Virus record (IMG/VR): IMGVR_UViG_3300037805_000644 | Location: 1-64,000 of that record | DNA: 64,000 nt | Strand: one strand, 5' to 3' | Part shown: piece after piece, positions 1-64,000 of the stretch | How positions within the stretch are numbered: position 1 is the stretch's first letter | Layout of the letters: the number at the start of each line of letters is the position of its first letter | Notes under the pieces: generated by a model | What the model saw: only the letters and a program-made list of their open reading frames with translations | Told to the model about the DNA's origin: nothing | The model's database searches: none | Program-made: the position numbers and the translations under genes

Positions 1-693
1 ATCGTAGAAGGGCTCATCGGGTCAGGGAAAACCACCCTCACCCGGGAGTTGGGTGCCGCCCTTGGGCCGAATACCCTGACGCTTTTCGAGCCTGATGAGA
101 AAGACGCCAAAGGAGCCTGCAACCCGTACTTGGCGAGCTACTATAAGGACAGTGCTCGCTGGTCGTTTACCATGCAGGCACACCTCCTGTCGGAACGCTA
201 CCGGATGCACATGCACGCCCAGTGGCACGCCATGCAAGACCACGGTGACGCCATCCTTGATCGCAGCTTCTATGGAGACACGGCTTTCGCCCGCCTCCAA
301 GTCAAGCTGGGTCTGATGTCCCAGATGGAGTTCGACACCTACAGCCGCCTTTACGACGGGATGACCGCCACCGTAAAGCTCCCCACGATCTGTGTGCGGG
401 TCCTTGCATCCCCCGAGGTCTGCAACCGCCGAGTGGCCTCCCGGATGACCAAGGAGACCGGTCGGACGTGTGAGACCGCCATCGACTTGGATTACCTCAA
501 GGGTCTTGACCTGGAGATCGACCACATGGTCAACGTCCTGGATGCTCAGGGGGTCATGGTCATCAACGTGCCTTGGGATCAGGACCGAGCCACACCTGAG
601 TTGCGGGCATCCACGGTGGAGGAGTTGGTGGCTCGTATTGGCGCCTATGCCCCCTCAGACCTGTTCCTGGATCTCCACCGCCGGGCTCTCTGA
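1..693 (+). CDS. Deoxynucleoside kinase (dNK family), 5'-truncated by window edge
   Basis: Frame is open from base 1: IVEGLIGSGKTT P-loop, then EP, Q, and ILDRSFYGD motifs. Confidence 0.9.
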   Translation: MVEGLIGSGKTTLTRELGAALGPNTLTLFEPDEKDAKGACNPYLASYYKDSARWSFTMQAHLLSERYRMHMHAQWHAMQDHGDAILDRSFYGDTAFARLQVKLGLMSQMEFDTYSRLYDGMTATVKLPTICVRVLASPEVCNRRVASRMTKETGRTCETAIDLDYLKGLDLEIDHMVNVLDAQGVMVINVPWDQDRATPELRASTVEELVARIGAYAPSDLFLDLHRRAL

Positions 694-728
694 CCCCTTT
701 CCGGGTGTTATCTCCCCCAAACCCCCTT

Positions 729-768
729 AGCAAAAACCCGCTGGGCTCAGGCCCAGCGGGTTTTTGCT
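729..768. terminator. Bidirectional intrinsic terminator
   Basis: Perfect 18-bp stem AGCAAAAACCCGCTGGGC-TCAG-GCCCAGCGGGTTTTTGCT between convergent genes. Confidence 0.85.
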
Positions 769-787
769 TTCTCAGGCCATCTTGGAG

Positions 788-905
788 AAGTTTGGGGGAG
801 TTTGGAGAAGTTTGTCACCCAGCCGGATCATGGCTGGTGTCCCCCCAAAGTTTGGAGTTGCGAAAGTTTAGGGGCTCTAAGTTTGGGTGCTTGGAGAACA
901 AGTTT
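788..905 (+). repeat. Cluster of (A/G)AGTTT motifs
   Basis: Copies at 788, 798, 808, 848, 864, 879, 900; the first three are at 10-bp spacing. Confidence 0.6.
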
Positions 906-1033
906 CACCTTGCTCTTCCCTAGGGTGTCGGCGTTGCAACTTTTGCAGAGGCCAAAACGGGGTTGAGGGGGGAGGGCAACCCCACACCCTCCGTGATGTG
1001 AGGGGTAAGGGGTTTTCTAGGGGAACTGGGGGT

Positions 1034-3118
1034 TTACAGAGGCTCGAAGCTAACCTTGAGCCCCTGAGAGGCGGCCAGCTTGACAAGGTCTGCGAGGGTG
1101 GCGCCTGTGGGGGTCGCCTCGGCGGGGGCGAGGGCCTGGACATCCCGGCGAACCTGAGCCACCGTATCCGCCAAGGTGTTCACCCCCAGACGGATGGCCT
1201 GGGTGTCCTTCTGAGCATTGGCATAGGTCGAGACCTTGGGTGCCTCCATGAGGTCTGCCTGACCCCGGAGGAGGGCAGAGAGAGCCGCCTCGATGGCCTT
1301 GAGCCGCTGAACCAGAGGCTCACTGGCCTCGGGGCGAGTCTGAGTACGGCCTTGTGGGGCCTTAGCCGCCGCCTTAATCGATGCCTCGATGCCCCCAAGG
1401 CGGTGCTCCAGAACCGAGGCCAACGCCTCGGGGGACAGCTCAGCAGGATCTAGGGCCTTCATGCTCCGGCTGATATTCCCCAGCCAGGTGCGGATGTTTG
1501 CCTCCGAGGTCCGCACCTGACGTGCGGCCTCAGACACCGAATGGATCACGCTGGACCCGGTGTGGATGCGAGCCATCTCCGTGGTGTGCCCATGAAGGAC
1601 CTTTGCCACCTTGGAGGTCAACGCCTCACCAATGGTGAACAGGGATTTGTTCAGCGTCGCGAACAGGTCCCCCCGAAGGGAGACAAAATCTGCCCCCTGC
1701 TGGGTGGAGACCTGGGTGCCGATGAGGTCTGCCATGGTCTCCGAAAGGTCGATCAGCTTGGTCTCGATGATCTCCCCCAGGGCCTCCTGGAAAGCGGCGT
1801 TGAGGTCGAGGTTCGGCATCTCGTAACCAACCCCAACACCAGCGAAGTGGCCTCCCTCAACACCATCATCTACAGGAATGTCGATGGTCTCCAAGAATGC
1901 ATCGAGCCCGTCGGGGATGGGCTCAGCAGTCCCGCCACCGCCCAGCTCGGCGAGCAGGCGCTCCTCCTCGGGGTCCGGCGCTCGCGGGATCAAGGCGAAT
2001 GGGCCTGTCGAGGTGCTAATCGCCTCGGTCTTCTGGGGCTCCTCCTTGGGAGGCTTGGACCACTCTGCGATGTAAAGGTCCACCGCCTCCTTGGAGGTCC
2101 ACCAACGGCGGGCTGCCTCGTAGCCCAACAAGGTTCCGCATTTCAACGCACCCTTGATGTCGGTGTGAGGCACCCCTTTGGACTCACATTCTGACTTGAA
2201 ATAATCAGCCAGTTGGTTGCTGGGCTGCACCTCCAAGGCCCACTCCCCAAGAACTTTGGCGCGGGCCTGCTTGACGATGTCATGGTGGACATGCCTGCCA
2301 AACACAGCTACCCCCTCTTTCTTGATGAGGGAGGACCCGGGGAAAGCGCCGCCCTCAAGGAAATCCTCCCAGAGCTGGCTTGCCCAGATCCGGGAGGCCG
2401 CATGTCGAGCCGCCACATCCTGACCCCAGGTACCTCGGGCCGCTTCGGCCTCGGCCTCGACGACCCCCCAAAGGGAATCAGGCCACAGGAACCCCTGCAA
2501 TACCGTTGTCGGTCGGGCCAGCTCCTTGACAGCCGTGACCAGAGTGGCACTGAGCTGGGGCTTCGTGTATGCAGGGCGGGCCTCAATGACCGCCCTCGCT
2601 GCCTCCCGGATCGTCTTTTCTGAGATGGTGGGGGTTACCGGAGTGGACCGAGCTTCCTGAAACCACAGCTCCAGGCTCTTGCGAGTAACCTTGGTCTTGG
2701 GCCCCAGGTTCGCACGCAAGATACCGATCACCTCATCACGGCTTGGCTCACGGCCTGCGTGGTGTTGATCTTTGATGTACTGCACAGCCAGAGCTGCCTT
2801 GGTCCCGTAAAGCGGCTGGGCTCCCTGGGTGCTGGCGGGGAGGATGCCCGCAGCCCGCAGGATGGGCTCTGCCTTGGCCCATCTCCGTGATACCCGGATA
2901 AGCTTAGCGCCTACCCGCTCCACAGCCTCCTCTAGGCCCCGTCGGTTCAGGTCTGAGTAACAATCCGACAGGAAAAGGACGGCCTCGGTGCCGGTGGGGA
3001 TGTTGACGGCTTGGGTCAGATCAACGTGAGCCAGAAGCTCATGCCCGGCCGCTAGGACCACAGACATGAATTTCTGGGTCACGAACTTGACTTCCCCGCC
3101 TACCACTGTAATCCGCAT
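1034..3118 (-). CDS. Large protein with DUF2325-like N-terminus and a possible HTH
   Basis: MRITVVGG...IP..EAVLFLSD N-terminus; SVSEAARQVRTSEANIRTWL HTH-like segment; GGAGG SD. Confidence 0.55.
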   Translation of the reverse strand: MRITVVGGEVKFVTQKFMSVVLAAGHELLAHVDLTQAVNIPTGTEAVLFLSDCYSDLNRRGLEEAVERVGAKLIRVSRRWAKAEPILRAAGILPASTQGAQPLYGTKAALAVQYIKDQHHAGREPSRDEVIGILRANLGPKTKVTRKSLELWFQEARSTPVTPTISEKTIREAARAVIEARPAYTKPQLSATLVTAVKELARPTTVLQGFLWPDSLWGVVEAEAEAARGTWGQDVAARHAASRIWASQLWEDFLEGGAFPGSSLIKKEGVAVFGRHVHHDIVKQARAKVLGEWALEVQPSNQLADYFKSECESKGVPHTDIKGALKCGTLLGYEAARRWWTSKEAVDLYIAEWSKPPKEEPQKTEAISTSTGPFALIPRAPDPEEERLLAELGGGGTAEPIPDGLDAFLETIDIPVDDGVEGGHFAGVGVGYEMPNLDLNAAFQEALGEIIETKLIDLSETMADLIGTQVSTQQGADFVSLRGDLFATLNKSLFTIGEALTSKVAKVLHGHTTEMARIHTGSSVIHSVSEAARQVRTSEANIRTWLGNISRSMKALDPAELSPEALASVLEHRLGGIEASIKAAAKAPQGRTQTRPEASEPLVQRLKAIEAALSALLRGQADLMEAPKVSTYANAQKDTQAIRLGVNTLADTVAQVRRDVQALAPAEATPTGATLADLVKLAASQGLKVSFEPL

Positions 3119-3141
3119 GGTTCCTCCGATGTGTGGGGCAT

Positions 3142-3447
3142 CTACTCCTTTATGGGGATCTTGTTACCGTCCAAATCCCATCCATTGATATCTTCTGGGT
3201 CCTTTTGCATAGCGAGCACCGCAGCGGCGGCTACACGCCAACCATTCTGCACCTCTGGCCCCACAGCACTCCAAGGCGGGATGGGCTTACCGTCCCAGGT
3301 CAGGCCGCCCTTGGCGTTGTTGTACGCCTCGAAAGCAACCTGGCCTGCACCAGGGCCGGCGATCATAGCCCTGAGCCAGACGATCTCCTCGTCTCGGGAA
3401 CGGATATCCTGCATGGTCGGGACATCGATTTGGGAAGTCTCCCTCAT
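3142..3447 (-). CDS. Hypothetical phage protein
   Basis: ATGA overlap with upstream gene; AFEAY...GGLTWDGKPIPPW motif. Confidence 0.65.
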   Translation of the reverse strand: MRETSQIDVPTMQDIRSRDEEIVWLRAMIAGPGAGQVAFEAYNNAKGGLTWDGKPIPPWSAVGPEVQNGWRVAAAAVLAMQKDPEDINGWDLDGNKIPIKE

Positions 3448-5048
3448 GTTTTTCCCCCCTTGTTGTAACAGGCCCGGCAGCGGGCCTCATATTGGTCAGC
3501 CCCAACCTCTACCTGGTTGGTGCCCCCGGATTTCCGGTAACTCCGGGTGGCGTCCTCGCCACAACAAACGCAAACGGCATGGAGTTTGGTGATGTAATCC
3601 GCCCGCACCAGCAGATCGGCCATGGGCCCGAAAGGCTCCCCAAACGAGTCAAGGTCCAGACCCGCAACGATGACTCGTTTGCCCATCTGAGCGAGCACAT
3701 CCACCATCAAAACGAGACCGGGTGCGAAAAACTGGGCCTCGTCGATGGCGATCACGTCGCAGCTCTCATAGCTATGCTCTGAGATTTGGGTGACGTTCTG
3801 GACGGGGATGCAGGGGACTTGGGCGTTGACGTGGCTCACCACGGCGTGAGTGGCATAGCGGTCATCAACGGCAGGTTTGAAGACCTTGACGGCCTGCTTG
3901 GCGAACTGGGCTCGACGGACACGGCGGATCAGCTCTTCACTCTTGCCGGAGTTATGGGTGACCGTGAAATCCCCAAGCAAATAGCGACCCCCCTCAACCG
4001 TGATCCCAAAATAGGGCTCAGGGTCAGACAAAACACCCACATCGAAAGTGGTGACCGTTGGGCGGTGCTTTACTTTTCTTTCCAACTGTTTCCGGGGGAG
4101 GCGAGTCGGAACCTTGGAGACATCCCCCCCGACGTACACCCTATAGTAAGGGCGAACAGGCCCTGTCTGAGCTTTCTTATGGCTGATCCGTACTGTGGCA
4201 GCAAGACCGACACTGCGAGCCAGAAAAGCCACACCCCTTGCCAGATGTGGAGACTTGTTGATGAAATCAAACCCTGCGCCCTGAGTTGCGGACCCATCCG
4301 TGTCCAAGAGACCCGCCAGAAGTTCCAAACGGTCTGCTTGGGTGGCAGACAAGTACCGCTGGGGTATGAATTTGTCGGCCCCAGTCAACCCGTAAAGACC
4401 AAGGGCACGGAAACGATTTGCAATAGGGTTGGGCACTCCTCGACGCCCCACCAACCGAACAGTTCGGGCTTTACCTCGGGGAGCATCCTCGGCCACTCGA
4501 AGCCCATATTTCTGGGCTTGCCTCTCCGCCTCAGCAATGATTTCGGGGTCCATGCTGACCAACCCGATGCGAGAGTCGAAAGAGCCGTCCCCCAACATAG
4601 CGCCCAAAAAATAGGGGTCCAGGTCATCGTCCCCGACTCCCAGGGAGTCAAATGCTGGGACTCCGACGCGAAACAACTTGAAAATGCTTTTGCGCCGATC
4701 TGACCAAGTCAGCCAGTCCCGCACCGAAACATCGAGGACCCGGCCACCCCGCTCACAAGGTTTACCGTAAGGGCGGCTAGGGGTGTCCATGAGAGTCAAT
4801 TCGTGATCAAGGGTGACGACAAAAGGGTCTCCGCCTCGGGCGGGTCGGATCTCGGCCATTGCCCCGGATCCCCTGTGGATTGCAGTCACCAAAACAGGTA
4901 GGCCCTGATCTGAAACCACCCGATCTCCGGTTCTGATTTCCTCAATGGGTTTAAGGGTGCCGTCGGCCATCAAAATCAACTGCCCTTTACGATGGCAGAA
5001 CATGCAACCGCAGATAACCTCAACCTGACCTTGGGGGTTGTGGGACAT
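3444..5048 (-). CDS. tdk: Thymidine kinase (type II) containing an intein
   Basis: Exteins join to GCMF|SGKSEELIRR; FKPAVDDRY, IAIDEAQFF, VAGLDLD, and CxxC...YEARCRAC Zn motifs. Confidence 0.93.
   Translation of the reverse strand: MSHNPQGQVEVICGCMFCHRKGQLILMADGTLKPIEEIRTGDRVVSDQGLPVLVTAIHRGSGAMAEIRPARGGDPFVVTLDHELTLMDTPSRPYGKPCERGGRVLDVSVRDWLTWSDRRKSIFKLFRVGVPAFDSLGVGDDDLDPYFLGAMLGDGSFDSRIGLVSMDPEIIAEAERQAQKYGLRVAEDAPRGKARTVRLVGRRGVPNPIANRFRALGLYGLTGADKFIPQRYLSATQADRLELLAGLLDTDGSATQGAGFDFINKSPHLARGVAFLARSVGLAATVRISHKKAQTGPVRPYYRVYVGGDVSKVPTRLPRKQLERKVKHRPTVTTFDVGVLSDPEPYFGITVEGGRYLLGDFTVTHNSGKSEELIRRVRRAQFAKQAVKVFKPAVDDRYATHAVVSHVNAQVPCIPVQNVTQISEHSYESCDVIAIDEAQFFAPGLVLMVDVLAQMGKRVIVAGLDLDSFGEPFGPMADLLVRADYITKLHAVCVCCGEDATRSYRKSGGTNQVEVGADQYEARCRACYNKGGKT
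3951..4997 (-). mobile_element. Intein (349 aa) with LAGLIDADG endonuclease
   Basis: Starts CHRKGQLILMADG, ends VTHN|S; LGAMLGDGS and LAGLLDTDGS motifs. Confidence 0.93.
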
Positions 5049-5103
5049 CGAGGGTTCTCCTGGTTTGGGGTACCAAGGACCTTACCCTCAACGTGGGGCA
5101 CTT

Positions 5104-5411
5104 TCAGTCCCCCACGGCATCCATGTAGCAGGGAATCCCACGTTCCTTCAAAGCCTTGGCCAGGGTCTCCCCCTGAGCCAGCTCCCGTGCCGTTGTCGTA
5201 ACCGTAATAGAGACAGGGGCAGCCGATCCCATGGGCATTGGAGAGGTAACGCAAACCCAACGCCTTCGCCGCTCGGCGAAGGTCACTGCCAGCCTGCCGG
5301 CTGACGGGGACGACGTAAACCCGGCCACAGCCGCTGGATCGCTGGGGGGGGCGCGGCTTTGGCAAGGGCCAAAGCCTCGGAAAGGATGTCCTGGGCATCA
5401 GAAAGCTTCAT
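5104..5411 (-). pseudogene. Small phage protein with two apparent +1 frameshifts (pseudogene or assembly error)
   Basis: SD and ATG at 5411. Three frames join to MKLSDAQDIL..AAPP/QRSSGCGRVYV..YYGYDNGT/ELAQGETLAKALKERGIPCYMDAVGD. Shifts at the C8 run (5344-5351) and near 5185. Confidence 0.6.
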
Positions 5412-5434
5412 TTTCTCTCCTCCGTTCACCTCAC

Positions 5435-5460
5435 CTACTACCGAGGAGCCCAGAGTTACC
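5435..5460 (-). promoter_or_regulatory. Recurrent promoter-like motif
   Basis: GGTAAC-N14-TAGTAG followed by GTGAGGTG and SD. Confidence 0.75.
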
Positions 5461-5476
5461 AGGGAAAAAGGTCCTT

Positions 5477-6202
5477 TCAGTCCCCTTTCCCGTCTTCCAC
5501 CCCCCTTCGATAAGACTTACGGACGTTGACACCGAGGGCTTTCCCTAGTTCAACTAGCCAGGGGGAGAGGGAGTCCCCGACGTACCCCGCATCGTAAGCC
5601 ATCATATCCAGGGCGACCTCTGCTGTCGTGGCCGAGTTCCCCTCTTGCTCCGACAAATGTTGGAGTCGACCCACAAGAGTTTGGGTACGCTCATCCTTGT
5701 AGTTGAGGTACCAGTGGCGGTGGTACGCAGCGACACGGTGCGGACACGACCCCCGAGACCGGACTGCCGATGCAACACGGGTAGCAGCCTCGACACCCCG
5801 GGGGTCATAGACCAGGGGGACCAGGGCCTTGCGCTGCTTGCGGACGGCTTCGGAGATGTCTCGGATGGCGTCACTGTCCTGGGCGTCTGTGACCAACACC
5901 ATGCACCTACGTGCCATCTCGGCCAGCTCATCGGGGATGGTGTAATACAGGCGGCTCACGTCAAGAGACTTGGCCTCCTCAGCGAAACCTTCGATGAGGA
6001 GGAGGTGCTTGCGGATGCAGTCGTCACAGTAATGGTGCTGGAGGTGGTCCTCCAGCAACAAGAGCTGCTTGGCGATCTCCCGGAGGTTGAACGCAGGGTG
6101 CATGAGCGTCATCCGCTCTCGGCTGGCCTGCTTGGTGCGGGCTGCCTGCCTTCGCCTGGTCTGGTGGGTTTGTAGCACGACGGGTCCTCCGGTTGGTATC
6201 AC
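5477..6202 (-). CDS. Hypothetical protein with FNLREIAKQ-LLEDHL-CxDCxxKH motif
   Basis: 241-aa ORF; conserved-looking His/Cys metal-binding motif. Confidence 0.65.
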   Translation of the reverse strand: MIPTGGPVVLQTHQTRRRQAARTKQASRERMTLMHPAFNLREIAKQLLLLEDHLQHHYCDDCIRKHLLLIEGFAEEAKSLDVSRLYYTIPDELAEMARRCMVLVTDAQDSDAIRDISEAVRKQRKALVPLVYDPRGVEAATRVASAVRSRGSCPHRVAAYHRHWYLNYKDERTQTLVGRLQHLSEQEGNSATTAEVALDMMAYDAGYVGDSLSPWLVELGKALGVNVRKSYRRGVEDGKGD

Positions 6203-6223
6203 CCTGGCCGGGTGATAGAAGAA

Positions 6224-6856
6224 TCACCGCTTGGGTGTGGGCAGGACCTTGGCCAGGGCGGCCTCATCCTCCTTGCGGATGTTGTCGTTGCCCTGCTCCA
6301 TCATGGCGAGGAGCCTTTTCTTGGTGGTGTCCAGGGACATGTTGCCCTGTGCCGTCATCTCTCCAGTATCCCGGTCCTGGCGACGGCTGGTGAGGCCCTT
6401 GGCACCAGGCTTGATGATCCTGACCAGCTCGGGGCTCATCGAATGCAGGGCGATATCCCACTGCCAATCTACAAAGGTACTCCCGTCAATCAGGATCGGC
6501 GGGGAGATGGCCTTCGTCTCCCGGAAAATGGTCATGCCTGCCCGAGTACGCAACTCCAGATCGAGGTAATGGAGATGCCGGATGATGGGAGACCCCAGGA
6601 AATCAAGGCGGAACCGGATACCGATCCGGTGGTCCCCCGCGATGATGTTCGGCTCGTTGAGTACGCCCCATTCGTGAGCAACAACCTCCAGGTCATCCGT
6701 CTCGATGAGACGCTGGATGACCTCCTGCTCGTCCTCCGACATGGGGACATACATCCCGTTGGGGTTCAAACCCCCGAAAGGGTTCAAGCCGTCAGGCCGT
6801 GCATTCGGGTTGTAGGCCCCGACCTGGGGGGTCCAGAGATTCTTTTTGACACTCAT
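6224..6856 (-). CDS. Hypothetical protein
   Basis: Long ORF; ATG at 6856 overlaps the upstream stop. Confidence 0.7.
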   Translation of the reverse strand: MSVKKNLWTPQVGAYNPNARPDGLNPFGGLNPNGMYVPMSEDEQEVIQRLIETDDLEVVAHEWGVLNEPNIIAGDHRIGIRFRLDFLGSPIIRHLHYLDLELRTRAGMTIFRETKAISPPILIDGSTFVDWQWDIALHSMSPELVRIIKPGAKGLTSRRQDRDTGEMTAQGNMSLDTTKKRLLAMMEQGNDNIRKEDEAALAKVLPTPKR

Positions 6857-7341
6857 CCGCACACCTTTACATGGCAAGCTCTGGGACGCCCTTGGCGGGT
6901 CCCGGCGAAGAACACGATGGTCTGACCCACGGTGGGGATTCGCCCTTCCAGGATTTCGGACTTGTGCAGGTGGTAGCTCAAGTCGTCGTCACCCTGAACG
7001 AACCCATATCCACGGTGGGCGTCGAACGTGTCCACCTTACCCTCAACGACTTTAATCATCCCGATGCGGGTCACCCTCTCCGCCCGAGGGGCCTTGTCTT
7101 TCCCCGCAGAGAGATCAACCTCGACCTCAACCAGCTCACCCAGGATGGGCGGCGGTGGGGCCTTGAGCCAAGAACAGCCGTCCGAGGAACAGAACAAGCA
7201 CCGCTTCTCAACGGGCTGGTGGCCAGGTCGGAAAGACCCCAGGTGGAAAAACACCTCCTGCTTGCTTTCGGGGTCTATGCAGAACCCAAACAGCTTGGAG
7301 GGGATGTATTTATGCACCCGCATTTTAACGGTGCTGATCAC
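6853..7341 (-). CDS. Tandem cold-shock-domain protein with Cys insert
   Basis: FGFC...EVFFH and GYGFV...YHLHKSEI RNP1/RNP2-like motifs. Confidence 0.85.
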   Translation of the reverse strand: MISTVKMRVHKYIPSKLFGFCIDPESKQEVFFHLGSFRPGHQPVEKRCLFCSSDGCSWLKAPPPPILGELVEVEVDLSAGKDKAPRAERVTRIGMIKVVEGKVDTFDAHRGYGFVQGDDDLSYHLHKSEILEGRIPTVGQTIVFFAGTRQGRPRACHVKVCG

Positions 7342-7349
7342 AGTGCTCC

Positions 7350-7790
7350 TCAGCTTCCTGCACGGGCGGCGATAATGGCGGCGATGACGTTTGGCTTGTT
7401 GCCCAGCTTGTCGGGGCGCTCAATGCCTGCGTCCATCGCCATCTCGTTCAGATCCCGACGAGACATGCCCATCTCAGGTTCGATGGCCTTGGGTTTCTTG
7501 GGCTTGGGCTTGGGCTTCTTCGGCTTCGCGGGCTCAGGCTCGGGCTCAACCTCGGGCTCAACCACGACAGGCTCAACCTCGGGCTCGGGCTCAACCTCGG
7601 GCTCAACCACGGGCTCAACCACGATGGGCTCAACCTCGGGCTCAATGGCGGCAAGGGCCTCCATTACGTTGGCGGGCTCAGGGGCGGGCAGGGGCGCCGG
7701 CGGTGAGGGCACCCGAGCTGTGCGCTTGGTCTGGTGATCCCTCTTGATCTTCCGCATACGGGCGAAAGGGGGCGGATACTGATTGGCCAT
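7350..7790 (-). CDS. Glu/Pro-repeat protein with C-terminal Rho_N/HeH-like domain
   Basis: (EPEV)n and KP repeats; MSRRDLNEMAMDAGI...NKPNVIAAI. Confidence 0.65.
   Translation of the reverse strand: MANQYPPPFARMRKIKRDHQTKRTARVPSPPAPLPAPEPANVMEALAAIEPEVEPIVVEPVVEPEVEPEPEVEPVVVEPEVEPEPEPAKPKKPKPKPKKPKAIEPEMGMSRRDLNEMAMDAGIERPDKLGNKPNVIAAIIAARAGS
7531..7644 (-). repeat. Imperfect coding repeat (VEPE)
   Basis: Repeated GTTGAGCCCGAG units. Confidence 0.8.
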
Positions 7791-7802
7791 GGTTTTCTCC
7801 GG

Positions 7803-8180
7803 TTAGGCGACAAGGCCCTTGATGAGGCCGCTAAGCACCTGTCCAAGGACGTGTCCGACCTTGACCATGAACTCATCGGCGGCTGATTTGCGGCTTGTTT
7901 CTGCGTTCTGTAGATGTGCCAGGATATCAGATCCTGTGGCGAGGTCTGCCCACTCGGGCACCCCACTCCCACCCCTGAGGAGGTCTCCGACGGCATCCAG
8001 GGCCATCTGGATGCCCTGGGGTCCGTAAGTCTCGACCCCGTTGGAAACCAAGGCCAGGATAGCTTTTTTCCAAGGCTCCGAAGACTCGGAGCCCATCTCG
8101 GCCAGCTCACCTGCGAGCTTCTTGACACCCAGCTCACCCAGAGCTGGCGCCAGGCTCTCCAACAGCTTGCTGAAATCCAT
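7803..8180 (-). CDS. Hypothetical helical protein
   Basis: GGAGG SD; TGATG coupling to the upstream gene. Confidence 0.7.
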   Translation of the reverse strand: MDFSKLLESLAPALGELGVKKLAGELAEMGSESSEPWKKAILALVSNGVETYGPQGIQMALDAVGDLLRGGSGVPEWADLATGSDILAHLQNAETSRKSAADEFMVKVGHVLGQVLSGLIKGLVA

Positions 8181-8530
8181 CAGCTACCTCCGGGGCACAG
8201 GGAACTGGCATCCGGGATGATTGGGGGGTTGGCAGGGGGCCTGGTTTCGATCAGGCCAGCATTGAACAACCCCATCGCCTTGTGCCAAGGGGCACGGAAT
8301 TTGGCGGTGAGGGCTGTCTGGGCCGCCCTCTCACACAGGGAGTCCCCGAACCTGCCGTTTACACAGATGCAGTGTTTGGAGATGAAAGCTTCAAGGTGTC
8401 GGGCCTGCTCAGTGGCTGCTTGGGTGAACCAGGTCACCTCAGCCTTGTACACCTTGGCCTCTCTCGTCATGCGAGAGCCGCACCCGAGGGTTAGGGGCAA
8501 GAAAGCCAGCAGCAGGATGAATCGGGACAT
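8180..8530 (-). CDS. Putative lipoprotein
   Basis: MSRFILLLAFLPLTLG|C lipobox; start reassigned to ATG 8530. Confidence 0.7.
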   Translation of the reverse strand: MSRFILLLAFLPLTLGCGSRMTREAKVYKAEVTWFTQAATEQARHLEAFISKHCICVNGRFGDSLCERAAQTALTAKFRAPWHKAMGLFNAGLIETRPPANPPIIPDASSLCPGGS

Positions 8531-8555
8531 GGAGGGCACCTCACAGACGAACACT

Positions 8556-9136
8556 CTACCCCCCGGTTTGGGGGGTTTCCGCAGACCGGGGCCAAGCCGA
8601 GAGTCTTTGCCTTTTCGGGCTAAAGCGGGGAGCGACGGCACCACGGAAAACATCTAGGGATCCTTTGCGGATGTATACCCTCTCCAGGTTCCTGTCTGGG
8701 CGCTTACGTTGAGTGTGCCCCACTCCCATCTGGGATAGTACCTCTACCAGCCGATCCAAACCCCCATGTGGTTTCTGGTAGAAAACCACTTGGCCAGTTT
8801 TTGAGACACTGCCATCAGCATCCAGGAGCCCTGCAACCCACTCACCCCAGTAAGTCGGTTCTTCGGGGAACATCCACTGCTCCTGCCCTTTTTCGGCGCC
8901 CGTTTGAGAACAGACCAGGACCCGAACTGCTGCCCCGTGAGGTCCCGCACTTTACCCACTCGGGCTCTCCCACATTTCCGGCAGGAGCTGCCCCCTTCCT
9001 GCCGAAGACGTTGTGAGGGGACAATGTCTTCCTGCCCACAGATGCACCGTGCAAGCCAATGCATCTGGCGGCCTCTCACAGGAACTGCCCGAATGGCGGT
9101 CCGGTCACCGAAGGTTTTCCCCGTCAGGTCGATCAT
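8556..9136 (-). mobile_element. Free-standing homing endonuclease-like gene split by a -1 frameshift
   Basis: Two DLTGxxFG repeats with Cys (ORF 8744..9136), then WVAGLLDADGS LAGLIDADG domain (8556..8873); G_AAA_AAG at 8888-8894. Confidence 0.65.
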
Positions 9137-9455
9137 CTTTTTCCTCTTCCAGGGGCTTACCGATCTTGACGTGTTTCATCGAAACATCAGCCCCTACCGA
9201 GGTGGCGATATGTGCCATTTCGATGTACCTGTCAAGTGCGGCCTGCCCCCCGATGTAGAGGGCTTCAATGAAGCCGGAAAGGGCAATGCAAGTCAACACC
9301 ACAGAACCAAGCATTGTGTCGATGTCGCCGTCTTTCATGCCCATGACCATCACAATGGCAATGATCATCTTCCAGGTTACCTCTGCCACCAGGAAAGCGA
9401 CGAATTTCTTGCTCTGCATGGGGGTCTTGTCCCTCGGGGGCCGTTCATCTACCAT
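9105..9455 (-). CDS. Two-TM membrane protein, holin-like
   Basis: SKKF then two hydrophobic helices, YIGGQAALD, charged C-terminal tail. Confidence 0.5.
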   Translation of the reverse strand: MVDERPPRDKTPMQSKKFVAFLVAEVTWKMIIAIVMVMGMKDGDIDTMLGSVVLTCIALSGFIEALYIGGQAALDRYIEMAHIATSVGADVSMKHVKIGKPLEEEKDDRPDGENLR

Positions 9456-9456
9456 C

Positions 9457-9774
9457 TCAGTTCCCCCCTACCCGAGTCCCGCCTCGGGGACCTGCTGTGT
9501 ACACACCTGCGCGATTCCATTTGCTTTGGATACGGTCATGGAACTGTTTCTCATCCACATCCCGAGCCTTGACCAGAGCCCGGGTATAGAGGGGCTGGAG
9601 TCGATCCTGCTCCCCGATAGAGAGGGTGTTGAACAGGCGCAGATAGGACTCCCTAGCCGAAGCGTGCTTGGTCAGGAAGTCCAGAATGTAATCGTCAGGG
9701 AGCCGGTCACGACCACTGTCATCAGTCGTCAGGAGGTTCTGCCCTACTTCGTTGATCCACCACTCATCCATCAC
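9457..9774 (-). CDS. Hypothetical protein
   Basis: ORF tightly packed in the operon; GGAG SD. Confidence 0.6.
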   Translation of the reverse strand: MMDEWWINEVGQNLLTTDDSGRDRLPDDYILDFLTKHASARESYLRLFNTLSIGEQDRLQPLYTRALVKARDVDEKQFHDRIQSKWNRAGVYTAGPRGGTRVGGN

Positions 9775-9832
9775 GCAGCTCCAGCCCTTAGGTTCCTAAC
9801 AGGCTGGGATATAGGTGGAAAAACGGCGGGGT

Positions 9833-10558
9833 TCAGTCGTCAGCCAGGAGTAAATCGATGTTTAGGTCATCAGCGAGATCCAGGCTCTCGGCCTGGGCCG
9901 CAAGGGCAGCCATCCTGCCCTTGCGCTTCTTAGGGGGCTCGGGGACAGGCTCGGGGATAGGCTCGGGGATAGGCTCGGGGATAGGCTCGGGGGTAGGCTC
10001 GGGGGTAGGCTCGGGGGTAGGCTCGGGCACCTCAAACGGGATGACCCGGGTGGGGCCCACTGCGACAGAGGTGCGGACCCTGCTGGGGTTGGACAGGGCC
10101 TCTGCCTTGTGGATGGCACCCTGAATCTTGGTCTTGCTCCGCCCGAAACGTGCAGGGTCAATGCCCAGCCCCACGGCTTGCTCTCGAAGCTCATTCAAGG
10201 TAGGTAGGCTTGATTTCCAGGACCGCCGGGCACCCCCTGTGGGTGTGGTGGACCCCCGGTAAATAACCACCAGCTCGATCTCACCGTCAGAGCGCACTTC
10301 AATGTGGGGCGCACCTCTCCGGCTGGCTTTCGCCATGGCGGCGTTAGCGGCGATGTCCGCTAGAGGACTAGACCCCAGGAGGGTGCAGGCTTCCTTTCGA
10401 GCTTTCTCAAGCTCCTCCTTGGCTACCTGGAGGCGCTGGTACACCGACCCCGCAAAGGTCTCCGACTGGGCGGACAACAACGACTCCGCCCAGGTGGCGT
10501 CCAAAGGTTCTCGGTGCTGCTTGCCGCTCATGCTGTCCCTCAGCTCGAAAGTTTCCAA
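9833..10558 (-). CDS. HeH/Rho_N-like domain protein with (PEPT/I) repeats
   Basis: PTLNELREQAVGLGID..GRSKTKIQGAI; repeat near the C-terminus. Confidence 0.65.
   Translation of the reverse strand: METFELRDSMSGKQHREPLDATWAESLLSAQSETFAGSVYQRLQVAKEELEKARKEACTLLGSSPLADIAANAAMAKASRRGAPHIEVRSDGEIELVVIYRGSTTPTGGARRSWKSSLPTLNELREQAVGLGIDPARFGRSKTKIQGAIHKAEALSNPSRVRTSVAVGPTRVIPFEVPEPTPEPTPEPTPEPIPEPIPEPIPEPVPEPPKKRKGRMAALAAQAESLDLADDLNIDLLLADD
9935..10027 (-). repeat. 12-bp coding tandem repeat (PEPT/PEPI)
   Basis: About 7-8 CCCGAGCCTA(C/T)C units. Confidence 0.85.
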
Positions 10559-10563
10559 CGTAT

Positions 10564-10590
10564 CTACCCCTTGGCCATCCGCACGTTACC
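10564..10590 (-). promoter_or_regulatory. Promoter motif variant
   Basis: GGTAAC-N15-GGGTAG just upstream of the 10558 start. Confidence 0.45.
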
Positions 10591-10650
10591 GCCCCAGAGC
10601 CTCTGAAACTTTCAGCGGGTCGAACTTTCGGAACCCACCCAAACTTTCAA

Positions 10651-10676
10651 GGTAACTTCCCTGCTCAGGGTAGTAG
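10651..10676 (+). promoter_or_regulatory. Recurrent promoter-like motif
   Basis: GGTAAC-N14-TAGTAG, then ATGAGGTGAG and SD. Confidence 0.75.
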
Positions 10677-10699
10677 ATGAGGTGAGCAAGGGAGGTTAC

Positions 10700-11137
10700 A
10701 TGAAAACCATGCCCATGTTCGATTGCCGGGTGTGGGTCGTGCCAAATCTCACCGAGGCGGCGAACTCCGTTCTCTGGCGAGTGCAAGATGCCATCCGCAA
10801 CAGCATCTCGATGGCGGCCCAAGCCCACTTCCCCCACCGCGAACTCCAGGGGCGGGATCAGGACACCATGCTGGCCATGCTGGCGGATAAGGGCGTCCAC
10901 TGGGACAAGTACCCTGATTTTTTCAAGTGGGGGTACTTGATCCGACGACACAAGGTGCTTCGTCCGTTCTCCCCCGGAGAAATCGAGGCCCTGCCGCCTC
11001 AGCATCACGCACGCCGGGACCCCTCTCTGGTCATTGAGCGGACGGAGGTGCAGGTGTTGCAGACCTGTTTCAAGTTCATCCAGAACCGTACCGAATTCAT
11101 GCTTGGGGCGGAACCTCAGCTTGAGGAGACACCATGA
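10700..11137 (+). CDS. C-terminal half of a Thg1-like (tRNA-His guanylyltransferase) protein
   Basis: FDCR..P...WRVQDAIRNSI...FPHRELQG...GVHW..YP.FFKWG; N-terminal catalytic half absent. Confidence 0.8.
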   Translation: MKTMPMFDCRVWVVPNLTEAANSVLWRVQDAIRNSISMAAQAHFPHRELQGRDQDTMLAMLADKGVHWDKYPDFFKWGYLIRRHKVLRPFSPGEIEALPPQHHARRDPSLVIERTEVQVLQTCFKFIQNRTEFMLGAEPQLEETP

Positions 11138-11850
11138 GCAAGAAAAAGCGGCCCGGTCAGAAAAACCGGGCTTTCATCGATATTGAGACAACGGGCCTAC
11201 ATCCCGATATCAATGAGATCATCTCTTTCGCGGGGCAGAAATACTCCCCTGAGGGGGTTCTGCTCGATGAGATCGAGTTCAAGATCAAGTTCCAGCACAC
11301 CGAGGAGCCCCCACCCAACGCGGAGCACATCTGGCCGGGACCCGACCCCTTCTCCCCTGAGAAATGGAAAGAAGGGGTGGACTTTTGTCTGGGGTTCAAC
11401 CATTACAGCGAGGAAGAGTGGGCAGATGCCTTGGTGCTCCTGGATGCTCTCCACTGCATTGCAGACTTTCTCAGGGGTTCGGTCATCGTGGGCCACAACC
11501 CTCACTTTGACCGGGAGTTCATCGCCACCAAAGCCAAGCGGCTCGGGTTGAAGGTGCATTTCCCGTACCACAAGATCGACACCGTCACGCTCGGTTATGA
11601 GCACCTGGCCCCCTTGGGGCTCCCTTACCTGTCGCTCTCAAAGCGGGGGGGCGTGTGTGACTTCTTGGGGATCCCCGTGGAGAAAGCGCATGAGGCCCTG
11701 GACGATGTGCGACGCACCGCCAAGGTGTTCTTCATGCTCGACAAGGCGACCTGGTTCGACCGACTGCGATGGCGGTTCAACTGGTGGTGGCGCCGCAATC
11801 TCAAGATTTCTGAGGTAACTGGATCCATCCCCGATAGTGGGGTAGCTTGA
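11134..11850 (+). CDS. DEDDh 3'-5' exonuclease (DnaQ-like)
   Basis: FIDIETTG, GHNPHFD, AHEALDD. Confidence 0.9.
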   Translation: MSKKKRPGQKNRAFIDIETTGLHPDINEIISFAGQKYSPEGVLLDEIEFKIKFQHTEEPPPNAEHIWPGPDPFSPEKWKEGVDFCLGFNHYSEEEWADALVLLDALHCIADFLRGSVIVGHNPHFDREFIATKAKRLGLKVHFPYHKIDTVTLGYEHLAPLGLPYLSLSKRGGVCDFLGIPVEKAHEALDDVRRTAKVFFMLDKATWFDRLRWRFNWWWRRNLKISEVTGSIPDSGVA

Positions 11851-11867
11851 TCTGCCCCTAATAGTAG
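11814..11867 (+). promoter_or_regulatory. Two tandem promoter motif variants
   Basis: GGTAAC-N15-TAGTGG and GGTAGC-N15-TAGTAG ahead of an AGGAGG SD. Confidence 0.5.
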
Positions 11868-11889
11868 CTCGGGGGAAAGGAGGTACCTG

Positions 11890-12072
11890 ATGCAACTATA
11901 CTCAGAGGTTCTGCAAGAACGGTTGGTTACCCTGAAAAGGAGCCTTCGACGGCACAAACCCGGCAGCAGGGGGGAAAAGACCACCCTTGCTCGCATCGAG
12001 AAACTTGAGGGTCATCTTGAGAAGCATGAGAGAGCCGTCGCTGACAACCCCTATATCCCTTACAAGGAATAA
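11890..12072 (+). CDS. Small hypothetical protein
   Basis: Strong AAGGAGGT SD. Confidence 0.65.
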   Translation: MQLYSEVLQERLVTLKRSLRRHKPGSRGEKTTLARIEKLEGHLEKHERAVADNPYIPYKE

Positions 12073-12074
12073 AG

Positions 12075-12101
12075 GGTAATGAAACCCTCACCCGGTAGTA
12101 G
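12075..12101 (+). promoter_or_regulatory. Promoter motif variant
   Basis: GGTAAT-N15-TAGTAG. Confidence 0.55.
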
Positions 12102-12129
12102 CCCAGGTGAACGAGCTGAGAGGTGGGGG

Positions 12130-12384
12130 ATGGTGAAGTCTGAAATTCTGGGTGTTGTCCTGACGGCTTTGTCGCCGTTGGCGCTCTTTGTGGCCGGGAT
12201 GGTCACATACGTGATCCCCGCCGATGCCCATCGGCTCAAGGTCCGGGTGTGCATGGAGGAGTTGCCCTCAGGGTTCCACTCTTACCGGGTGTGTCACAAC
12301 CGGCACATCGGAGAGGCAGGCGGCATTGTCGCCACCCTCACCCCCACCATCCCCGTTGAGTACGCCTATGAGGCCGCACGGTGA
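12130..12384 (+). CDS. Small membrane-anchored protein
   Basis: GAGGTG SD; N-terminal hydrophobic helix. Confidence 0.55.
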   Translation: MVKSEILGVVLTALSPLALFVAGMVTYVIPADAHRLKVRVCMEELPSGFHSYRVCHNRHIGEAGGIVATLTPTIPVEYAYEAAR

Positions 12385-12632
12385 GTGCCCTTTCGGTAGG
12401 CACGCTCGTCCGCGTTCGCGGGTTCTGGCGCAGCACGTTCGGTGTAATCATCGCTGTCAGTGGTAGCGGTGATTACACCGTCCGGCTGTTGGGTGGCCAA
12501 ACGCGTGTGATGGAATGCATCCGCAGTTCGCTTGTGCCACCGCCTGAGGTTTTCAATGACCTCGGGCGTCTCAGCAAAGCTCGGCGTCAGGACCTTGAGG
12601 CACAGCTCAAGGAACACCAGGATGAGAGCTAA
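12381..12632 (+). CDS. Small SH3/KOW-like hypothetical protein
   Basis: GTGA overlap; VGTLVRVRG..FGVIIAV..YTVRL. Confidence 0.55.
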   Translation: MSALSVGTLVRVRGFWRSTFGVIIAVSGSGDYTVRLLGGQTRVMECIRSSLVPPPEVFNDLGRLSKARRQDLEAQLKEHQDES

Positions 12633-12862
12633 CCACCGAACTCAAGCGGCTGGAGATCCGCATCCGCCGCCTCGGCTACAAGATCTGTGATCCCTGGACC
12701 CCTATCGGCGGGGGTAACCCTTACAACCGTTGTGACGGCTGCGGGATTTCTGAGCCCTATGTGAGCATTGAAGGGGGCCATCGTGCAGGATGTACGGTGG
12801 CTGGGGTTGAGGCTGAGATTCGGCATTACCAGGGTCTTCTTGAAAGCCTGACCGATCAGTAA
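12622..12862 (+). pseudogene. Zn-finger-like small protein with frameshifted start (absent from ORF track)
   Basis: Open frame 12626..12862 ELTTELKRLEIRIRRLGYKICDPW..NPYNRCDGC..HRAGC; ATG at 12622 is one base out of frame. Confidence 0.5.
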
Positions 12863-13278
12863 CCGTCGCGGAACCAACCCCCGCCTTTGAGCTGGAAAGA
12901 CCCCTTGCTGATGAGCTTGTGGGTCTCCCCCCCGCACGTCCCCTGGACGTAACCTTCCAGCGACTCCAGACACTGCCCCGTCTTCGGGTCCACGAACCCG
13001 GAATCAACCTCCACCGGGAGGGGGTTGCCCTCTTCGTCAATGAAAAGGTCTCGGTCGTAGACAGGCAGACCCCCACCACCACCCTCGTTTGAGGTTTTCA
13101 GATACACCCTATTGGTGCCCGCCTGGAACCCCCGTACGACCTCGGTCCCGTAGTCGAACTGAAAAGGCTGGAGCACCCGGATGCCCTGGTTCGGGCACAA
13201 AGGGTTCTCCGCAGACATCGACTGCATGGTGCTGAACTGGTGATCGCACCTCTCACATTTGAATTCGTAAATAGGAAT
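12856..13278 (-). CDS. FmdB-family zinc-ribbon protein with ATT start and internal insertion
   Basis: (M)PIYEFKCERC...CP[insert]CGG..KLIS..FQLKGGGWFRDGY; AAGGAGG 5 nt before ATT. Confidence 0.8.
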   Translation of the reverse strand: MPIYEFKCERCDHQFSTMQSMSAENPLCPNQGIRVLQPFQFDYGTEVVRGFQAGTNRVYLKTSNEGGGGGLPVYDRDLFIDEEGNPLPVEVDSGFVDPKTGQCLESLEGYVQGTCGGETHKLISKGSFQLKGGGWFRDGY

Positions 13279-13289
13279 GGCAGCCTCCT

Positions 13290-13883
13290 TTATTTGGGCT
13301 CGTACCTGAAAGTCCAGCCCGAGCGAGTCCTCTGACTGTACCCGTTTAGTATGTTTTTGACCGAAGTTCTTCCCAATCCCAACTCCTGTGCGGCCGGGGT
13401 AACGTGGGTGAATTTCAACACCCTGCCGTCAGAGTGTTCAGCCACCACCTGATGCTTGTACCTAGCAACCCGTGAGCGAGTCGCTTTCTCGGACCAAGTG
13501 TTCTCCCCCCCCTTATTCCAAGAGGTGTTCCCTTTGTTGGCCCGGCCAATCGCAGCATTGTGCTCAGGTGTGTTCCGCTGGCCGAGCCTTGTCCCTCCTC
13601 GTGCCAGCGTGGCGATGTTGTACGTGTCACTGGAGGGGGTCTCATCCAGGAGGGCCTGCTCTTTCACAAGCAGCTCCTCCGGTAGGCAGTAGCCTAGGAC
13701 GGTGAACTCAAAGCTCTCAGCTCCGTACTTCGTCCAAGCCCGTTGAAGGTGGATGTTGTGGTGTACCCCCAACTTCAAATCCTTACGGTGCCGCCACCAC
13801 CGACTACGCATATGCCTGGAAGATCCGAGGTAAAACTTACCCGTTTGGGTGTTCCTGATTTCATAGAGGCCGCAAATTCTCAT
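13290..13883 (-). mobile_element. GIY-YIG homing endonuclease with NUMOD/HTH C-terminus
   Basis: GLYEIRN..GKFYLGSS..R..H..HLQRAWTKYG. Confidence 0.9.
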
Positions 13884-13898
13884 GCCCTAGTACGAGTA

Positions 13899-14483
13899 TC
13901 AGGTGATTATCGAACAAGGGCACAGCTCCGGGATGAGGGTGTGGAACAGGGAAAGGACCGCAGAATCGTTCTGGGGGTCATAGCTCCCCTGGATACACGG
14001 AGTGGTCGATCCGATGGGGGCGAACACCACACCAAGGTCCTCCAGGTACTCCCGCAAGCGCAGTGCCTCAGGAACCAAGTTGCTGGCAGGGGACACCTGT
14101 ACACGCACCTCAGCGTCCGAAAAGCCGTCGAGGGCTCCATCGACGGCGTAAACCGTATCAAACCCGCCTTTGCGAAGCATCCTCACCGTATGGCGAATAC
14201 CCTCATCTACCTGGCTGTAATCGAAAGTGTCTGCCGCCAAGGCGATGGCCAGGTGACGGCCACCTCGCAAAAGAGCCTGATCCTCCGACTGACCCTCCGA
14301 GTACACTTCAACCTTGGCCCCTTGCTGAACCATCAGGTCCCTGGCAGCGTCTTTGGCAGCCTCGCCCCCACACATCTTCCAGAGGCTCTGCGAGGGCCCC
14401 CCTCGGTGGTCTAGTTTGGGGCTCCCTCTGAACCCCATCTCGAAGGGCTCGCCTCCGGTGATGTGGAATGTCCAGATTTTCAC
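13899..14483 (-). CDS. Hypothetical protein, paralog of 48839..49243 in its C-terminal part
   Basis: GTG start overlapping the upstream stop; VDEGIRHTV.ML.KGGFDT..DG. Confidence 0.6.
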   Translation of the reverse strand: MKIWTFHITGGEPFEMGFRGSPKLDHRGGPSQSLWKMCGGEAAKDAARDLMVQQGAKVEVYSEGQSEDQALLRGGRHLAIALAADTFDYSQVDEGIRHTVRMLRKGGFDTVYAVDGALDGFSDAEVRVQVSPASNLVPEALRLREYLEDLGVVFAPIGSTTPCIQGSYDPQNDSAVLSLFHTLIPELCPCSIIT

Positions 14484-14779
14484 AGGTGCATCTCCCGGCG
14501 GCCATCCCGCCATGTATTGGCTTTGTCTCCCGACCCGCACCCTCGAAAAAGAACATGGTCTCCGAGGTCAGGATCGAAGGTCTCATCATCGAGGGCCACC
14601 ACACTCAGCCGACCGCCATCCAAGAGTGCGGTTCGGCCCGAAAAGGTAACACCCTCCGGCAGGGAGGCGGCCAAGGTGCGCCGGAGAGCTTGGGTGGCCG
14701 CATCGTCGGGGCACACCACCACCAACCATGTACCCGTTGCACGGGCCATCAGGTCCAAAACCTGGGGTACCTCGCTCAC
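14480..14779 (-). CDS. Hypothetical protein
   Basis: Start/stop overlaps on both sides. Confidence 0.55.
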   Translation of the reverse strand: MSEVPQVLDLMARATGTWLVVVCPDDAATQALRRTLAASLPEGVTFSGRTALLDGGRLSVVALDDETFDPDLGDHVLFRGCGSGDKANTWRDGRREMHL

Positions 14780-15885
14780 GAGACCAACCGAGCGGCCCAG
14801 CCGACAGAGCGGATGTCCACCGTGTTCCTGGGTGTTACCTCCAGGTACAGGAACCCCTGAGTCCCCTCAGGGAGGCTGCGTAGGAGGCCCGAGGCGAGGG
14901 CATGGGCAGCGGTGTCGATGAGGTTGAAAGTCTCCTTGATGGCGCCCTTGCCGTGGATATTCACCACCCACTCATGGGTTGCCTGGACCTCCACCTCTCG
15001 GAGAACATCAAACTCCCGCTCAACCACCTCAAAGACACCCCCGCTCAATCGGGTGGCGACCAGCTCTCGGATGGTGGTTGTTGCGGAACGCCGCCCCTGG
15101 GTGGTGCTCAAAAACTTGTATGCGGCCTCTCGCCTCTGCTCAGGCGTCAAAGCCGCCAGCGCACTCCCCGTGGGCTTCCCGACCTCAACGAGGGCAGGTA
15201 CCTCCCCTCGGCGGTACCCGGGCAAATCGGTGAGCTGAGTGCCGCTTGCGAGGGCAGGGAAATCAGGGTCTCCGTTGGGTAGGGAGGCGGCCCACTGGTC
15301 TCCCCCTTTAGCGATCAGCCCGGCCTGGGTGAGTTCCCTGGCCAGATCCTCAATGGCCAGGGCTCGATTGGCCTGGTGCTGACGTATCTCAGCCTCAATA
15401 CCGGCACTGGCCCTATCCAGCATGACCCCCAGGGCCACTGCATCACGGGCGTCCGTCTTGACAGGCACCGCAGGCTTGACCCCCTCGGGGAGGTCGGAGG
15501 TTCGCAGCTCGGGGAGATCCCCATCGAACTGGAGACGTTCCCCCATTGCCGCCTGGACCAGAGGGTTGATTTGGGGGCGTCCGACACCATTGTCGAACAG
15601 GTCCCCCAACATCTCAGAGTCAGTGATTTCTTGGAGAATCTGGGCGTCCAAGAGGCTTCCTACCTGGGCCTCGATCTCGGGGCCTTGGGCCAGAGCCAGT
15701 GCCATAGCCTGGCCCATGGCCTCATCCAGGCTCAACTCCCCAGCCTTGACCTTGTCCACCAACGGGGCCAGACCCGGGATCTTCTCCTGGAGGGTGGTGC
15801 TGAGATCCCGCAACTGAACCTCATCAAACGGCTCGTACTGGATGCGGGGGTCAACACCTTCAAGGTTGATCTTATCAGTCATCAA
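14776..15885 (-). CDS. Hypothetical protein
   Basis: 369-aa ORF with AGGAG SD. Confidence 0.75.
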   Translation of the reverse strand: MMTDKINLEGVDPRIQYEPFDEVQLRDLSTTLQEKIPGLAPLVDKVKAGELSLDEAMGQAMALALAQGPEIEAQVGSLLDAQILQEITDSEMLGDLFDNGVGRPQINPLVQAAMGERLQFDGDLPELRTSDLPEGVKPAVPVKTDARDAVALGVMLDRASAGIEAEIRQHQANRALAIEDLARELTQAGLIAKGGDQWAASLPNGDPDFPALASGTQLTDLPGYRRGEVPALVEVGKPTGSALAALTPEQRREAAYKFLSTTQGRRSATTTIRELVATRLSGGVFEVVEREFDVLREVEVQATHEWVVNIHGKGAIKETFNLIDTAAHALASGLLRSLPEGTQGFLYLEVTPRNTVDIRSVGWAARLVS

Positions 15886-16705
15886 TTTCTCCTGAGGCCG
15901 TGAGCTTGATCCTTACCCCGGCTTTGACCCTCCTACCCCCAGACCTGCGGGGATCAACCGGGACCGCCCAGGGATCCGCTGCGGGTTGTGGTTCAGGGAG
16001 GCTTCCGATCATGCCCCCTTGGGCTGTTGCATTCCCTCGGGGAGGCGGTGGGGCCTTGAGGGGCGCCTTGGGGTGTTGAGGGGCTGGGGGGCCTTTGATG
16101 ACAGGCTCAGCCTCCTCGGGCTCTTCGGGATCAGGCTCGCTCGACTCAAGTCGGTCGTAAATGGCCTGCACATACTCCTCGATGTGGGATTTCTGCTGCC
16201 GCTGGGCAAGGACCACTGCCCGCTCCCAAAGCAGAGGGTCCCGTTCGGGGCTCTCGCCTTTCTCGGGGGCCTTGCGCCCTTGAGCTTCTGCAAGGCGCTG
16301 CACCGCCGCGTCTACTGCCTTGGACTCATTGGACACGGGCTTGCCGTCCGTGATGTCAAAGGAGGGCGTCTCGACGGGGGTCCAGTCGTTCCGCTTGGAG
16401 CTGATCTCTAGCTTCACCGCCTGGTTGAGCAGGTTGGCGAAGTCCGCCTGCACGATGCGTGCGTACTTGGGCTGATTGGGGTCAGCCTGGCTGGGATTCA
16501 TCAGCCTGTCCGCCTGGTTGGACATGCGAGCGGCAAAGGGGTCACCGGCCTGGTGGTTTACGCAGACGGGGTTCCGGCACGCACGGCAAAACAGCTCTTT
16601 GAACTGATCCGTACTGGGGGGGTTGCCCACCTTCTGAGTTTTCTGTTTCCAGTCTGCCAAGCAGTCCGGGAGGAGGTCTTGCGTCTTGTAGTCTGGGATA
16701 CTCAT
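15875..16705 (-). CDS. Hypothetical protein (Cys motif, Pro-rich tail)
   Basis: ATGA overlap at 16705; FCRACRNPVC. Confidence 0.7.
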   Translation of the reverse strand: MSIPDYKTQDLLPDCLADWKQKTQKVGNPPSTDQFKELFCRACRNPVCVNHQAGDPFAARMSNQADRLMNPSQADPNQPKYARIVQADFANLLNQAVKLEISSKRNDWTPVETPSFDITDGKPVSNESKAVDAAVQRLAEAQGRKAPEKGESPERDPLLWERAVVLAQRQQKSHIEEYVQAIYDRLESSEPDPEEPEEAEPVIKGPPAPQHPKAPLKAPPPPRGNATAQGGMIGSLPEPQPAADPWAVPVDPRRSGGRRVKAGVRIKLTASGEIDD

Positions 16706-17118
16706 CGGATGTTCTTGGTCCGGTTGCTCTTGGTTCGGGGTCGGTTTTGGCCCTGGGCACACGCCAAGAAATTGGCTCGGCTATGGCCTTGGGAGGTGAT
16801 GTCCACAGCATCCACGATGGGGAAACTGTGCTCCCCATCCAGGCTCTCCAGGTGTGGGGGTTTGTTTCTCCCCACGGACACCAGTTTGCGGGCATGAGGG
16901 CAGTCCAGACAGACCTCGGGGTTCATGCCCTTATCAAGCCCGCAGACCCTTTCCCAGATCTTGTGGCTCTCATAGCCACCGGTGCTGATGAGCCCTTTAG
17001 ACCTCTGCTCCTCTACACCAATGTCCATCATGGCAGACACAGGGGGGAACACCCGCCAGTGGTGGCAATAAAAGGTCTCAGTCTTCCCCTGGTAGCTCGC
17101 TTGCATCGGCTTGAGCAT
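16702..17118 (-). CDS. Cys-rich hypothetical protein
   Basis: AAGGAGAGG SD; CLDCPH. Confidence 0.6.
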   Translation of the reverse strand: MLKPMQASYQGKTETFYCHHWRVFPPVSAMMDIGVEEQRSKGLISTGGYESHKIWERVCGLDKGMNPEVCLDCPHARKLVSVGRNKPPHLESLDGEHSFPIVDAVDITSQGHSRANFLACAQGQNRPRTKSNRTKNIR

Positions 17119-17569
17119 GGGCCTCTCCTTCAAACAATTGCTTGCGGATCTGGGCTAGCCGGGCCATGCGGGCAGTGTTCAGATCCGTCCCCACTTTACC
17201 GACCATGCGCTCCAACTCTCGGCCACGGGAAATCTGTTCTGTGAGTCGATCCCCCTCCGCCCGAAGCTTGGCGATCCTTAGCAGGTCGTTGCTGACGAGA
17301 CCACGCTCTCGCAGGAGACCCACAATGTGGCGCATGACATCCATTTGTTCATGGATGCGGTCACTGCCATCAAGGGCTTGGGCGATGCGGTTGTGTACGG
17401 TAGGGCAGGCTTCGAGGCCGCAGGTGGGTTCCGTGCAGGTCGAGGGCATCCCCGTGCATCCAGACCCTTCCAGGTCGATGCCGAGGGCACCCTCGATCAC
17501 TCGGAGGCGTCGAAGGACATCAGGGAGTTTAGCAGAGTCCTCGGGCACGGGCGGTGTAGAAGAACTCAT
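17078..17569 (-). CDS. Hypothetical Cys-containing coiled-coil protein
   Basis: Fills the gap after the polymerase; short overlaps on both sides. Confidence 0.55.
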   Translation of the reverse strand: MSSSTPPVPEDSAKLPDVLRRLRVIEGALGIDLEGSGCTGMPSTCTEPTCGLEACPTVHNRIAQALDGSDRIHEQMDVMRHIVGLLRERGLVSNDLLRIAKLRAEGDRLTEQISRGRELERMVGKVGTDLNTARMARLAQIRKQLFEGEAHAQADASELPGED

Positions 17570-20540
17570 TCTCGTTGACGACTACCTCGTCGTCCCCGAA
17601 GAGTTCCCTCCATGGTTCCAGATCGTTAAGCATCGTACCGTCCGGCAGCTTGATGCGGAGCAACCTGGTGCCGCGTCCTCGACATGCCAGGATGACCCTG
17701 GCCAGATCATCTACCGTCTCGTAACGGAGGGGGCTCCCAACCTCAAAAACGTACACGTCACCTTTCGCGAGCCCGACGGGGGGCCCTGCTGGCATCTGGT
17801 TGGCGACTGCCTCACTGGCCAGTCGGGCGATGGGGCCTTCCTCGAAAGGAGGCGCCACCCGGGGGAGGTCTTCTCGGTACACATCCAGTTCCGGCGAGTC
17901 ATGTGGGATGATCTCGTCGATGTGGTCCGGCTGCACCACCTCCATAGAGGGGATGGTGGTGAGGTGTGGGTACAAGGGCCCACCCACAACTTCCTCTTGA
18001 GGGGCCGACTCAACCACTGCGACCGCCGGCTTGGCGCCAGGCATCTTGGACGGGTCCTCCAAGAAAGCGTCCACCTCCTCGAAGGTGTGCATCTTGAAGT
18101 AAGGGGCCAGGTCCGCAGGGAACTTGGACATGGCATCCCAGACGAGACCCGCCGCCTCTGCTTTCTCAGGCTTCTTGAACTTCTTGTTGCCGTTGAACTT
18201 GACCTCGCCGGCACGCATCGAGTTGAGGTCCCAGGGCACATCCCAAGAGTCTCCGATCTCCACGTCGGAGACCAGCGGCACCGGCCACTTCTTTGCCAAG
18301 ATGAAAGGGTTGGCGCCCATGATGGGCTTGATGACCTCGATGGCCTCCTCCAGCACGGATCCGCAGATGTCGAACACCAGCTCATCGTGCATGGTGATGA
18401 TCATCAAGACCTTTTCTTCGGCCCACCCCCGCTTCTTGCACTCCTTGTACACCAGGGCCATGGCGATCTTGGTGATGTCCGCCGACGAACCCTGGATGGG
18501 GCCGTTCACAGAGTTCCGCTCTGCCTTGGAACGGAAGCCTCCATCCTCATGGTTGATGTCGGGAACCGGATACTTGCGGCCAAAGGCCGTCAGCACGTAC
18601 TCATGCTTGCGAGCGAACGCCCACTGGACCTTCCACCAGCCCGACAGGGTCTTGTAGGTCTCGTCGAACTGCCGCTTGATGCGCCAGCCTTCGTTCTTGC
18701 CGCAGCCCGTCGCCCGGATCACCGCGTTGCCGCCACCACCGTAACACAGGGCGAAGTTGGTCGCCTTGGCGTTCTGCCGGAGGTGCTTCCACTCAGGCTT
18801 CTCAGTGGCGTCGTCACCGTAAACCGACAGGGCCGTCAGGGAGTGAAGGTCACCGATCTTGTCAGAGCCACAGTTTGGGCACCGGCAGGGCGGTGCCTTG
18901 GGAGTCTTGGTCCCGTCCCCTCGATCAAAGGACCTTGAACAGGTACTGCACCGGAAGAACTCGGTCAGCCACTTGGGTTCCCGGCTCAGGTTGGTGACGA
19001 GCCGCAGCTCGACACCAGAAAAGTCGATGGCGACGATGTAACGGCGAGGCGAACCCGGTTTCTTGGGGGGCCTTGCCGCGATGCACTCCCGCAGGCGCCT
19101 CATGCACTCCGGGCGGTCGGGGTTGTACGTGGCGGGCAGTGACTGGAGGTTCATCTGGGGCCAGCCGGGGAGCTGGACCCGGGCCTTGGCTGGGGTGGCG
19201 AAACGTCCCGTGTCCACCTTGTGGGCACGGAAATTGACCCGCATCGTCCCGTCGGTCTCGTCTGCCCACTCCAACATGGGGAACAGGTAGTTCGTGAGAG
19301 CCTTGTGGACCTCACGGAACCGCTTGACCTTGCCCATGTAAGGGAACTTCTTGGCAGCACGTTCAACGATGAGGTCCAGCACGTCTTTCGAGGTCTTGAC
19401 CTGGCCGGATTTCTCAGTGAACACCAGACCGGGGACACCCAGCTCCCAGAACATCTGCCCAAGCTGCTTGGGGCTTGCCACATCATAAATCGGAGGCCAT
19501 GCCTTGCCGAGCTTGTCGATGGGCTGCTTGGGGTCGGGGTACTTGCGCTGGTACTGGTTCTTGGCCCGCTGAATCTGCTCATTGAGCAGGTTGTCGGGAT
19601 CGTTGGCGTCAAACCGATCCCGCAGCATCTTGTAGTAGCCCGGCATCACGTCTCGACCCAGGGCCTCCCCCACCGCACTGTACAGGTCGAAAACGGACTC
19701 GAACCACTCTTGCTGCCCGAGCTGGAGGAGTTCGAGCACCTTCTCCTTGTCCCGGTAAATGCGGTTGCGGTGCATCCACCGGATGGAGGCCACACAGCTC
19801 TTCTCAATGAGGTAAATGCGTTTCTGGCTGTGTCCCCCTGCGGGGGTCATCACCAGCGGATGGAACTTCTCGAAGAGCCTGTAGGTGAAGATGCCATCAC
19901 CGCCGCCATACCACGTCACCTCGACCCGGGCCGGGTCGAGGGTCGAGAAGTCCATGTCTCCCTTGTGCCCCTCAGGGAACAGCTCGGCGAGGTGGATCTG
20001 ATCGAACCCCAGCTCCTTGTCGGTCAGGCTCTTGAGCCGTTTGTCACGGCGCCGGGGGTTCTCCAGGTATGCCAGGATCTCGGTGTCTTCCCAGGTGCTG
20101 GGCTTGTCCCAGTCCCCGAAAGCGACCCCGCCCCAGTACGTCAGGAACACCTGATCGAAGATCCCGCCATGGAAGATCGCCCGCACCTTTTTGGCGACGG
20201 TGGCCGCCATGAGGCGCTGGAACTCTTTCTCGAAAACTGACCAGGTGACGTTGTGCTCAACACCCTCCTTGTGGCGGAGCGGGATGTAGTAACCCGTGAC
20301 ACCATCGGGGCACAGGCAAACCCCAACCATCTGGTCAACCGTGCGCCCGTTGAAGACCCGGTTGTCGAGCCCAGTGGTCTCCAGGTCGAGGGCATAGTAG
20401 CCGTTGGGTGCGTCAAGGCAGTGGTCAATGCATTGGGTGATGTTGTCGTTGGTGACCTGAACGAAGGTGCATTCCTTCATCCACTCACGAGCTTCGATCT
20501 GCGGGTACTGCTGATCGATCAAAAAGTCGAGTCCGTCCAA
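17529..20540 (-). CDS. polA: Family A DNA polymerase with 3'-5' exonuclease
   Basis: ALDLETTG (ExoI), IDFSGVELR (motif A), RQNAKATNFALCYGG (B), NGPIQGSSAD, TMHDELV (C); TTG start with GGAGG. Confidence 0.95.
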   Translation of the reverse strand: MDGLDFLIDQQYPQIEAREWMKECTFVQVTNDNITQCIDHCLDAPNGYYALDLETTGLDNRVFNGRTVDQMVGVCLCPDGVTGYYIPLRHKEGVEHNVTWSVFEKEFQRLMAATVAKKVRAIFHGGIFDQVFLTYWGGVAFGDWDKPSTWEDTEILAYLENPRRRDKRLKSLTDKELGFDQIHLAELFPEGHKGDMDFSTLDPARVEVTWYGGGDGIFTYRLFEKFHPLVMTPAGGHSQKRIYLIEKSCVASIRWMHRNRIYRDKEKVLELLQLGQQEWFESVFDLYSAVGEALGRDVMPGYYKMLRDRFDANDPDNLLNEQIQRAKNQYQRKYPDPKQPIDKLGKAWPPIYDVASPKQLGQMFWELGVPGLVFTEKSGQVKTSKDVLDLIVERAAKKFPYMGKVKRFREVHKALTNYLFPMLEWADETDGTMRVNFRAHKVDTGRFATPAKARVQLPGWPQMNLQSLPATYNPDRPECMRRLRECIAARPPKKPGSPRRYIVAIDFSGVELRLVTNLSREPKWLTEFFRCSTCSRSFDRGDGTKTPKAPPCRCPNCGSDKIGDLHSLTALSVYGDDATEKPEWKHLRQNAKATNFALCYGGGGNAVIRATGCGKNEGWRIKRQFDETYKTLSGWWKVQWAFARKHEYVLTAFGRKYPVPDINHEDGGFRSKAERNSVNGPIQGSSADITKIAMALVYKECKKRGWAEEKVLMIITMHDELVFDICGSVLEEAIEVIKPIMGANPFILAKKWPVPLVSDVEIGDSWDVPWDLNSMRAGEVKFNGNKKFKKPEKAEAAGLVWDAMSKFPADLAPYFKMHTFEEVDAFLEDPSKMPGAKPAVAVVESAPQEEVVGGPLYPHLTTIPSMEVVQPDHIDEIIPHDSPELDVYREDLPRVAPPFEEGPIARLASEAVANQMPAGPPVGLAKGDVYVFEVGSPLRYETVDDLARVILACRGRGTRLLRIKLPDGTMLNDLEPWRELFGDDEVVVNENEFFYTARARGLC

Positions 20541-20576
20541 GGGGGCCTCCGTAGGTGGTCCGCCCTCTCTACCCCG

Positions 20577-21053
20577 TTAGAGGCTGAACTCACCCCCCAC
20601 TGCAACAAGCACGTAACGGCCGGTTTTCCATGCCTGAACCACCAGGGAGGCGGCGACGGAGGCGGCGTCTTCTAGGGGGGCCTCGTAACACTCAGGGGTA
20701 TCTTGGCAAGGGAAACACACCCTCTTGTCGAACAGGAGGCACCCCCCAGACACCCGGCAATCGCGGATGTCTGGGGGGACCATCTTGAGCAACCGCTCCG
20801 GCGGCCTGCCGATGGACCGCATCAGGGGTGTTCCCCGTCCATGGGCCGCGTGGCTCAGGTCTTCACCCTGCACCACGGGGATCAGGTCCTCAAAGGGGGT
20901 ACCTTTAAGGACCCCCAGAACCCCCCAGGCACCGTCAGCATCAGGGATGGGGCGGAGGACCTGGATGGCCCCCCAGTCGGGGGTCGTGAGGGTGAAACGG
21001 CGGATTCCGTCTTCGAGATCAGAAAGCATCAGACCCAGCCTCCATAATCCCAC
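20577..21053 (-). CDS. Cys-rich hypothetical protein
   Basis: ORF packed upstream of the polymerase; several Cys in the C-terminal half. Confidence 0.6.
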   Translation of the reverse strand: MGLWRLGLMLSDLEDGIRRFTLTTPDWGAIQVLRPIPDADGAWGVLGVLKGTPFEDLIPVVQGEDLSHAAHGRGTPLMRSIGRPPERLLKMVPPDIRDCRVSGGCLLFDKRVCFPCQDTPECYEAPLEDAASVAASLVVQAWKTGRYVLVAVGGEFSL

Positions 21054-21241
21054 TCAGTGATGAGGAACATCACCGCCTCACCCTCGTCGTCGGTGACCTG
21101 GTGGTCCTTGGTGGGGCGATCCCACAACCAATCGCGGCGGAGGGTGTACCCCCGCCCTTTGAGGAAAGCCTCTGCCTTGTCCTCCCCGACTCCCTGCACG
21201 CCTCCCCATTTCTCTCTCAGCTCAGGACTCGCTTGTGGCAC
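21029..21241 (-). CDS. Small hypothetical protein
   Basis: GTG at 21241 with AAGGAG SD. Confidence 0.5.
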   Translation of the reverse strand: MPQASPELREKWGGVQGVGEDKAEAFLKGRGYTLRRDWLWDRPTKDHQVTDDEGEAVMFLITEWDYGGWV

Positions 21242-21836
21242 TTGCCCACTCCTTGTATCTCTCCAGGGCACGTCCCCGGAGCTTGGCCAGGGCCAGCCGG
21301 CCCTGGCGTTCATCGAGCCTCTTACCCTTCTCGTCAAGGGTGAGGTAGATAATTTTGTCGTAAGCCTCCCAGAGAGAGGCAGCCAGTTTTGGGGTCAGGT
21401 CCCGCTCCGAGGTGTAGCTCTGGAGCGTTGTCTCCAACGACTTGCGGTCATCCTCGAATGTGCGTCCTGGTTTGAGGGTCTGGGCGACCTCCTCACCCAC
21501 CAACACCCGCCGTTCATCACCAGCCTCCCAGGACATTGCAGGCAGGTTGTAGGTGCGCTCCAACCAGCCGATGGCCTCCATGAATTGGAGGCCGCGTTTC
21601 TCCCGGACGGTCTCGACCTGGTCTCGGGTCTTGTCACAGGCAAAGCAGTACCAGCTCTTGCTCTCAGGGTACACGCGGGCAGAGGGCTTCCCATCCAGCC
21701 CGTCACCGTGGAGATCACAGGAGAACTGCTGTTCCCGATCCATCCCCGTACGGACGGGGTAACCGAAATCCTCCAGGAGCTGGATGATGTCGATCTCTTC
21801 CTTGACCCGTTCGAGGCGTCGCTCAGATCTGCTCAT
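21222..21836 (-). CDS. Primase CHC2 zinc-binding-domain protein (no TOPRIM)
   Basis: ERVKEEIDIIQLL...CDLHGD..KPSARVY..WYCFAC...FMEAIGWL. Confidence 0.85.
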   Translation of the reverse strand: MSRSERRLERVKEEIDIIQLLEDFGYPVRTGMDREQQFSCDLHGDGLDGKPSARVYPESKSWYCFACDKTRDQVETVREKRGLQFMEAIGWLERTYNLPAMSWEAGDERRVLVGEEVAQTLKPGRTFEDDRKSLETTLQSYTSERDLTPKLAASLWEAYDKIIYLTLDEKGKRLDERQGRLALAKLRGRALERYKEWASATSES

Positions 21837-21843
21837 GGTAAGT

Positions 21844-21869
21844 CTACTCCTTTGTGAGGCAGGCTTACC
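21844..21869 (-). promoter_or_regulatory. Promoter motif variant
   Basis: GGTAAG-N14-GAGTAG. Confidence 0.45.
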
Positions 21870-21893
21870 CCTAAAGGTGGAGGAGTAGGGAAT

Positions 21894-21969
21894 TACCCGT
21901 TGAAGAGGGGAGAGTGGGGTGAGGGATACCCATTGAAGAGGGGAGAGTGGGGGGGGTTACCCGTTGAAG
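21894..21969 (+). repeat. 31-33 bp direct repeats
   Basis: TACCC(G/A)TTGAAGAGGGGAGAGTGGGG at 21894 and 21927, partial copy at 21958. Confidence 0.8.
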
Positions 21970-22823
21970 TCGACCACCTTCGCCGGCGTGACCGAGCGGG
22001 GGGTCCACCGCTTGTTGACAGTACCTCTCCCCTCTACCCAGAGACGGGCGCAGGTGGCCAGCCGCAGGTAACACTCACGCCAGGCGTTGTACCCCGCACC
22101 CCACTTGTAGTTCATGACCTCCACGGCCATTTGGGTGGCATCCCGAGCCGGCCCATTTTTGACACCTTCATCTTCAAGTACGGCTTTCCAGAAAGGAACG
22201 ATCTCGGCGCCATAGCGGCGGAGGGTCAGGAAGATACCTGCCATCACATCCGACTTGATCCACTTGGGCAGATCGAGGTTGTCCGCAAGCACCAGCTCCT
22301 CAGACCAATCCTCCACCAACTTTGCCAGGCGCTTGGGGTTGGATCCCGCATGTCGACCACTGGCCTGATCCAGCGCCGACTTCCAGGAACGATTCTTAAA
22401 CCGGCTGCTTTGCAGGCTCAGCCCCATGCCGTTGGCCATCCCCAGGATCAGCTCCCCTGCATCCTTGCCGGCCTCGCGGGAGTCGAACACGTAATAGAGG
22501 TCCAGGAACTCCTGGGGGGACTTAACAACGTATTTTGCCACCCAGAGAGTGGCAGGTGGGGTGAGCTTCCCCTCCTCCCAAAGGGAGGTGCGGGTATGGC
22601 CGTCTACCTTGTAGGTGACGCCTCCGAACTCGACGGCAGCGGTGACTCCGTGGCTGATGTGATCGCTGGCGAGGTGCTTGCGCCGCACCTTCTTGAGCCG
22701 TTTCTCCGTAGGGCGCTGGCGAGGGTGATCGGGCAGACCAGCCCACTCTGCATAGGGCATTTGAACCACGGTGAGGGTGGGGGCGAGGAGGGCAGTGAGT
22801 GGGTTCGTGGTGGTGGTGGGCAT
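21957..22823 (-). CDS. ParB/Srx-like (DGQHR-type) domain protein
   Basis: HPRQR and YKVDGHTR motifs; ATG 22823 with GGAG SD. Confidence 0.6.
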   Translation of the reverse strand: MPTTTTNPLTALLAPTLTVVQMPYAEWAGLPDHPRQRPTEKRLKKVRRKHLASDHISHGVTAAVEFGGVTYKVDGHTRTSLWEEGKLTPPATLWVAKYVVKSPQEFLDLYYVFDSREAGKDAGELILGMANGMGLSLQSSRFKNRSWKSALDQASGRHAGSNPKRLAKLVEDWSEELVLADNLDLPKWIKSDVMAGIFLTLRRYGAEIVPFWKAVLEDEGVKNGPARDATQMAVEVMNYKWGAGYNAWRECYLRLATCARLWVEGRGTVNKRWTPRSVTPAKVVDFNG

Positions 22824-22871
22824 GGTAACTCCAGCATTTTTTTTTGGGGGGGGGTTGATCCCCTCCATGCC

Positions 22872-23753
22872 TTAACTACTATGTGGTGGGCTACCGTTAC
22901 CTCTTTTATCTGGCCCCATGAACATTTCGCAGAATTCAGGGATAGCGATCCTCATCCTTTTTCGGGCAATCTCCAGGTATTTCGGGGAGATATCCACACC
23001 TAAGAAGTCTCTGAGGTTATTGCCGGCAGCAACGCCTGTGGTGCCACTGCCACAGAAAGGGTCAAGAACCAGATCACCCTCTTTGGTGAACAGCTTAACG
23101 AAAAAATCAGGAAGGGCCACTGGGAATGCGGCTGGGTGTCCTAGATTTCGGGTCTCCGTCGGGAGGTGCAGGACATTGCTCGGGAAAACCATTTTCCGGT
23201 CTTTCCAAACCCCCGTGTTTTTCGTGTACCCTGAACCCGTCCCAGACATCACCTGACCAACGCTCTCCCCTTGTGTCCAATCTCCCACCGGAACACGGAC
23301 ATTATCCTGGTACATCAAGAACTTGCGGTTCTTGTTAAACTGTAGGATCCGTTCCCAAGAATCCCTGAAACGATTAGGCCATTTACCCGGTGTGGTGTTC
23401 TTTTTGTGCCAGATGAATTCCTCAGTCCAAATCCACCCCTGAGAGCGCATCGCCTGGATCAAATCCAGAACGTAGGTATGCCGCTCCCCGCGATGCACAT
23501 GCTCCTTGATGTTCACAAGCAGGGTGCCCGAGTCCTCCAACACCCTGTAAAGTTCCAAGGAGACATCCCTCCACCACTCCACGTAATCGTTTGCAGGGAT
23601 GCCCCCGTAAGTGGCTTTCCGCTGAGTTGCATAGGGAGGTGAGGTGAAGATAAGCTGGACACTCCCACTCTCAAGCCCTCCCAACGCCAGGGGCACAGCC
23701 CCTTCAATCAAATCCCACTCAACCACGCTTGTCTCCTTCGGAGTTAGCCGCAT
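22872..23753 (-). CDS. Complete beta-class N4/N6 DNA methyltransferase
   Basis: FTSPPY catalytic motif, HPAAFP, VLDPFCGSGTT SAM-binding motif. Confidence 0.92.
   Translation of the reverse strand: MRLTPKETSVVEWDLIEGAVPLALGGLESGSVQLIFTSPPYATQRKATYGGIPANDYVEWWRDVSLELYRVLEDSGTLLVNIKEHVHRGERHTYVLDLIQAMRSQGWIWTEEFIWHKKNTTPGKWPNRFRDSWERILQFNKNRKFLMYQDNVRVPVGDWTQGESVGQVMSGTGSGYTKNTGVWKDRKMVFPSNVLHLPTETRNLGHPAAFPVALPDFFVKLFTKEGDLVLDPFCGSGTTGVAAGNNLRDFLGVDISPKYLEIARKRMRIAIPEFCEMFMGPDKRGNGSPPHSS
22876..22901 (-). promoter_or_regulatory. Recurrent promoter-like motif
   Basis: GGTAAC-N14-TAGTAG. Confidence 0.7.
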
Positions 23754-24362
23754 GTACAGGTTTCCGGGCCGTCAGAAAGGGCTCCCAGGAGGGGCGCACG
23801 GCTGTGCCGTAACCATCCCAGAACTGGGCCTCCTTTGTGGTGGGTTCAGTGATGTACTGCACCCCTGCCGAACCGGCATCCCCACTGCCAACCAGGGTGT
23901 CGAACCCCCGACCACCCTTGCGCTTAGAGTTCGGGCGACTGGAGGGGTTGACCCCCACCGGCGTCCCCTCGAAACCCAACCGCTTGTCGATGGATTTGCT
24001 GATGTTCAGGTTTTTAGGGAAGCCTGTGCCGTACCCCCAGGCTTCGAGGCTGAGGTCCGTGAACCCCGCCTCCTCAAGGACCTGTGCCAGCCGGTGATAG
24101 GTGCGGGCGGCCGAGAACACCTTGACCACCCCGCCAGGCTTGAGCTTCTGGTAAATGAGGGTCCAGAGATCTGCATCGAAAGCGATCCCCGAGCGGTCCC
24201 ATTTCTTGCCCATGAATCCAATCTCAGGTATTATTACTCGTAGGGGGGATCGGTGATGACAGCGACGATTGAGTCGTCGTCCAGCTCCAGCAGGCGCACT
24301 TGGCAAGCACCCAACCACAGCAGGAATGTCAGATCCCCCCTACGAGCCTTATTTTCCAGCAT
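23719..24362 (-). CDS. Methyltransferase fragment A (catalytic half), interrupted by an 11-nt gap after DPPYE
   Basis: ..DDDSIVAVITDPPYE [TAATAATACCT] (E)IGFMGKKWD..LKPGG..RTYHRL..YGTGFPK..WDGYGTAVRPSWEP..ARKP; 209 aa if the gap is bypassed; no FxGxG. Confidence 0.75.
24237..24346. repeat. Perfect 15-bp inverted repeat of the DPPYE codons
   Basis: CTCGTAGGGGGGATC (24237-24251) / GATCCCCCCTACGAG (24332-24346). Confidence 0.9.
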
Positions 24363-24374
24363 CGAGGGTTCCTC

Positions 24375-25175
24375 ATGAAAGTTCAACGCACATGCCCAAT
24401 ATGCGGCAAGGTCTACAAAGCAGACAGTACCCGGCTCAGGCATGGGAGGCAGACCACCTGCTCTCGTGCTTGCTCTTACTCGCTCCGGGGGGGGAAACGA
24501 GCTACCTCCACTGAGATCACCTGCACCACCTGCGGGAGTTCTTTCACACGCCCCCCCAGCCAGATGAAATCACGCCATGGGGGATCTTTCTGTTCAACTG
24601 AGTGCCATTACAAAGGTCGGGGTCTCGGCCACGTCCAGAGAATCGTGGAGGACGGATATGACCTCACGCCCGAGGGGCGTGCCTCTCTTTCCGTTCGCCG
24701 CAGGGAGGCCAACTTCAAACGCAAAGCCGAAGGCAGATACGGCCACACCGAGGAAACCCGAAAGAAACTCTCAGCCTCAACCGCTAAGGCCATTGCTGAG
24801 GGCCGGATCCCACGAATCTCCAAGTTTGAGCGGGAGGTGGGGGTGGTGCTGAGGAGCTTGGGGGTCAAAGCCCAACCCCAGCACGGCATCCGGGATGCTC
24901 AAGGGAGATTCCGTGCGGTGCTGGATTTCTGGCTGCCCGAGCTGGGGGTAGGTGTGGAAGCCAACGGCACTTTCTGGCACGCCGACCCTCGGGTTTTCCC
25001 CCAAGGCCCGGAGCACGCCAGCCAAAAGCGAACCGCAGAGAGGTATGCCCGGAAAATGGCTCTGTTAAATCTGCGGGGGGTTCCCGTGATCGAGGTGTGG
25101 GAGAAAGATTTCAGGGAGGACCCTAAGGGGGCCGTTCAGGATGCCCTTCGAGGTCTCAACGCCCCTGGTGATTGA
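24375..25175 (+). mobile_element. Vsr/DUF559-like homing endonuclease with Zn-ribbon repeats and NUMOD3
   Basis: CPICG..CSRAC, CTTCG..FCSTEC, HTEETRKKLS, SKFE..LDF..VEANGTFWH..IEVWE. Confidence 0.85.
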
Positions 25176-25249
25176 GGGGGCCGGGATCCGGCTTTATCGA
25201 TGGCGTCCCGTGCTCGGGCTTTCTGATCTCGTACTCGGCTCATCCCCAT
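25136..25249 (-). CDS. Short ORF behind a promoter; possible orphaned N-terminus of fragment A
   Basis: MGMSRVRDQKARARDAIDKAGSRPPQ runs into the endonuclease 3' end. Confidence 0.35.
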   Translation of the reverse strand: MGMSRVRDQKARARDAIDKAGSRPPQSPGALRPRRAS

Positions 25250-25271
25250 ACCCTTCCGGTGGTCTAGGGGA

Positions 25272-25298
25272 CTACTCAAAACAGGGGTGAGTGTTACC
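25272..25298 (-). promoter_or_regulatory. Promoter motif variant
   Basis: GGTAAC-N15-GAGTAG. Confidence 0.55.
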
Positions 25299-25572
25299 AG
25301 CCCTGGCGGTTGACCGAGCAGGCGTCGATCTCCCCACAGGAGCTGATCTTGGCGAGGCAGGTGGGGTTGAGGGCGTGCCCTCGGGACTGGGTGTCCTCAC
25401 AGAACTGCTGGCAGCTCATCCCGTTGCCCAGGGGCTCACCCTCGGGGCAGCCCAGGTCTGCCATGCGGACACAGGCCGGCTTGCACTGGTCAGTGTCGTT
25501 GGGCTCCACGGGTTTGGGCTGGGGAGCCCCACAGCCCATAAGGAGCAGGACCATCAGGATGATTCGGCTCAT
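25294..25572 (-). CDS. Cys-rich lipoprotein
   Basis: MSRIILMVLLLMG|C lipobox followed by eight further Cys. Confidence 0.8.
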   Translation of the reverse strand: MSRIILMVLLLMGCGAPQPKPVEPNDTDQCKPACVRMADLGCPEGEPLGNGMSCQQFCEDTQSRGHALNPTCLAKISSCGEIDACSVNRQGW

Positions 25573-26816
25573 GGTGTGAAGCTCGCGAAGTTCAAGATGG
25601 TCATGTTGAGCATGGAGGCACTATGCAAGGCCCCTGCCTCATTGTCCGTCAGGATGGGGAAAGTGTCCCCATCCCCCATCCTGAGCCACGCCTGCATGTC
25701 TGCCACGAAAGGCTTGGCGTTCAGATCGTCAGGAGAGCCGCCGTTGTAAAGGCTGGTGACATTGGCACCACTCAGCTCCACATCGAAGTAAGCCCACTCG
25801 TTGATGTAACCCAGCAACCAGTTTGCCTCCCCCTGCCCTCCCTGTGCCCTTCCGATGCGGAAAGACCCGGACCCTCCAGCACTCCCTGTCATGTTGTTTT
25901 CATTCGTGGTGTTTACCTGGAGTGCCCCATCCACATAGATCTTGATCCCGGCCGGGGTCTCCGTGCCGTCATTGGTGACCACGAGGTGGTACCAAGTGTT
26001 CCCGAGAAGGGTGCCGGCCTCAACCTCCAAGCTGGTGTTTTTGCTGTCCTTGAAACGAACTACAAGCTCACCCGAGACCTTGACCTCGAAAGCGATGTTA
26101 TCGTTTTTGGATCCGAAAGCCCAGATGTCGGAATCCACGAGGGTAAGGAGATGCACCCACTGGGAGATCGACCACGCCTGACTGGAGTCCCGCTCAATAG
26201 CCGCAGTGGTCGTGACATCAAGGTACTGCTTGAAACTAGGACCGTCAAAGCGTACTGAGTTGGTGTCCGAAAACCCCGGCCCAGATGCCAGCACCGTGAG
26301 GTTCAGATTGGCGGTGGTGGTCCCGTTCCCGTTGACTGCGGTGATCGGAATCACCACGGCACCCACAACTGTGGTCGATCCAAAAATGGTGCCCAGCTCA
26401 TTGTTGACGGCCAGGCCAAGGGGCAGCCCTGAGGCGTCAAAGTAAGTGGGGCCCTCTGTGGCGACAATCTGGTAATTGAAAGGCTGGCTTGCCACCACAC
26501 TCTCAGTGAGAGAGGAGGTGATCGTGGGCTTGTTCCCCCCGGGGCCCCCGCCAGCCAGGGCGTTGAACTCGGCGTTGAGGTAATTGACCACCTCGCCCAC
26601 GTTCGCACCCGCCGCCGTTCCGTCCTGTTTCAGTACCTCCGTGAAAGGTGCGGAAGCAATCTCCCGCCACCCCACGGGTCCATGCAGGTCGTAGATGTCG
26701 ATGAGGCCATCATCATCCTCAACTGCCTGGAGCGAGTTGGTGAATTTGGTGGCGACAGTGGAGGGGTCAAACACCACTGACCCTGCCTCATTGTCCCTGT
26801 AGATTTTGACTGCCAC
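25569..26816 (-). CDS. Ig-like plus LamG/ConA domain protein, likely virion-associated
   Basis: PTITS..FNYQIVA..SGLPLGLAVN..GTIFG; WYHLVVT.DG..IYVDG..IGR..GYINE. Confidence 0.8.
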   Translation of the reverse strand: MAVKIYRDNEAGSVVFDPSTVATKFTNSLQAVEDDDGLIDIYDLHGPVGWREIASAPFTEVLKQDGTAAGANVGEVVNYLNAEFNALAGGGPGGNKPTITSSLTESVVASQPFNYQIVATEGPTYFDASGLPLGLAVNNELGTIFGSTTVVGAVVIPITAVNGNGTTTANLNLTVLASGPGFSDTNSVRFDGPSFKQYLDVTTTAAIERDSSQAWSISQWVHLLTLVDSDIWAFGSKNDNIAFEVKVSGELVVRFKDSKNTSLEVEAGTLLGNTWYHLVVTNDGTETPAGIKIYVDGALQVNTTNENNMTGSAGGSGSFRIGRAQGGQGEANWLLGYINEWAYFDVELSGANVTSLYNGGSPDDLNAKPFVADMQAWLRMGDGDTFPILTDNEAGALHSASMLNMTILNFASFTP

Positions 26817-26826
26817 GGTAAAACCC

Positions 26827-27570
26827 TTAGAAGTGCTTGATAAAGAAACCGTTTACCGTCACCGAGGCGGCGGCACTGCACAAGACCTCGATGGTGGCGC
26901 CTGCCGCCAACACCTGTTCTGAGCCGATGTAGAATTGCAGGGTTTCCACTCGGGGGTAAGCAACCCCAGCACCCTCATCGAGAGAGGACAACCCCTTGGT
27001 CAACTGGAATCCCCCAAAGGCAGGGAAATTCAGGCGGACGGACAGCCGTGCGTTGTTCACTGTCGGTGTGACGGTGAAGTCTGCACGAAACAGCAGCACA
27101 TCACCCACCGTCAGGTCATCAAACAGGAGGGCGTTCCCCACGGTGTCCCACAGCTCCTCAACACCTGTCGGTGCCCAGGTTTTGGTGGTCTGGGGCCCAA
27201 GGCCATCGTTTGTCAGAGGCGTCCAGGTGTCTGCCACCAGCGCGAGGGGGGCTGCGATTGTCCCCAGATCGTTGTAATCCATGAAACCAAACCACTCCTG
27301 GGTGGCTCGGTGCATTTCGGACCCCACTTTGAAGAGTGCTGTGATCAACCCCCGATCAATGAACCCCCGTAGGACTCCGCTCTCGTAAGAGGCTGCCACG
27401 TCGCTGGAGTAAAACAACTCCAGCGTTCCCGTGGTCGGGACATAGACGCCACCAGCCCGGACGGAACCGCCAGCCCGGCCCCTCCCCAGGTCATTAACCA
27501 CGATGTCCTGGATCAGCAAGGGTGCCGCGCCCCCAACCAGGGTTACCTCAATGTATGGTCCAAAAGCCAT
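26827..27570 (-). CDS. Putative structural beta-rich protein
   Basis: GAGGAGG SD; jelly-roll-like composition. Confidence 0.55.
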   Translation of the reverse strand: MAFGPYIEVTLVGGAAPLLIQDIVVNDLGRGRAGGSVRAGGVYVPTTGTLELFYSSDVAASYESGVLRGFIDRGLITALFKVGSEMHRATQEWFGFMDYNDLGTIAAPLALVADTWTPLTNDGLGPQTTKTWAPTGVEELWDTVGNALLFDDLTVGDVLLFRADFTVTPTVNNARLSVRLNFPAFGGFQLTKGLSSLDEGAGVAYPRVETLQFYIGSEQVLAAGATIEVLCSAAASVTVNGFFIKHF

Positions 27571-27608
27571 GCTCAGCCCTCCTCATAGAACACCCGTGGA
27601 TAATCAAA

Positions 27609-28406
27609 TTATTCACGGTAAGGCTCAAAGCCCTCCTGGGCAACCCAGAAATCCTTGGAGGTGGGGGAAGCAATCAGCTCAGGAGACACGAGGCCATACC
27701 CGTCATCTCCCCAGGTCACCCCCCAGGAGTTCTCGATGAGGAACATGCCGTCCACATAGCCCACGATAACGACGGCATGGAGACCTACCCGGTCCTCTCG
27801 GGGGACCGGCTTGAGGGGGACCAGGGGACCTTTGCTCTTGTAGTGCTGGTACCAGTTGTCCCCCACATTGGTGCCGAACACCACAGGGTTTCCCGCCCGC
27901 AAGCAGTTGATCACCTCGGTGACCCGAGCGGCACCCGTGGACCGGATTTTGAAATAGCTCTCGATCTTGTGGAGGTAAGCAACCCGCAAAGACATGAAGC
28001 TCGGGGGGGTGTTCACCTTGTCGAGGTCGAACGGCCAGTTGGCCTCAGGGGGCACACCGAACCGACGCAGCACATTGAAGGCGTGGCTGACATACGTCCC
28101 CTCATCGTTGTGGGTCTCGGGGGGGCTCATCAGCTCTCGGGCCAGGTAATAAACGGCCAGGCGACTCAGATCCACATGGGCTGCCAGGCCGTGCTTCTGG
28201 ATGCGCTTGATCTCCAACGCCTTGATGCAGGCGTTGGCTACACAAGAGTTGGACCACCTCTGGTCATGGCGGGGCCCCGAGAAAGGGCGGAGGTCAGCAT
28301 CGCCGGAATCCTCATAAACCATTTGTGCCTTGAGGCTGTCCTCATACGACCAATGGCTAGGGTTGTCCGGTTCCTCCCGGAACCCCTTCAACGTGATCGG
28401 GTTCAT
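27609..28406 (-). CDS. Papain-like (C1) cysteine peptidase
   Basis: DQ..SNSCVANA, HAVVIVGY, ENSWG..WGDDGYG. Confidence 0.9.
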   Translation of the reverse strand: MNPITLKGFREEPDNPSHWSYEDSLKAQMVYEDSGDADLRPFSGPRHDQRWSNSCVANACIKALEIKRIQKHGLAAHVDLSRLAVYYLARELMSPPETHNDEGTYVSHAFNVLRRFGVPPEANWPFDLDKVNTPPSFMSLRVAYLHKIESYFKIRSTGAARVTEVINCLRAGNPVVFGTNVGDNWYQHYKSKGPLVPLKPVPREDRVGLHAVVIVGYVDGMFLIENSWGVTWGDDGYGLVSPELIASPTSKDFWVAQEGFEPYRE

Positions 28407-28656
28407 CGTGGATCCTCACCTGTTTGAAATAACCAGAAGCCCCGGGGAGTACCCTCTCCAGCTCGGGGATAGGGCAACCCTTGGCGCAGAACGACTTGGA
28501 GCATCCTGCCTTATGGACCAGGATCACATTGGCACCAAACCCACCAGAGGGCAAGCGGCTGCCATCAATGTTGACGGCACCTGTCCCGTGGGTTTCAACA
28601 TTGGCGACGATACTGGGCTCGCCGAGGGGCTTGCGGAGCATGTGGATCACGTACAT
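28357..28656 (-). CDS. Methyltransferase fragment B (central region)
   Basis: LRKPL..SIVANV..HGTGAVNIDGSR..ANVIL.H..C..GCPI..L..GASGYF. Confidence 0.75.
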   Translation of the reverse strand: MYVIHMLRKPLGEPSIVANVETHGTGAVNIDGSRLPSGGFGANVILVHKAGCSKSFCAKGCPIPELERVLPGASGYFKQVRIHDEPDHVEGVPGGTGQP

Positions 28657-30500
28657 CAGTCTTCCCCAAACATGGCGTCAAACAGGTCGGGCTCTTCGGG
28701 ATCAGGCTCGCTTTCGTGCCTCTGATCAGTTGCCAGATCGAGCTTGCGGTACCCGGGGAGCCTTTGGTCCCAGTGCTCAATGCGGTTGGTGGAGATCTCC
28801 ACGTACTCCGGGGTCATGTCGATGCCCGTGAAATCGTGGCCTGTCCTCAAGCAGGCAACTCCTGTGCTGCCTGACCCCATGAAAGGGTCCACCACCCGGC
28901 CCCTTGGCACATCCCGCAGCAGGGTCTGCATGAGCCTCCAGGGTTTTACTGTGTTGTGACTCATCCCTACTGCCGTCTGAAACGTAGGGCAGTCCCGTAC
29001 CGTGAGGTTCCACACATCACCTTTGTAAGGGGTCGGGGTGATCCCTTGAACATAGGAGAGCCGGTATTCCACGCTTTCATGTTCCAGGATGGTGGGTCGG
29101 GTAGGTTTACGGCGCTCCTGCTCCCGGTCCAAGGCGTAAAAGCGCATTTGGTACGACGGCAGGGTCTCCTTGAACTTCCGACTCCCAATTTTGCCCGGCT
29201 GCGCCCCATAGCGGTGCAGGTTGCCCTTAGACCCCAGGGCCTCCCCCAGCAAACGCATCTGCGAGGCGAGATCTGGAGAGACGGTTTTAGCCTGGCGGTA
29301 TGTCCTCACCTTGCCGCCATCTCCTGCCATGTACCCCTCGAACACTGCTTGCCAAGTGGACCGCTGCCGTTGCCAGATCGTGGGGGGTAGCCGCTTGTTC
29401 GACGCCCCACACGGGGACCATTCCCGGAACTGCCCCCCGACCTCCGGGTCGAACCCGATGACCTGGACTGCCTTGGTTCCCTTTTTCGGGTACTCCCCCA
29501 GATTGAATCCCCGACCCTCAAAAAACCGACGAAGCCGGTTGATGTAGTCCGTCTCGTCCTGGTGGAGAGTGAACGAGGGGTACACGTTGGAACCGTGTCC
29601 CGCACGCTGGAGCACACCCTCTGCCAGCCACAACCCGAATACCCACCACCACTCATCCGGCCGGTCGTCCTTGATCCCTATGTCCACCAGCAGAGGGGTC
29701 ATCGTGTAATCCCCTCTGCGGATCGCTTGAGCCTCCACCCACCCCACGTTACCGCCGGTGATGTTCTTGCCTTTCCGGGTGGGCCTCCAGATGAGGAACG
29801 GGTGGTTGTCTGATGCCAGGGTGGTGTAGTTCGTCCCCTGCACTGCGATCTCGTACAGGTGGTCGCTAGTGTACGGGTGGTGGCTGATGTCCTCAATGGC
29901 GTGGAAACGCCCATCCGACCCCAACACCCGGTGGGCCAGGGTGACCTCAGAGATGGGCCGGTACCCTTGTTCTGTCATCACGAAAGCATCAGGGTGCAGG
30001 CAAGGGTGGTGATTCTTGACCCCCTGGGCCGTTCGGGAAGCCCCTGCCCGAGGGCTCTTGAGGCCGTCCGACCCTTCCTTACGCCCAGTGGCAGCGGCGC
30101 CAGTCTGCTCAGGTAGACCCTGGCACCCTGCCTCACGCTCAGCTCGGCTGACCTTGGCCATGTAGTGGAAAGGATCGGAGGCGTCATCGACCACCAGGAA
30201 CGTATCCCGGACCTGGAAGCCCCCGTCCTCCAGGTTGACCGCCCCCTTGTGCCCAATGGGGTTGTCCTCAGGGGCAACCACCATGAGGTGCGCCCCCGGC
30301 TTGAGGACCCTCAGCAGTTGGACGGTCATGGCCTTGTCAGGGGTCCCCACGACGAGGAGACCTGTTAGGGCTCCATCGGCGATGGAGCCCCAGTCCACCT
30401 TGGACATGTTGGGGATGAACACTGCCTCAAGATAGGGCTCGGGAGGGCTCAGGAACGTCCGTAGATAGTCGGACAAGCCCTTGGGGATAGGACGGCTCAT
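28656..30500 (-). CDS. Methyltransferase fragment C (SAM-binding half) with intein
   Basis: Degenerate LRVLKPGAHL..EDGGFQVRD; FHYMAKVSRAEREAG..NHHP|TVKP..VVDPFMGSGSTG; no DPPY. Confidence 0.85.
   Translation of the reverse strand: MSRPIPKGLSDYLRTFLSPPEPYLEAVFIPNMSKVDWGSIADGALTGLLVVGTPDKAMTVQLLRVLKPGAHLMVVAPEDNPIGHKGAVNLEDGGFQVRDTFLVVDDASDPFHYMAKVSRAEREAGCQGLPEQTGAAATGRKEGSDGLKSPRAGASRTAQGVKNHHPCLHPDAFVMTEQGYRPISEVTLAHRVLGSDGRFHAIEDISHHPYTSDHLYEIAVQGTNYTTLASDNHPFLIWRPTRKGKNITGGNVGWVEAQAIRRGDYTMTPLLVDIGIKDDRPDEWWWVFGLWLAEGVLQRAGHGSNVYPSFTLHQDETDYINRLRRFFEGRGFNLGEYPKKGTKAVQVIGFDPEVGGQFREWSPCGASNKRLPPTIWQRQRSTWQAVFEGYMAGDGGKVRTYRQAKTVSPDLASQMRLLGEALGSKGNLHRYGAQPGKIGSRKFKETLPSYQMRFYALDREQERRKPTRPTILEHESVEYRLSYVQGITPTPYKGDVWNLTVRDCPTFQTAVGMSHNTVKPWRLMQTLLRDVPRGRVVDPFMGSGSTGVACLRTGHDFTGIDMTPEYVEISTNRIEHWDQRLPGYRKLDLATDQRHESEPDPEEPDLFDAMFGED
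28953..30002 (-). mobile_element. Intein (350 aa) with LAGLIDADG endonuclease
   Basis: CLHPDAFV...MSHN|T; FGLWLAEG and FEGYMAGDG. Confidence 0.92.
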
Positions 30501-30539
30501 GTCTCAGCCCTGGGGGCGCTGAGTGTGCCCTCAGGGGCG

Positions 30540-30899
30540 TCAGTGGTTGTGTGGGTCCCCATCGGTGTGCTCCTTCTCGCAAAGCGTACAAGTCAGAGTA
30601 TCTACCCGGCAACCCATCGAAAGGTACCGGGGAGCACTTTGGGGTATCGACCCTCCAGGGGCCATCACGGGGTAAACCCCCGTGACGAAGGGCTTACCCG
30701 CCTGGCCGCACCCTTCGGCAAAGCACGCCCATTCGGAGTTGGAGGTGGACTCCATCAAGGTGCGGCATTCGGAGCACTGAGGCGCCGGCACAAAGCTCAC
30801 TGAGTGGAACTGGATCCCCTCCTTGCTGATTCGTGTGTCGGGTCCAAGCTGGACGGCGAGCCCCTGGACCGGGGTCTTTTCAATCGGAGTTCGGTTCAT
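30540..30899 (-). CDS. Zn-finger hypothetical protein
   Basis: CSEC..C..C and CTLC..H; AGGAG SD. Confidence 0.6.
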   Translation of the reverse strand: MNRTPIEKTPVQGLAVQLGPDTRISKEGIQFHSVSFVPAPQCSECRTLMESTSNSEWACFAEGCGQAGKPFVTGVYPVMAPGGSIPQSAPRYLSMGCRVDTLTCTLCEKEHTDGDPHNH

Positions 30900-30909
30900 C
30901 TGTCAGCTC

Positions 30910-32463
30910 CTATTCGAGGGAATCCATGAGGGCGTCAATTTCCAACTGGTTCTCAGGGGACTGACTGCCTCCCCCACCCCCACTGGCTTCCATGCCGGGG
31001 GGTAGATCGTGACAGGTCAGGAGCCGCCTACAGGCCCACTCTACTCGGGCGAGGAAAATGTTGAAGGGGGCTTGGTCACGGGATTTCAGGCACTGGAATT
31101 GAACTCGGTTAACCTCACGCAGGTCATCATCAGTCCAGGTGGCTGTCACGATGTCGGCTGAGCGTTCCGCTTCGTTTGCGTAACTCAGGTGGGTGAGGTC
31201 ATAACGGGCTTGTTCGGTTTTCTCCTTGCGTTTCATCGCCGCCTTGTAGCCTTCGCGGTTGATCTGGAAAAGGGCTACGACGGCAATGCCCATGCCTCGG
31301 TTGAAAGACATGGCGAGCCGCTTGAGATCTCGAATGACCTCGTTCAACCGCTCCGTCGTGGAGCTGGACCATTTCCGGGGGGACATGAGGCCCACATGGT
31401 CCACGAAAATAGTGGCAAAGGGGGACTTGGCGAACAGGATCTCGCACTTCGAGCGGAGGTCCGCCACGGTGAAGTCAGACTTCTCTGGATCACCGACCTC
31501 GATATGGATCTTGCCGTACTCGTTGGCGGGGTTGTTAAAATCCGGCACCACATGCTGAAACAGGAACTCTTTCTCTGCGGGTTCCAGGATGCCGTCTCGG
31601 ATCTTCTGGTACTCCAGACCCATCGAGAGGTCCGGGTTGCTCTGGAGCCCCAGCTTGTACCGGATGGCCTTGAATTTCTCATGCATGGAGTGCATCGAGT
31701 AAATGATACGACGGCACTGGTTGTACGGCATCTCCAGCGAGAAAATGATCGAGTCGTGGCGGTAATAGATGGCCTGGTTGTACATCCAGTTGAGCGCGAA
31801 GGTGGACTTGAGGCCACCCGTGAAAGCGGCATGGATCCACAGCTCGTACCGCTTGGCCCCACTCAGGGCTACGTCCGCTTGCTGGAGCCCGGACATCTGA
31901 CCGACACCTGCCAGCGGGTCTGCCTCAATGCGCTCGTACTCAGCCTTGAAGTCCTCACCATCCGTGGTCACCTCACCGCTCAGCCTGGTGCCCAGGGTCG
32001 GAGTCACGATGTCGTGGCTCTTGTCCATGATGTACCGGGCGGCGTCAATGGGCCCCTTGAGGTGGCGTTCCTCCTTGCCCTCCTTGATGATGATGCCGCT
32101 CGTTGTGATGGCGGCAGCCTCTTTGAGGATTTCCTCCCAGCGGCGGCGGCGGCGGTCGTCGGCCTTGTCCTCCAACCGCTTGAGGAAGTCCCCTTTGGTG
32201 CGGGCAGCAACAGGGCTGAGCACCGTCTCCAGACGGTCTACAATCTCCGTCTCCCCGCCCCGCTGGAAATGCTGGCGGAGGGTGTCGATGTTGGGGACGT
32301 GGTTGTGTGACCGGACGAAAGACCGGATGAAATTCCAGAGGGCGATGTCCTCGGGGATGTCGAAGCCCAGCTCCGACTCCTGGAGGGCCAAGAAGTTGCG
32401 GAGAAAGAGGGTGTCATTGTCGGCGGGGTTGACTTTGAAGCAAGAGCGGAGAAGGATTTTCAT
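30910..32463 (-). CDS. DnaB-like replicative helicase
   Basis: AFTGGLKST (Walker A), FSLEM, IFVDH, LFQINR, EAERSAD, KSR. Confidence 0.88.
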   Translation of the reverse strand: MKILLRSCFKVNPADNDTLFLRNFLALQESELGFDIPEDIALWNFIRSFVRSHNHVPNIDTLRQHFQRGGETEIVDRLETVLSPVAARTKGDFLKRLEDKADDRRRRRWEEILKEAAAITTSGIIIKEGKEERHLKGPIDAARYIMDKSHDIVTPTLGTRLSGEVTTDGEDFKAEYERIEADPLAGVGQMSGLQQADVALSGAKRYELWIHAAFTGGLKSTFALNWMYNQAIYYRHDSIIFSLEMPYNQCRRIIYSMHSMHEKFKAIRYKLGLQSNPDLSMGLEYQKIRDGILEPAEKEFLFQHVVPDFNNPANEYGKIHIEVGDPEKSDFTVADLRSKCEILFAKSPFATIFVDHVGLMSPRKWSSSTTERLNEVIRDLKRLAMSFNRGMGIAVVALFQINREGYKAAMKRKEKTEQARYDLTHLSYANEAERSADIVTATWTDDDLREVNRVQFQCLKSRDQAPFNIFLARVEWACRRLLTCHDLPPGMEASGGGGGSQSPENQLEIDALMDSLE

Positions 32464-33530
32464 TTCTTGTAACCTCCTTTCCAGGACTGTTTCTTAGGTG
32501 TGGCGGGGGACGTGTCCAGGTTAGGGGGGGCATACTCCTCAGCGGCTGCGGCAATATCATCGCTGATATCGTCGCCACCCTCATCCGTCTCCGCCTTGAA
32601 TGCCCCCGAAGGCATCCGTCCCGGTTTTGCCGCAGAGTTGCTGAGAGATCCCGCCTGGGAGGTCTTCGACCTCGTAGTTGGCAGTGTTGTGGGGATCTCC
32701 GTGGCCCGACCCTCTGACTTGCCAGAGACCCCCGAGTATGCGGAGTTCACTCCCCGGGGCTTGGTGTCCCCTGCCCCTGGGCGATCTTCCTCGGACAAGA
32801 TCCGGTGATCCCACAGCTCCAAGAACTCCCCCACCCTCACGTCAAAGCTGATGTGGCCAGGTGACAGGGGGTACCCTGGGCTGTCCACGATCCAAGTGGC
32901 ACGACCCTGCTGCTCACGGATCTGGAGAGCTTCGAGCAACACCTCAGGGGCTGCCACGTTCCGTGCAGTCTTGACCCCCAGGCGAATGATCAGCAGGTCC
33001 CACCCCTCAACCAAATCCTCGATCCGGCTGTAACGGTCCTCCATCCCCGCAGTCTGCTTATGCATGTGGGCGTCCGCGTCGAACACCTCATTGGCCGAGT
33101 ACAGCCATGCAGAGATGAGACTCACGTCCGTGATGACCTTGAAATTGAAATGACGGCCCTTATCAAAGGCCACCCTACCCAGGTGCTTCTGGAGGTCCTG
33201 TAGGGATGAGGTCAGCCAACAATTGCGCCGCACCATCTCCGCCAGGGGGGTCTCCCGGACAGGTCCGACCTTGGTGAGGCCCTTCCAGCCCCGCTCCATG
33301 TTCATCAGGGTGTCTCGGCGGTGGGTGCAGAGGCACGAGCGGGTCACCTCCCCCACACTGAATGGGGGGCACTCCTCAGGGGGGATCACCACCACTCCGC
33401 GACCGTGACACCGCTTGCAGTCCTTGTGGCCATCCCCCTGGGGGTACTGGTGATCTTGCCGGCCCGGCTTGGCCCGGTTGGAGCCCAGCCCATAGAACAT
33501 CTTGGTGAACGGCTTGATTTTTTGGGTCAT
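32460..33530 (-). CDS. Degenerate DnaC/IstB-like helicase loader
   Basis: N-terminal CxxC..CxC; DLLIIRLG and R...GRATWI; no P-loop; directly upstream of the helicase. Confidence 0.6.
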   Translation of the reverse strand: MTQKIKPFTKMFYGLGSNRAKPGRQDHQYPQGDGHKDCKRCHGRGVVVIPPEECPPFSVGEVTRSCLCTHRRDTLMNMERGWKGLTKVGPVRETPLAEMVRRNCWLTSSLQDLQKHLGRVAFDKGRHFNFKVITDVSLISAWLYSANEVFDADAHMHKQTAGMEDRYSRIEDLVEGWDLLIIRLGVKTARNVAAPEVLLEALQIREQQGRATWIVDSPGYPLSPGHISFDVRVGEFLELWDHRILSEEDRPGAGDTKPRGVNSAYSGVSGKSEGRATEIPTTLPTTRSKTSQAGSLSNSAAKPGRMPSGAFKAETDEGGDDISDDIAAAAEEYAPPNLDTSPATPKKQSWKGGYKK

Positions 33531-33532
33531 CC

Positions 33533-35362
33533 TCAGTCCTCGAACAAGGAGTCTAGGTCTTCGTCGTCGTCGGCGAAGGCCGCCAGGAGAGCCGTGCTCT
33601 TCTGGGTTTTCTCCTGGGCTGGCCCCTTCTTTCGGGCCTTCGGGGTGGTCTTACGCTTTTTAGGCTTGAGACCAGCCTCCGCCCGAGCCTCATTTTCCAG
33701 GCTGGCGTAAATCAGGGAGACCTCGGGGGTCGCGTCGATGATGCGGATCTCGTCGGACTCGGTGGTGCCCTTGATGCGCTCACCCAGGACAGCCTCCACC
33801 AGCTCCATCTTCTTGTTCAGGACCTCAATCACCTGGTGGTCAATGGTTTTCCAGGCTCGCTTCGATTCATGTCGCCGGGACACCAGGTGGATGGCGTAAC
33901 AGCGATCATGGATTGACCCGATACGGATCATCCGACCCAACACCTGGAGGTATTCCCCCGCAGACCAGGGGGTGTCAAAAAAGATGATGGCCTTGGCGGA
34001 CTGGAGGTTGATGGCCTCACCCCCCGCCGAGGTGATGCAGATCACACGCACGGGAGAGGCGGCTGCCTGGAACCGTTTCTTGGACTCGTTACGCTGCTTG
34101 GAGTTCTCATCTCCGGTGACTCGAACAACCCGCTGCGTCTTGTCCTTTTTAGAGGTGGACAGAGCTTTCTCGATGGCCGGGACCATGAGGTCCACCATCG
34201 ATTTGAACCTGGTGAAGATGATTACATTCTCACCCTCGAAATCCTCGGTCAGCAGCTCCAGCAGCCTGTTGAGCTTGGTGCTGGGCCCCTCACAGTTCAG
34301 CAGCTCAAGGTGGTTCACCGCCTGCTGGTAATAGATGAGAGCGGTGAGCTTCGAGACCTCACGCTCCTCATAGAGGGTGTCGTTGCCCTCCCCAATCGTG
34401 ACCATGCCGGTCATGATCTCGGTGTACTTAGCCTCCTGGGCCTTGGACATGGGGATCTCAATGTTTTTCTGGATCAGCGCCGGCAGCTCGTCAGCCACGT
34501 CATGCTTGGGTCGGCCCAGGTAGAACGGATCAATGGTCGCCTTGAACTCCGCGATCCGCTCAGGCTCATACCCGATGACCTTAGGGACCCTCCGCCCCCG
34601 GCCGATCATGACCGTTTCCGTGATGCAGTAATGGGTTTGGAATTGAGTTACCCGGTTGTCGAAAAGCCCCGGGACTACCACTCGATAGATGGAGTACCCC
34701 TCGACGAGGTTGTTCTTGATCAGCGTGGCTGTCGCGGCCCAGACCCTCTCCGAGTTGTTGGCCAGGTGGCACACCACCTGGTGGGTCTGGCTGGTGATGG
34801 TCTTGTACGCGGTGGCCTCATCGGTGATGAGGATGTACCCCTTGTAATCCTGAAAGCGCCCGAAATCCTGCCACGCTTTCTTGTAATTCATCACCAGGAC
34901 CTTGGGGTCCTCAGCGGCCAGGAACGCCTCCCAGACCTCCCCTCGCCGGTCCCGAACCACACCCTTGCTGTTCTTGGTCTTGGTCCCCTCATAGAGGAAA
35001 GCTTGAACCCCCTCAGTGAACTTGTTGAACTCATCCACCCACTGGGGGGCCGAGGACTTGGTCGTCAGGATAATTGCGGGGATCTGGGGGGTTTTCTCCC
35101 AGATCAGGCAGAGTGCGGCGATGATCTCCAGGGTCTTACCGAGCCCCGTATCATCGCCCACCACAAACCGCTTCATGGCCGCCAGATGGATGGCCATCTG
35201 GACCTGGTAATAGCGGACGGTGAGCTTGCGCTCATTGCCATCAATGTCGAGGAAAGTGTCTCGAAGGTGCTTTGACGAAGGGAGGCTGAGATCAGTCCTC
35301 TCCCTTAGCTTCTTGAGCTTGCCGTAAAGCTTGTCGAGTCGTTCATTCGGTGGGAGTGCCAA
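33533..35362 (-). CDS. SNF2-family helicase
   Basis: DDTGLGKT, DEAT, TAT, GEAINLQ, QVLGRMIRIG. Confidence 0.92.
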   Translation of the reverse strand: MALPPNERLDKLYGKLKKLRERTDLSLPSSKHLRDTFLDIDGNERKLTVRYYQVQMAIHLAAMKRFVVGDDTGLGKTLEIIAALCLIWEKTPQIPAIILTTKSSAPQWVDEFNKFTEGVQAFLYEGTKTKNSKGVVRDRRGEVWEAFLAAEDPKVLVMNYKKAWQDFGRFQDYKGYILITDEATAYKTITSQTHQVVCHLANNSERVWAATATLIKNNLVEGYSIYRVVVPGLFDNRVTQFQTHYCITETVMIGRGRRVPKVIGYEPERIAEFKATIDPFYLGRPKHDVADELPALIQKNIEIPMSKAQEAKYTEIMTGMVTIGEGNDTLYEEREVSKLTALIYYQQAVNHLELLNCEGPSTKLNRLLELLTEDFEGENVIIFTRFKSMVDLMVPAIEKALSTSKKDKTQRVVRVTGDENSKQRNESKKRFQAAASPVRVICITSAGGEAINLQSAKAIIFFDTPWSAGEYLQVLGRMIRIGSIHDRCYAIHLVSRRHESKRAWKTIDHQVIEVLNKKMELVEAVLGERIKGTTESDEIRIIDATPEVSLIYASLENEARAEAGLKPKKRKTTPKARKKGPAQEKTQKSTALLAAFADDDEDLDSLFED

Positions 35363-35471
35363 GCCTGTCCTCCAAGGGGTCTTCCCTTGGTTACCCGGCT
35401 GGCAGGGGGATTGGTCTACCGGCGGGTCAGATCATTCAGTATGGGTCCGTATCCCGTACAGCCCAGAGGGA

Positions 35472-36572
35472 TCAGGGGTCCCCTTTGAGATCCACACTCA
35501 ACCCGTGGGCGCGGTATTCTGCAATGCAGGCCGCGTCAGCCTCAACACACGCGGCCTTACTGGCATTCATCTGAGCTAGGTAACTGCCAGTGGCCTTGGC
35601 GGCGTGTCCCGCAAGGCGGTGGCGATCCGTGATGCCCTCAGCCTGTGAGCGGACAAACAGGCCATCTAGGATTTCGATGCGCTGGATGAATTCGGGGAGG
35701 CGCCCCACCAGCTCTCGGGCTGCGGCGTTGCGCTCCTCGGAGGTGAACCGCACACCAACCATCCGGGCCGTGAGGTCACTGGCGTACTCCTCAATGCGGG
35801 TGATCCAGCCATGGAGGGTGTAGCTGAAATTGTCGAAATGCTCGTTGAGGGGGAGTTTCCGACCGTAATGGAACTCCCGCCATGCTGTGGCAGCCTCAGC
35901 CTCAGAGATTTCCGCCCGCACACCCTTGGCGAGCTGGCGGAGCCGTGCCTCCTCCACGATTCGGGCAGCATAGGTGTTCAGGGCACCTTCACCCACAGCT
36001 ACCTGAACCCGGTTGCGGAGAGCAGCGGTCAGCTTGGGTGCTTTCTGCTTGGCTCCCCTACACCCGTAACACACGGACCCATCGATGGAGTTGAAGGAAT
36101 AATGACCCGTCCCACCACAGCGGTTGCAGGTCACGCCAAAACCAAGGGCAACCAGCCGGACGCCGATGCGGGCTGTGCTCTCCACCGGACGGAGGCTGGG
36201 GTGGTTGAGGAGGTCAGAGAATTGGGCAGTGATGCTGGGTCGCGTGGCAGTCTTGCTCATATCCTCACTCCTCAGTGGCGGGCAGGTCCGGGAAAAAAAG
36301 GGGTGGAGTTCGTCCTCGGTGAAATCCGAGGCCAGGTACGTGGCATAGAGGGCTTTGCGGAACCTCTGATGCTCTTGGGCGGTGGGGCGTCCAAACAAGG
36401 GTTCAGCAGCCTCGATCAGGTCTTGCTCCCCATCCGTTTGAGGGAGAAAGTTCTCCTTGATGTACAGGAAACCTTTCCGGCGGATGATCGGGCCGAACCC
36501 CGGATGTGCGATGAAAGGGGTGGGCTTCGTGCCTTCCAAGGCCAGGAGAAGCCGTTCAGTCTGCTTGTTCAT
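35472..36572 (-). CDS. Hypothetical protein with DnaJ-type Zn finger
   Basis: CNRCGGTG..CYGCRG. Confidence 0.7.
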   Translation of the reverse strand: MNKQTERLLLALEGTKPTPFIAHPGFGPIIRRKGFLYIKENFLPQTDGEQDLIEAAEPLFGRPTAQEHQRFRKALYATYLASDFTEDELHPFFSRTCPPLRSEDMSKTATRPSITAQFSDLLNHPSLRPVESTARIGVRLVALGFGVTCNRCGGTGHYSFNSIDGSVCYGCRGAKQKAPKLTAALRNRVQVAVGEGALNTYAARIVEEARLRQLAKGVRAEISEAEAATAWREFHYGRKLPLNEHFDNFSYTLHGWITRIEEYASDLTARMVGVRFTSEERNAAARELVGRLPEFIQRIEILDGLFVRSQAEGITDRHRLAGHAAKATGSYLAQMNASKAACVEADAACIAEYRAHGLSVDLKGDP

Positions 36573-36603
36573 GGGGTCCTTTCGGGGTTCTCTCTCACCT
36601 CAC

Positions 36604-36629
36604 CTACTACCGAGACGTGAGGGGTTACC
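36604..36629 (-). promoter_or_regulatory. Recurrent promoter-like motif
   Basis: GGTAAC-N14-TAGTAG GTGAGGTG. Confidence 0.75.
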
Positions 36630-36634
36630 CCTTT

Positions 36635-37612
36635 TCACGGACTTTCGGGGCTCCAGCTCCAGTTGGCAGAGGGCACCGGGAGACTCTTACCAACCGCGTG
36701 GAGGTCATCCGCATAGGAGAGGCGGAGGTCGATGAGGGACCGGACACCTGCGTCGTGCGCCAGGGCCTGCCGGAACAGGGGCTTGATCTTCCGCCAGGTC
36801 TTGGAGACCTGGACCACCCCATTGTTGCGGTGGCGGTGCGCTTTCAGGCCCTCGCTGGGGTCAATGAGGCCAGCCGCAATGGCCCACCCCATACCGGGCA
36901 GGAGAAGCTTGCCTTCCCCGAGGGCACCTAACCAGGTGTGCATGATCTGGCGAGCCACCCGGGTGGTGTTGCGGTCGGGGAAACGCCGGTCAACGACACC
37001 CGCCAGGAGGTGGCGGAGCTTGAGGGCGATCTCAGAGCTGCCCACCATGCAGTCAATGAGGATCTGTGCGCTATCCTGGGTCGGGGCTGCGGCCTCTGGT
37101 CGGTTGCTCATGGGCCGCTCGCCCAGGCCGGAGGTGGAGATCTCGGCACCGCCTTTTTTCTTAATGACATTGAGGGCCATGCGGTGGACCCAGGTGCCCA
37201 GGGTGCCTCCGGCGAGGCGGCTGGGGGTCTCCACACCGCTGAGGATGTTCTCCCGAGCGAGGACACCTACCGCGTGGAAACGGTGCTTGCCTCGGGATCC
37301 ATTGGTGTTGATGCCAGCCAATGCCTGCTGGAGCAGATCCTCCCCGGACAGGAAGCGGATGCCCGCTCGGGAAAGGTCACCCTCCAGCCGGGCGAGGAGC
37401 ATCCCATACATCCCAGAGGACTTAGCGGAGATCCAGGCGGGGTGGGGGGTACCCTCCAGATGGCCTGCAACCCGGCGGAGTGCAGCGGGGGTGCAGGAGC
37501 GGGTCCAGGTGAAGGGCTCGACGTTAGCCACACCCTCAAGGACCAGGATTCGAGCTAGGATATCCATCTGCATGATTTCGGGGTCCTCCGAGTTGTGTTC
37601 GCCCCGAATCAT
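36635..37612 (-). CDS. Divergent ECF-like sigma factor (tentative)
   Basis: GEDLLQQ..GTWVHRMALNVIK resembles region 2; VSKTWRKIKPLFRQAL resembles region 4.2. Confidence 0.45.
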   Translation of the reverse strand: MIRGEHNSEDPEIMQMDILARILVLEGVANVEPFTWTRSCTPAALRRVAGHLEGTPHPAWISAKSSGMYGMLLARLEGDLSRAGIRFLSGEDLLQQALAGINTNGSRGKHRFHAVGVLARENILSGVETPSRLAGGTLGTWVHRMALNVIKKKGGAEISTSGLGERPMSNRPEAAAPTQDSAQILIDCMVGSSEIALKLRHLLAGVVDRRFPDRNTTRVARQIMHTWLGALGEGKLLLPGMGWAIAAGLIDPSEGLKAHRHRNNGVVQVSKTWRKIKPLFRQALAHDAGVRSLIDLRLSYADDLHAVGKSLPVPSANWSWSPESP

Positions 37613-37640
37613 GGGGGGTAAGCTGGTGTGCGGTCAAGTC

Positions 37641-37664
37641 AAAGTTTCAAAGTTTCAAAGTTTG
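37641..37664 (+). repeat. 8-bp direct repeat x3
   Basis: AAAGTTTC AAAGTTTC AAAGTTTG upstream of the sigma-like gene. Confidence 0.75.
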
Positions 37665-37666
37665 AT

Positions 37667-37942
37667 TTACAGGGGCTCGGTCGAGGCGCACTTGGTACAA
37701 AGGGGTCCCTGAGCAGCCTCAAAATACACACACCGGGAGCACAGTCGGGGCACCTGGCCCCCCAGCTCGGTTTCGGCGTCCTTGCGCTGTTTCTCAAGAG
37801 AGGCCAGAAGCTCGTCCCCTCCTCCGCAGCACCAGTCACACCCGCTCAACTCCCGGTGCAGCTCCGCGATACCTCGAACCGCTTTCAGGTACTTGCGGAG
37901 GTTCGTCATCTGAGCTGGCATTTTCAGTTGTTCCCCGTCCAA
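37667..37942 (-). CDS. Small Zn-finger protein
   Basis: CDWCCGGG, CSRC, CTKC. Confidence 0.6.
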   Translation of the reverse strand: MDGEQLKMPAQMTNLRKYLKAVRGIAELHRELSGCDWCCGGGDELLASLEKQRKDAETELGGQVPRLCSRCVYFEAAQGPLCTKCASTEPL

Positions 37943-38298
37943 CGGTTGTGGGGGTTGCTCGTGAACCCCCGGACATCATGCTCGAAATCCCGACGAGCGA
38001 GGGTGAACCCCCAGCTTTCCAGCATCGCCTTGACCTCAGAGAGCAGGCAGCCCATTCGGAAATACACACACTGGAGTTCCTGGTGGGTGAACTCCTCCCG
38101 AGTTTCGGCGATGAGTTCCGCCGCGAAAGTGTCCACACTCTTGTATTCAGGATCGTAAGGGTCAAGATATCCGAAACGCCAGTCCGATTCCCGCTCGGGA
38201 ACCGCCTCCTGTTTGCGAACAGCTCTCTTGTCCGCTTTGCGGGCAATCTTGTCATCCTCACGCCCCTGGTCAAACGGGATATATCCGACGCGGGCCAT
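37924..38298 (-). CDS. Hypothetical protein
   Basis: AGGAG SD; VRGFTSNPHNRW. Confidence 0.7.
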   Translation of the reverse strand: MARVGYIPFDQGREDDKIARKADKRAVRKQEAVPERESDWRFGYLDPYDPEYKSVDTFAAELIAETREEFTHQELQCVYFRMGCLLSEVKAMLESWGFTLARRDFEHDVRGFTSNPHNRWTGNN

Positions 38299-38357
38299 GG
38301 GTGGTTCTCCTGGTTTGTTCTCACTGAGGGGCGCGGGTGCGGTTCAAAACTTCGGCA

Positions 38358-38489
38358 CTAGCCCTTGAGGCCGTCGGTGTACCCCTTGACGTACCAACGG
38401 TAATCCTCGGAGCCGGGCGAGTAAGGGTTGGTGGAGGGGCGGCCGGACTTGGCGTCCTTGTAACCTTTTTCCCAGGCAGTACGGATCAT
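38358..38489 (-). CDS. 43-aa Rmf-like protein (absent from ORF track)
   Basis: MIRTAWEKGYKDAKSGRPSTNPYSPGSEDYRWYVKGYTDGLKG; AAGGAG SD, ATGA overlap. Confidence 0.65.
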   Translation of the reverse strand: MIRTAWEKGYKDAKSGRPSTNPYSPGSEDYRWYVKGYTDGLKG

Positions 38490-38776
38490 GATGTCTCCTT
38501 GAGGGCTTTCACAGCCGCCAGCATCTTTCGGGCAGTCTGTGCGAGGGTCTGTGCAGGGTTGTCCGAATCCAGGATCATTTCAAGGGCAGCATCGCTGCCG
38601 TCGTAATAAAGCGATCCGACGGAATCCTTGTAGACGAAATCCTTGTAGACGACGGTCCACTCCTCACAGCGTATGTTGATCAGGCCCGGGGGTGCTGAGA
38701 CCGCCGGACGTTCGGTTACCCAGGGTCCCGGGATGCCCGCCTCAGCCAGGATGCGTTCGATATCAGCGCGGTCCAC
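38486..38776 (-). CDS. Hypothetical protein
   Basis: Overlapping operon packing. Confidence 0.55.
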   Translation of the reverse strand: MDRADIERILAEAGIPGPWVTERPAVSAPPGLINIRCEEWTVVYKDFVYKDSVGSLYYDGSDAALEMILDSDNPAQTLAQTARKMLAAVKALKETS

Positions 38777-38993
38777 CAGCCTTGTCCACGTCGTCGAGCC
38801 AGCGGGACAGGGAAAGGTCGTTACCGACGACCCAGCCTCTGCTTGTCTTGATGGCGTGTTCTTGGGTCCAGGCAGGCTTACTGCCTTTCCGGGTCCAGAT
38901 GTTGGCAGGTGCCGGCATGAAAATGGTGGCGATGGTCCGTTTCAGGGACAACATAACGGTGATGTCCCCGTAAGTCTGGCTGAGCAGGAGCAT
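38763..38993 (-). CDS. Hypothetical protein
   Basis: TGATG coupling. Confidence 0.5.
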   Translation of the reverse strand: MLLLSQTYGDITVMLSLKRTIATIFMPAPANIWTRKGSKPAWTQEHAIKTSRGWVVGNDLSLSRWLDDVDKAGGPR

Positions 38994-39244
38994 CAGGCGC
39001 CCCCTGCCACGATGGTGAGGAGGGTGCCGCTGATTCGGGTGTCCTCACCACAGGTGAAGCTGATGTCCTCGACAGCAAAACCAGCGACCCCGTTGATGGA
39101 GCCCGGAGCGCGCCGGAGGGGGCCCTTCACCACAGCCGTGAGACCCGTGCTGAGCGGGTTGGGGCCCTCGATGTTGATGGACAGGACTACGACCTCCCCA
39201 CAAAGAGCATCAAGATGGTCGAAAGTGGCGCGTTCCATGGGCAT
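38993..39244 (-). CDS. Hypothetical protein
   Basis: GAGGAGGT SD downstream of the promoter motif. Confidence 0.65.
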   Translation of the reverse strand: MPMERATFDHLDALCGEVVVLSINIEGPNPLSTGLTAVVKGPLRRAPGSINGVAGFAVEDISFTCGEDTRISGTLLTIVAGGA

Positions 39245-39268
39245 CGGTTACCTCCTCGTTCACCCCAC

Positions 39269-39294
39269 CTACTATCAAGGTGGCGAAAGTTACC
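39269..39294 (-). promoter_or_regulatory. Recurrent promoter-like motif
   Basis: GGTAAC-N14-TAGTAG. Confidence 0.75.
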
Positions 39295-39584
39295 TAGTTT
39301 TTCAGATTGTGCGACGGAGGGGCGTGCTTGAGGTGAAGGGCGCTGCCCACAGGCAGAACCATCGTGCAGTGCTGGGCCGCTGCCCGCATCCAGAAGACGG
39401 TGTGACCGCCTTCCTCAGGGCGAGTGCTCTTCACCCGCCCGAGCATCGGCTTGAGGGTGCGCCGCAAGAATTTCTTCACGTCCTCACTGGAGGTGATGTC
39501 CCCCTCGAACTCGAAAGGGCCGCTGGTGTCCGCCTCAGGGTTTTGGCTGACGCGGTGAATGTGTCGAAGATAAACCTGGGTCAT
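39294..39584 (-). CDS. Hypothetical protein
   Basis: Start reassigned to MTQVYL. Confidence 0.55.
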   Translation of the reverse strand: MTQVYLRHIHRVSQNPEADTSGPFEFEGDITSSEDVKKFLRRTLKPMLGRVKSTRPEEGGHTVFWMRAAAQHCTMVLPVGSALHLKHAPPSHNLKN

Positions 39585-39619
39585 ATCATTCTCGCTTTGC
39601 TTGTGATTGGAGGGTAACC

Positions 39620-39943
39620 TCAGCCTTGAGTGCTCTCGGCCGTGCGAGCCTTGCGGAAAGTCACGGTGGCGGTGTACAGGACAGCTCGCTGTTCGCGGGT
39701 CAGGGGGTACAGGAGGCCGGCGCGGGAGACTCGGCGGTAATCCGCCCAGCAAGTCACCCCCTTGCGGACCATGAGCGCATCATCCTGCCCGACCAGGGCT
39801 CGGAGGTTGTTGGCGGTGCAGTTGGGGATTTCACCTTTCCCGACCATGCCTCGGAGGGTCCGCACCGCCACATCGTTGAGTTCTCCGATGGTCTGGGCAT
39901 CGTTTGCGGCGTCGGCGGCGAGGGCCATCTCGTAAGGCTTCAT
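39620..39943 (-). CDS. Hypothetical protein
   Basis: GGGAG SD downstream of the promoter motif. Confidence 0.65.
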   Translation of the reverse strand: MKPYEMALAADAANDAQTIGELNDVAVRTLRGMVGKGEIPNCTANNLRALVGQDDALMVRKGVTCWADYRRVSRAGLLYPLTREQRAVLYTATVTFRKARTAESTQG

Positions 39944-39970
39944 GGTTTCTCCCTTTGTGTCTCACCTCCC

Positions 39971-39996
39971 CTACTACCGAGGAGGCGGGAGTTACC
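39971..39996 (-). promoter_or_regulatory. Recurrent promoter-like motif
   Basis: GGTAAC-N14-TAGTAG. Confidence 0.75.
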
Positions 39997-40615
39997 CTCT
40001 TTTCTTGAGTGAGTTCGAGATATCCCGCTCCAAGGCGATCTGAGCCCGCACGACATCATCGTCCAGTTTGTTGGTGGACTGAGGGTGGGTGCCGACGGTG
40101 GATTCGATGATCTCCCCATCTGCATACTGGGTCTCGAAGTGTGTGCAGAGTTTATCCCTCTCCACCCGAATGATCGCCCAGAAGAGCCCTAGCACCTGTG
40201 CCTTATACTGCACCTGTGCGTCTTTGGTGATGTCATACTTCCAGCAGTAACGCGTGCTCGCCGTCAGCGCCCCTTCGCCCATGAAGGTTTCGGCAGCAGC
40301 CACCAGCAGACCAGATATCGTTCTGCTGTGGACGCGGGTGCCGAGGATGAGGAGGGTGTAGGTGGTGTGACCACTGTGTGACAGCTCACTCGTGACGTGC
40401 AAGGCGTGGACGCCCACGCCTTTCTTGGCAGCAGGGACCCAAGCCTCTTTATCGGACTCAGCCTCATCCTCGGGTCGGTGGAACACCACCGGGAACCAGC
40501 CCTTGTCCAGCCCCAGCTCGCGGGCCAGTGCCAAGGATTTCTTCTGTGCGTCACGCTCGGTTCGGGTGACAGTGCCGAGGCTGAGGTACCGGCCACCGAG
40601 ATCTTCGATGCTCAT
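39992..40615 (-). CDS. Hypothetical protein
   Basis: AAGGA SD before MSIEDL. Confidence 0.65.
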   Translation of the reverse strand: MSIEDLGGRYLSLGTVTRTERDAQKKSLALARELGLDKGWFPVVFHRPEDEAESDKEAWVPAAKKGVGVHALHVTSELSHSGHTTYTLLILGTRVHSRTISGLLVAAAETFMGEGALTASTRYCWKYDITKDAQVQYKAQVLGLFWAIIRVERDKLCTHFETQYADGEIIESTVGTHPQSTNKLDDDVVRAQIALERDISNSLKKRG

Positions 40616-40654
40616 GGTGATTTCCTTTGGCAGAGTAAGGGGCAGCCCCAAGCC

Positions 40655-40897
40655 CTAACGGACGCTGAGGTAGTAGCCCTGGTAGGTTTCGGAGTACCCG
40701 ATGTTGACGTTCTTGCCCTCGCGGTAATTGTAATGTGCCTTGAGCTGAGCCCACTCGGTAGAGAACACGGCAACCCAGCCCCCGCCCTTGGCCTCTTCGT
40801 ACCCCACAGCGTGGATGACGTGCCCGTCAGTCTCAGAGACCTGTTTGTTCAACGTGGCGGTGATCTTGCGCTCGAACTCGGGGGTGTTCAGATCCAT
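40655..40897 (-). CDS. Hypothetical protein
   Basis: AAGGA SD downstream of the promoter motif. Confidence 0.65.
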   Translation of the reverse strand: MDLNTPEFERKITATLNKQVSETDGHVIHAVGYEEAKGGGWVAVFSTEWAQLKAHYNYREGKNVNIGYSETYQGYYLSVR

Positions 40898-40933
40898 GGG
40901 ACTTCCTTTCGCGGGGGTTCTCTCTCACCTCCC

Positions 40934-40959
40934 CTACTACCGAGATCCCTGGAGTTACC
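40934..40959 (-). promoter_or_regulatory. Recurrent promoter-like motif
   Basis: GGTAAC-N14-TAGTAG. Confidence 0.75.
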
Positions 40960-41069
40960 CCTTTTTTGTCTTTCTCAGGTAACCCCGCAAGGTGTACCAG
41001 GGGCCCGGCAGGTACTCATTGGAGAACCCCAGCGAGTGCGCCTGGTGGTTGTCTACGCGAAGCCGGGGG

Positions 41070-41669
41070 TCAGAGCACAGAGCTGAGCAAGGGCTGCATC
41101 AGGTCTGGATTCTTGAACCAGCCGGGCTCGGTGACAACGGCCCCTTGGAGTGCCTGGTAAATGTAAACGAGGGTCTTTCCCTCTAGCCCATCGTGCCTCT
41201 TGAGGATGCGGGCCATTGGCCTCTTGTGCCTCTCTGCTGCCTTCATCAGGTCTGCCTTGAGACCCGCCACCAAAACGCCCTGTGCCCAGAGGGACATTCG
41301 AGAAATCACCTGGTCTACCTGATCCTCCAGCTCTGCGGGGATCTTCTGAAACCCGAGGTTGTAAGCGGGAACTCGGTCCGACCGGACCATCAGGTCTCTG
41401 GCCAAGATGAGCGCACGCCGGGCAGTCCCGGACAGGTTCCAGGTCCGGGACTGCTCCACTAGCACCCAGAACACGTATTGCAACGACTCGGGCGGTAGCC
41501 CTGCCTTATTGGATTCCGTGATGACCTGATGTCCGAAATCCTTGCCCTTGCCAAGGGCTGCGGTCTCCCACTCGGAGAGGATCTTCTGGAGGATTTCGTT
41601 CTCGGGTGCCCCAGAGGAATGCGGCTGGCCTGAGATGTTCTCCCAAAACCGGGTCAGGAAATTACTCAT
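41070..41669 (-). CDS. Hypothetical protein
   Basis: ATGA overlap; 199 aa. Confidence 0.65.
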   Translation of the reverse strand: MSNFLTRFWENISGQPHSSGAPENEILQKILSEWETAALGKGKDFGHQVITESNKAGLPPESLQYVFWVLVEQSRTWNLSGTARRALILARDLMVRSDRVPAYNLGFQKIPAELEDQVDQVISRMSLWAQGVLVAGLKADLMKAAERHKRPMARILKRHDGLEGKTLVYIYQALQGAVVTEPGWFKNPDLMQPLLSSVL

Positions 41670-42412
41670 GCGGGATCTCCGATGTCCACGACCACCCGGC
41701 CCGGACCTGTCACGGTAAGCAGAGCACCGTGTGGTTGATGTTTGACCTGGACGCTGCCTGCTGCCTGGACCACCACCTGACGACCATGGATATACACCTG
41801 GCCTCGGCCCACCACACCTCCAGGGGCTTTGGAGGTGTGCATCCCCTGGAGCTGGAGCGCCGTCTGAGCCAGGGAGCTTCGGCCGAGAGCAAGGGTTTGG
41901 ATCTGAGAGGTGGTTCGAGGTCCGATTACCCCATCCACAGGGCCAGGGTTTCGACCCACCCGGTGGAGCTGGGTTTGGACGAACTGCTCGGTGGTGCCGA
42001 GGCCCACGTCTGCCTGGGCAGCAGACTCAACGGAAGGCCAAGCCAGGTGGCCTCGACCCTCCGCCAGGAGGTTGTCTGCAACGACCTGCCAGTCCCCCAG
42101 GAAATGGAAGGTCCAGTTGGATGCCTCCCCCTCAGGGCCTGTCAGCACGGGCCACCGAGACCAGGGCGTGAACCCTAGAGGCACGGCGAACCCCCAAGCA
42201 GCATTGAGAGCTTGCTGGGGGGTCATATCCGAGCGCCGCAGCCGGAACTGGACCTCACGCCCGGCTGCGGCCATCAACGGGCGGTAAACACCCTTGATCA
42301 GCTCAAGGCGCCAACCGCCCTCCGCAGCTTTGGCCTCCAGCCCTCGAAGAGCCTTGGCCATGTCCGGGGTGGCGATGACGCCTCGATAGTTGAGGGTCCG
42401 GTTTCGTTCCAC
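41666..42412 (-). CDS. Peptidoglycan-binding-domain protein with degenerate M15 peptidase-like N-terminus
   Basis: VQTQLHRVGRNPGPVDGVIGPRT PG-binding motif. Confidence 0.6.
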   Translation of the reverse strand: MERNRTLNYRGVIATPDMAKALRGLEAKAAEGGWRLELIKGVYRPLMAAAGREVQFRLRRSDMTPQQALNAAWGFAVPLGFTPWSRWPVLTGPEGEASNWTFHFLGDWQVVADNLLAEGRGHLAWPSVESAAQADVGLGTTEQFVQTQLHRVGRNPGPVDGVIGPRTTSQIQTLALGRSSLAQTALQLQGMHTSKAPGGVVGRGQVYIHGRQVVVQAAGSVQVKHQPHGALLTVTGPGRVVVDIGDPA

Positions 42413-42423
42413 GTTTCCTGCTC

Positions 42424-42819
42424 CTACTTGACCATTAGGGATAGTTTCTCTACCGGAATGGGCTCACCATCTGCACCGAAGACCTTGATCCTTTTGCCCC
42501 ACTGGAGAGCTTTACGGATGCTGTCCCGGCTTCCGGGGCTCTGCTCATCCCAGAACGCCACGATCAGGTCAGCCTGGCGTATGAGGAAAGAGTTGCGGAG
42601 CATCCCCGCAGATCTGCCGTGGGTCTCCCAATCTGCGTTGAACACCTTGACGGACAAACCGCAGCTCTGAGCCTCTTCGGCCGCCCAGGTGTCAACACCC
42701 TTGGCGCCGCCAGAGATCACCTCGACGGAGACCAGGCGCTTGCCCAGCCTGCGGACAAAAGCACGCACCAAAAGGGGTAAGGGGTACTGACGAGACCCGA
42801 TGACCGCTACCTTGAGCAT
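42424..42819 (-). CDS. SLOG family (YspA/DUF2493-like) protein
   Basis: VIGSR, ISGGAKGVD, AGMLRN, AFWDEQSPGS. Confidence 0.85.
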   Translation of the reverse strand: MLKVAVIGSRQYPLPLLVRAFVRRLGKRLVSVEVISGGAKGVDTWAAEEAQSCGLSVKVFNADWETHGRSAGMLRNSFLIRQADLIVAFWDEQSPGSRDSIRKALQWGKRIKVFGADGEPIPVEKLSLMVK

Positions 42820-42828
42820 GTCTCTCCG

Positions 42829-43692
42829 TCAGGCCCCTTCAAGGGTCAGGTCACAGAGGCAGGTGGGGCACTCAACGCTACGCCCGTACCGCCAAGCGTG
42901 ATCGGAGGCCCACTCCGAGGTCTCCTTACACACCCCGCACAGGATAGCCTCTGTACCGCCCAGCACCAGCCTGCCGTCAAAGCGGTAATTGCCCTCCCGA
43001 GGGTACCCCAAGGGGTTGCACCGGAACTTGCAGTTGCCGATCTCGAACCCCATGGAGTCATGGGTGTGACCAAAAGCCCACCAAGCCGCCCGCTCCAGAA
43101 CCTCCAGGGGCATCTGACAGAGGAAAAACCGGTTGTAGGTCCCCATTGGGGGTTGGGCGTATCTCGGGTGAATCCCTGCGGCGTCCGGGATGTGGTGGGT
43201 GATGACAAAATCCCCCTCCCGCACCGTTTCCGCCAGGAATTCCATGCTCTCAGCACATGCCTGATAGTTCCAATTCCTGAACCCCTGGATGCACTTGAAA
43301 TCGGGAAGCCACCACTCATGCTCTTTGTTCGCGGTGCTGTCTGGGAACCAGAGGGTGCAGCCGACAAACCTCTGGCCCTTGAGGGTCACGGTGTCGTTTT
43401 CCAGGATGGTCAGCGTCGGGATGTCCCGCTTGATAGCCTCCAGGTGCCGCAACAGGTCCTGCTTGCAGGTGTGGTAATACTCGTGGTTGCCCAACACCAT
43501 CACGATGGGGACTTCCCCGTACCGCTGGGCCAGAAGGGAAAGCCCTCGGTGAAGGCTCCCGCCTCTCTTTATGCCGATGTCACCCGCGAGAACAAGAACA
43601 TCAACCCCCTCGGGGTCCAAGCTCCCCACGAAAGAGTGGCCCCCGTCCAGGTGATGCTCAAAATGAATGTCGCTGAGAACTTGAACCTGCAT
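42829..43692 (-). CDS. Calcineurin-like metallophosphoesterase
   Basis: SDIH, AGD, GNHE, THH, FGHTH, NPLGY; AAGGAGG SD at ATG 43692. Confidence 0.9.
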   Translation of the reverse strand: MQVQVLSDIHFEHHLDGGHSFVGSLDPEGVDVLVLAGDIGIKRGGSLHRGLSLLAQRYGEVPIVMVLGNHEYYHTCKQDLLRHLEAIKRDIPTLTILENDTVTLKGQRFVGCTLWFPDSTANKEHEWWLPDFKCIQGFRNWNYQACAESMEFLAETVREGDFVITHHIPDAAGIHPRYAQPPMGTYNRFFLCQMPLEVLERAAWWAFGHTHDSMGFEIGNCKFRCNPLGYPREGNYRFDGRLVLGGTEAILCGVCKETSEWASDHAWRYGRSVECPTCLCDLTLEGA

Positions 43693-43743
43693 AGGACCTC
43701 CTTGTCGGGGCAAGATACCCCACCAGGGGTGACAGGCAGGCTA

Positions 43744-44559
43744 CTAGCTTCCCAACTTTCCGCTCCCTGGGGCAGAGATCAGGTCCAGGATGTTGAAGCC
43801 CGGCTCCGTCCGTACTTTCCGGGGCTCTAGGGCCTTGGGCTTCTCGGGTTCGATCTCAGGTTCGATCTCAGGTTCGATCTCAGGTTCGATCTCGGGTTCG
43901 ATCTCGGGTTCGATCTCGGGTTCGATCTCGGGTTCGATCTCGGGTTCGATCTCGGGTTCGATCTCGGGTTCGATCTCGGGTTCGATCTCGGGTTCGATCT
44001 CGGGTTCGATCTCTCGATGCGCCTCATGGATATGCCCAAGGGGGACCAGGTAAGCTCTCGCCTCCGGTGCCCACTGGGGGTTATCCATCAGGAGGTGCCC
44101 GGGGACCGCCTGTTCGACCACCCGGGTTGTGGACCCCCCGCCAGGGGCCCAGAACTGAACGACATCACCTGGCCGAATGTCCTGAGCATCACCGAAATTG
44201 GGGTTGCCTCCAGGGGACTCCCAGAACCGGTAAATTTTCTTGAACTTGCTGGGCGTCTCCACAACAGGGACTGCCCGACTGGCCCGGGGTAAGGGTGGGT
44301 CCACAGCATCAACGGGTGCTTCCTGCGCAAGAGCAACCAACTTGCCATCGATCTGCTTGAACCAACCCGCCTCAGTCCCAATCCGCAAGACCTCAACCCA
44401 CTTTTTCTCTCCGATCCGGCGCCACCCCAGGTGACCCTTTGCCAGTGCTTTTGCCCAGGGCAAGGGTCGGGGCTTTCGCACAGTGGGGGTCTTAGCAAAG
44501 CGGGACTCGTCCAGCCCCTCAAAGACGGCCCGCGCCGCTGCTTGAAGATCCTCAGCCAT
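43744..44559 (-). CDS. Hypothetical protein with (EPEI)n repeat
   Basis: 271-aa ORF. Confidence 0.7.
43843..44010 (-). repeat. 12-bp tandem repeat x14
   Basis: ATCGAACC(C/T)GAG units encoding IEPE. Confidence 0.95.
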
Positions 44560-45099
44560 TTAGATACCTCGAATGGTGACCTGGTGGGAGCGGGCCAGCC
44601 TCTGGGCCTCCGCCTGATTTGCTGTGCCTACAGAAGCACCCGCAGCATCAAACACTTGGTAGGTGCCGTCTGGTTGAACCTGCATGGTTGCGGCTCCTGC
44701 GAAAGGTTGGGGGTTGGGGGACGGGGCACCCAGGAGCAAGGTGAGCTGTTGCGGGGCCAGTACAGCGACAGGGTTGAGGGCTGCCTCGATCTCCGCAGTC
44801 GTCGGGATCTGGCCCAAGGTGCTGAACAGGTCCAGGACCACCTTGCGGATTTTCCGCCATGCACAGGGGAGTTCACTCCACATGCACAGATCGATCAGGG
44901 TCTCCGCTTCGGTGATGAAGTCCTGGAAAGCCTTGACCACGAACCGAGAGCCGGTTCTGTCGGTCACCAGGATCTCAACGGGTTGGTGTGGGGACCGCCC
45001 CGTTGCCTCCCAGCTCTCGGCACCCAGGCCCAGCTTGATCGTCCAGGACTTGTCCTGACCAGACATCCGGTTCACGTCTTGAATAGTATTGGTTCTCAA
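44560..45099 (-). CDS. Hypothetical protein
   Basis: TTG start with GGAGG SD. Confidence 0.65.
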   Translation of the reverse strand: MRTNTIQDVNRMSGQDKSWTIKLGLGAESWEATGRSPHQPVEILVTDRTGSRFVVKAFQDFITEAETLIDLCMWSELPCAWRKIRKVVLDLFSTLGQIPTTAEIEAALNPVAVLAPQQLTLLLGAPSPNPQPFAGAATMQVQPDGTYQVFDAAGASVGTANQAEAQRLARSHQVTIRGI

Positions 45100-45115
45100 G
45101 ATTCCTCCACCTTCC

Positions 45116-45142
45116 CTACTCGCCTGAGGGTGGGGTGTTACC
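45116..45142 (-). promoter_or_regulatory. Promoter motif variant
   Basis: GGTAAC-N15-GAGTAG. Confidence 0.55.
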
Positions 45143-45358
45143 CGTCCTGGGGATCTCGGCGGTTTTGTTTTCGCTGAAAAGGCACCCCTGACATACCCGA
45201 AAAGGGCTCTTTTCGGGTTGGCTAAAGCTCCAGGTGGCCCAGCCTGTGAACCAGTGGCCGCCGCTCTTTTTGCAGAGTGTTACAGAGCGGGGGTCCGCCG
45301 GAGGCCAGTGCCCAACGGCTTGTCGAACTGCCCCCCACGGATCAGCCGTTTTCATCAT
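45116..45358 (-). CDS. Small Cys/His protein
   Basis: ATGA overlap; C..GH..CxxC. Confidence 0.45.
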   Translation of the reverse strand: MMKTADPWGAVRQAVGHWPPADPRSVTLCKKSGGHWFTGWATWSFSQPEKSPFRVCQGCLFSENKTAEIPRTGNTPPSGE

Positions 45359-45582
45359 GCCCGCCCCTGCACCTGGGTGACCTTGTCGAGAACGAGGTCC
45401 ACATGAAAGACAGCCTTTGCCGTCCCGGTGAGGGGGTTGGCCATCCAAGAGATGATGTGGTCGCCGCCGTGAAAGCCGCTCCACCGGAACCCCTTGGAGA
45501 GCATATCCCGCTGCTCATGACCTAGCTCATTGGCGACCAACGCGAGGGCTCGGATTTTGAGAGTCATGCTGATGGGGCTCAT
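45355..45582 (-). CDS. Small hypothetical protein
   Basis: GAGGA SD. Confidence 0.6.
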   Translation of the reverse strand: MSPISMTLKIRALALVANELGHEQRDMLSKGFRWSGFHGGDHIISWMANPLTGTAKAVFHVDLVLDKVTQVQGRA

Positions 45583-45615
45583 GCTGTCCTCGTTTCGTTT
45601 CGTTTCTCACCCCAC

Positions 45616-45641
45616 CTACTACCGGGAACGGGCCTTTGCAG
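45616..45641 (-). promoter_or_regulatory. Partial promoter motif
   Basis: CGGTAGTAGGTGGGGTGAG matches the consensus, but the upstream box is CTGCAA. Confidence 0.45.
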
Positions 45642-45838
45642 GGTGGTTCCACATTAACACGACCTGCCTCTCTGAGGAGACGGGTGACGCAGTGCGCCCC
45701 ATCTCCACGATGGTCATGCAGGAGTTCACCGACCGATCCATCCTCTCAGGGTTCCTCCCGGGGACCGCTGCTGCGGCCCGCGCAGACGAGGAATTCGGCC
45801 CGGGGATCGATCTCGCCTGCGATGGGCGGTGGGTGGGG

Positions 45839-45967
45839 ATGCCTCGTGTGGAACAAGCCTTCAACCTGGGTTACGCGGATGCCTATGAGGGCATTGATGA
45901 GCCGTGCCGAGGGTTTGAGGTTGAGTACGGCCGTGGTCAGCGTGAGTACCAAGAATCCCTGAGCTGA
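45839..45967 (+). CDS. Small Rmf-like peptide (start uncertain)
   Basis: AFNLGYADAYEG...EYGRG. Confidence 0.35.
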   Translation: MPRVEQAFNLGYADAYEGIDEPCRGFEVEYGRGQREYQESLS

Positions 45968-45976
45968 ACAAAACCA

Positions 45977-46213
45977 GTGGAGAACATGATGGCCGAAAAC
46001 ACCACCCCTCTCACTTACCACGTCCGCTCTTATGTCCAGCTCGCCCGACACTTGGGCCGCAAGCCCGAGGGGATGGTCATAGAGGGGTTCCGGCACATCG
46101 GTGTGCTCTGCGTACCCGACGGTGAGGCCCAGAAAGTCCTTCACCGCGTCAAGCACCCCGATGGTCGGGAGTGGCTGATCGATCTGAAACTCAAAACCAC
46201 CAAACTCACCTGA
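45977..46213 (+). CDS. Small hypothetical protein
   Basis: GGAG SD before ATG 45986. Confidence 0.55.
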   Translation: MENMMAENTTPLTYHVRSYVQLARHLGRKPEGMVIEGFRHIGVLCVPDGEAQKVLHRVKHPDGREWLIDLKLKTTKLT

Positions 46214-46237
46214 GACCCCGAAAACCTCAATTTTGGA

Positions 46238-46264
46238 GGTAACGATCCGGGGGGTCCCTAGTAG
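46238..46264 (+). promoter_or_regulatory. Recurrent promoter-like motif
   Basis: GGTAAC-N15-TAGTAG GTGAGGTG. Confidence 0.7.
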
Positions 46265-46287
46265 GTGAGGTGAACAAAGGAGACCAC

Positions 46288-46668
46288 ATGAGCCGCATCA
46301 ACAGGGTCCTCACCATCACTTGCGTCGGATTCGGGTACGGCCCGGATCGCACCCTGGAGGTCGAAGGTTACTTCGAGCCCGAGATCGCGGCTTTCACCTC
46401 GGGCCTGCCCGAAAACTGTTACCCTGCTGAGGGCGGGACTTTCGAGGTCATTAGCGTCACCGAGGCCGGCAAGGAGGTCCTCAACCTCCCACACGATTTC
46501 CCCTCTGATGAGGATCTTTACGAGCTGGCGAGCGGAGACGAGAGCCAGCCCGAAAGCCGACCCGAGGATGAGGACATCGAGGATTTCATCGACCCCAACG
46601 AAGATGCGGACGGGGCTTTCCTTGGTTGCGACTTTGAGGATTACAGTTCCTGGGGACACCCTGACTAA
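46288..46668 (+). CDS. Highly acidic hypothetical protein
   Basis: AAGGAG SD; GLPENCYPAEGG motif; D/E-rich. Confidence 0.7.
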   Translation: MSRINRVLTITCVGFGYGPDRTLEVEGYFEPEIAAFTSGLPENCYPAEGGTFEVISVTEAGKEVLNLPHDFPSDEDLYELASGDESQPESRPEDEDIEDFIDPNEDADGAFLGCDFEDYSSWGHPD

Positions 46669-46678
46669 TTGAGGTAAC

Positions 46679-47224
46679 ATGGCCGAACATAAAACCACCA
46701 TCAACTACTCTGAGCGCACCCGCGCATTCACCCTCAAGTGTGGCAAGGCACAAGCCGTTGTACGCGTTGAGGGTGATGAGGTAGCAAACATCAAGTTGAG
46801 CGGGCGATCTGATCCTCGTGATTGGTTCATGATCGGCAGCCGCCTCACCAAGCTTGGCGGCACCTGTGGCGAGTGGTTTGAGGCGCTTGAGTGTGACCAC
46901 GCCCAGTCGCCTGCACATAAGCCTTGCAACGTGGATTGGATCCTGGTGCGGGGCGGCGTTGGGGTGCGGATCCAAGACCAGAACGACGAAGAGATCTCAG
47001 AACTACGGGTCACGTCGAGCAGTGCTTGCCTGCTCACCGTCAAGTCTGATTGTTACTTTGGTGTCGATCAGGCGGCTGTGGCGGGGCACATCATCAATGC
47101 AGTGGCAATTGCCACTGCTCGACTCGTCATGTTCGGCGCGAAAAACATTGCAACCATCACTGAGACGGCGTGCAACGATTACCCCGACATCCTCGAAATC
47201 GAAGAAGGTGAGGGTGATGACTGA
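46679..47224 (+). CDS. Hypothetical protein
   Basis: GAGGT SD. Confidence 0.65.
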   Translation: MAEHKTTINYSERTRAFTLKCGKAQAVVRVEGDEVANIKLSGRSDPRDWFMIGSRLTKLGGTCGEWFEALECDHAQSPAHKPCNVDWILVRGGVGVRIQDQNDEEISELRVTSSSACLLTVKSDCYFGVDQAAVAGHIINAVAIATARLVMFGAKNIATITETACNDYPDILEIEEGEGDD

Positions 47225-47420
47225 CATCTACGACGACAACGGCGAAAAGATCTCCCTCGGAGACACCTTGTGCTCTGTTTATGGCTATGAGGTCATCGTG
47301 TACGAGGTTTCCCCTGGAGACTGGGCAGGCAAGTTGATCTGCACGCCCGACCACTCCTGTGCAAACATCCCCTATGCCCTTAACAAGGGGCAGGGGCACA
47401 CCATTAAAGTGGGTGCGTAA
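47217..47420 (+). CDS. Small YopX-like protein
   Basis: DDNGEKISLGDTL motif. Confidence 0.5.
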   Translation: MTDIYDDNGEKISLGDTLCSVYGYEVIVYEVSPGDWAGKLICTPDHSCANIPYALNKGQGHTIKVGA

Positions 47421-47422
47421 CG

Positions 47423-47641
47423 ATGCACCCCCTCCTGAAAAACCTGTGGACCCACTACGCCACCTTCACAGTCCTGCTCGCGTTTACCTTCGGTGCCTAT
47501 GCCACCAATTACCACGATTGGAAAGCGCCTTACCCAGCAAACACCTGGGGTCCGGTATCCACTTTTATGGCCGTCTTGACCGCTGGGGCCGGCGTGGGTT
47601 TCGTGCTACGTTTTTGGGCCTGGATGGCTTCGTCTAAATGA
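47423..47641 (+). CDS. Small two-TM membrane protein
   Basis: Two hydrophobic helices. Confidence 0.55.
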   Translation: MHPLLKNLWTHYATFTVLLAFTFGAYATNYHDWKAPYPANTWGPVSTFMAVLTAGAGVGFVLRFWAWMASSK

Positions 47642-47889
47642 AGACGTACACTCTCCTGCTCCTGGAACAGGGCAAGCCTCCTGAGACCATCCTGGAGGCC
47701 GAAAAGGACCTCCATCAAGTTCGTAGGGTTGCCTCCAGTCGGAGGATGACCCGACGCTTGCGGAAAGGTCTGGGGCGCCGGCTGGAGATCCAGCGGGACG
47801 GCAAGATCATGCGAGGGGGCCGCTTTGCCCTCGATGAGGCGATTTACCAGCTATGGCTGGAAGCCAATCAGCCCGAGGAGGGCAAATGA
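47638..47889 (+). CDS. Small basic hypothetical protein
   Basis: Packed in the operon. Confidence 0.55.
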   Translation: MKTYTLLLLEQGKPPETILEAEKDLHQVRRVASSRRMTRRLRKGLGRRLEIQRDGKIMRGGRFALDEAIYQLWLEANQPEEGK

Positions 47890-48386
47890 GAAAACGAAAG
47901 CAACATGTGGATCCCTTGCCCGTGGGCTCGGTGGTCCACAAGATCTCAGGTAAGCCCTTCAAGAGTGGCCTCAAGCGGGGCACGGTCTCAGGGGTCATCG
48001 ACCACCTGCAACTACCTGGGATCAAGGCGTACACCTTTGAGGAGGATGAGAGTTACGTCCGTGTGTCTTACTGCGAGGAGTGGAAGCTCATCGCCCTCCA
48101 CATTGATGCCCTGGTGCAGCGGTGTGGGTGGTTCACCATGGACACCGAGCTGAACAACGGCTACGGGTGCAACCACCCCGAAACGGAAATCGAGTTTGAG
48201 TGTGACGGCGATCAACGCCGGTGCAACCCCTCCTCCTGCCCCGTAGCATCATGCTTCGACGACTGGGGCGATCCTGACGTGGTTCGTGACGCCGCCGAGT
48301 ACGGGATCACCCCAGATAATCACTCCGCCCAAGAGTGGATGGAGTGGGACCCCTCGAACCACAAGGGAGGCTCACATGAGCCTTGA
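47886..48386 (+). CDS. Hypothetical protein (KPFKSG domain plus Cys-rich domain)
   Basis: GAGGAGG SD; KISGKPFKSG; NNGYGCNH..C..SCP. Confidence 0.65.
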   Translation: MRKRKQHVDPLPVGSVVHKISGKPFKSGLKRGTVSGVIDHLQLPGIKAYTFEEDESYVRVSYCEEWKLIALHIDALVQRCGWFTMDTELNNGYGCNHPETEIEFECDGDQRRCNPSSCPVASCFDDWGDPDVVRDAAEYGITPDNHSAQEWMEWDPSNHKGGSHEP

Positions 48387-48838
48387 TCTAAGCAGTATCT
48401 CCACCCCTCACCGCGAAAGTGACGGGCTTCGCCGCTGCTTTCGCCATCTTCTCAGGGTCCCTCGGAGCCGCTGAGGCCCTGATCTGGCTTGCAGGATTGT
48501 TGCTGGTGGCCTCCATCGGCGTGTGCCTCAAGAGCTTTCGGGATTCCCTCCCCGAGCGCCGTCGTGCCCTTTTGGCCAAACTAAAGATCGAGTTTGGGGA
48601 GGTCGAGGAGGCTAAGCCGGCAAATCGGAGTGAGACCTCGGACCACCACGAGGCTTTCGGCGTGAAAGTGCTCCGGGCTCCCCCCTCAGAGGCTGAGAGC
48701 CGGGGGTGGCGGCACTGGTGGTACGACGGCTATGCGGATAGCACGAAGCAACCCCGTCAGCGGGGGATCATCCCCAGCTCAGCAATACCCGCATGGGCCG
48801 CAGGCCGGGAGGCAGGTCTGAAAGACCTAGACCCCTGA
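48376..48838 (+). CDS. Membrane protein with apparent +1 frameshift near its start
   Basis: GGGAGG-ATG 48376 joins ORF 48419..48838 if one C is removed at 48404-48407. Confidence 0.5.
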
Positions 48839-49243
48839 TCAGCGTGCTTGGATCTGGGCGAGCAATTCATCATGAAGCCCCGTGATCATCACCACCCCAC
48901 CTTTACCCTGCCCTGGGCTGTAGCTGGCCTCGATGAAGACACCATCACCATAGGTGATCCCCTCCTCCTGCACCCCGACGGCCTCCTCCACCTGGTCCTG
49001 GGTGGGTCCAAAAACAACACCCTCCCCCTCCAGTGCTGCATATAGGCCATCCGCCAGATCGAACAACAGGTCGCGGTCGGGGACGGACAGGATCACATGA
49101 GGGGTGGGGATCATCTGACACTCCAGGTCTGTGCCGAGTTTGGCCACACCATCCCCCGAATCGCAGGTCTCGAAGCCCAGCTTGTTGATGAGGTGGACGG
49201 TGTTCGTGATGTTGGGGTCGAGCGGCATGTAAAACTCAGGCAT
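48839..49243 (-). CDS. Hypothetical protein (LDPxI..GFET.DSGDG family)
   Basis: GAGGA SD; paralog of 13899..14483. Confidence 0.65.
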   Translation of the reverse strand: MPEFYMPLDPNITNTVHLINKLGFETCDSGDGVAKLGTDLECQMIPTPHVILSVPDRDLLFDLADGLYAALEGEGVVFGPTQDQVEEAVGVQEEGITYGDGVFIEASYSPGQGKGGVVMITGLHDELLAQIQAR

Positions 49244-49274
49244 GGTATCCTCAAAGGTTTTAGGGTCAGAATGA

Positions 49275-49310
49275 AGAAAGCCCCACCCACGTATGTGGAT
49301 GAGGCTTTCT
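49275..49310 (-). terminator. Possible terminator hairpin
   Basis: AGAAAGCC...GGCTTTCT imperfect stem in an intergenic gap. Confidence 0.35.
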
Positions 49311-49329
49311 GAAAGGCTCAGGCTGAACC

Positions 49330-49851
49330 TCAGGCGTCCGGCGTGTCCTTCTTGTGGGACTGGAAGAACATCTCCCAGAGGCCCACGGAGGTCGCACCAC
49401 CCAGGAAACCCTGGAGCAGGGCCTGGGACAACGGGAGGTTACCCGCCAGGAGCGCAGTGGCGATGGAGCCAGCCACCCCAATCGTGGCTGCCACCCAGGG
49501 GACCGCCTTTTTCGGGATCCGCTTCTTGAGACCGACGACCTTGTCGAGCCCGAAAATCAGCAGCAAGATCAGAACACCCGAGAACAGGGGCCAGGCGCCA
49601 GCCTCGGCGGAGACTACCAGGAAATCAATGGCCTCCTGAGCATCCTCAGCGGTATTGACCTGCTTGGGGGCCTCGGGCAGGGCTGCAACCGCAGCATCAA
49701 CGAAGCCGGCATCCGCAACGAAGCCGGCATCCGCAACGAAGCCGGCATCCGCAACGACCGTCACGGCATCGGGGGCCGCATCTGCGGCGAGAGCCATAGC
49801 AGGGCTGAGTGCCAGGGACAGAGCGAACAGGGGGGCGAAAAACTTCTTCAT
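49330..49851 (-). CDS. Signal-peptide membrane protein with ADAGFV repeats and a holin-like 3-TM C-terminus
   Basis: MKKFF..AMALA signal; 18-bp repeat at about 49702-49755; KKAVPWVA..GATSVGLWE. Confidence 0.7.
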   Translation of the reverse strand: MKKFFAPLFALSLALSPAMALAADAAPDAVTVVADAGFVADAGFVADAGFVDAAVAALPEAPKQVNTAEDAQEAIDFLVVSAEAGAWPLFSGVLILLLIFGLDKVVGLKKRIPKKAVPWVAATIGVAGSIATALLAGNLPLSQALLQGFLGGATSVGLWEMFFQSHKKDTPDA

Positions 49852-49866
49852 CTGGAACTCCTTATC

Positions 49867-50079
49867 TCAGCTCGGCAACTCAATGGCACCGGGCGGAGCG
49901 GGTGAATCTGCATCATATACACGAGGACCACCCAACTGGTCTAGTTCAGCCTTGATCCGCACCTGCTGTTCAGCAGTGAGGAGGGGGTGGCCCAGGGCCT
50001 GGCGAAGCCGGGCCCTGTACTTTTTCTCATGGGGACGACGGAGTTCGGGGCTGATCCCCTGACGGGTCAAGATCGGCAT
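49867..50079 (-). CDS. Small hypothetical protein
   Basis: TGATG coupling. Confidence 0.55.
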   Translation of the reverse strand: MPILTRQGISPELRRPHEKKYRARLRQALGHPLLTAEQQVRIKAELDQLGGPRVYDADSPAPPGAIELPS

Positions 50080-50363
50080 CAGAACCGCACCACAATCCGG
50101 CCACTGACGACCGAAAGCCTGCCGGGCAATGCCTCGACAGACCAGGGGGCTTTCAAGGCCAAGATCGTCTTGTCATGGTCGTCCAGGTCTGACGAGATCC
50201 AGGCTGCCATCTCCCGCTCCAGATCCTCAATGGAGTTCTGAGGGCGGGTGATCCAGACAGGGGGTCCTTGCTGGGGGCCTCGGGGCTCCGCAAGGACGCT
50301 GAGGGGGACAAAGGCGGCCACAGCGGCTACCATGAACCCTTTGAGGAATTTCCGTCGGTTCAT
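50079..50363 (-). CDS. Twin-arginine-signal-like small protein
   Basis: MNRRKFLKG followed by a hydrophobic stretch. Confidence 0.55.
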   Translation of the reverse strand: MNRRKFLKGFMVAAVAAFVPLSVLAEPRGPQQGPPVWITRPQNSIEDLEREMAAWISSDLDDHDKTILALKAPWSVEALPGRLSVVSGRIVVRF

Positions 50364-50662
50364 TGCTTCCACTCCGGTTTGACTCGGGCAAAGCCACTAA
50401 GGGTCCCGTCTTCCTCGAAAACGGCGGCCACAGCACCCCACCCGTCTGAATCTACCCCGCAGAGGCCGTTAAGCACCCCCAGGATGCCCACAGAAGCCGT
50501 CAAGCCGTCTCCGTGAACCTGGACAGTAGGATGCCAGGAGAGGGCGTGTGAGCACGACACACGGGACTCCACGAGCTGGTGGACCGCAACAGGGTCAACC
50601 TCCAGAAGCTCGTTGAGGAGATCAACGGTCCGCTCAACCAGCGCCTCGTCAATCACGAGCAA
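50360..50662 (-). CDS. Hypothetical phage protein
   Basis: LNELLEVDP.A..LV..RV.C..L..HPTVQV..VGILGVLNG; AGGAGG SD. Confidence 0.7.
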   Translation of the reverse strand: MLVIDEALVERTVDLLNELLEVDPVAVHQLVESRVSCSHALSWHPTVQVHGDGLTASVGILGVLNGLCGVDSDGWGAVAAVFEEDGTLSGFARVKPEWKQ

Positions 50663-53600
50663 CCTCCTGGTTGACCGCCTTCACCGCCACGGGCGTTCTC
50701 ATCATAAACGGCCAGGGCCACCTCAGAGGGGTCCGGGACCCGGCGGCTGTACCCTCGGAACATCGGGCGCCCATTGATGCGGTAACGGTCCGCAGCAGCG
50801 TACCCCTCACCGTACCCCGTGGGGCTGATGATCCCATCCAGGTTGATGCCTTCCTCGGTGGTGTTGCCGTTCCCGAGAATGCCCTGGGTCAGGATCACCA
50901 TCTGGATCTCGTCACCGTCACTGACCTTGTAAGGGGAGCCGGAGAACGCCTCCTCGTAAAAGTTCCGCACCAGCATTGCCCGGCAGACCAGAACACCGCC
51001 CTTGAGAACAGGGTTCGAGCTGAACGGCAAGGAGTCAGACACCCAATCGATGGGCCCACCAGGCACATCACCGTGCAGGACGAAGGCTGAGCCGCCGCCA
51101 CGGTAGATGCGGAACCGCTTGGCACCCGTCGGGGTGGCCGTGGTGTAGGCTGCAAACCCGTCGATAGCCGTGTGCCCATCGGACATCCCCAGCAGCTCAC
51201 CAGGAGCACCCAAGAAACGGGTGTACTCATCCCCATTGCCCGTGAGGGGCAGCAAGGACTGAATCGGCTGGATGTTTGCCGGGCTGGACCGCATGGCACT
51301 GGCGTTGCCCCCGAGGGGGTTCTCGGACAGGAAATCACTATCCTGGAGCAAAGCACCCAAGGGCAACCGCTCCGTCATGCCCGTCAGCTTGAGCTGACTC
51401 GTGCCGATCCCCGCGTTGACCGGCTTGTCCACACCACCCATCAGGTAGGTGGCCACGCAAGGCGGCAGCACACCACCCGTGCTCACGGGACCCGCATTGG
51501 AGAACAGGCTGTTGAACCGACCCACAGAATTTTCACTGTACGTCGCGTCCTCGTGGTCCGTCCAAATGTAGATGCCATTGCCCTCAGCACCCGTGGGGAC
51601 GGACTCGATCTCCACCCGCTTGTCCAGCGAGTAAGCACGAACCGACCGCTGGAGCTTTGAGTGCCCCAGGATGGCGAGAGCCAGGTTTTCCGCTGTCCCC
51701 TCTTGGGAGATGCTGTTGCGGCTAAACGACACCGACAGGGACGGGTTGCCGAGGGACGGGTCGAGCGTCCAGGCACTCTGGTCAGTGTCCTGGAGGACAG
51801 CCAGCGTGACCGTGATCGGGGCGCCCAGCACATACCCGACGTTCGACGGGTTGTGGAAGTACACCTGGATGGTGTCCGGCCCCGTGATCTCTGCCTTCAC
51901 ATGAGCACCCAAGGTCAGGGGCTCATCCACCGTGGCGAGGACCATCTCATCGAGGGCTCCCCCGACACCAGGCCAAGACACCGTGGTTGTGGCGGCCCCA
52001 GCCGTCTCCCCGGGGATCGGGGAAGGGAACGTCAGGCTGAACTGGCGGACCATGTGACCATCACCCACGTCCTGGGGGTTGAAGGCCCCTGGGCTGGGTG
52101 TCATCACTGCCTGGACCCGAACCACGTCCTTGGTGGTGCAGAAACCGCTCAGCACCACCTCCGCAGCGGCACTCCGCCACTGAGCGGGATCCGTCGGGGT
52201 CACCTGAACGGTGTCCCCGGGCAGGGCCCCCGCCGCAGCGAAATCGAAAGACTCGAAGGGGTTCTCTGGAGTGAAGGCAGTGATGGCCTGGTTGGCCGTT
52301 ACCGTCCCTCGCACGATGCCAGAGGTCTCGTCGATGAGGAAAGTGTCCTCAGCGTTCACATCTGGGCGAGCCTGGAGGGCTGCCTCATTGGCAGAGAGGG
52401 TGCCGTAAAGCTTGACGATCTCGCCATCAAGGAGCTTGAAGTTCATGCTCCAGTGCTCATTGGCACCACCCAGGTCAACCCCGTCAATGATGCCCGCGTT
52501 GATGTACTGGGGGGCCTCCAGAGCGTAGTTGGCCCTGGCCCGGCTGCTGTTTTCTTTCTGTCCCTCAGAGAAAGCCCGTGCCACCACCCGCCAATCAGGC
52601 TGGGACGCACTCTCAGGCATCCGGGAGGCTGCCGCCGGGGAGTTCTCAGTATGGCCCACATCGAGGACCGTGCCGGGGAACAGCTCTCCGCCGATCTTGC
52701 CGGTACCGAGCGTCGTGTAGAAATCCAGCGAGGCGAGGACCTGGAAGGCCCGCTCATTGATGGTCTCAGGCACAAAGTTGCCGTTGGCGTCGTACTGCTG
52801 GATCGCTGTCCGCAGGCTGTTCTGACCGGCGGTCGAGATCTGGCCGTAACGGAACTGATAATCCGAGGTCGTCCGGTTCTCACCGTGGCGACTCATGAAG
52901 GGGTCACCCTGGTACACCGTCCGGTTGTGGGCGATGTAGAACTGGTCGTTCGACCCTGCGGGGCAGGGGATGCACATCGGGACGCCTTCGAGGTGGATCG
53001 GCTTGTCGCCATCCCCATTGTCCTCGGTCATCCCATCCGTTCGCAAGACGCCCTGGCCATTGTGCTTGCGAGCCAGGACCAGGTTGTTCTCACTGATGAA
53101 CCCTCGGGAGAACCCGAAGACCGTGCAGACAACCACATACTCGAAATCACCGAAATCATCATTCGTGGCCCAGGTCGGGATACGGGTGAGGTCAAGGGTG
53201 TGCTCCGGGAGGATGTACGTGTGGTCGCCATCCGCCTCGGTGCGGTCCTTGGCCCCGTTCTGCATGATGAACAGGGACATCTTCTCGGCATCCCCCCGGA
53301 GGAGGTTGGTCGCCGGGTCGTCCTCGATCTGGTAACGGTTGGCCTTGAAGGTGCGCCCGCCCTTACCGAGGAAATCATCTTTCTCGTACACGCCCATGAT
53401 GCGGGCCGGGCCGTGATACGGCGGGAGCTGGATGCCCCGCAAGCCACGGCCGAACTCCGAGCTGTTGACCTGGGCCAGGTAATCCACGATCTCCTGGGCA
53501 AAGGTGCTGGCGTTGGGGTCGATGTCTGTGGTCTTCCGGGCCTCGACGTTGGGCAGGCCCAAGAAGGCACCGCCTACGGTATCGCCCTTGCCGTAACAGG

Positions 53601-56600
53601 TCGGGGTCCCCGTGATGAAGTGGAAGAGGGTGACCTCATTCCCGCTCGTCACGTTGTCCTGGGCGCCGCCGATGATGTTGAACACCGGGTTGGTGGCGTC
53701 CGCCTTGTCCGTGAACAGGTGGTTGATGCCAGACAGGAACGTGCCCTGACCTGCATCGATGTCCTGGTAGTTCGGGATGTCCTGACGACCGAATCGGGGC
53801 ATGTACTCCCGAGGAACGTCAAAGCCCATCTGCTTGCCGAGGTTGGCCGCAGGGGTCGAGGCAGCCGTCCAGAGGGAGAGCCCATCTTTCTGATCTGCGT
53901 TGGGGTACTGGTAATCCCCAATCAGGCTCGTGGTGTCCAGCTCCAGGAAGCTCAGGGCCTCCAAGGTGAGCTGGCGGTCTCGGAAGGGACGGAACACCAG
54001 GGTCTTGGACCCCTTGTCAATGAAAAGCTGGCTCTCACGGTCGATTTCGGTGAACCCGACCGTGGTCCCGCCGTAGCTCGGCGCAACTGGGGCGTGCCAA
54101 CCATAGCCCGGAATCCTGTTCCAGGTCTGGATGTGCTCTTGCTCAAAGAACGTCTCATCCGTGGGGACACCCGACACCGAGCTGAATGTGGTGTCGATGT
54201 CGGCACCATTCTGCTGGAGGTAAGTCCCGACAGACTGAGTCGTCGGACCACGAAGGGCGAAACGGGTGATGTCGTCAGGGACTCGGGCAGCGCCGCCACG
54301 TCCGGGATGGTAAAGCAGGCTCAAGCTCAGGACGGCCTTGGAGGTCACCCCCACCTTGCCGGCCTCAACCTCTCCGTCGAAGCTGTTGTCGTAAGCACCC
54401 TGAACCAGGTTGCCGTCCAACCACGGGTAATCCCCGTCACCTGAACGCTCACCCTTGAGGTCCGTCAGCACCACCACCAGGTCAGCGGTACGGCCAGCAT
54501 AATCACTGACATCGTCGCTGTTGTGGTGGGGTGAGCGCATCTCAGCGGTCACCAGGTTACCGGTCGCCACGAAACGGGTGCCTGCATCCCAGTCTGCGGA
54601 GACGGGCTGCACCACCACACTGGTGGCGTTGGTGGCATTGTTGTTGGTGTAGCCGACCGTACCCGCGCCAATGACCCGGAACAGGCCGTTGTTTTGAGTG
54701 CTGTCCTGATCACCGTACAGGACGATGTACACCTCGGAGCTGGAGCCCGTGGTGTCCTTGCCACCGCGAGTCAGCATCTCCCGGAGGGTTCGACTACCTC
54801 GAAGCATGGGGCGGCTCAGGTAGCCTGCCTCACCAACTGCTGCGGAGGTGTCTCCGTCCCAGACTCCGTGGGAGTCCTTGGAGTGGAACACCCCATCGGT
54901 GTCGAAATTGAAGCCCAGATCGATCTCTTGAGCGGCAGCGGCGGCGTTCACCAGTGCCGTATCCACATCCAGGGTCGCCTTGGCGTTGGCATCCAGGATG
55001 CCGCCGAGGGCCATGAAAGGCGTCTCAAAGCCGTGATTCCGCCAGGGGTACATCGGGCCCGGGTGTGCCACTTTCTCTGCCACAGACAGCTCTGTGGGCG
55101 GTGCAGCATGTGCTCGGGCACCAAGGAATCGAAGGCTCACCGGATGCTGGTTCCCACCCTCGGAGTCCACGACGGGGTAGCCGGTCTTCCACATCTCGGT
55201 GGGGGTGACGAACCGGACGGCCCGCTCGGAGCCGTCACGGAAGGTTTTACGGGCACCCTGGGTGCCGTCCTCGCCGCCGATGTAAATGTGGATGCAGGAG
55301 CCGTTGGTCCATGCCTTGTCAAACCCAGCGTTGGGGGTGGCGCCGACGTTCAAGAACCCAGTGGGCTTGAAATCGGGGCTCACATCCCAACGGACGTTGG
55401 TGTCGAACTGGTCGTTGGTGGTCAGGCCCACCCCACCATCAGTGAGGGTGGCATCATCGTCCAGGAGGAGAGTCACATCACTCTGGATCACCGCTGCATC
55501 CGACCACACGGTACGGATGCCGTCAGGGCCATCCAGGACCTCGGTGTGGTTTGGGTTCACGACGGAACCGTCTGCGTGCAGATAATCCACCTCGTGGACG
55601 CTCACACCCTCAGAGTCTCCGGCTCCACTCTTCTTCCACGCCGTCCGCAGCTCGCCCTTGGCGAGAGCGGCCACGTTGTGGGCCAGGAGGCGTTGGAAAT
55701 CCCAGTCGCCGGGGTTGATGCCTCGGCGAAGGTCCAGGATGTCGTTACGGTCCACCTGATCGGCGTACTTGCCATCCGGGCGGGAGTTGAAGAACTGAAT
55801 CGAGGCACCCGCAGGGTGGCCCACGGCGGCGGTTCCCCAGCGACCACGGCCACCGACGGCAAGGGTGATCGTCCCGCCCGCCACGTCAACGGCAGAAATC
55901 CCGAAGACCTCTTCGCCCACTCGGAGGAAAGTGCTCGCCAGGACCAGGCCAGAATCCTCCAGCCCCGACCCGTTGAGGTTCGTGATACTGATGGCCACAC
56001 CCTCTGAGTCATAGGGGAGGGGGTCGGTCAGACTGGCCTGGAGCAGAGCCTTGGAGCCCTCCAGGGGGTTCACCAGCAGCTTGCTGCCGGGCGTCCTCTC
56101 GAAGGCGCCGTTCTGGTTCGGGTTGCCCGAGCTGTTCACTGCGACATAGACGTTGCTGTTGCGTCGGAAAATGGCGCACAGGGGGATGGCGTAAGAGTAA
56201 CCATCCACGGTGCCCAGGTCACTGTTCGCATCGCCGTCACCGGCACGCCAGAGGCTGGGGTCACCCAGCTCCTCTCGCATGTTGGACCACTGGAGACCCG
56301 CCACAGGCGTCGAGTTGGCGCCCTGGCCCAGGACGTTGGGGTCATCCAGACCATCAGGGTACACATCGAGGGCGAGGCCCGCACCAAGCCCAACACCCTG
56401 CCCGAATACCCGAATCCGGTACTGGGTCTGCACACGAGCAGTCGTCTCGAACCCGGCCTCCGGGTCTTCGAGGTCATCGGAGATGTTGGTGCCGCCGAAC
56501 TTGGTGTTGCCGTACTTCCAGACAGAGCTGGAGCTGGGCTTGTTGATGGTGCTGGGGTTTGGGCGGACCAGTGTCTGCCACGCCTCCAAGAAGACGAAAT

Positions 56601-57018
56601 CCACCCGACCATCTGACTCAGGGGCGGGGTACAGCTTGATCCAGTTGGTGACCTCTTCGCCCTCAACAACATCTGTGCCGGCGACGGGGATGATCCACCC
56701 GTTGACATTGGCCCAGACTACAGGCGTTTGCTCGGGACCCTCATGCACACCTGTCGGGGTGCGGGGGGTGCCCAGCTTGAGGAGGTTCGCCCACTGAGGG
56801 TTGAACTCGAAATCGTCGTAAGCTCGGGTTGGATCAAGGAAAAACCCTGAGGGCATCACCGCACGAACAAGGCGCTGCATCCGATCCCATTCGATCTGGG
56901 ACATCAGGTTCAGTTCGCTGTCCAACGGCGGCTTATCTTGCTGCCAAACCACGCCATCGAACTGGCGCATCAGTGCGCTCAGGGTGCGGGATACGCCATT
57001 TCCGAAATCGTGGCTCAT
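50653..57018 (-). CDS. 2121-aa virion structural protein (baseplate/tail-like)
   Basis: N-terminal VVWQQDKPPLDSELN resembles DUF4815/DUF6519-type starts; G/T/D/N-rich. Confidence 0.7.
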   Translation of the reverse strand: MSHDFGNGVSRTLSALMRQFDGVVWQQDKPPLDSELNLMSQIEWDRMQRLVRAVMPSGFFLDPTRAYDDFEFNPQWANLLKLGTPRTPTGVHEGPEQTPVVWANVNGWIIPVAGTDVVEGEEVTNWIKLYPAPESDGRVDFVFLEAWQTLVRPNPSTINKPSSSSVWKYGNTKFGGTNISDDLEDPEAGFETTARVQTQYRIRVFGQGVGLGAGLALDVYPDGLDDPNVLGQGANSTPVAGLQWSNMREELGDPSLWRAGDGDANSDLGTVDGYSYAIPLCAIFRRNSNVYVAVNSSGNPNQNGAFERTPGSKLLVNPLEGSKALLQASLTDPLPYDSEGVAISITNLNGSGLEDSGLVLASTFLRVGEEVFGISAVDVAGGTITLAVGGRGRWGTAAVGHPAGASIQFFNSRPDGKYADQVDRNDILDLRRGINPGDWDFQRLLAHNVAALAKGELRTAWKKSGAGDSEGVSVHEVDYLHADGSVVNPNHTEVLDGPDGIRTVWSDAAVIQSDVTLLLDDDATLTDGGVGLTTNDQFDTNVRWDVSPDFKPTGFLNVGATPNAGFDKAWTNGSCIHIYIGGEDGTQGARKTFRDGSERAVRFVTPTEMWKTGYPVVDSEGGNQHPVSLRFLGARAHAAPPTELSVAEKVAHPGPMYPWRNHGFETPFMALGGILDANAKATLDVDTALVNAAAAAQEIDLGFNFDTDGVFHSKDSHGVWDGDTSAAVGEAGYLSRPMLRGSRTLREMLTRGGKDTTGSSSEVYIVLYGDQDSTQNNGLFRVIGAGTVGYTNNNATNATSVVVQPVSADWDAGTRFVATGNLVTAEMRSPHHNSDDVSDYAGRTADLVVVLTDLKGERSGDGDYPWLDGNLVQGAYDNSFDGEVEAGKVGVTSKAVLSLSLLYHPGRGGAARVPDDITRFALRGPTTQSVGTYLQQNGADIDTTFSSVSGVPTDETFFEQEHIQTWNRIPGYGWHAPVAPSYGGTTVGFTEIDRESQLFIDKGSKTLVFRPFRDRQLTLEALSFLELDTTSLIGDYQYPNADQKDGLSLWTAASTPAANLGKQMGFDVPREYMPRFGRQDIPNYQDIDAGQGTFLSGINHLFTDKADATNPVFNIIGGAQDNVTSGNEVTLFHFITGTPTCYGKGDTVGGAFLGLPNVEARKTTDIDPNASTFAQEIVDYLAQVNSSEFGRGLRGIQLPPYHGPARIMGVYEKDDFLGKGGRTFKANRYQIEDDPATNLLRGDAEKMSLFIMQNGAKDRTEADGDHTYILPEHTLDLTRIPTWATNDDFGDFEYVVVCTVFGFSRGFISENNLVLARKHNGQGVLRTDGMTEDNGDGDKPIHLEGVPMCIPCPAGSNDQFYIAHNRTVYQGDPFMSRHGENRTTSDYQFRYGQISTAGQNSLRTAIQQYDANGNFVPETINERAFQVLASLDFYTTLGTGKIGGELFPGTVLDVGHTENSPAAASRMPESASQPDWRVVARAFSEGQKENSSRARANYALEAPQYINAGIIDGVDLGGANEHWSMNFKLLDGEIVKLYGTLSANEAALQARPDVNAEDTFLIDETSGIVRGTVTANQAITAFTPENPFESFDFAAAGALPGDTVQVTPTDPAQWRSAAAEVVLSGFCTTKDVVRVQAVMTPSPGAFNPQDVGDGHMVRQFSLTFPSPIPGETAGAATTTVSWPGVGGALDEMVLATVDEPLTLGAHVKAEITGPDTIQVYFHNPSNVGYVLGAPITVTLAVLQDTDQSAWTLDPSLGNPSLSVSFSRNSISQEGTAENLALAILGHSKLQRSVRAYSLDKRVEIESVPTGAEGNGIYIWTDHEDATYSENSVGRFNSLFSNAGPVSTGGVLPPCVATYLMGGVDKPVNAGIGTSQLKLTGMTERLPLGALLQDSDFLSENPLGGNASAMRSSPANIQPIQSLLPLTGNGDEYTRFLGAPGELLGMSDGHTAIDGFAAYTTATPTGAKRFRIYRGGGSAFVLHGDVPGGPIDWVSDSLPFSSNPVLKGGVLVCRAMLVRNFYEEAFSGSPYKVSDGDEIQMVILTQGILGNGNTTEEGINLDGIISPTGYGEGYAAADRYRINGRPMFRGYSRRVPDPSEVALAVYDENARGGEGGQPGGCS

Positions 57019-57024
57019 AGCTGT

Positions 57025-57249
57025 TTATTCCTCTGAGAGCGGCACAGGGGCACATGCCAGGAACTCTGCCCTGTCATATACGCCTTCGGTCACAGTACCG
57101 TCCGGGTGTTGCTGCTTATACTTGCGGGTCTCAGTATCTGCGGAGATGATGAACCCGAGCTGCTGGTTGTCCTTGATCAAACGGACCTGCATGGGGGTGT
57201 AGGGGGGCAGGTCCTTTGTGAACAACATCTGGTCATGGGCCAATTTCAT
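57025..57249 (-). CDS. Small hypothetical protein
   Basis: AGGAG SD. Confidence 0.65.
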   Translation of the reverse strand: MKLAHDQMLFTKDLPPYTPMQVRLIKDNQQLGFIISADTETRKYKQQHPDGTVTEGVYDRAEFLACAPVPLSEE

Positions 57250-57257
57250 GGGGGCTC

Positions 57258-58103
57258 CTAGAACATCACAGCGAAGTGGGCTAGGTACAGCTTGTCCGAA
57301 CCATCGTTGCGGAAAGCCACCTGGATGTCAGTGGTTTTCTGGCAGAAACCGACAGGCTCCAGCAACCCCACGGCGCACCAGTTGGCGCCCCCATCCACGG
57401 AGACGTAAGCCCGGAAATCCGGGTCTTCCTGATCGATCTCGTACACCTTCTTGACAGCAGGTGTGTTGGTCCCGGCCAAGGCGCCGTAGTCGGCGGCCAC
57501 ATCGGCGCTGGTGTCGAAACGGTAAATCTTCCAGTACAGCATGAACTGATCGGCACCCACCTCATTGCTGTTGCAATCGAGGGTGTAAGGGCCAATATCA
57601 ATGCTCTCGCCAATGAACAACCCAGGCCGGTTCGGGGTGACCCGGGTGTTGGCGGGGAGCAGGGCCGTCATGTTGGGCGCCTGCCCCGGATCAGGGTTAC
57701 CCGAAGCCCGGCCCGTCTGGAAACGAGGGCCCATCTGTTGAGCAGGGGTCACCGTCCGGTCCACAAACGCTTGGTTCGCGGGGTCGGTGACCACTTCCAC
57801 CAGGTGCTCTGCCGTGAGCAGAGGGTTGAAGTAAATGTTTCCGTACTGGGGGAAAGAGGCCAGGAGATGGGCGAACCCAATACTGGCCACATCTCCGCCA
57901 TCTACATCCCCTGCATTGAGGACATAGCTCAGCTCATCCACATGGAAATCTCGGCCCAGGGGGACCGGGATTAGGTATTTACCATTGAGGGCAGTGCCCG
58001 CATCGGGGTCCCCCGCAGTCTCAATGTTCTCGGGGACCTTCTCGACCTGGATGATCTGAGGATCACCCGAAAGGTGGGAGGTCAGGTCTACGTGGATCCT
58101 CAT
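57258..58103 (-). CDS. Putative structural protein
   Basis: Lies between large virion genes; YVSVDGGANW motif. Confidence 0.65.
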   Translation of the reverse strand: MRIHVDLTSHLSGDPQIIQVEKVPENIETAGDPDAGTALNGKYLIPVPLGRDFHVDELSYVLNAGDVDGGDVASIGFAHLLASFPQYGNIYFNPLLTAEHLVEVVTDPANQAFVDRTVTPAQQMGPRFQTGRASGNPDPGQAPNMTALLPANTRVTPNRPGLFIGESIDIGPYTLDCNSNEVGADQFMLYWKIYRFDTSADVAADYGALAGTNTPAVKKVYEIDQEDPDFRAYVSVDGGANWCAVGLLEPVGFCQKTTDIQVAFRNDGSDKLYLAHFAVMF

Positions 58104-58116
58104 CTACATCTCTCCC

Positions 58117-61100
58117 TTACACGTTGCCCTGTTTCGGGCCATCACCACTGGCAGCCACGGGCGTGGCGGCGGAGTACCACTCGGTACCGATACTCAAGCC
58201 CGACGTGTCCAGCCGGTTGCCCAGAGCCACCCCAGCGGCGACATCCGGGTCAACACCCCCGCCACCTGTGGTATCCACAGTGTCGGTCACGGTGTTGCCG
58301 ATGATAACATACCCCGCAGCATCGTTTAGCAACTGAGCGGTGATGGTGTTACCCATGATAGTCGGGGCTGCCCCCGTATTGCTGAGGTTGACGGCCCGAT
58401 TACCCATGAAGGTCGGAGAACCACCAATCGTGTGAGTGATGTTCCCCGCAACATGGTTGCCTCGGGCAGTAAGCCGGACACCCTGGGTGGTGATGTCGGA
58501 GCCAACCCGGTTGGAATCAAGGATGTTGTCGGCCCCTGCACAAATGATGTCGCCGACAACACGGTTACCCTGCACGACTTCATCCGCACCTGCCAGGTTG
58601 ATATCCACCTGGATCAGGTTGTTGGCGATCAGGTTACCTCCGGTCACCGTCAAATCGATAGCAGCCGCCTGGTTCCCGACAATCTGATGCAAGTTGCCGG
58701 CACCATCAACCCGACCTCGGAACTGGTTCCCCTCCACTCGGACCTGCACCTTGTTGCCTAGGTCAAGGCTGATGCCCAGGGTGTCTCCAGTGGTGTCTCC
58801 AAGAACGATGTTGCCAATCACGCTGCAACGGGCACCTGCCGCGATCAAGGTGGTGTCCGTGCCGTTACTCAAGGTGTTGTGGGAGATCAGGTTATCCTGT
58901 CCCATGGCAGAGATGCCGGAGGTACCCTCAACGAAGTTCCCCGTGATGCGGCAGTTATCTGAGCCCCCACTGAGGGCAATATCCCCGCTGAGGGTGTTGC
59001 CCTCAATGGAAACGCCGAGACCTGCAACGCTGACATCTACACCGAGGTTGCCCGCAAAAACCACACCATCCCCCAGGGTGGCGGTGCCGGTGAGGATGTT
59101 CCCTCGGATGGTGGTATCTGCACCGAACCCTGATGCCCCAAAAGCAGTAGCCACGATGTTGTCAGTCACCTGGGATCGGGACCCCCAGACCATGTCGTCA
59201 GCTAGCACGTTCTCGCTGTAAATACAGAGAGTAGATGCGGCAGCGTCGATGGCCCGGTCCCCCACACCCGAGGCAGCAAGGGTGATGCGGTTTCCCCGGA
59301 GGATGTGGCCGCTTGTGGCGTCCAGGATGGCCAGACCAACCTTGTGGGCGAAATAAGTCCCCCCTGCCACACTCTGGTGAATCCCCGTGAGGGTGTTGTC
59401 CACCACCGAGATGTTCTCGGCCGTGTTGTGGAGCTGGATCCCCATGAAAGCGGTGTCCGTGATTCGGTTACCCCGAACCTGGTCACCATCGCCTTCGAGA
59501 GAGATGCCGATATGGCCACCCTCCAAGACGTTATTGAGGATCCGGTTATGCCCAGAGAAGCCGCCATTTGACGCACCCCAGATGATCGCGGAGCCCACGA
59601 CAGACTGAGGGACGGCCCCCACCTCAAACAAGTTCTGTTCAATGGTGTTTTGCAGGAAATACGCCAGGACCGAGGAGACGCGAACAGCGAAGTCCGTGGC
59701 CTTGATCCAGCAATTACGGATGGTCGTGTTCTGGATGCCGCCGGTGGTGGCCGAGTAAATGAACCCATGGACCACGTTGGTGTCGTTGATGCCGAGTACG
59801 CTGATACCGTCGAGGGTCCAGTCGCTCATCGTGGAGCCCGCAGCAAGATTGAACACAATGCGCTCAGTGGGGTTAACACTGCCACCCAGGGCACCATCGT
59901 CATAGACGAAGGTCAGGTTGCGGAACTCGTACCGGGCTCCAGTGTCGCTGTCCACCTCAAACAAGGCAGCATTGGTAGTGGTGCCCCAGTTGACAGCGTG
60001 CGTGTGCGGTGCCGTCAAGTCCGTGCGGCGATTAGCGCCCTCAATGATAAGGCCGTCAATCGCAGGCAACGTCATCGGCAGAGACGCTGCGGGTTCAGAG
60101 GTGCCCCCGACAACCTGGATGCGGTGCTGTACACCATTTGCAGAACCGATTGCCCCGCTCTTAGCAAGCTGGTCGACGTAAGCAATGGCCTCCGTCAGGG
60201 TCCCGAAATGCGTCGAGAGTGGCTGGGGGTGTCCCGTGGGGTCTGAGCCCACCGTGATGTCCAGCCGCTTGTCAATGTCTTTCAAGGGACGCCGGAGGTC
60301 CTGGACCCCCGTGATGACCCCGCCGCCGTCAACCTGAACCCGAGCCAACAGGATGTCGTCAGCGTTGGGCAGGGGAAGCGTTGTGGAAGCCCAGGGGTGC
60401 ATCCCACACAGGTCCACATCACTGCGGAGGTAAACGTACGTGTCTGCCCCGTTCGGCAGGATTGCCGCAGCAGAGGAGCCCCAGGCAATCTTCCCCGACT
60501 CAATCCGTCGGCCCTTCATGATGAAGGCACCCGAGGCGATGTCCACCTCGTTGGGGTTGCCGTTAGCCGCCACCTCCAGCCCATCCAGCGCCCAGGACGA
60601 GAACAGGTCCTCAAAGAGAGCGGTGTGCTCATCTACCTGGGGGTCCTTGGTGTGGATGCTGACCGAACCATCCGACTGACGGCTGACGGTCGCCCCCTCA
60701 AACCGGAGGACAGAGGCACGGGCAGCGTAGCCCATGGTCGTGTCCTGGCGGTAATCCGTCCCCTGGTTACCCAGGTAGCTCGGAGAGGTCTCGATGTCCT
60801 TACGCCAGACAGCAGTTACCGGGTTGGTCCCATCCATCACGAAGTTGCCGGCGCCAATCTGCCCACTGCCGGAGAGGTTGTCCAGCACCAGGTAAGTCTG
60901 GCCCCCCGTGGTGAAGGTGGTCACACCCTCATAACGGAAAGTGGAAACCTCGTTACCGTCATCATCCATGAAGAGGGGTTCGCCAGCACAGCCCGTGCCC
61001 TGTACCAGGGTCACCCAGCCCGACTGGGGGATGTCCCAGGCGTCCATCCCCTCGGAACCAAGGATCAACTCAAACCTATCGACATCGACGGCGTTGACCG

Positions 61101-63228
61101 AACCCTCCGCCGTCAGTGTCTGAGGGTGGTACAGGGGGTGGAAGACTCGCTCCCCATACACATCAGCCAGGCCCTCTCCCAGGGTGCAACCAGCCTCCTT
61201 GGTGCCGTCGTTCGCGGCAACACGGGGGTTACCTCCAAGCTGACCCGGCTCCCTTGAGAAAGGAACAAAAGAGGCGAAAAAGAAAGGCTCGCCTCGGGCG
61301 TTGTCCGCCTCGACGGTGTCCACCCCAGTGGGGAATAGGCCACCATCCACACCCACCTTGGCGGGATGCGAGAGGTAAACGAGACCCGCCGAGTAATCAA
61401 TACGGATCCACTGATCTTCCGCCGGGAGGGTGGGGTCGATCAGGATCTCCCCTCGGGTCTCGATGGGGTTGCTGAAATCGGCACTCCAGAACGTGTCGAT
61501 CCCGTACTTGGTCGCAGGGTAAAACACCGGACGGAAACCCAGGTCCAGCAAAGAGCCCGGGTTGGCGTTGGTGCCGGCTGCACCGGAGCTAGAGGTGCTG
61601 GTGTCAAAGGCGGCCTTGTCAGCACGAGCCAGGTTGATCCCTACCTTTTGGCTGCCTGCGGTCTTCGCGGACATCCCTGCCCAGGCAGGATCAATGATGT
61701 TCTTGAACCGGGCGATCTCCAGGATCTCAGGGCTCAGGTGGTTACGCTCCCACAGAGAGGGGATCTGCTCATGGAGAGAGCACTCCACGTAAGCCCGCTC
61801 TTGCTGGGTGTTGATCGAGGCCACGATGCCAAAGGCATGATCGTCAGCCTGGGGCCACCAAACATAACCATTGCCCATCTCCCAGCTCGGGTGAGCCTGG
61901 ATGCTCCAGGTCTCTGAGCCCGGAGTGAGGTCCACAGCATAAACCTCAAAGTACCCGAGGATTCGATCTGACCCGGGGTCCTCCTGGGCGGTTCCGATGC
62001 CCAGGGCATCCCACTGAGTCACACCCGAGGTGCAATCCAGTTCCCTGATGCGGAGCATCAGGCCAACATCGTTGGCGGCGGGCAGCCGCTCACCTGGCGT
62101 GGCGTGGACCACCCATTTCCCCAGGTCTGAGACGACGAGGACATGGTGTGGTCCTGGAAGCTCTGCACGGAAATGATCCGTGGAATACGGGATGGGGGTT
62201 GGAGGTGCGTACTGGTACAGGAGCGGGTCGCCTGCATTCTCGCTGAAAGCATAGCCGGGATGCAGGCGAGCACCAAGGGGGTACTCCTCAGCCATCGGCC
62301 AGAAATCACCCGTCAGGGCGGCTTTCGGGGGGAGGAAAGCGAACACCTTGTCGCCGGAGCCGGGCACGGGGGCCAGGCGGGCAGCCGCTGGCTTGATCAG
62401 GGCAACCGCACGGATGACAGGGTTGGCACCGAAAGTGTAATAATCCGACAGCCGCTTCCCAGAGTCCAGGATCAGCGTATCGCCAGCGATATCCACCACC
62501 CTGAAAATCTCGTACTTGGAGTTGCCGTCCTTGGGTGTGCCCGCATTGCGGGTGATCAGGTTGTCCTGACCCAAGGTGCCGTCACCTACCCCACCCCCCA
62601 CAATCAGGGGGGTCTGTGTAACCAACTCACCCTCGGAGCCAGAGTCGAGAACATACAGATACAACCCCTCATTGGGGATAGCGGTGATCCCGTAAATGTC
62701 TCCCACGGTGATGTAAGTCGGGGCCACGACCGTGTTGAAGGTTGAGTTGAAGGCCACCGTATCGATGGTCAGGGTGTCCTCGGAGGCACCGACGGTCACC
62801 GACCATTGGTGATCCATGTTGGATTTGGTGGCCGTGTTGGTGCCTTTGAGTGTCGGGCCGACGAACTCAAAAGAGATGGGGTGGCCCAGCAAGGACGGGC
62901 CATTGCGCCCACTCATCAGGGTGTGCTGATCGTAAGGCCGGAAGTTGATCTCCGGCCAACCATCATGCCCAAGCCGGTTGCGCTTGACCTGCACTGCGGG
63001 TGCAGCACCCGAGGCGACACTGCCGCCCGTAGATGCCGATTCCTCCAGAGCCCACTGGCCTGCCCAGGAACCCGCGAAACCTTTAAGGATCTCAGGGGCC
63101 TGGCTGGACTTGCCGGCGGGGACGGTCTGATAACGAGCAAAGGGCTCCTGCCACACCATCCGGTCATCGGAGGTGGCAGCGACCGCTGCATTGGCCTTGG
63201 CCAGCTTGTTCTTGGGGTCGATTGCCAT
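58117..63228 (-). CDS. 1703-aa tail spike/fibre-like protein with C-terminal right-handed beta-helix
   Basis: Many IxGN/VxDN repeats over the last ~600 aa; QDLR and FGTLTEAI precede the helix. Confidence 0.75.
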   Translation of the reverse strand: MAIDPKNKLAKANAAVAATSDDRMVWQEPFARYQTVPAGKSSQAPEILKGFAGSWAGQWALEESASTGGSVASGAAPAVQVKRNRLGHDGWPEINFRPYDQHTLMSGRNGPSLLGHPISFEFVGPTLKGTNTATKSNMDHQWSVTVGASEDTLTIDTVAFNSTFNTVVAPTYITVGDIYGITAIPNEGLYLYVLDSGSEGELVTQTPLIVGGGVGDGTLGQDNLITRNAGTPKDGNSKYEIFRVVDIAGDTLILDSGKRLSDYYTFGANPVIRAVALIKPAAARLAPVPGSGDKVFAFLPPKAALTGDFWPMAEEYPLGARLHPGYAFSENAGDPLLYQYAPPTPIPYSTDHFRAELPGPHHVLVVSDLGKWVVHATPGERLPAANDVGLMLRIRELDCTSGVTQWDALGIGTAQEDPGSDRILGYFEVYAVDLTPGSETWSIQAHPSWEMGNGYVWWPQADDHAFGIVASINTQQERAYVECSLHEQIPSLWERNHLSPEILEIARFKNIIDPAWAGMSAKTAGSQKVGINLARADKAAFDTSTSSSGAAGTNANPGSLLDLGFRPVFYPATKYGIDTFWSADFSNPIETRGEILIDPTLPAEDQWIRIDYSAGLVYLSHPAKVGVDGGLFPTGVDTVEADNARGEPFFFASFVPFSREPGQLGGNPRVAANDGTKEAGCTLGEGLADVYGERVFHPLYHPQTLTAEGSVNAVDVDRFELILGSEGMDAWDIPQSGWVTLVQGTGCAGEPLFMDDDGNEVSTFRYEGVTTFTTGGQTYLVLDNLSGSGQIGAGNFVMDGTNPVTAVWRKDIETSPSYLGNQGTDYRQDTTMGYAARASVLRFEGATVSRQSDGSVSIHTKDPQVDEHTALFEDLFSSWALDGLEVAANGNPNEVDIASGAFIMKGRRIESGKIAWGSSAAAILPNGADTYVYLRSDVDLCGMHPWASTTLPLPNADDILLARVQVDGGGVITGVQDLRRPLKDIDKRLDITVGSDPTGHPQPLSTHFGTLTEAIAYVDQLAKSGAIGSANGVQHRIQVVGGTSEPAASLPMTLPAIDGLIIEGANRRTDLTAPHTHAVNWGTTTNAALFEVDSDTGARYEFRNLTFVYDDGALGGSVNPTERIVFNLAAGSTMSDWTLDGISVLGINDTNVVHGFIYSATTGGIQNTTIRNCWIKATDFAVRVSSVLAYFLQNTIEQNLFEVGAVPQSVVGSAIIWGASNGGFSGHNRILNNVLEGGHIGISLEGDGDQVRGNRITDTAFMGIQLHNTAENISVVDNTLTGIHQSVAGGTYFAHKVGLAILDATSGHILRGNRITLAASGVGDRAIDAAASTLCIYSENVLADDMVWGSRSQVTDNIVATAFGASGFGADTTIRGNILTGTATLGDGVVFAGNLGVDVSVAGLGVSIEGNTLSGDIALSGGSDNCRITGNFVEGTSGISAMGQDNLISHNTLSNGTDTTLIAAGARCSVIGNIVLGDTTGDTLGISLDLGNKVQVRVEGNQFRGRVDGAGNLHQIVGNQAAAIDLTVTGGNLIANNLIQVDINLAGADEVVQGNRVVGDIICAGADNILDSNRVGSDITTQGVRLTARGNHVAGNITHTIGGSPTFMGNRAVNLSNTGAAPTIMGNTITAQLLNDAAGYVIIGNTVTDTVDTTGGGGVDPDVAAGVALGNRLDTSGLSIGTEWYSAATPVAASGDGPKQGNV

Positions 63229-63284
63229 GTCTCAGTTCTCTCCGTGCCTCTTCACCGTCAGCACTATAGCCAGCTCACCGGCCC

Positions 63285-64000
63285 TCACACCTCTGAGAGG
63301 CGAAGGACCTCCATGCGAACCAGCCCGCGCCGACGACCAAGAGAGGTGCCGGGGGTCGCTGCACCGACGAACGTCGCGCCGTCGTGCTCATTTTCCAGGT
63401 TGTACAGGTCGCCGCCCGATGTTCCTCGCATCGTGACCTTGACCAGCACAGGGACCTCATTTGAGGGGGAGTCGCCGCCGTCGTAGTTTCCACCGATGGC
63501 ACCGACATTCTTGAACAAGTTCACTGCCGGTCCGACATTGCACTTGACCTGGCAGTAAACCATACCCGAGGCGTCATCCACCCCGTCAAAGGTCTTGGGG
63601 CCTGCAACCTGGCAGCCGCCACCATCCAGTGCCACATCCTGCTTGGAGGGGCCTGCGCCATCGGCACGCCCAACATCCATCCAGGTCGTCAGACCAGGAA
63701 CCTTGAGGAGCACTGAGACTCTACCGTCTTCTTGGCCACCAGGGCCTGGTGCGGCATAGGTGAGATCTCGAAGCTGCACACCCAGAAGCTTGAGGTAGAC
63801 GAACGGCTGCCCGTCCACACCCACCTCCGGGGAAGCATCCTTGCTGAACGCGGCATCAAAGGTGCGCAGGTATGTCAGCACGTCGTCCACTGCGGGGAAC
63901 GCTGAGTAATCCGGCTGGTTGCCCGTGAAGTCCGTGCCCCCGTCCGTGTTGCCCAGCGGACGGGTGAGCGGATCCCGCAGATCGTCCTGCGGGTACATGA
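63285..64000 (-). CDS. C-terminal part of a structural protein (probably truncated by the window)
   Basis: Open to the window edge; composition like neighbouring genes. Confidence 0.6.
   Translation of the reverse strand, partial: MYPQDDLRDPLTRPLGNTDGGTDFTGNQPDYSAFPAVDDVLTYLRTFDAAFSKDASPEVGVDGQPFVYLKLLGVQLRDLTYAAPGPGGQEDGRVSVLLKVPGLTTWMDVGRADGAGPSKQDVALDGGGCQVAGPKTFDGVDDASGMVYCQVKCNVGPAVNLFKNVGAIGGNYDGGDSPSNEVPVLVKVTMRGTSGGDLYNLENEHDGATFVGAATPGTSLGRRRGLVRMEVLRLSEV

Follow-up and report, generated by a model that had tools for sequence, protein, structure and literature searches.

A probable short ribosomal hop within a methyltransferase gene of a marine jumbo phage

In a marine jumbo phage, a DNA methyltransferase gene is interrupted inside its catalytic DPPY motif by an 11-nt untranslated insert that ribosomes most likely hop over. 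Inserts of the same type recur at the same position in about 20 other phage genes, in association with a putative selfish endonuclease gene. The element therefore looks like a second natural family of translational bypass besides that of phage T4 gene 60, to which it appears analogous, although it is far shorter and built differently. The evidence is comparative, with no protein or RNA data; a programmed hop is nevertheless considered more likely than not. The window analysed here is the 64,000-nt stretch from positions 1 to 64,000 of IMG/VR record IMGVR_UViG_3300037805_000644, a 222,939-nt contig from seawater that CheckV rates as 42% complete. The features of the locus, together with those of related loci, are collected in Table 1.

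Table 1. Features of the interrupted methyltransferase locus and of related loci. Individual loci are denoted by L and a number; L283 is the locus of G001, a 402-kb phage contig with terminal repeats that is the nearest relative.
Record	Coordinates	Strand	Feature	Basis or remarks
Window	24375..25175	+	Putative Vsr-like (PD-(D/E)xK) homing-endonuclease gene, 266 aa, with an N-terminal Cys-rich DNA-binding module	Divergent from the methyltransferase gene, start codons 12 nt apart; 112 homologues of about 260 aa; weak Pfam MTES_1575 hit (E 5.7e-4, below cut-off); all invariant residues of the family alignment present
Window	24370..24374	-	GAGGA, Shine-Dalgarno-like sequence	7 nt before the ATG of the first coding piece
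Window	24237..24362	-	First coding piece, 42 codons (MLENK...ITDPPYE)	Ends in catalytic motif IV; profile positions 13-45; dN/dS 0.39 against G001
Window	24332..24346	-	5' arm of the stem, CTCGTAGGGGGGATC	In codons 6-11
Window	24237..24251	-	3' arm of the stem, GATCCCCCCTACGAG (the DPPYE codons)	Perfect 15 bp with an 80-nt loop; last base is the last base of the take-off codon
Window	24237..24239	-	Take-off codon GAG (Glu)
Window	24226..24236	-	Untranslated gap of 11 nt, TAATAATACCT	Begins with two in-frame TAA stops
Window	24223..24225	-	Landing codon GAG	In the frame of the second piece, +2/-1 relative to the upstream frame
Window	24213-24211	-	Conserved ATG of FMGK	No good Shine-Dalgarno sequence precedes it
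Window	23719..24225	-	Second coding piece, 168 codons plus stop (EIGFMGKKWD ... WEPFLTARKPV...)	Profile positions 45-202; dN/dS 0.17 against G001; ends where the whole half-methyltransferase subfamily ends
Window	24206..24234	+	Promoter-like site facing the endonuclease gene: TTGCCC, 17 nt, TATTAT	TTGCCC is antisense of the M-G-K codons, TATTAT is inside the gap; consensus match only
Window	22872-23753	-	Complete second methyltransferase (SPPY motif, PF01555, E 1e-44)	Overlaps the end of the half-methyltransferase by 35 nt
Window	28357-28656	-	ORF adjacent to the 614-aa ORF	Conserved in both jumbo phages
Window	28656-30500	-	Methyltransferase-like ORF, 614 aa, with a 349-aa insert	Very probably an intein
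L283	3811-5247	-	Half-methyltransferase of G001	Insert of about 320 aa
L283	5416-5658	+	Degenerate remnant of the endonuclease gene	Start MVERTYPGCG...
L283	6668-7854		Two adjacent ORFs equivalent to window 28357-28656 and 28656-30500
L283	7057-7854		Orthologue of the 614-aa ORF, 265 aa	Uninterrupted
L183	3001-3792		Endonuclease gene inside the methyltransferase gene	One of 25 such loci (L183-L217)
L284 (phage Donovan)	1396-3781		Endonuclease gene inside the methyltransferase gene
L263	5252-6226	-	Cys-rich nuclease-like ORF, 324 aa	Directly upstream of a full-length gap-bearing methyltransferase
L177	about 300-345	-	Junction without a matching landing codon

The interruption itself is confirmed. 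The 17-mer from GAG to GAG is unique in the window (0.03 expected), the insert has no template elsewhere in the 223-kb genome, and no family of AT-rich inserts was found. TATTATTA is one of only about 14 A/T-only runs of 8 nt or more in a genome of 61% GC. The sequence is identical in the JGI contig, an ENA 233-kb contig and a Logan 7.4-kb contig; the three assemblies agree over 8.5 kb, and the Logan contig spans the site at a word depth of 12.4 without variants. An assembler artefact can therefore be dismissed, although the three data sets probably derive from one sample and three further samples (X2-X4) do not cover the site, so that confirmation from independent samples or raw reads is lacking.

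Mycobacteriophage and metagenomic homologues of the methyltransferase are 365-480 aa long, read DPPYE, then Leu or Ile, then GFMGKKWD without interruption, and carry the AdoMet-binding motif I (FxGxG) at the C-terminus. A profile built from 57 of them (445 positions) matches the window over positions 13-202 with an E value of 5e-54, and both pieces share the Glu at position 45. The gene thus carries motif IV and motifs V-VIII of a beta-class N6/N4 DNA methyltransferase (PF01555-like), but its ORF ends at about position 202 and lacks motif I. No separate close C-terminal half is present in the 223-kb contig. In 155 of 158 homologous loci, DPPY and FMGK are exactly 21 nt apart in one frame, and removal of the gap restores the corresponding three-residue spacing between Y and F.

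Close relatives of the gene itself proved scarce. Protein-seeded scans of viral and metagenome contigs yielded nothing above 49% identity, with all hits uninterrupted; a search of 1.84 billion proteins gave at most 51%, and an exact 25-mer gave no hit. Informative relatives were instead found through homologues of the neighbouring endonuclease. In all three homologues that were first inspected, the same arrangement recurs: the endonuclease gene, a divergent ORF of 43-45 codons ending in DPPYG plus a stop, 9-12 nt, and then the rest of a methyltransferase. A scan with an alignment of the endonuclease and a search with a degenerate DNA pattern raised the total to 20 distinct junctions. The same pattern gave 0 hits in bacterial and archaeal genomes.

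In every junction, the codon after DPPY (X; Glu, Asp or Gly) is followed directly by TAA, TAG or TGA. Part of the set was retrieved with a pattern that required a stop, but the 7 loci found through the endonuclease without this requirement all have one. In most junctions, a codon with the same first two bases as X follows 2-9 nt after the stop, and exactly two codons and FM[GSN]KxWD come next. Take-off and landing codons covary: GAG/GAG occurs twice, GAT/GAC once, and GGN/GGN in most of the rest. There are two exceptions. L177 reads GGG TGA GTA CGC ATT, with no Gly landing codon, and is in frame, while L260, L261 and L272 have AGC where a GGN landing codon is expected; these loci may use read-through, tolerate a mismatch, or be defective. 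Counting the stop, the gaps are 5, 6, 7, 9, 10, 11 and 12 nt long and fall in all three frames, so that neither read-through nor a fixed frameshift explains the set. In L263, the downstream frame contains a stop between take-off and landing, which excludes a simple shift at the take-off site. Among the eight junctions encoding G-L-E, the landing codon and the next two codons differ only synonymously (GGA/GGC, CTT/CTG, GAG/GAA), whereas the gaps differ in both length and sequence; the coding constraint therefore begins at the landing codon, not at the downstream ATG. Downstream ORFs of 360-620 aa stay open in many loci, three of them with motif I.

The half-methyltransferase is itself a conserved architecture. 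In G001, the junction is GAG TGACTT GAG ATT GGA, a 6-nt in-frame gap, and the ORF ends at ..WEPFMVGYKPI, the same point as in the window. Twelve gap-bearing genes end at this point (..KPxWEPxxVGRKP), while another group (L260-L263) is full length with motif I. Between the window and G001, dN/dS is 0.20 overall at a dS of about 1.1, indicating that both sides of the gap have been under purifying selection in their respective frames. Two adjacent ORFs that are conserved in both jumbo phages carry parts of the family profile that the DPPY half lacks (positions about 193-224, and 316-431 including motif I) and have no DPPY of their own; the enzyme may be assembled from three polypeptides, although the partner that supplies motif I is not identified.

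A covarying stem accompanies the gap. The DPPYE codons are perfectly complementary to a segment in codons 6-11, one of only seven perfect inverted repeats of 15 nt or more with a loop of up to 120 nt in the genome, and the 181-nt fold of positions 24195-24375 has an energy of -71.5 kcal/mol (z -3.67). All 19 testable gap-bearing genes have a stem of 9-15 bp ending 0-2 nt from the last base of the take-off codon, against 3 of 128 uninterrupted and 1 of 25 endonuclease-split genes (Fisher 4e-21); as the loci are phylogenetically related, this p-value overstates their independence. In 15 distinct stems, the four synonymous third positions of the Pro, Pro, Tyr and X codons pair in 57 of 60 cells, with 2-5 pair types each; the upstream partner changes whenever the codon does. 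The 5' arm lies 14-21 nt upstream in some lineages and 80-102 nt upstream in others. Within the 10-bp core there are 10 G.U pairs in methyltransferase sense against 1 A.C (p 0.012), which favours an RNA structure in the methyltransferase mRNA, but the asymmetry disappears when outer positions are included, in a cruder and inconclusive measure based on longest-stem lengths (210 against 211). The stem persists where the endonuclease is absent or degenerate, and also where a different endonuclease lies upstream on the same strand. The latter is a Cys-rich nuclease-like ORF found upstream of full-length gap-bearing methyltransferases in L263 and in L260/L261, where it is open in frame with the first piece.

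The endonuclease belongs to a large family of proteins, some of which are annotated by JGI as Vsr and carry PF03852/PF04480, and whose Cys-rich N-terminus is shared with HNH and LAGLIDADG proteins. No PDB sequence match was found. [quoted passage not shown] (2009, PMC2677866). In 25 other loci, the endonuclease gene lies, antisense, inside the methyltransferase gene between DPPYxL and GFMGK, one codon from the gap position, and conserved extra tails flank the break (..LSNDGKAS.. on the first fragment, for example). Cultured Fishburnevirus mycobacteriophages have this form; in Donovan and its relatives, the annotated 'hypothetical protein' gene 58 is called on the opposite strand to the endonuclease match. 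Rfam detected no group I intron at gathering threshold in the window locus copy (L174) or in 19 endonuclease-split loci. Both arrangements interrupt the same conserved sequence, as the genome of a homing endonuclease requires for its own immunity and as shown for MobA and the T4 hop (Bonocora 2011, cited in PMC5009743).

The gap may also serve the endonuclease gene as a promoter element. On the antisense strand, the M-G-K or M-S-K codons read TTGCCC or TTGACA, and a -10-like hexamer lies inside the gap 17-18 nt downstream: TATTAT in the window, and TGnTATACT, TGnTATGCT and TGnTACTAT elsewhere. In L180, TTGACA, 17 nt and TGnTATAAC were read by eye. Short gaps in endonuclease-less loci have no such box. 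These are consensus matches only. In G001, only a remnant of the endonuclease gene is left, while the gap has shrunk to 6 nt and lost its promoter-like box, which fits the cycle of invasion, decay and loss of homing endonucleases.

These observations are best explained by a programmed short bypass inside a homing-endonuclease-associated cassette. Ribosomes would translate the first 42 codons, melting the hairpin on the way, and reach GAG in the P site with TAA in the A site. It is inferred that, while termination is slow, the 5' arm, already outside the ribosome, re-pairs with the DPPYE codons as they leave the exit channel; this zippering would drag the mRNA through the ribosome and detach peptidyl-tRNA-Glu from the take-off codon. 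The tRNA would re-pair with the identical GAG 14 nt downstream, and decoding would resume at ATT. The full helix requires the take-off codon to travel roughly to the exit, a distance that agrees with the observed displacements of 8-15 nt. The predicted product is one 209-aa protein with an intact DPPYEIGFMGKKWD motif and the junction peptide ...TDPPYEIGFMGK. Pairing of exiting mRNA has been proposed as a forward driver in gene 60 (PMC5009743; 10.1101/2022.08.31.505936; 10.1101/2024.12.09.627546); here it would be the principal, conserved signal. A pause at the Pro-Pro of DPPY might contribute. By analogy with T4 mobA/gene 60, it is further inferred that the insert exists because the endonuclease targets the uninterrupted DPPY-FMGK coding sequence. 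The sequence-only reading had inferred a compact hop of this kind from the one sequence, and this is supported by the related loci. Of the alternatives it listed, a recent inactivating insertion is disfavoured and split translation remains the main rival. It missed the covarying upstream stem, the adjacent endonuclease gene, the promoter-like box, and the fact that the product is a conserved half-methyltransferase lacking motif I.

The most serious rival, though an unlikely one, is a fractured gene without a hop, in which translation terminates at TAA, the second piece is made separately by re-initiation at the ATG of FMGK, and a 42-aa peptide associates non-covalently with the rest. In the endonuclease-split loci, both metagenomic and cultured, the two parts must be made separately, so covalent continuity may not be required; gene callers call the ATG-started 164-aa ORF, and split phage genes that stay functional are documented (PMC2677866). 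However, the endonuclease-split genes carry conserved tails at the break, for example ..DPPYELSNDGKAS.., whereas the gap-type ORF stops immediately with no tail, and separate synthesis would leave unexplained the matched and covarying codons, the synonymous-only change in the three codons before TTY-ATG, and the exact three-residue spacing. Matched triplets flanking an insert could also be target-site duplications. No dedicated nascent-peptide signal is evident for a hop, and folds local to the gap are no better than shuffles (z +0.87 and +0.65).

Still less likely is a selfish scar in a dispensable or decaying gene, with the insert serving only the endonuclease as target-site immunity and -10 box, and the hairpin acting as a 5' UTR element of the endonuclease mRNA. 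The missing motif I, the promoter-like box and the UTR hairpins described for this endonuclease family (PMC2677866) are in keeping with this; moreover, the window copy is the most divergent member, deviating at 19 of 79 highly conserved columns against 0-9 in homologues, and open frames persist easily at 61% GC. Such a truncated pseudogene is nevertheless disfavoured by the dN/dS across both pieces, by a terminus shared among 12 gap-bearing genes, several of which hold inferred inteins in frame, by the persistence of stem and gap where the endonuclease is degenerate or absent, and by the G.U pairs in the stem core. Removal of the insert before translation, as RNA or as DNA in part of the population, would tolerate any gap length, and a flanking helix could guide processing, but this is improbable: no known bacterial or phage splicing system removes 5-12 nt, a stop as first gap triplet and codon-level matching of the flanks are translational features, and the contigs show only the insert-bearing form. 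Conventional recoding or an assembly error is the least plausible. Read-through could cross the in-frame gaps of some relatives (L180, L182, L266, L268, L177), but the frames of the family are mixed, a -1 shift at the C run in the window gives DPPLRVIIPE and destroys the motif, and three assemblers agree on the sequence.

Natural programmed bypassing is known from very few systems (PMC5009743). In phage T4 gene 60 with its mobA cassette (Huang 1988; Bonocora 2011; Manning and Atkins 2022 preprint), a stop likewise lies directly 3' of the take-off codon, about 42-46 codons precede the gap, a homing endonuclease gene lies immediately upstream and is replaceable or lost while the gap persists, and the insert sits in a conserved coding motif that is uninterrupted in most relatives. 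The present gaps, however, are 5-12 nt rather than 50, with no stem-loop inside the gap and no evident internal SD; the take-off codon varies; the endonuclease is antisense, and the gap appears to hold its -10 box. The conserved structure is an upstream stem whose 3' arm contains the take-off codon, whereas the 5' stem-loop is reported as not conserved in the gene 60 family, whose published cassettes are all in topoisomerase genes (10.1101/2022.08.31.505936). Synthetic 'stop-hops' in E. coli (Weiss et al. 1987, as reviewed in PMC5009743), whose in-frame variants resemble L268 (6 nt), are low-efficiency laboratory constructs, and the review states that no natural in-frame stop-hop is known; here there is an added conserved stem, presumed stimulatory, and evidence of natural selection. 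The byp elements of Magnusiomyces mitochondria (Lang 2014; Nosek 2015) are mobile and also comprise many short bypassed inserts with matched flanking codons and a non-decodable first codon, but they are 27-55 nt, GC-rich, structured within the insert and scattered over many genes. In fractured genes with Vsr-like homing endonucleases (PMC2677866), apparently the same endonuclease family interrupts conserved motifs of phage DNA-metabolism genes and hairpins lie near the endonuclease start, but the endonuclease gene sits between the two halves, often with split inteins; in the window it sits upstream of an almost contiguous gene. No report of a methyltransferase hop was found in the literature searched. 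A second, independent phage family would show that the pairing of a homing endonuclease with a bypass is a recurring evolutionary solution, and its natural variants would bear on the idea that pairing of exiting mRNA drives forward sliding. It would also be a very small element, convenient for mechanistic and synthetic work. These genes are currently annotated as two ORFs or as pseudogenes.

More tentatively, the element may be a minimal, self-contained module for which a stop codon, a matched codon 8-15 nt downstream and an upstream zipper helix containing the take-off codon would be enough to make ribosomes hop. The bypassed nucleotides would double, on the other strand, as the -10 box of the endonuclease that spreads the module, so that one short insert would provide nuclease immunity, nuclease expression and a silent passage for the host gene.

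In G001 and several other gap-bearing relatives (L179, L197, L206, L265, L278), the half-methyltransferase has an intein-sized insert between W-x-Y-G and SGFPK (beginning CLSED and ending ITGN before S), which the window lacks; this would be a third selfish-element insertion site in the same small gene. The 349-aa insert in the 614-aa ORF begins with Cys, ends in His-Asn before Thr, and splits the HP|TVKP motif. As the G001 orthologue is uninterrupted, it is very probably an intein with a homing-endonuclease domain. Pfam detected no Hint domain in either of the two inteins, which are inferred from insertion alignments. Finally, where the window has its second, SPPY-type methyltransferase, G001 has a D12-class Dam-like gene instead.

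What the first reader, a model, noticed from the sequence alone, without database searches (positions are those of the whole stretch)
24237..24346. Perfect 15-bp hairpin ending exactly on the take-off codon
Seen: an antisense copy of the DPPYE codons lies 80 nt upstream in the same mRNA, within the N-terminal KARRGDL codons. The stem extends by TGACA/TGTCA past a 5-nt bulge. Inference: it could close fully only after the ribosome has slid about 14 nt, to the landing GAG, so it might drive and position the hop like the 5' stem-loop of gene 60. Alternatively it could control initiation of the two divergent genes or be a scar of endonuclease insertion.
Basis: partly seen in the sequence, partly recalled or inferred. 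Interest (0 to 1): 0.78.

Follow-up and report, generated by a model that had tools for sequence, protein, structure and literature searches.

The report
Hairpin partner of a ribosome hop

Summary
Bases 24237-24251 and 24332-24346 form a perfect 15-bp inverted repeat, extended by G·U and by UGACA/UGUCA across a 5-nt bulge. The mRNA fold is -64 kcal/mol (z -6.2).

The 3' arm is the DPPYE codons of a methylase gene. They are followed by UAA UAA, an 11-nt gap and a second GAG. Ungapped relatives read DPPYE-IGFMGKKWD straight through.

I found 20 more distinct gapped alleles at this codon in uncultured phages:
- Hops span 8-25 nt and fall in all three frames.
- A stop codon always follows take-off.
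- The landing codon matches take-off (GGN>GGN; here GAG>GAG).
- The gaps hold 1 G in 138 nt.

Every allele with enough upstream sequence has a stem whose 3' arm is the DPPY and take-off codons. Arm pairing averages -22.5 kcal/mol, against -10.2 in 139 ungapped relatives. The 5' arms sit at non-homologous positions and show compensatory changes.

The hairpin is therefore most likely a selected 5' stimulator of a gene-60-like hop. In this clade it is linked to a divergent homing endonuclease. Stem length does not track hop length, so closure does not set the landing site.

No protein data exist, so the mechanism is inferred.

The parts
24332..24346 (-). 5' arm of the hairpin (CUCGUAGGGGGGAUC). 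It lies in codons A-R-R-G-D-L of an N-terminal extension that ungapped homologues lack.
   Evidence: Alignment A2 and the comparison with L086 show an 18-nt in-frame insert here.
24327..24331 (-). 5' strand (UGACA) of the inner 5-bp helix
24262..24326 (-). Enclosed domain with two further predicted helices. The clade consensus also has two inner helices.
24257..24261 (-). 3' strand (UGUCA) of the inner helix
24252..24256 (-). 5-nt bulge UCACC
24237..24251 (-). 3' arm, the codons D-P-P-Y-E (catalytic motif IV of the methylase). Its last codon, GAG 24239-24237, is the proposed take-off codon.
24226..24236 (-). Untranslated coding gap UAA UAA UACCU. It contains no G.
24223..24225 (-). Proposed landing codon GAG. 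Decoding resumes at AUU GGA UUC AUG (I-G-F-M).
24237..24362 (-). N-terminal ORF piece of the half-methylase (MLENK...DPPYE, 42 codons)
23719..24225 (-). C-terminal piece (EIGFMGKKWD ... ARKPVHAANSEGDKRG, then stop), in the +2 frame relative to the N piece
24375..25175 (+). Divergent homing-endonuclease-like gene (HNH/Vsr-like). Its start lies 12 nt from the methylase start. Homologues occupy the same position in four other gapped loci.
24206..24234 (+). Sigma-70-like promoter match pointing at the endonuclease gene. The -35 (TTGCCC) comes from the M-G-K codons and the -10 (TATTAT) from the gap.

Best explanation
The hairpin is the 5' stimulatory stem-loop of a programmed translational bypass (a hop) in a phage half-methylase gene. 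The proposed sequence of events is as follows. The ribosome reads MLENK...DPPYE and stops with GAG in the P site and UAA in the A site. At that moment the 15-nt 3' arm is the stretch held inside the ribosome from the P site to the mRNA exit. The inner helix and the free 5' arm wait just outside the exit. The peptidyl-tRNA(Glu) lets go of its codon. Base pairs then form at the exit one after another and pull the mRNA through. The anticodon scans a G-free gap and re-pairs at the first matching codon, GAG, 14 nt on. Decoding resumes at IGFMGKKWD, which gives the uninterrupted motif DPPYE-IGFMGKKWD seen in ungapped relatives. [quoted passage not shown] Inferred: that one polypeptide is made, and that the stem acts as a forward driver rather than by some other effect on the paused ribosome. 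In this clade the gap, the arm-bearing N-terminal extension and a divergent homing endonuclease gene form one linked unit. By analogy with T4 mobA/gene 60, the gap may protect the gene from its own endonuclease.
For: Structure and rarity. Homologues read DPPYE(L/I)GFMGKKWD without the 14 extra nt: 76 of 80 IMG/VR loci plus mycobacteriophage methylases. The closest relative, L086, has identical DPPYE codons. Their properties: hops of 8, 10, 12, 13, 14, 15, 18, 24 and 25 nt in frames 0, +1 and +2; a stop directly after take-off in all; landing GGN for take-off GGN in 16; and NGY in 4. This window alone has GAG>GAG, which is take-off/landing covariation. L204 and L207 share the same N piece but have gaps of 21 and 22 nt, and both land before L-E-F-M. 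The two codons after the landing codon vary synonymously. The inner gaps hold 1 G in 138 nt against 34% G in the flanks, P about 1e-23. Hairpin: in the 19 distinct alleles with 120 nt upstream plus L199 (54 nt), the MFE stem has its 3' arm on the DPPY and take-off codons and ends -2 to +3 nt from the end of the take-off codon. Arm-versus-upstream duplex energy averages -22.5 (n = 19) against -10.2 (n = 139 gapless), Mann-Whitney p = 1.5e-12. The 5' arms lie at three or more non-homologous places: the N-terminal extension, the SVG codons and the HTVD codons. In the 10-sequence clade alignment the closing helix is 95.8% paired, with 4 compensatory pairs. One of these couples a synonymous Pro change (CCC/CCA) to an R-to-M change in the extension. 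The covariation score was reached by 0 of 500 shuffles, and 91% of cells pair against 33-58% in slid controls. Literature: pairing of exiting mRNA is proposed as the forward driver in gene 60 (10.1101/2024.12.09.627546), and the gene 60 bypass plus MobA form a mobile cassette (10.1101/2022.08.31.505936).
Against: There is no protein, ribosome-profiling or RNA-structure data for any allele. No RNA run could be listed, and the read data add only one identical contig. All gapped alleles are from uncultured phages, and many are related, so the statistics overstate independence. Stem length does not scale with hop length, so 'closing exactly at landing' is not a family rule. Several gene 60 signals are absent: there is no stem-loop starting at the take-off codon within the gap and no SD-like element before landing. 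Four lineages have a first-position mismatch at the landing codon. L087 shows no stem, but only 50 nt of its upstream sequence are available. The product is a methylase half without the AdoMet-binding domain, and its own function is unknown.
Confidence: 0.6

Rival explanations
1. The two pieces are made as separate polypeptides. Ribosomes terminate at UAA and re-initiate at the conserved AUG of F-M-G-K 20 nt downstream. The hairpin helps this coupling, or simply folds the spent upstream mRNA.
For: Gene callers split the gene this way. An AUG follows every gap because F-M-G is a conserved motif. Split enzymes that reassemble are known next to homing endonucleases (10.1101/2022.08.31.505936).
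Against: This model does not predict a matched take-off and landing codon exactly two codons before F-M. It does not predict the GAG/GAG versus GGN/GGN covariation, the synonymous-only variation of the two codons before F-M, or the near absence of G from the gaps. No SD-like sequence precedes the AUG in most alleles. The split would separate a 32-43-aa peptide carrying the catalytic DPPY from the rest of the fold.
Confidence: 0.14
2. The inverted repeat serves the divergent endonuclease gene. A promoter whose -10 lies in the gap starts a plus-strand transcript at about 24241. The repeat then forms a 5'-terminal stem-loop or leader that stabilises or attenuates the endonuclease mRNA.
For: There is a promoter-like site, TTGCCC-17-TATTAT, at 24206-24234 on the plus strand. 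Similar antisense -10 hexamers lie in the gaps of other endonuclease-linked alleles and would explain the shared ATACC motif. The plus strand also folds well (z = -3.6) and is followed by UUAUUUU.
Against: Nine local-hairpin alleles with no predicted antisense promoter in the gap (L168, the one whose neighbours were read, has no adjacent endonuclease) still have a stem on the same codons. The stem is stronger on the methylase strand because of G·U pairs (-64 against -57 kcal/mol). The U-tract is not conserved in relatives. A transcript starting at about 24241 would lack the first 4-5 nt of the arm. This could be an added role in this clade rather than the primary one.
Confidence: 0.12
3. The locus is a decaying pseudogene, and both the gap and the repeat are neutral by-products of endonuclease-induced break repair (a scar).
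For: An endonuclease gene lies next door. The genome carries other selfish elements, including an intein. The methylase lacks its AdoMet domain. The arm ends exactly at the insertion boundary, as a template-switch product copied up to a break might.
Against: Both pieces remain open and conserved across alleles that are only about 45-55% identical. Half-methylases of this length form a conserved family next to a partner methylase. Compensatory changes keep the stem. Gaps are G-free and keep matched codons. The insert is not templated by the flank of the other arm (read directly).
Confidence: 0.05
4. The stem is an RNase III (or other nuclease) processing site that separates the upstream and downstream mRNA.
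For: The stem is a 16 + 5 bp duplex, long enough for RNase III in this window.
Against: In relatives the stems are 12-14 bp local hairpins, short for RNase III. Processing explains none of the codon-level regularities around the gap.
Confidence: 0.04

Closest known systems
Phage T4 gene 60 translational bypass with its 5' / extended stem-loops, and the MobA-bypass mobile cassette
   Same: [quoted passage not shown] A stop codon sits in the A site at take-off. An untranslated gap lies early in the ORF. [quoted passage not shown] An HNH-type homing endonuclease gene is adjacent, and the gap lies in the most conserved motif of the host gene (10.1101/2024.12.09.627546; 10.1101/2022.08.31.505936).
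   Different: The host gene is a beta-class DNA methylase, not topoisomerase, and there is no sequence homology. The gap is 5-22 nt (11 here), not 47-50. The 5' stem is far stronger and contains the take-off codon itself in its 3' arm. There is no stem-loop starting at the take-off codon inside the gap and no SD-like element before landing. Gaps are G-free. A nascent-peptide signal is unknown.
Byp elements of Magnusiomyces capitatus mitochondria
   Same: Many short inserts in coding genes are skipped between matched or near-matched codons, with imperfect first-position matches tolerated (PMC5009743).
   Different: Those are 27-55-nt GC-rich inserts in mitochondrial genes, read by mitochondrial ribosomes, with an unused codon in the A site and little dependence on context. 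The present case is in bacterial viruses, always at one site of one gene family, with a stop codon and a conserved upstream stem.
Candidate short bypass in Streptomyces phage terminase genes (UUA-dependent), and low-level stop-hopping in E. coli
   Same: Short-distance hops over a slowly decoded or stop codon between matched codons (PMC5009743, PMC10732093; stop-hopping from my own knowledge of Weiss et al. 1987).
   Different: Those cases lack a conserved, covarying 5' hairpin and an endonuclease link. E. coli stop-hopping is an inefficient error, not a conserved gene feature.
Endonuclease-split phage genes with added tails (MobE in nrdA; MobA in topoisomerase)
   Same: An N-terminal extension is created next to a divergent or inserted endonuclease gene. 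The Cluster P mycobacteriophage methylase is split in this way.
   Different: In this window the gene is not split into two stable subunits by the endonuclease ORF. The endonuclease lies upstream, and the interruption is an 11-nt gap.

Membership tests
Programmed translational bypassing (gene 60 class, by mechanism) | [quoted passage not shown] | tested here: met
   GAG 24239-24237 and GAG 24225-24223. In relatives, GGN>GGN in 16 alleles and NGY in 4.
Programmed translational bypassing (gene 60 class, by mechanism) | Stop or very slow codon in the A site at take-off | tested here: met
   UAA UAA follows the take-off codon here. TAA, TAG or TGA does so in all 21 alleles.
Programmed translational bypassing (gene 60 class, by mechanism) | Gap is skipped, not decoded (frame-independent) | tested here: met
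   Comparative evidence only. Hops of 8-25 nt occur in all three frames. L204 and L207 differ by 1 nt in the gap yet give the same flanking protein. Gaps hold 1 G in 138 nt.
Programmed translational bypassing (gene 60 class, by mechanism) | One polypeptide made from the two ORFs | not testable with these tools
   No proteomic or RNA data. No RNA run could be listed.
Programmed translational bypassing (gene 60 class, by mechanism) | [quoted passage not shown] | tested here: met
Programmed translational bypassing (gene 60 class, by mechanism) | Take-off stem-loop beginning at the take-off codon and folding in the A site | tested here: not met
   The 11-nt gap is left unpaired in the MFE and centroid structures and has no self-complementarity.
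Programmed translational bypassing (gene 60 class, by mechanism) | SD-like element a few nt 5' of the landing codon | tested here: not met
   The gaps contain no G, so no GAG or GGAG is possible.
Programmed translational bypassing (gene 60 class, by mechanism) | Nascent-peptide signal | not tested
   The upstream peptide is the conserved methylase motif and cannot be separated from protein constraint.
T4 gene 60 / MobA cassette (by homology) | Insertion in the topoisomerase II large-subunit gene with a homologous 50-nt insert | tested here: not met
   The host gene is an N6/N4 DNA methylase. No Rfam match.
T4 gene 60 / MobA cassette (by homology) | Adjacent HNH-family homing endonuclease moving with the gap | tested here: inconclusive
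   An HNH/Vsr-like gene (phrog_559) is conserved in the same divergent position in L212, L213, L203 and L186, with remnants in L205, L206 and L086. Homing and self-immunity were not tested. Local-hairpin alleles show no homologue of the window endonuclease, and L168 has no adjacent endonuclease gene.
-1 or +1 programmed ribosomal frameshift | Slippery site allowing re-pairing in the overlapping frame, and a fixed frame change | tested here: not met
   A slip on U CCC CCC would delete the catalytic Tyr, and the site is not conserved. Relatives need 0, +1 or +2 frame changes.
Intrinsic transcription terminator | Short GC-rich hairpin followed by a U-tract | tested here: not met
   No terminator call at the site on the gene strand. 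The loop is 80 nt and the tail is UAAUAAUACC.

The most novel reading that the evidence does not exclude
A second, evolutionarily independent and widespread family of programmed translational bypassing exists in phage DNA methylase genes. Its dominant signal is a hairpin whose 3' arm is the last 13-16 nt read before take-off, followed by a stop codon, a G-free gap of 5-22 nt and a matched landing codon. In one clade it forms a mobile unit with a divergent homing endonuclease whose promoter -10 may lie in the gap. A sister design sits at the HPT|VKP motif of the methylase of culturable Cluster P mycobacteriophages.
Probability: 0.55. Interest if true: 0.9.

Novelty: new variant of a known kind. 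Interest (0 to 1): 0.82.

Why it matters
Efficient natural ribosome hopping is known from very few systems: T4 gene 60 and its homologues, and the inserts of one yeast lineage's mitochondria. What pushes the ribosome forward in gene 60 is still argued from mutants of a single sequence.

This family would supply some twenty natural variants with hops of 8 to 25 nt. They have two hairpin architectures and clear covariation. The signal set is much simpler than in gene 60: stem, stop codon, G-free gap and matched codon. That makes the 'pairing of exiting mRNA drives bypass' idea directly testable.

The family also repeats the endonuclease-plus-gap logic of mobA/gene 60 in an unrelated gene. That suggests a general way for selfish endonucleases to mark and protect their host gene.

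Finally, it warns annotators that tiny ORFs ending in ...DPPYG next to 'truncated' methylases are probably one gene.

Tried and rejected
- **Assembly error:** rejected. Three assemblies are identical over 6.5 kb, and a Logan contig at depth 12 is identical.
- **Simple -1 slip on the C6 run, or transcriptional slippage:** rejected. The product would lose the catalytic Tyr, and relatives need all three frames.
- **Stop-codon reassignment:** rejected. All three stop codons occur, most gaps are out of frame, and this window has UAA UAA.
- **Repeated or mobile short element:** rejected. The 15-mer and the 11-nt gap are unique in the genome.
- **Insert templated by the hairpin flank (quasi-palindrome correction):** rejected. 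The complement of the 5' flank does not match the insert.
- **Known RNA family:** none found.
- **Phage tRNA that might assist:** none in the genome.
- **Pfam on the separate pieces:** no hit. PHROGs did place both pieces in methylase families.
- **More gapped alleles from the metagenome scan:** the top 80 loci contained none.
- **Representative search:** it yielded only artefacts, either N-gapped scaffolds (L170, L171) or a 1-nt G-run shift (L169).
- **Cultured or genome examples at the DPPY site:** none in 185,579 species genomes. The three tested alleles gave no blastn match in deposited phages.
- **RNA-seq evidence:** no run could be listed.
- **Literature:** no paper describing a methylase bypass was found in the held library.

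Full report
**What is there**

The window is the first 64 kb of a 222,939-bp, 61% G+C single-contig genome. It came from a seawater metagenome and is evidently a large phage.

On the minus strand, an ORF runs from 24362 to 24237 (MLENKARRGDLTFLLWLGACQVRLLELDDDSIVAVITDPPYE). It ends in TAA TAA. Eleven non-coding bases later, a second GAG (24225-24223) opens the frame that reads EIGFMGKKWD... down to 23719. Both pieces match phage DNA methylase families.

Mycobacteriophage methylases and 76 of 80 IMG/VR homologues read DPPYELGFMGKKWD without interruption. The closest relative is L086, from a phage that shares gene order with this one. It has the identical 15 nt for DPPYE, followed directly by ATC GGC TTC ATG. 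So the window carries 14 extra bases, and a GAG-to-GAG hop would restore the family motif exactly.

**The hairpin**

- The two 15-nt arms (24237-24251 and 24332-24346) are perfect complements.
- The stem gains a G·U pair and a 5-bp helix across a 5-nt bulge.
- The mRNA folds to -64.1 kcal/mol (z -6.2).
- The 15-mer is unique in the genome.
- Perfect inverted repeats of this size are about 140-fold over chance, and only seven exist in the genome.
- The 5' arm lies in an 18-nt in-frame insert (K-A-R-R-G-D) that L086 and all other homologues lack.

**The gap is not unique**

Three searches turned up 20 more distinct gapped alleles in uncultured phage contigs:
- proteins that start at MGKKWD;
- 23-73-aa proteins that end in DPPYG;
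- a degenerate DNA pattern.

All 20 are interrupted directly after the codon that follows DPPY, and in all of them that codon is followed by a stop. The distance from take-off to landing is 8, 10, 12, 13, 14, 15, 18, 24 or 25 nt, covering all three frames.

Two codons before the conserved F-M there is a Gly codon matching the Gly take-off codon in 16 alleles. In four alleles it is NGY. This window alone has Glu at that position, and it alone has GAG at both take-off and landing.

L204 and L207 encode the same N piece but have gaps of 21 and 22 nt. Both land in front of L-E-F-M.

The two codons after the landing codon vary synonymously (CTT, CTG, CTC, TTG; GAG, GAA), so they are translated.

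Between the stop and the landing codon there is 1 G in 138 nt, against 34% G in the flanks. That is what a scanning Gly or Glu peptidyl-tRNA would select for.

A fixed frameshift, stop-codon reassignment, separate initiation and neutral decay all fail to explain this set. A hop explains all of it.

**The hairpin travels with the gap**

For each locus I computed the best duplex between the 15 nt of DPPY plus take-off and the 120 nt upstream.
- Gapped alleles (n = 19 distinct) average -22.5 kcal/mol, range -32.2 to -16.5.
- Gapless homologues (n = 139 distinct) average -10.2 kcal/mol, range -18.2 to -2.4.
- Mann-Whitney p = 1.5e-12. Relatedness inflates this figure.

In the MFE folds, the stem's last paired base lies -2 to +3 nt from the end of the take-off codon in every allele with enough upstream sequence.

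The 5' arm is recruited from different places:
- an N-terminal extension about 80 nt upstream (this window, L181, L185, L186, L203, L204, L205, L207, L208, L212);
- the S-V-G codons (L168, L180, L193, L197, L199);
- the H-T-V-D codons (L172, L191, L195);
- other positions (L174, L178).

That is convergence on one 3' arm.

In the 10-sequence alignment of the long-range clade, RNAalifold recovers the closing helix. It is 95.8% paired with four compensatory pairs. In one of them a synonymous Pro change (CCC to CCA) is matched by GGG to UGG, which turns Arg into Met in the extension. So the RNA is conserved, not the peptide. Overall 91% of cells pair against 33-58% in slid controls, and no shuffle of 500 reaches the covariation score.

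L087 shows no stem, but its contig begins only 50 nt upstream.

**Mechanism**

It is established knowledge that a ribosome covers roughly 12-15 nt 5' of the P-site codon. With GAG in the P site, the 15-nt 3' arm is therefore the covered stretch. The bulge, the inner helix and the free 5' arm sit just outside the exit.

After codon-anticodon release, pairing at the exit can pull the mRNA through. This is the role now proposed for the gene 60 5' and extended stem-loops (10.1101/2024.12.09.627546). This step is inference.

Stems of 13-19 paired nt accompany hops of 8-25 nt. So closure does not measure the distance. The matched codon after a G-free gap most likely does.

**Endonuclease link**

The divergent gene at 24375-25175 is HNH/Vsr-like. 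Homologues (49-53% identical) occupy the same position, 8-12 nt from the methylase start, in L212, L213, L203 and L186. Remnants lie in L205 and L206.

L086 keeps only a frameshifted stub of about 35 codons. It has neither the gap nor the arm.

The local-hairpin alleles show no homologue of this endonuclease, and L168, the one whose neighbouring genes were read, has none next to it. So the stem belongs with the gap rather than with the endonuclease.

The parallel with the MobA-bypass cassette, where the insert blocks self-cleavage (10.1101/2022.08.31.505936), is close but untested here.

The gap also supplies a -10-like hexamer for a plus-strand promoter aimed at the endonuclease gene. The same holds in other endonuclease-linked alleles. 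This may be a second role of the gap and of the plus-strand hairpin.

**Limits**

- There is no protein or RNA evidence.
- The read data add one identical contig and nothing across the gap in the other samples.
- All gapped alleles at this site are metagenomic.
- The methylase half lacks the AdoMet domain. It probably works with a partner methylase encoded nearby. This was not examined further.
- No paper in the held library describes a bypass in a methylase.

Noticed in passing
window 28656-30500 (-): A 614-aa DNA methylase carries an intein inserted in the HP|TVKP motif. The relative L086 has the intein-less 265-aa allele (L086 478-1258 aligns to window 30386-30000 plus 28949-28562).
   Followed up: partly
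window 28357-28656 (-); L086 4378-4833: A 99-aa ORF encodes the methylase middle segment (RKPLGEPSIVANVETHGTGAVNID...). In full-length relatives this segment follows ARKP. In L086 a copy of it overlaps the end of the half-methylase. These phages seem to carry the methylase in several pieces.
   Followed up: partly
L223 (Mycobacterium phage Techage MK919480) 1396-2559; also Fishburne, Donovan, KilKor: A 27%-identical homologue of the window endonuclease lies on the opposite strand inside the Cluster P methylase gene. It is unannotated, or annotated on the wrong strand, and it splits the gene. The C-terminal part starts with a 29-codon ORF ending AHPT-TAA. Then 7 nt (TAATGCC) precede VKPLALMRW in the +1 frame, and a 10-bp hairpin ends 3 nt before the end of the ACC codon. 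This looks like the same design at a second methylase motif, in culturable phages.
   Followed up: partly
window 24206-24234 (+); gaps of L087, L181, L186, L203, L212: The conserved ATACC motif of the 12-18-nt gaps reads as a -10 hexamer on the antisense strand, often with an upstream TG. It lies 16-19 nt from a TTGCCC made by the M-G-K codons and points at the divergent endonuclease gene. No such site occurs in alleles without that gene.
   Followed up: partly
L086 3800-3990 (-): A frameshifted remnant of the first 35 or so codons of the endonuclease gene (EVQYECPIRG... / ...IRHGRQT...) lies next to an ungapped, hairpin-less half-methylase. This looks like endonuclease loss, or an earlier stage of the cassette.
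   Followed up: partly
window 22872-23753 (-): A complete SPPY-type N6/N4 methylase (293 aa, Pfam 1e-44) overlaps the end of the half-methylase by 35 nt. Half-methylases ending just after ...EPxxxARKP form a conserved family that usually lies beside a methylase with the AdoMet domain (L168, L208, L212).
   Followed up: partly
L169 (ENA k141_4071238) about 380-410: A half-methylase with a long in-frame loop after DPPYD is interrupted by a single-base shift in a GGGG run just before GFMGMQWD. This is either an assembly error or a -1 slip site, and it differs from the stop-plus-gap design.
   Followed up: no
whole genome G000: ARAGORN finds no tRNA or tmRNA gene in the 223-kb genome.
   Followed up: yes
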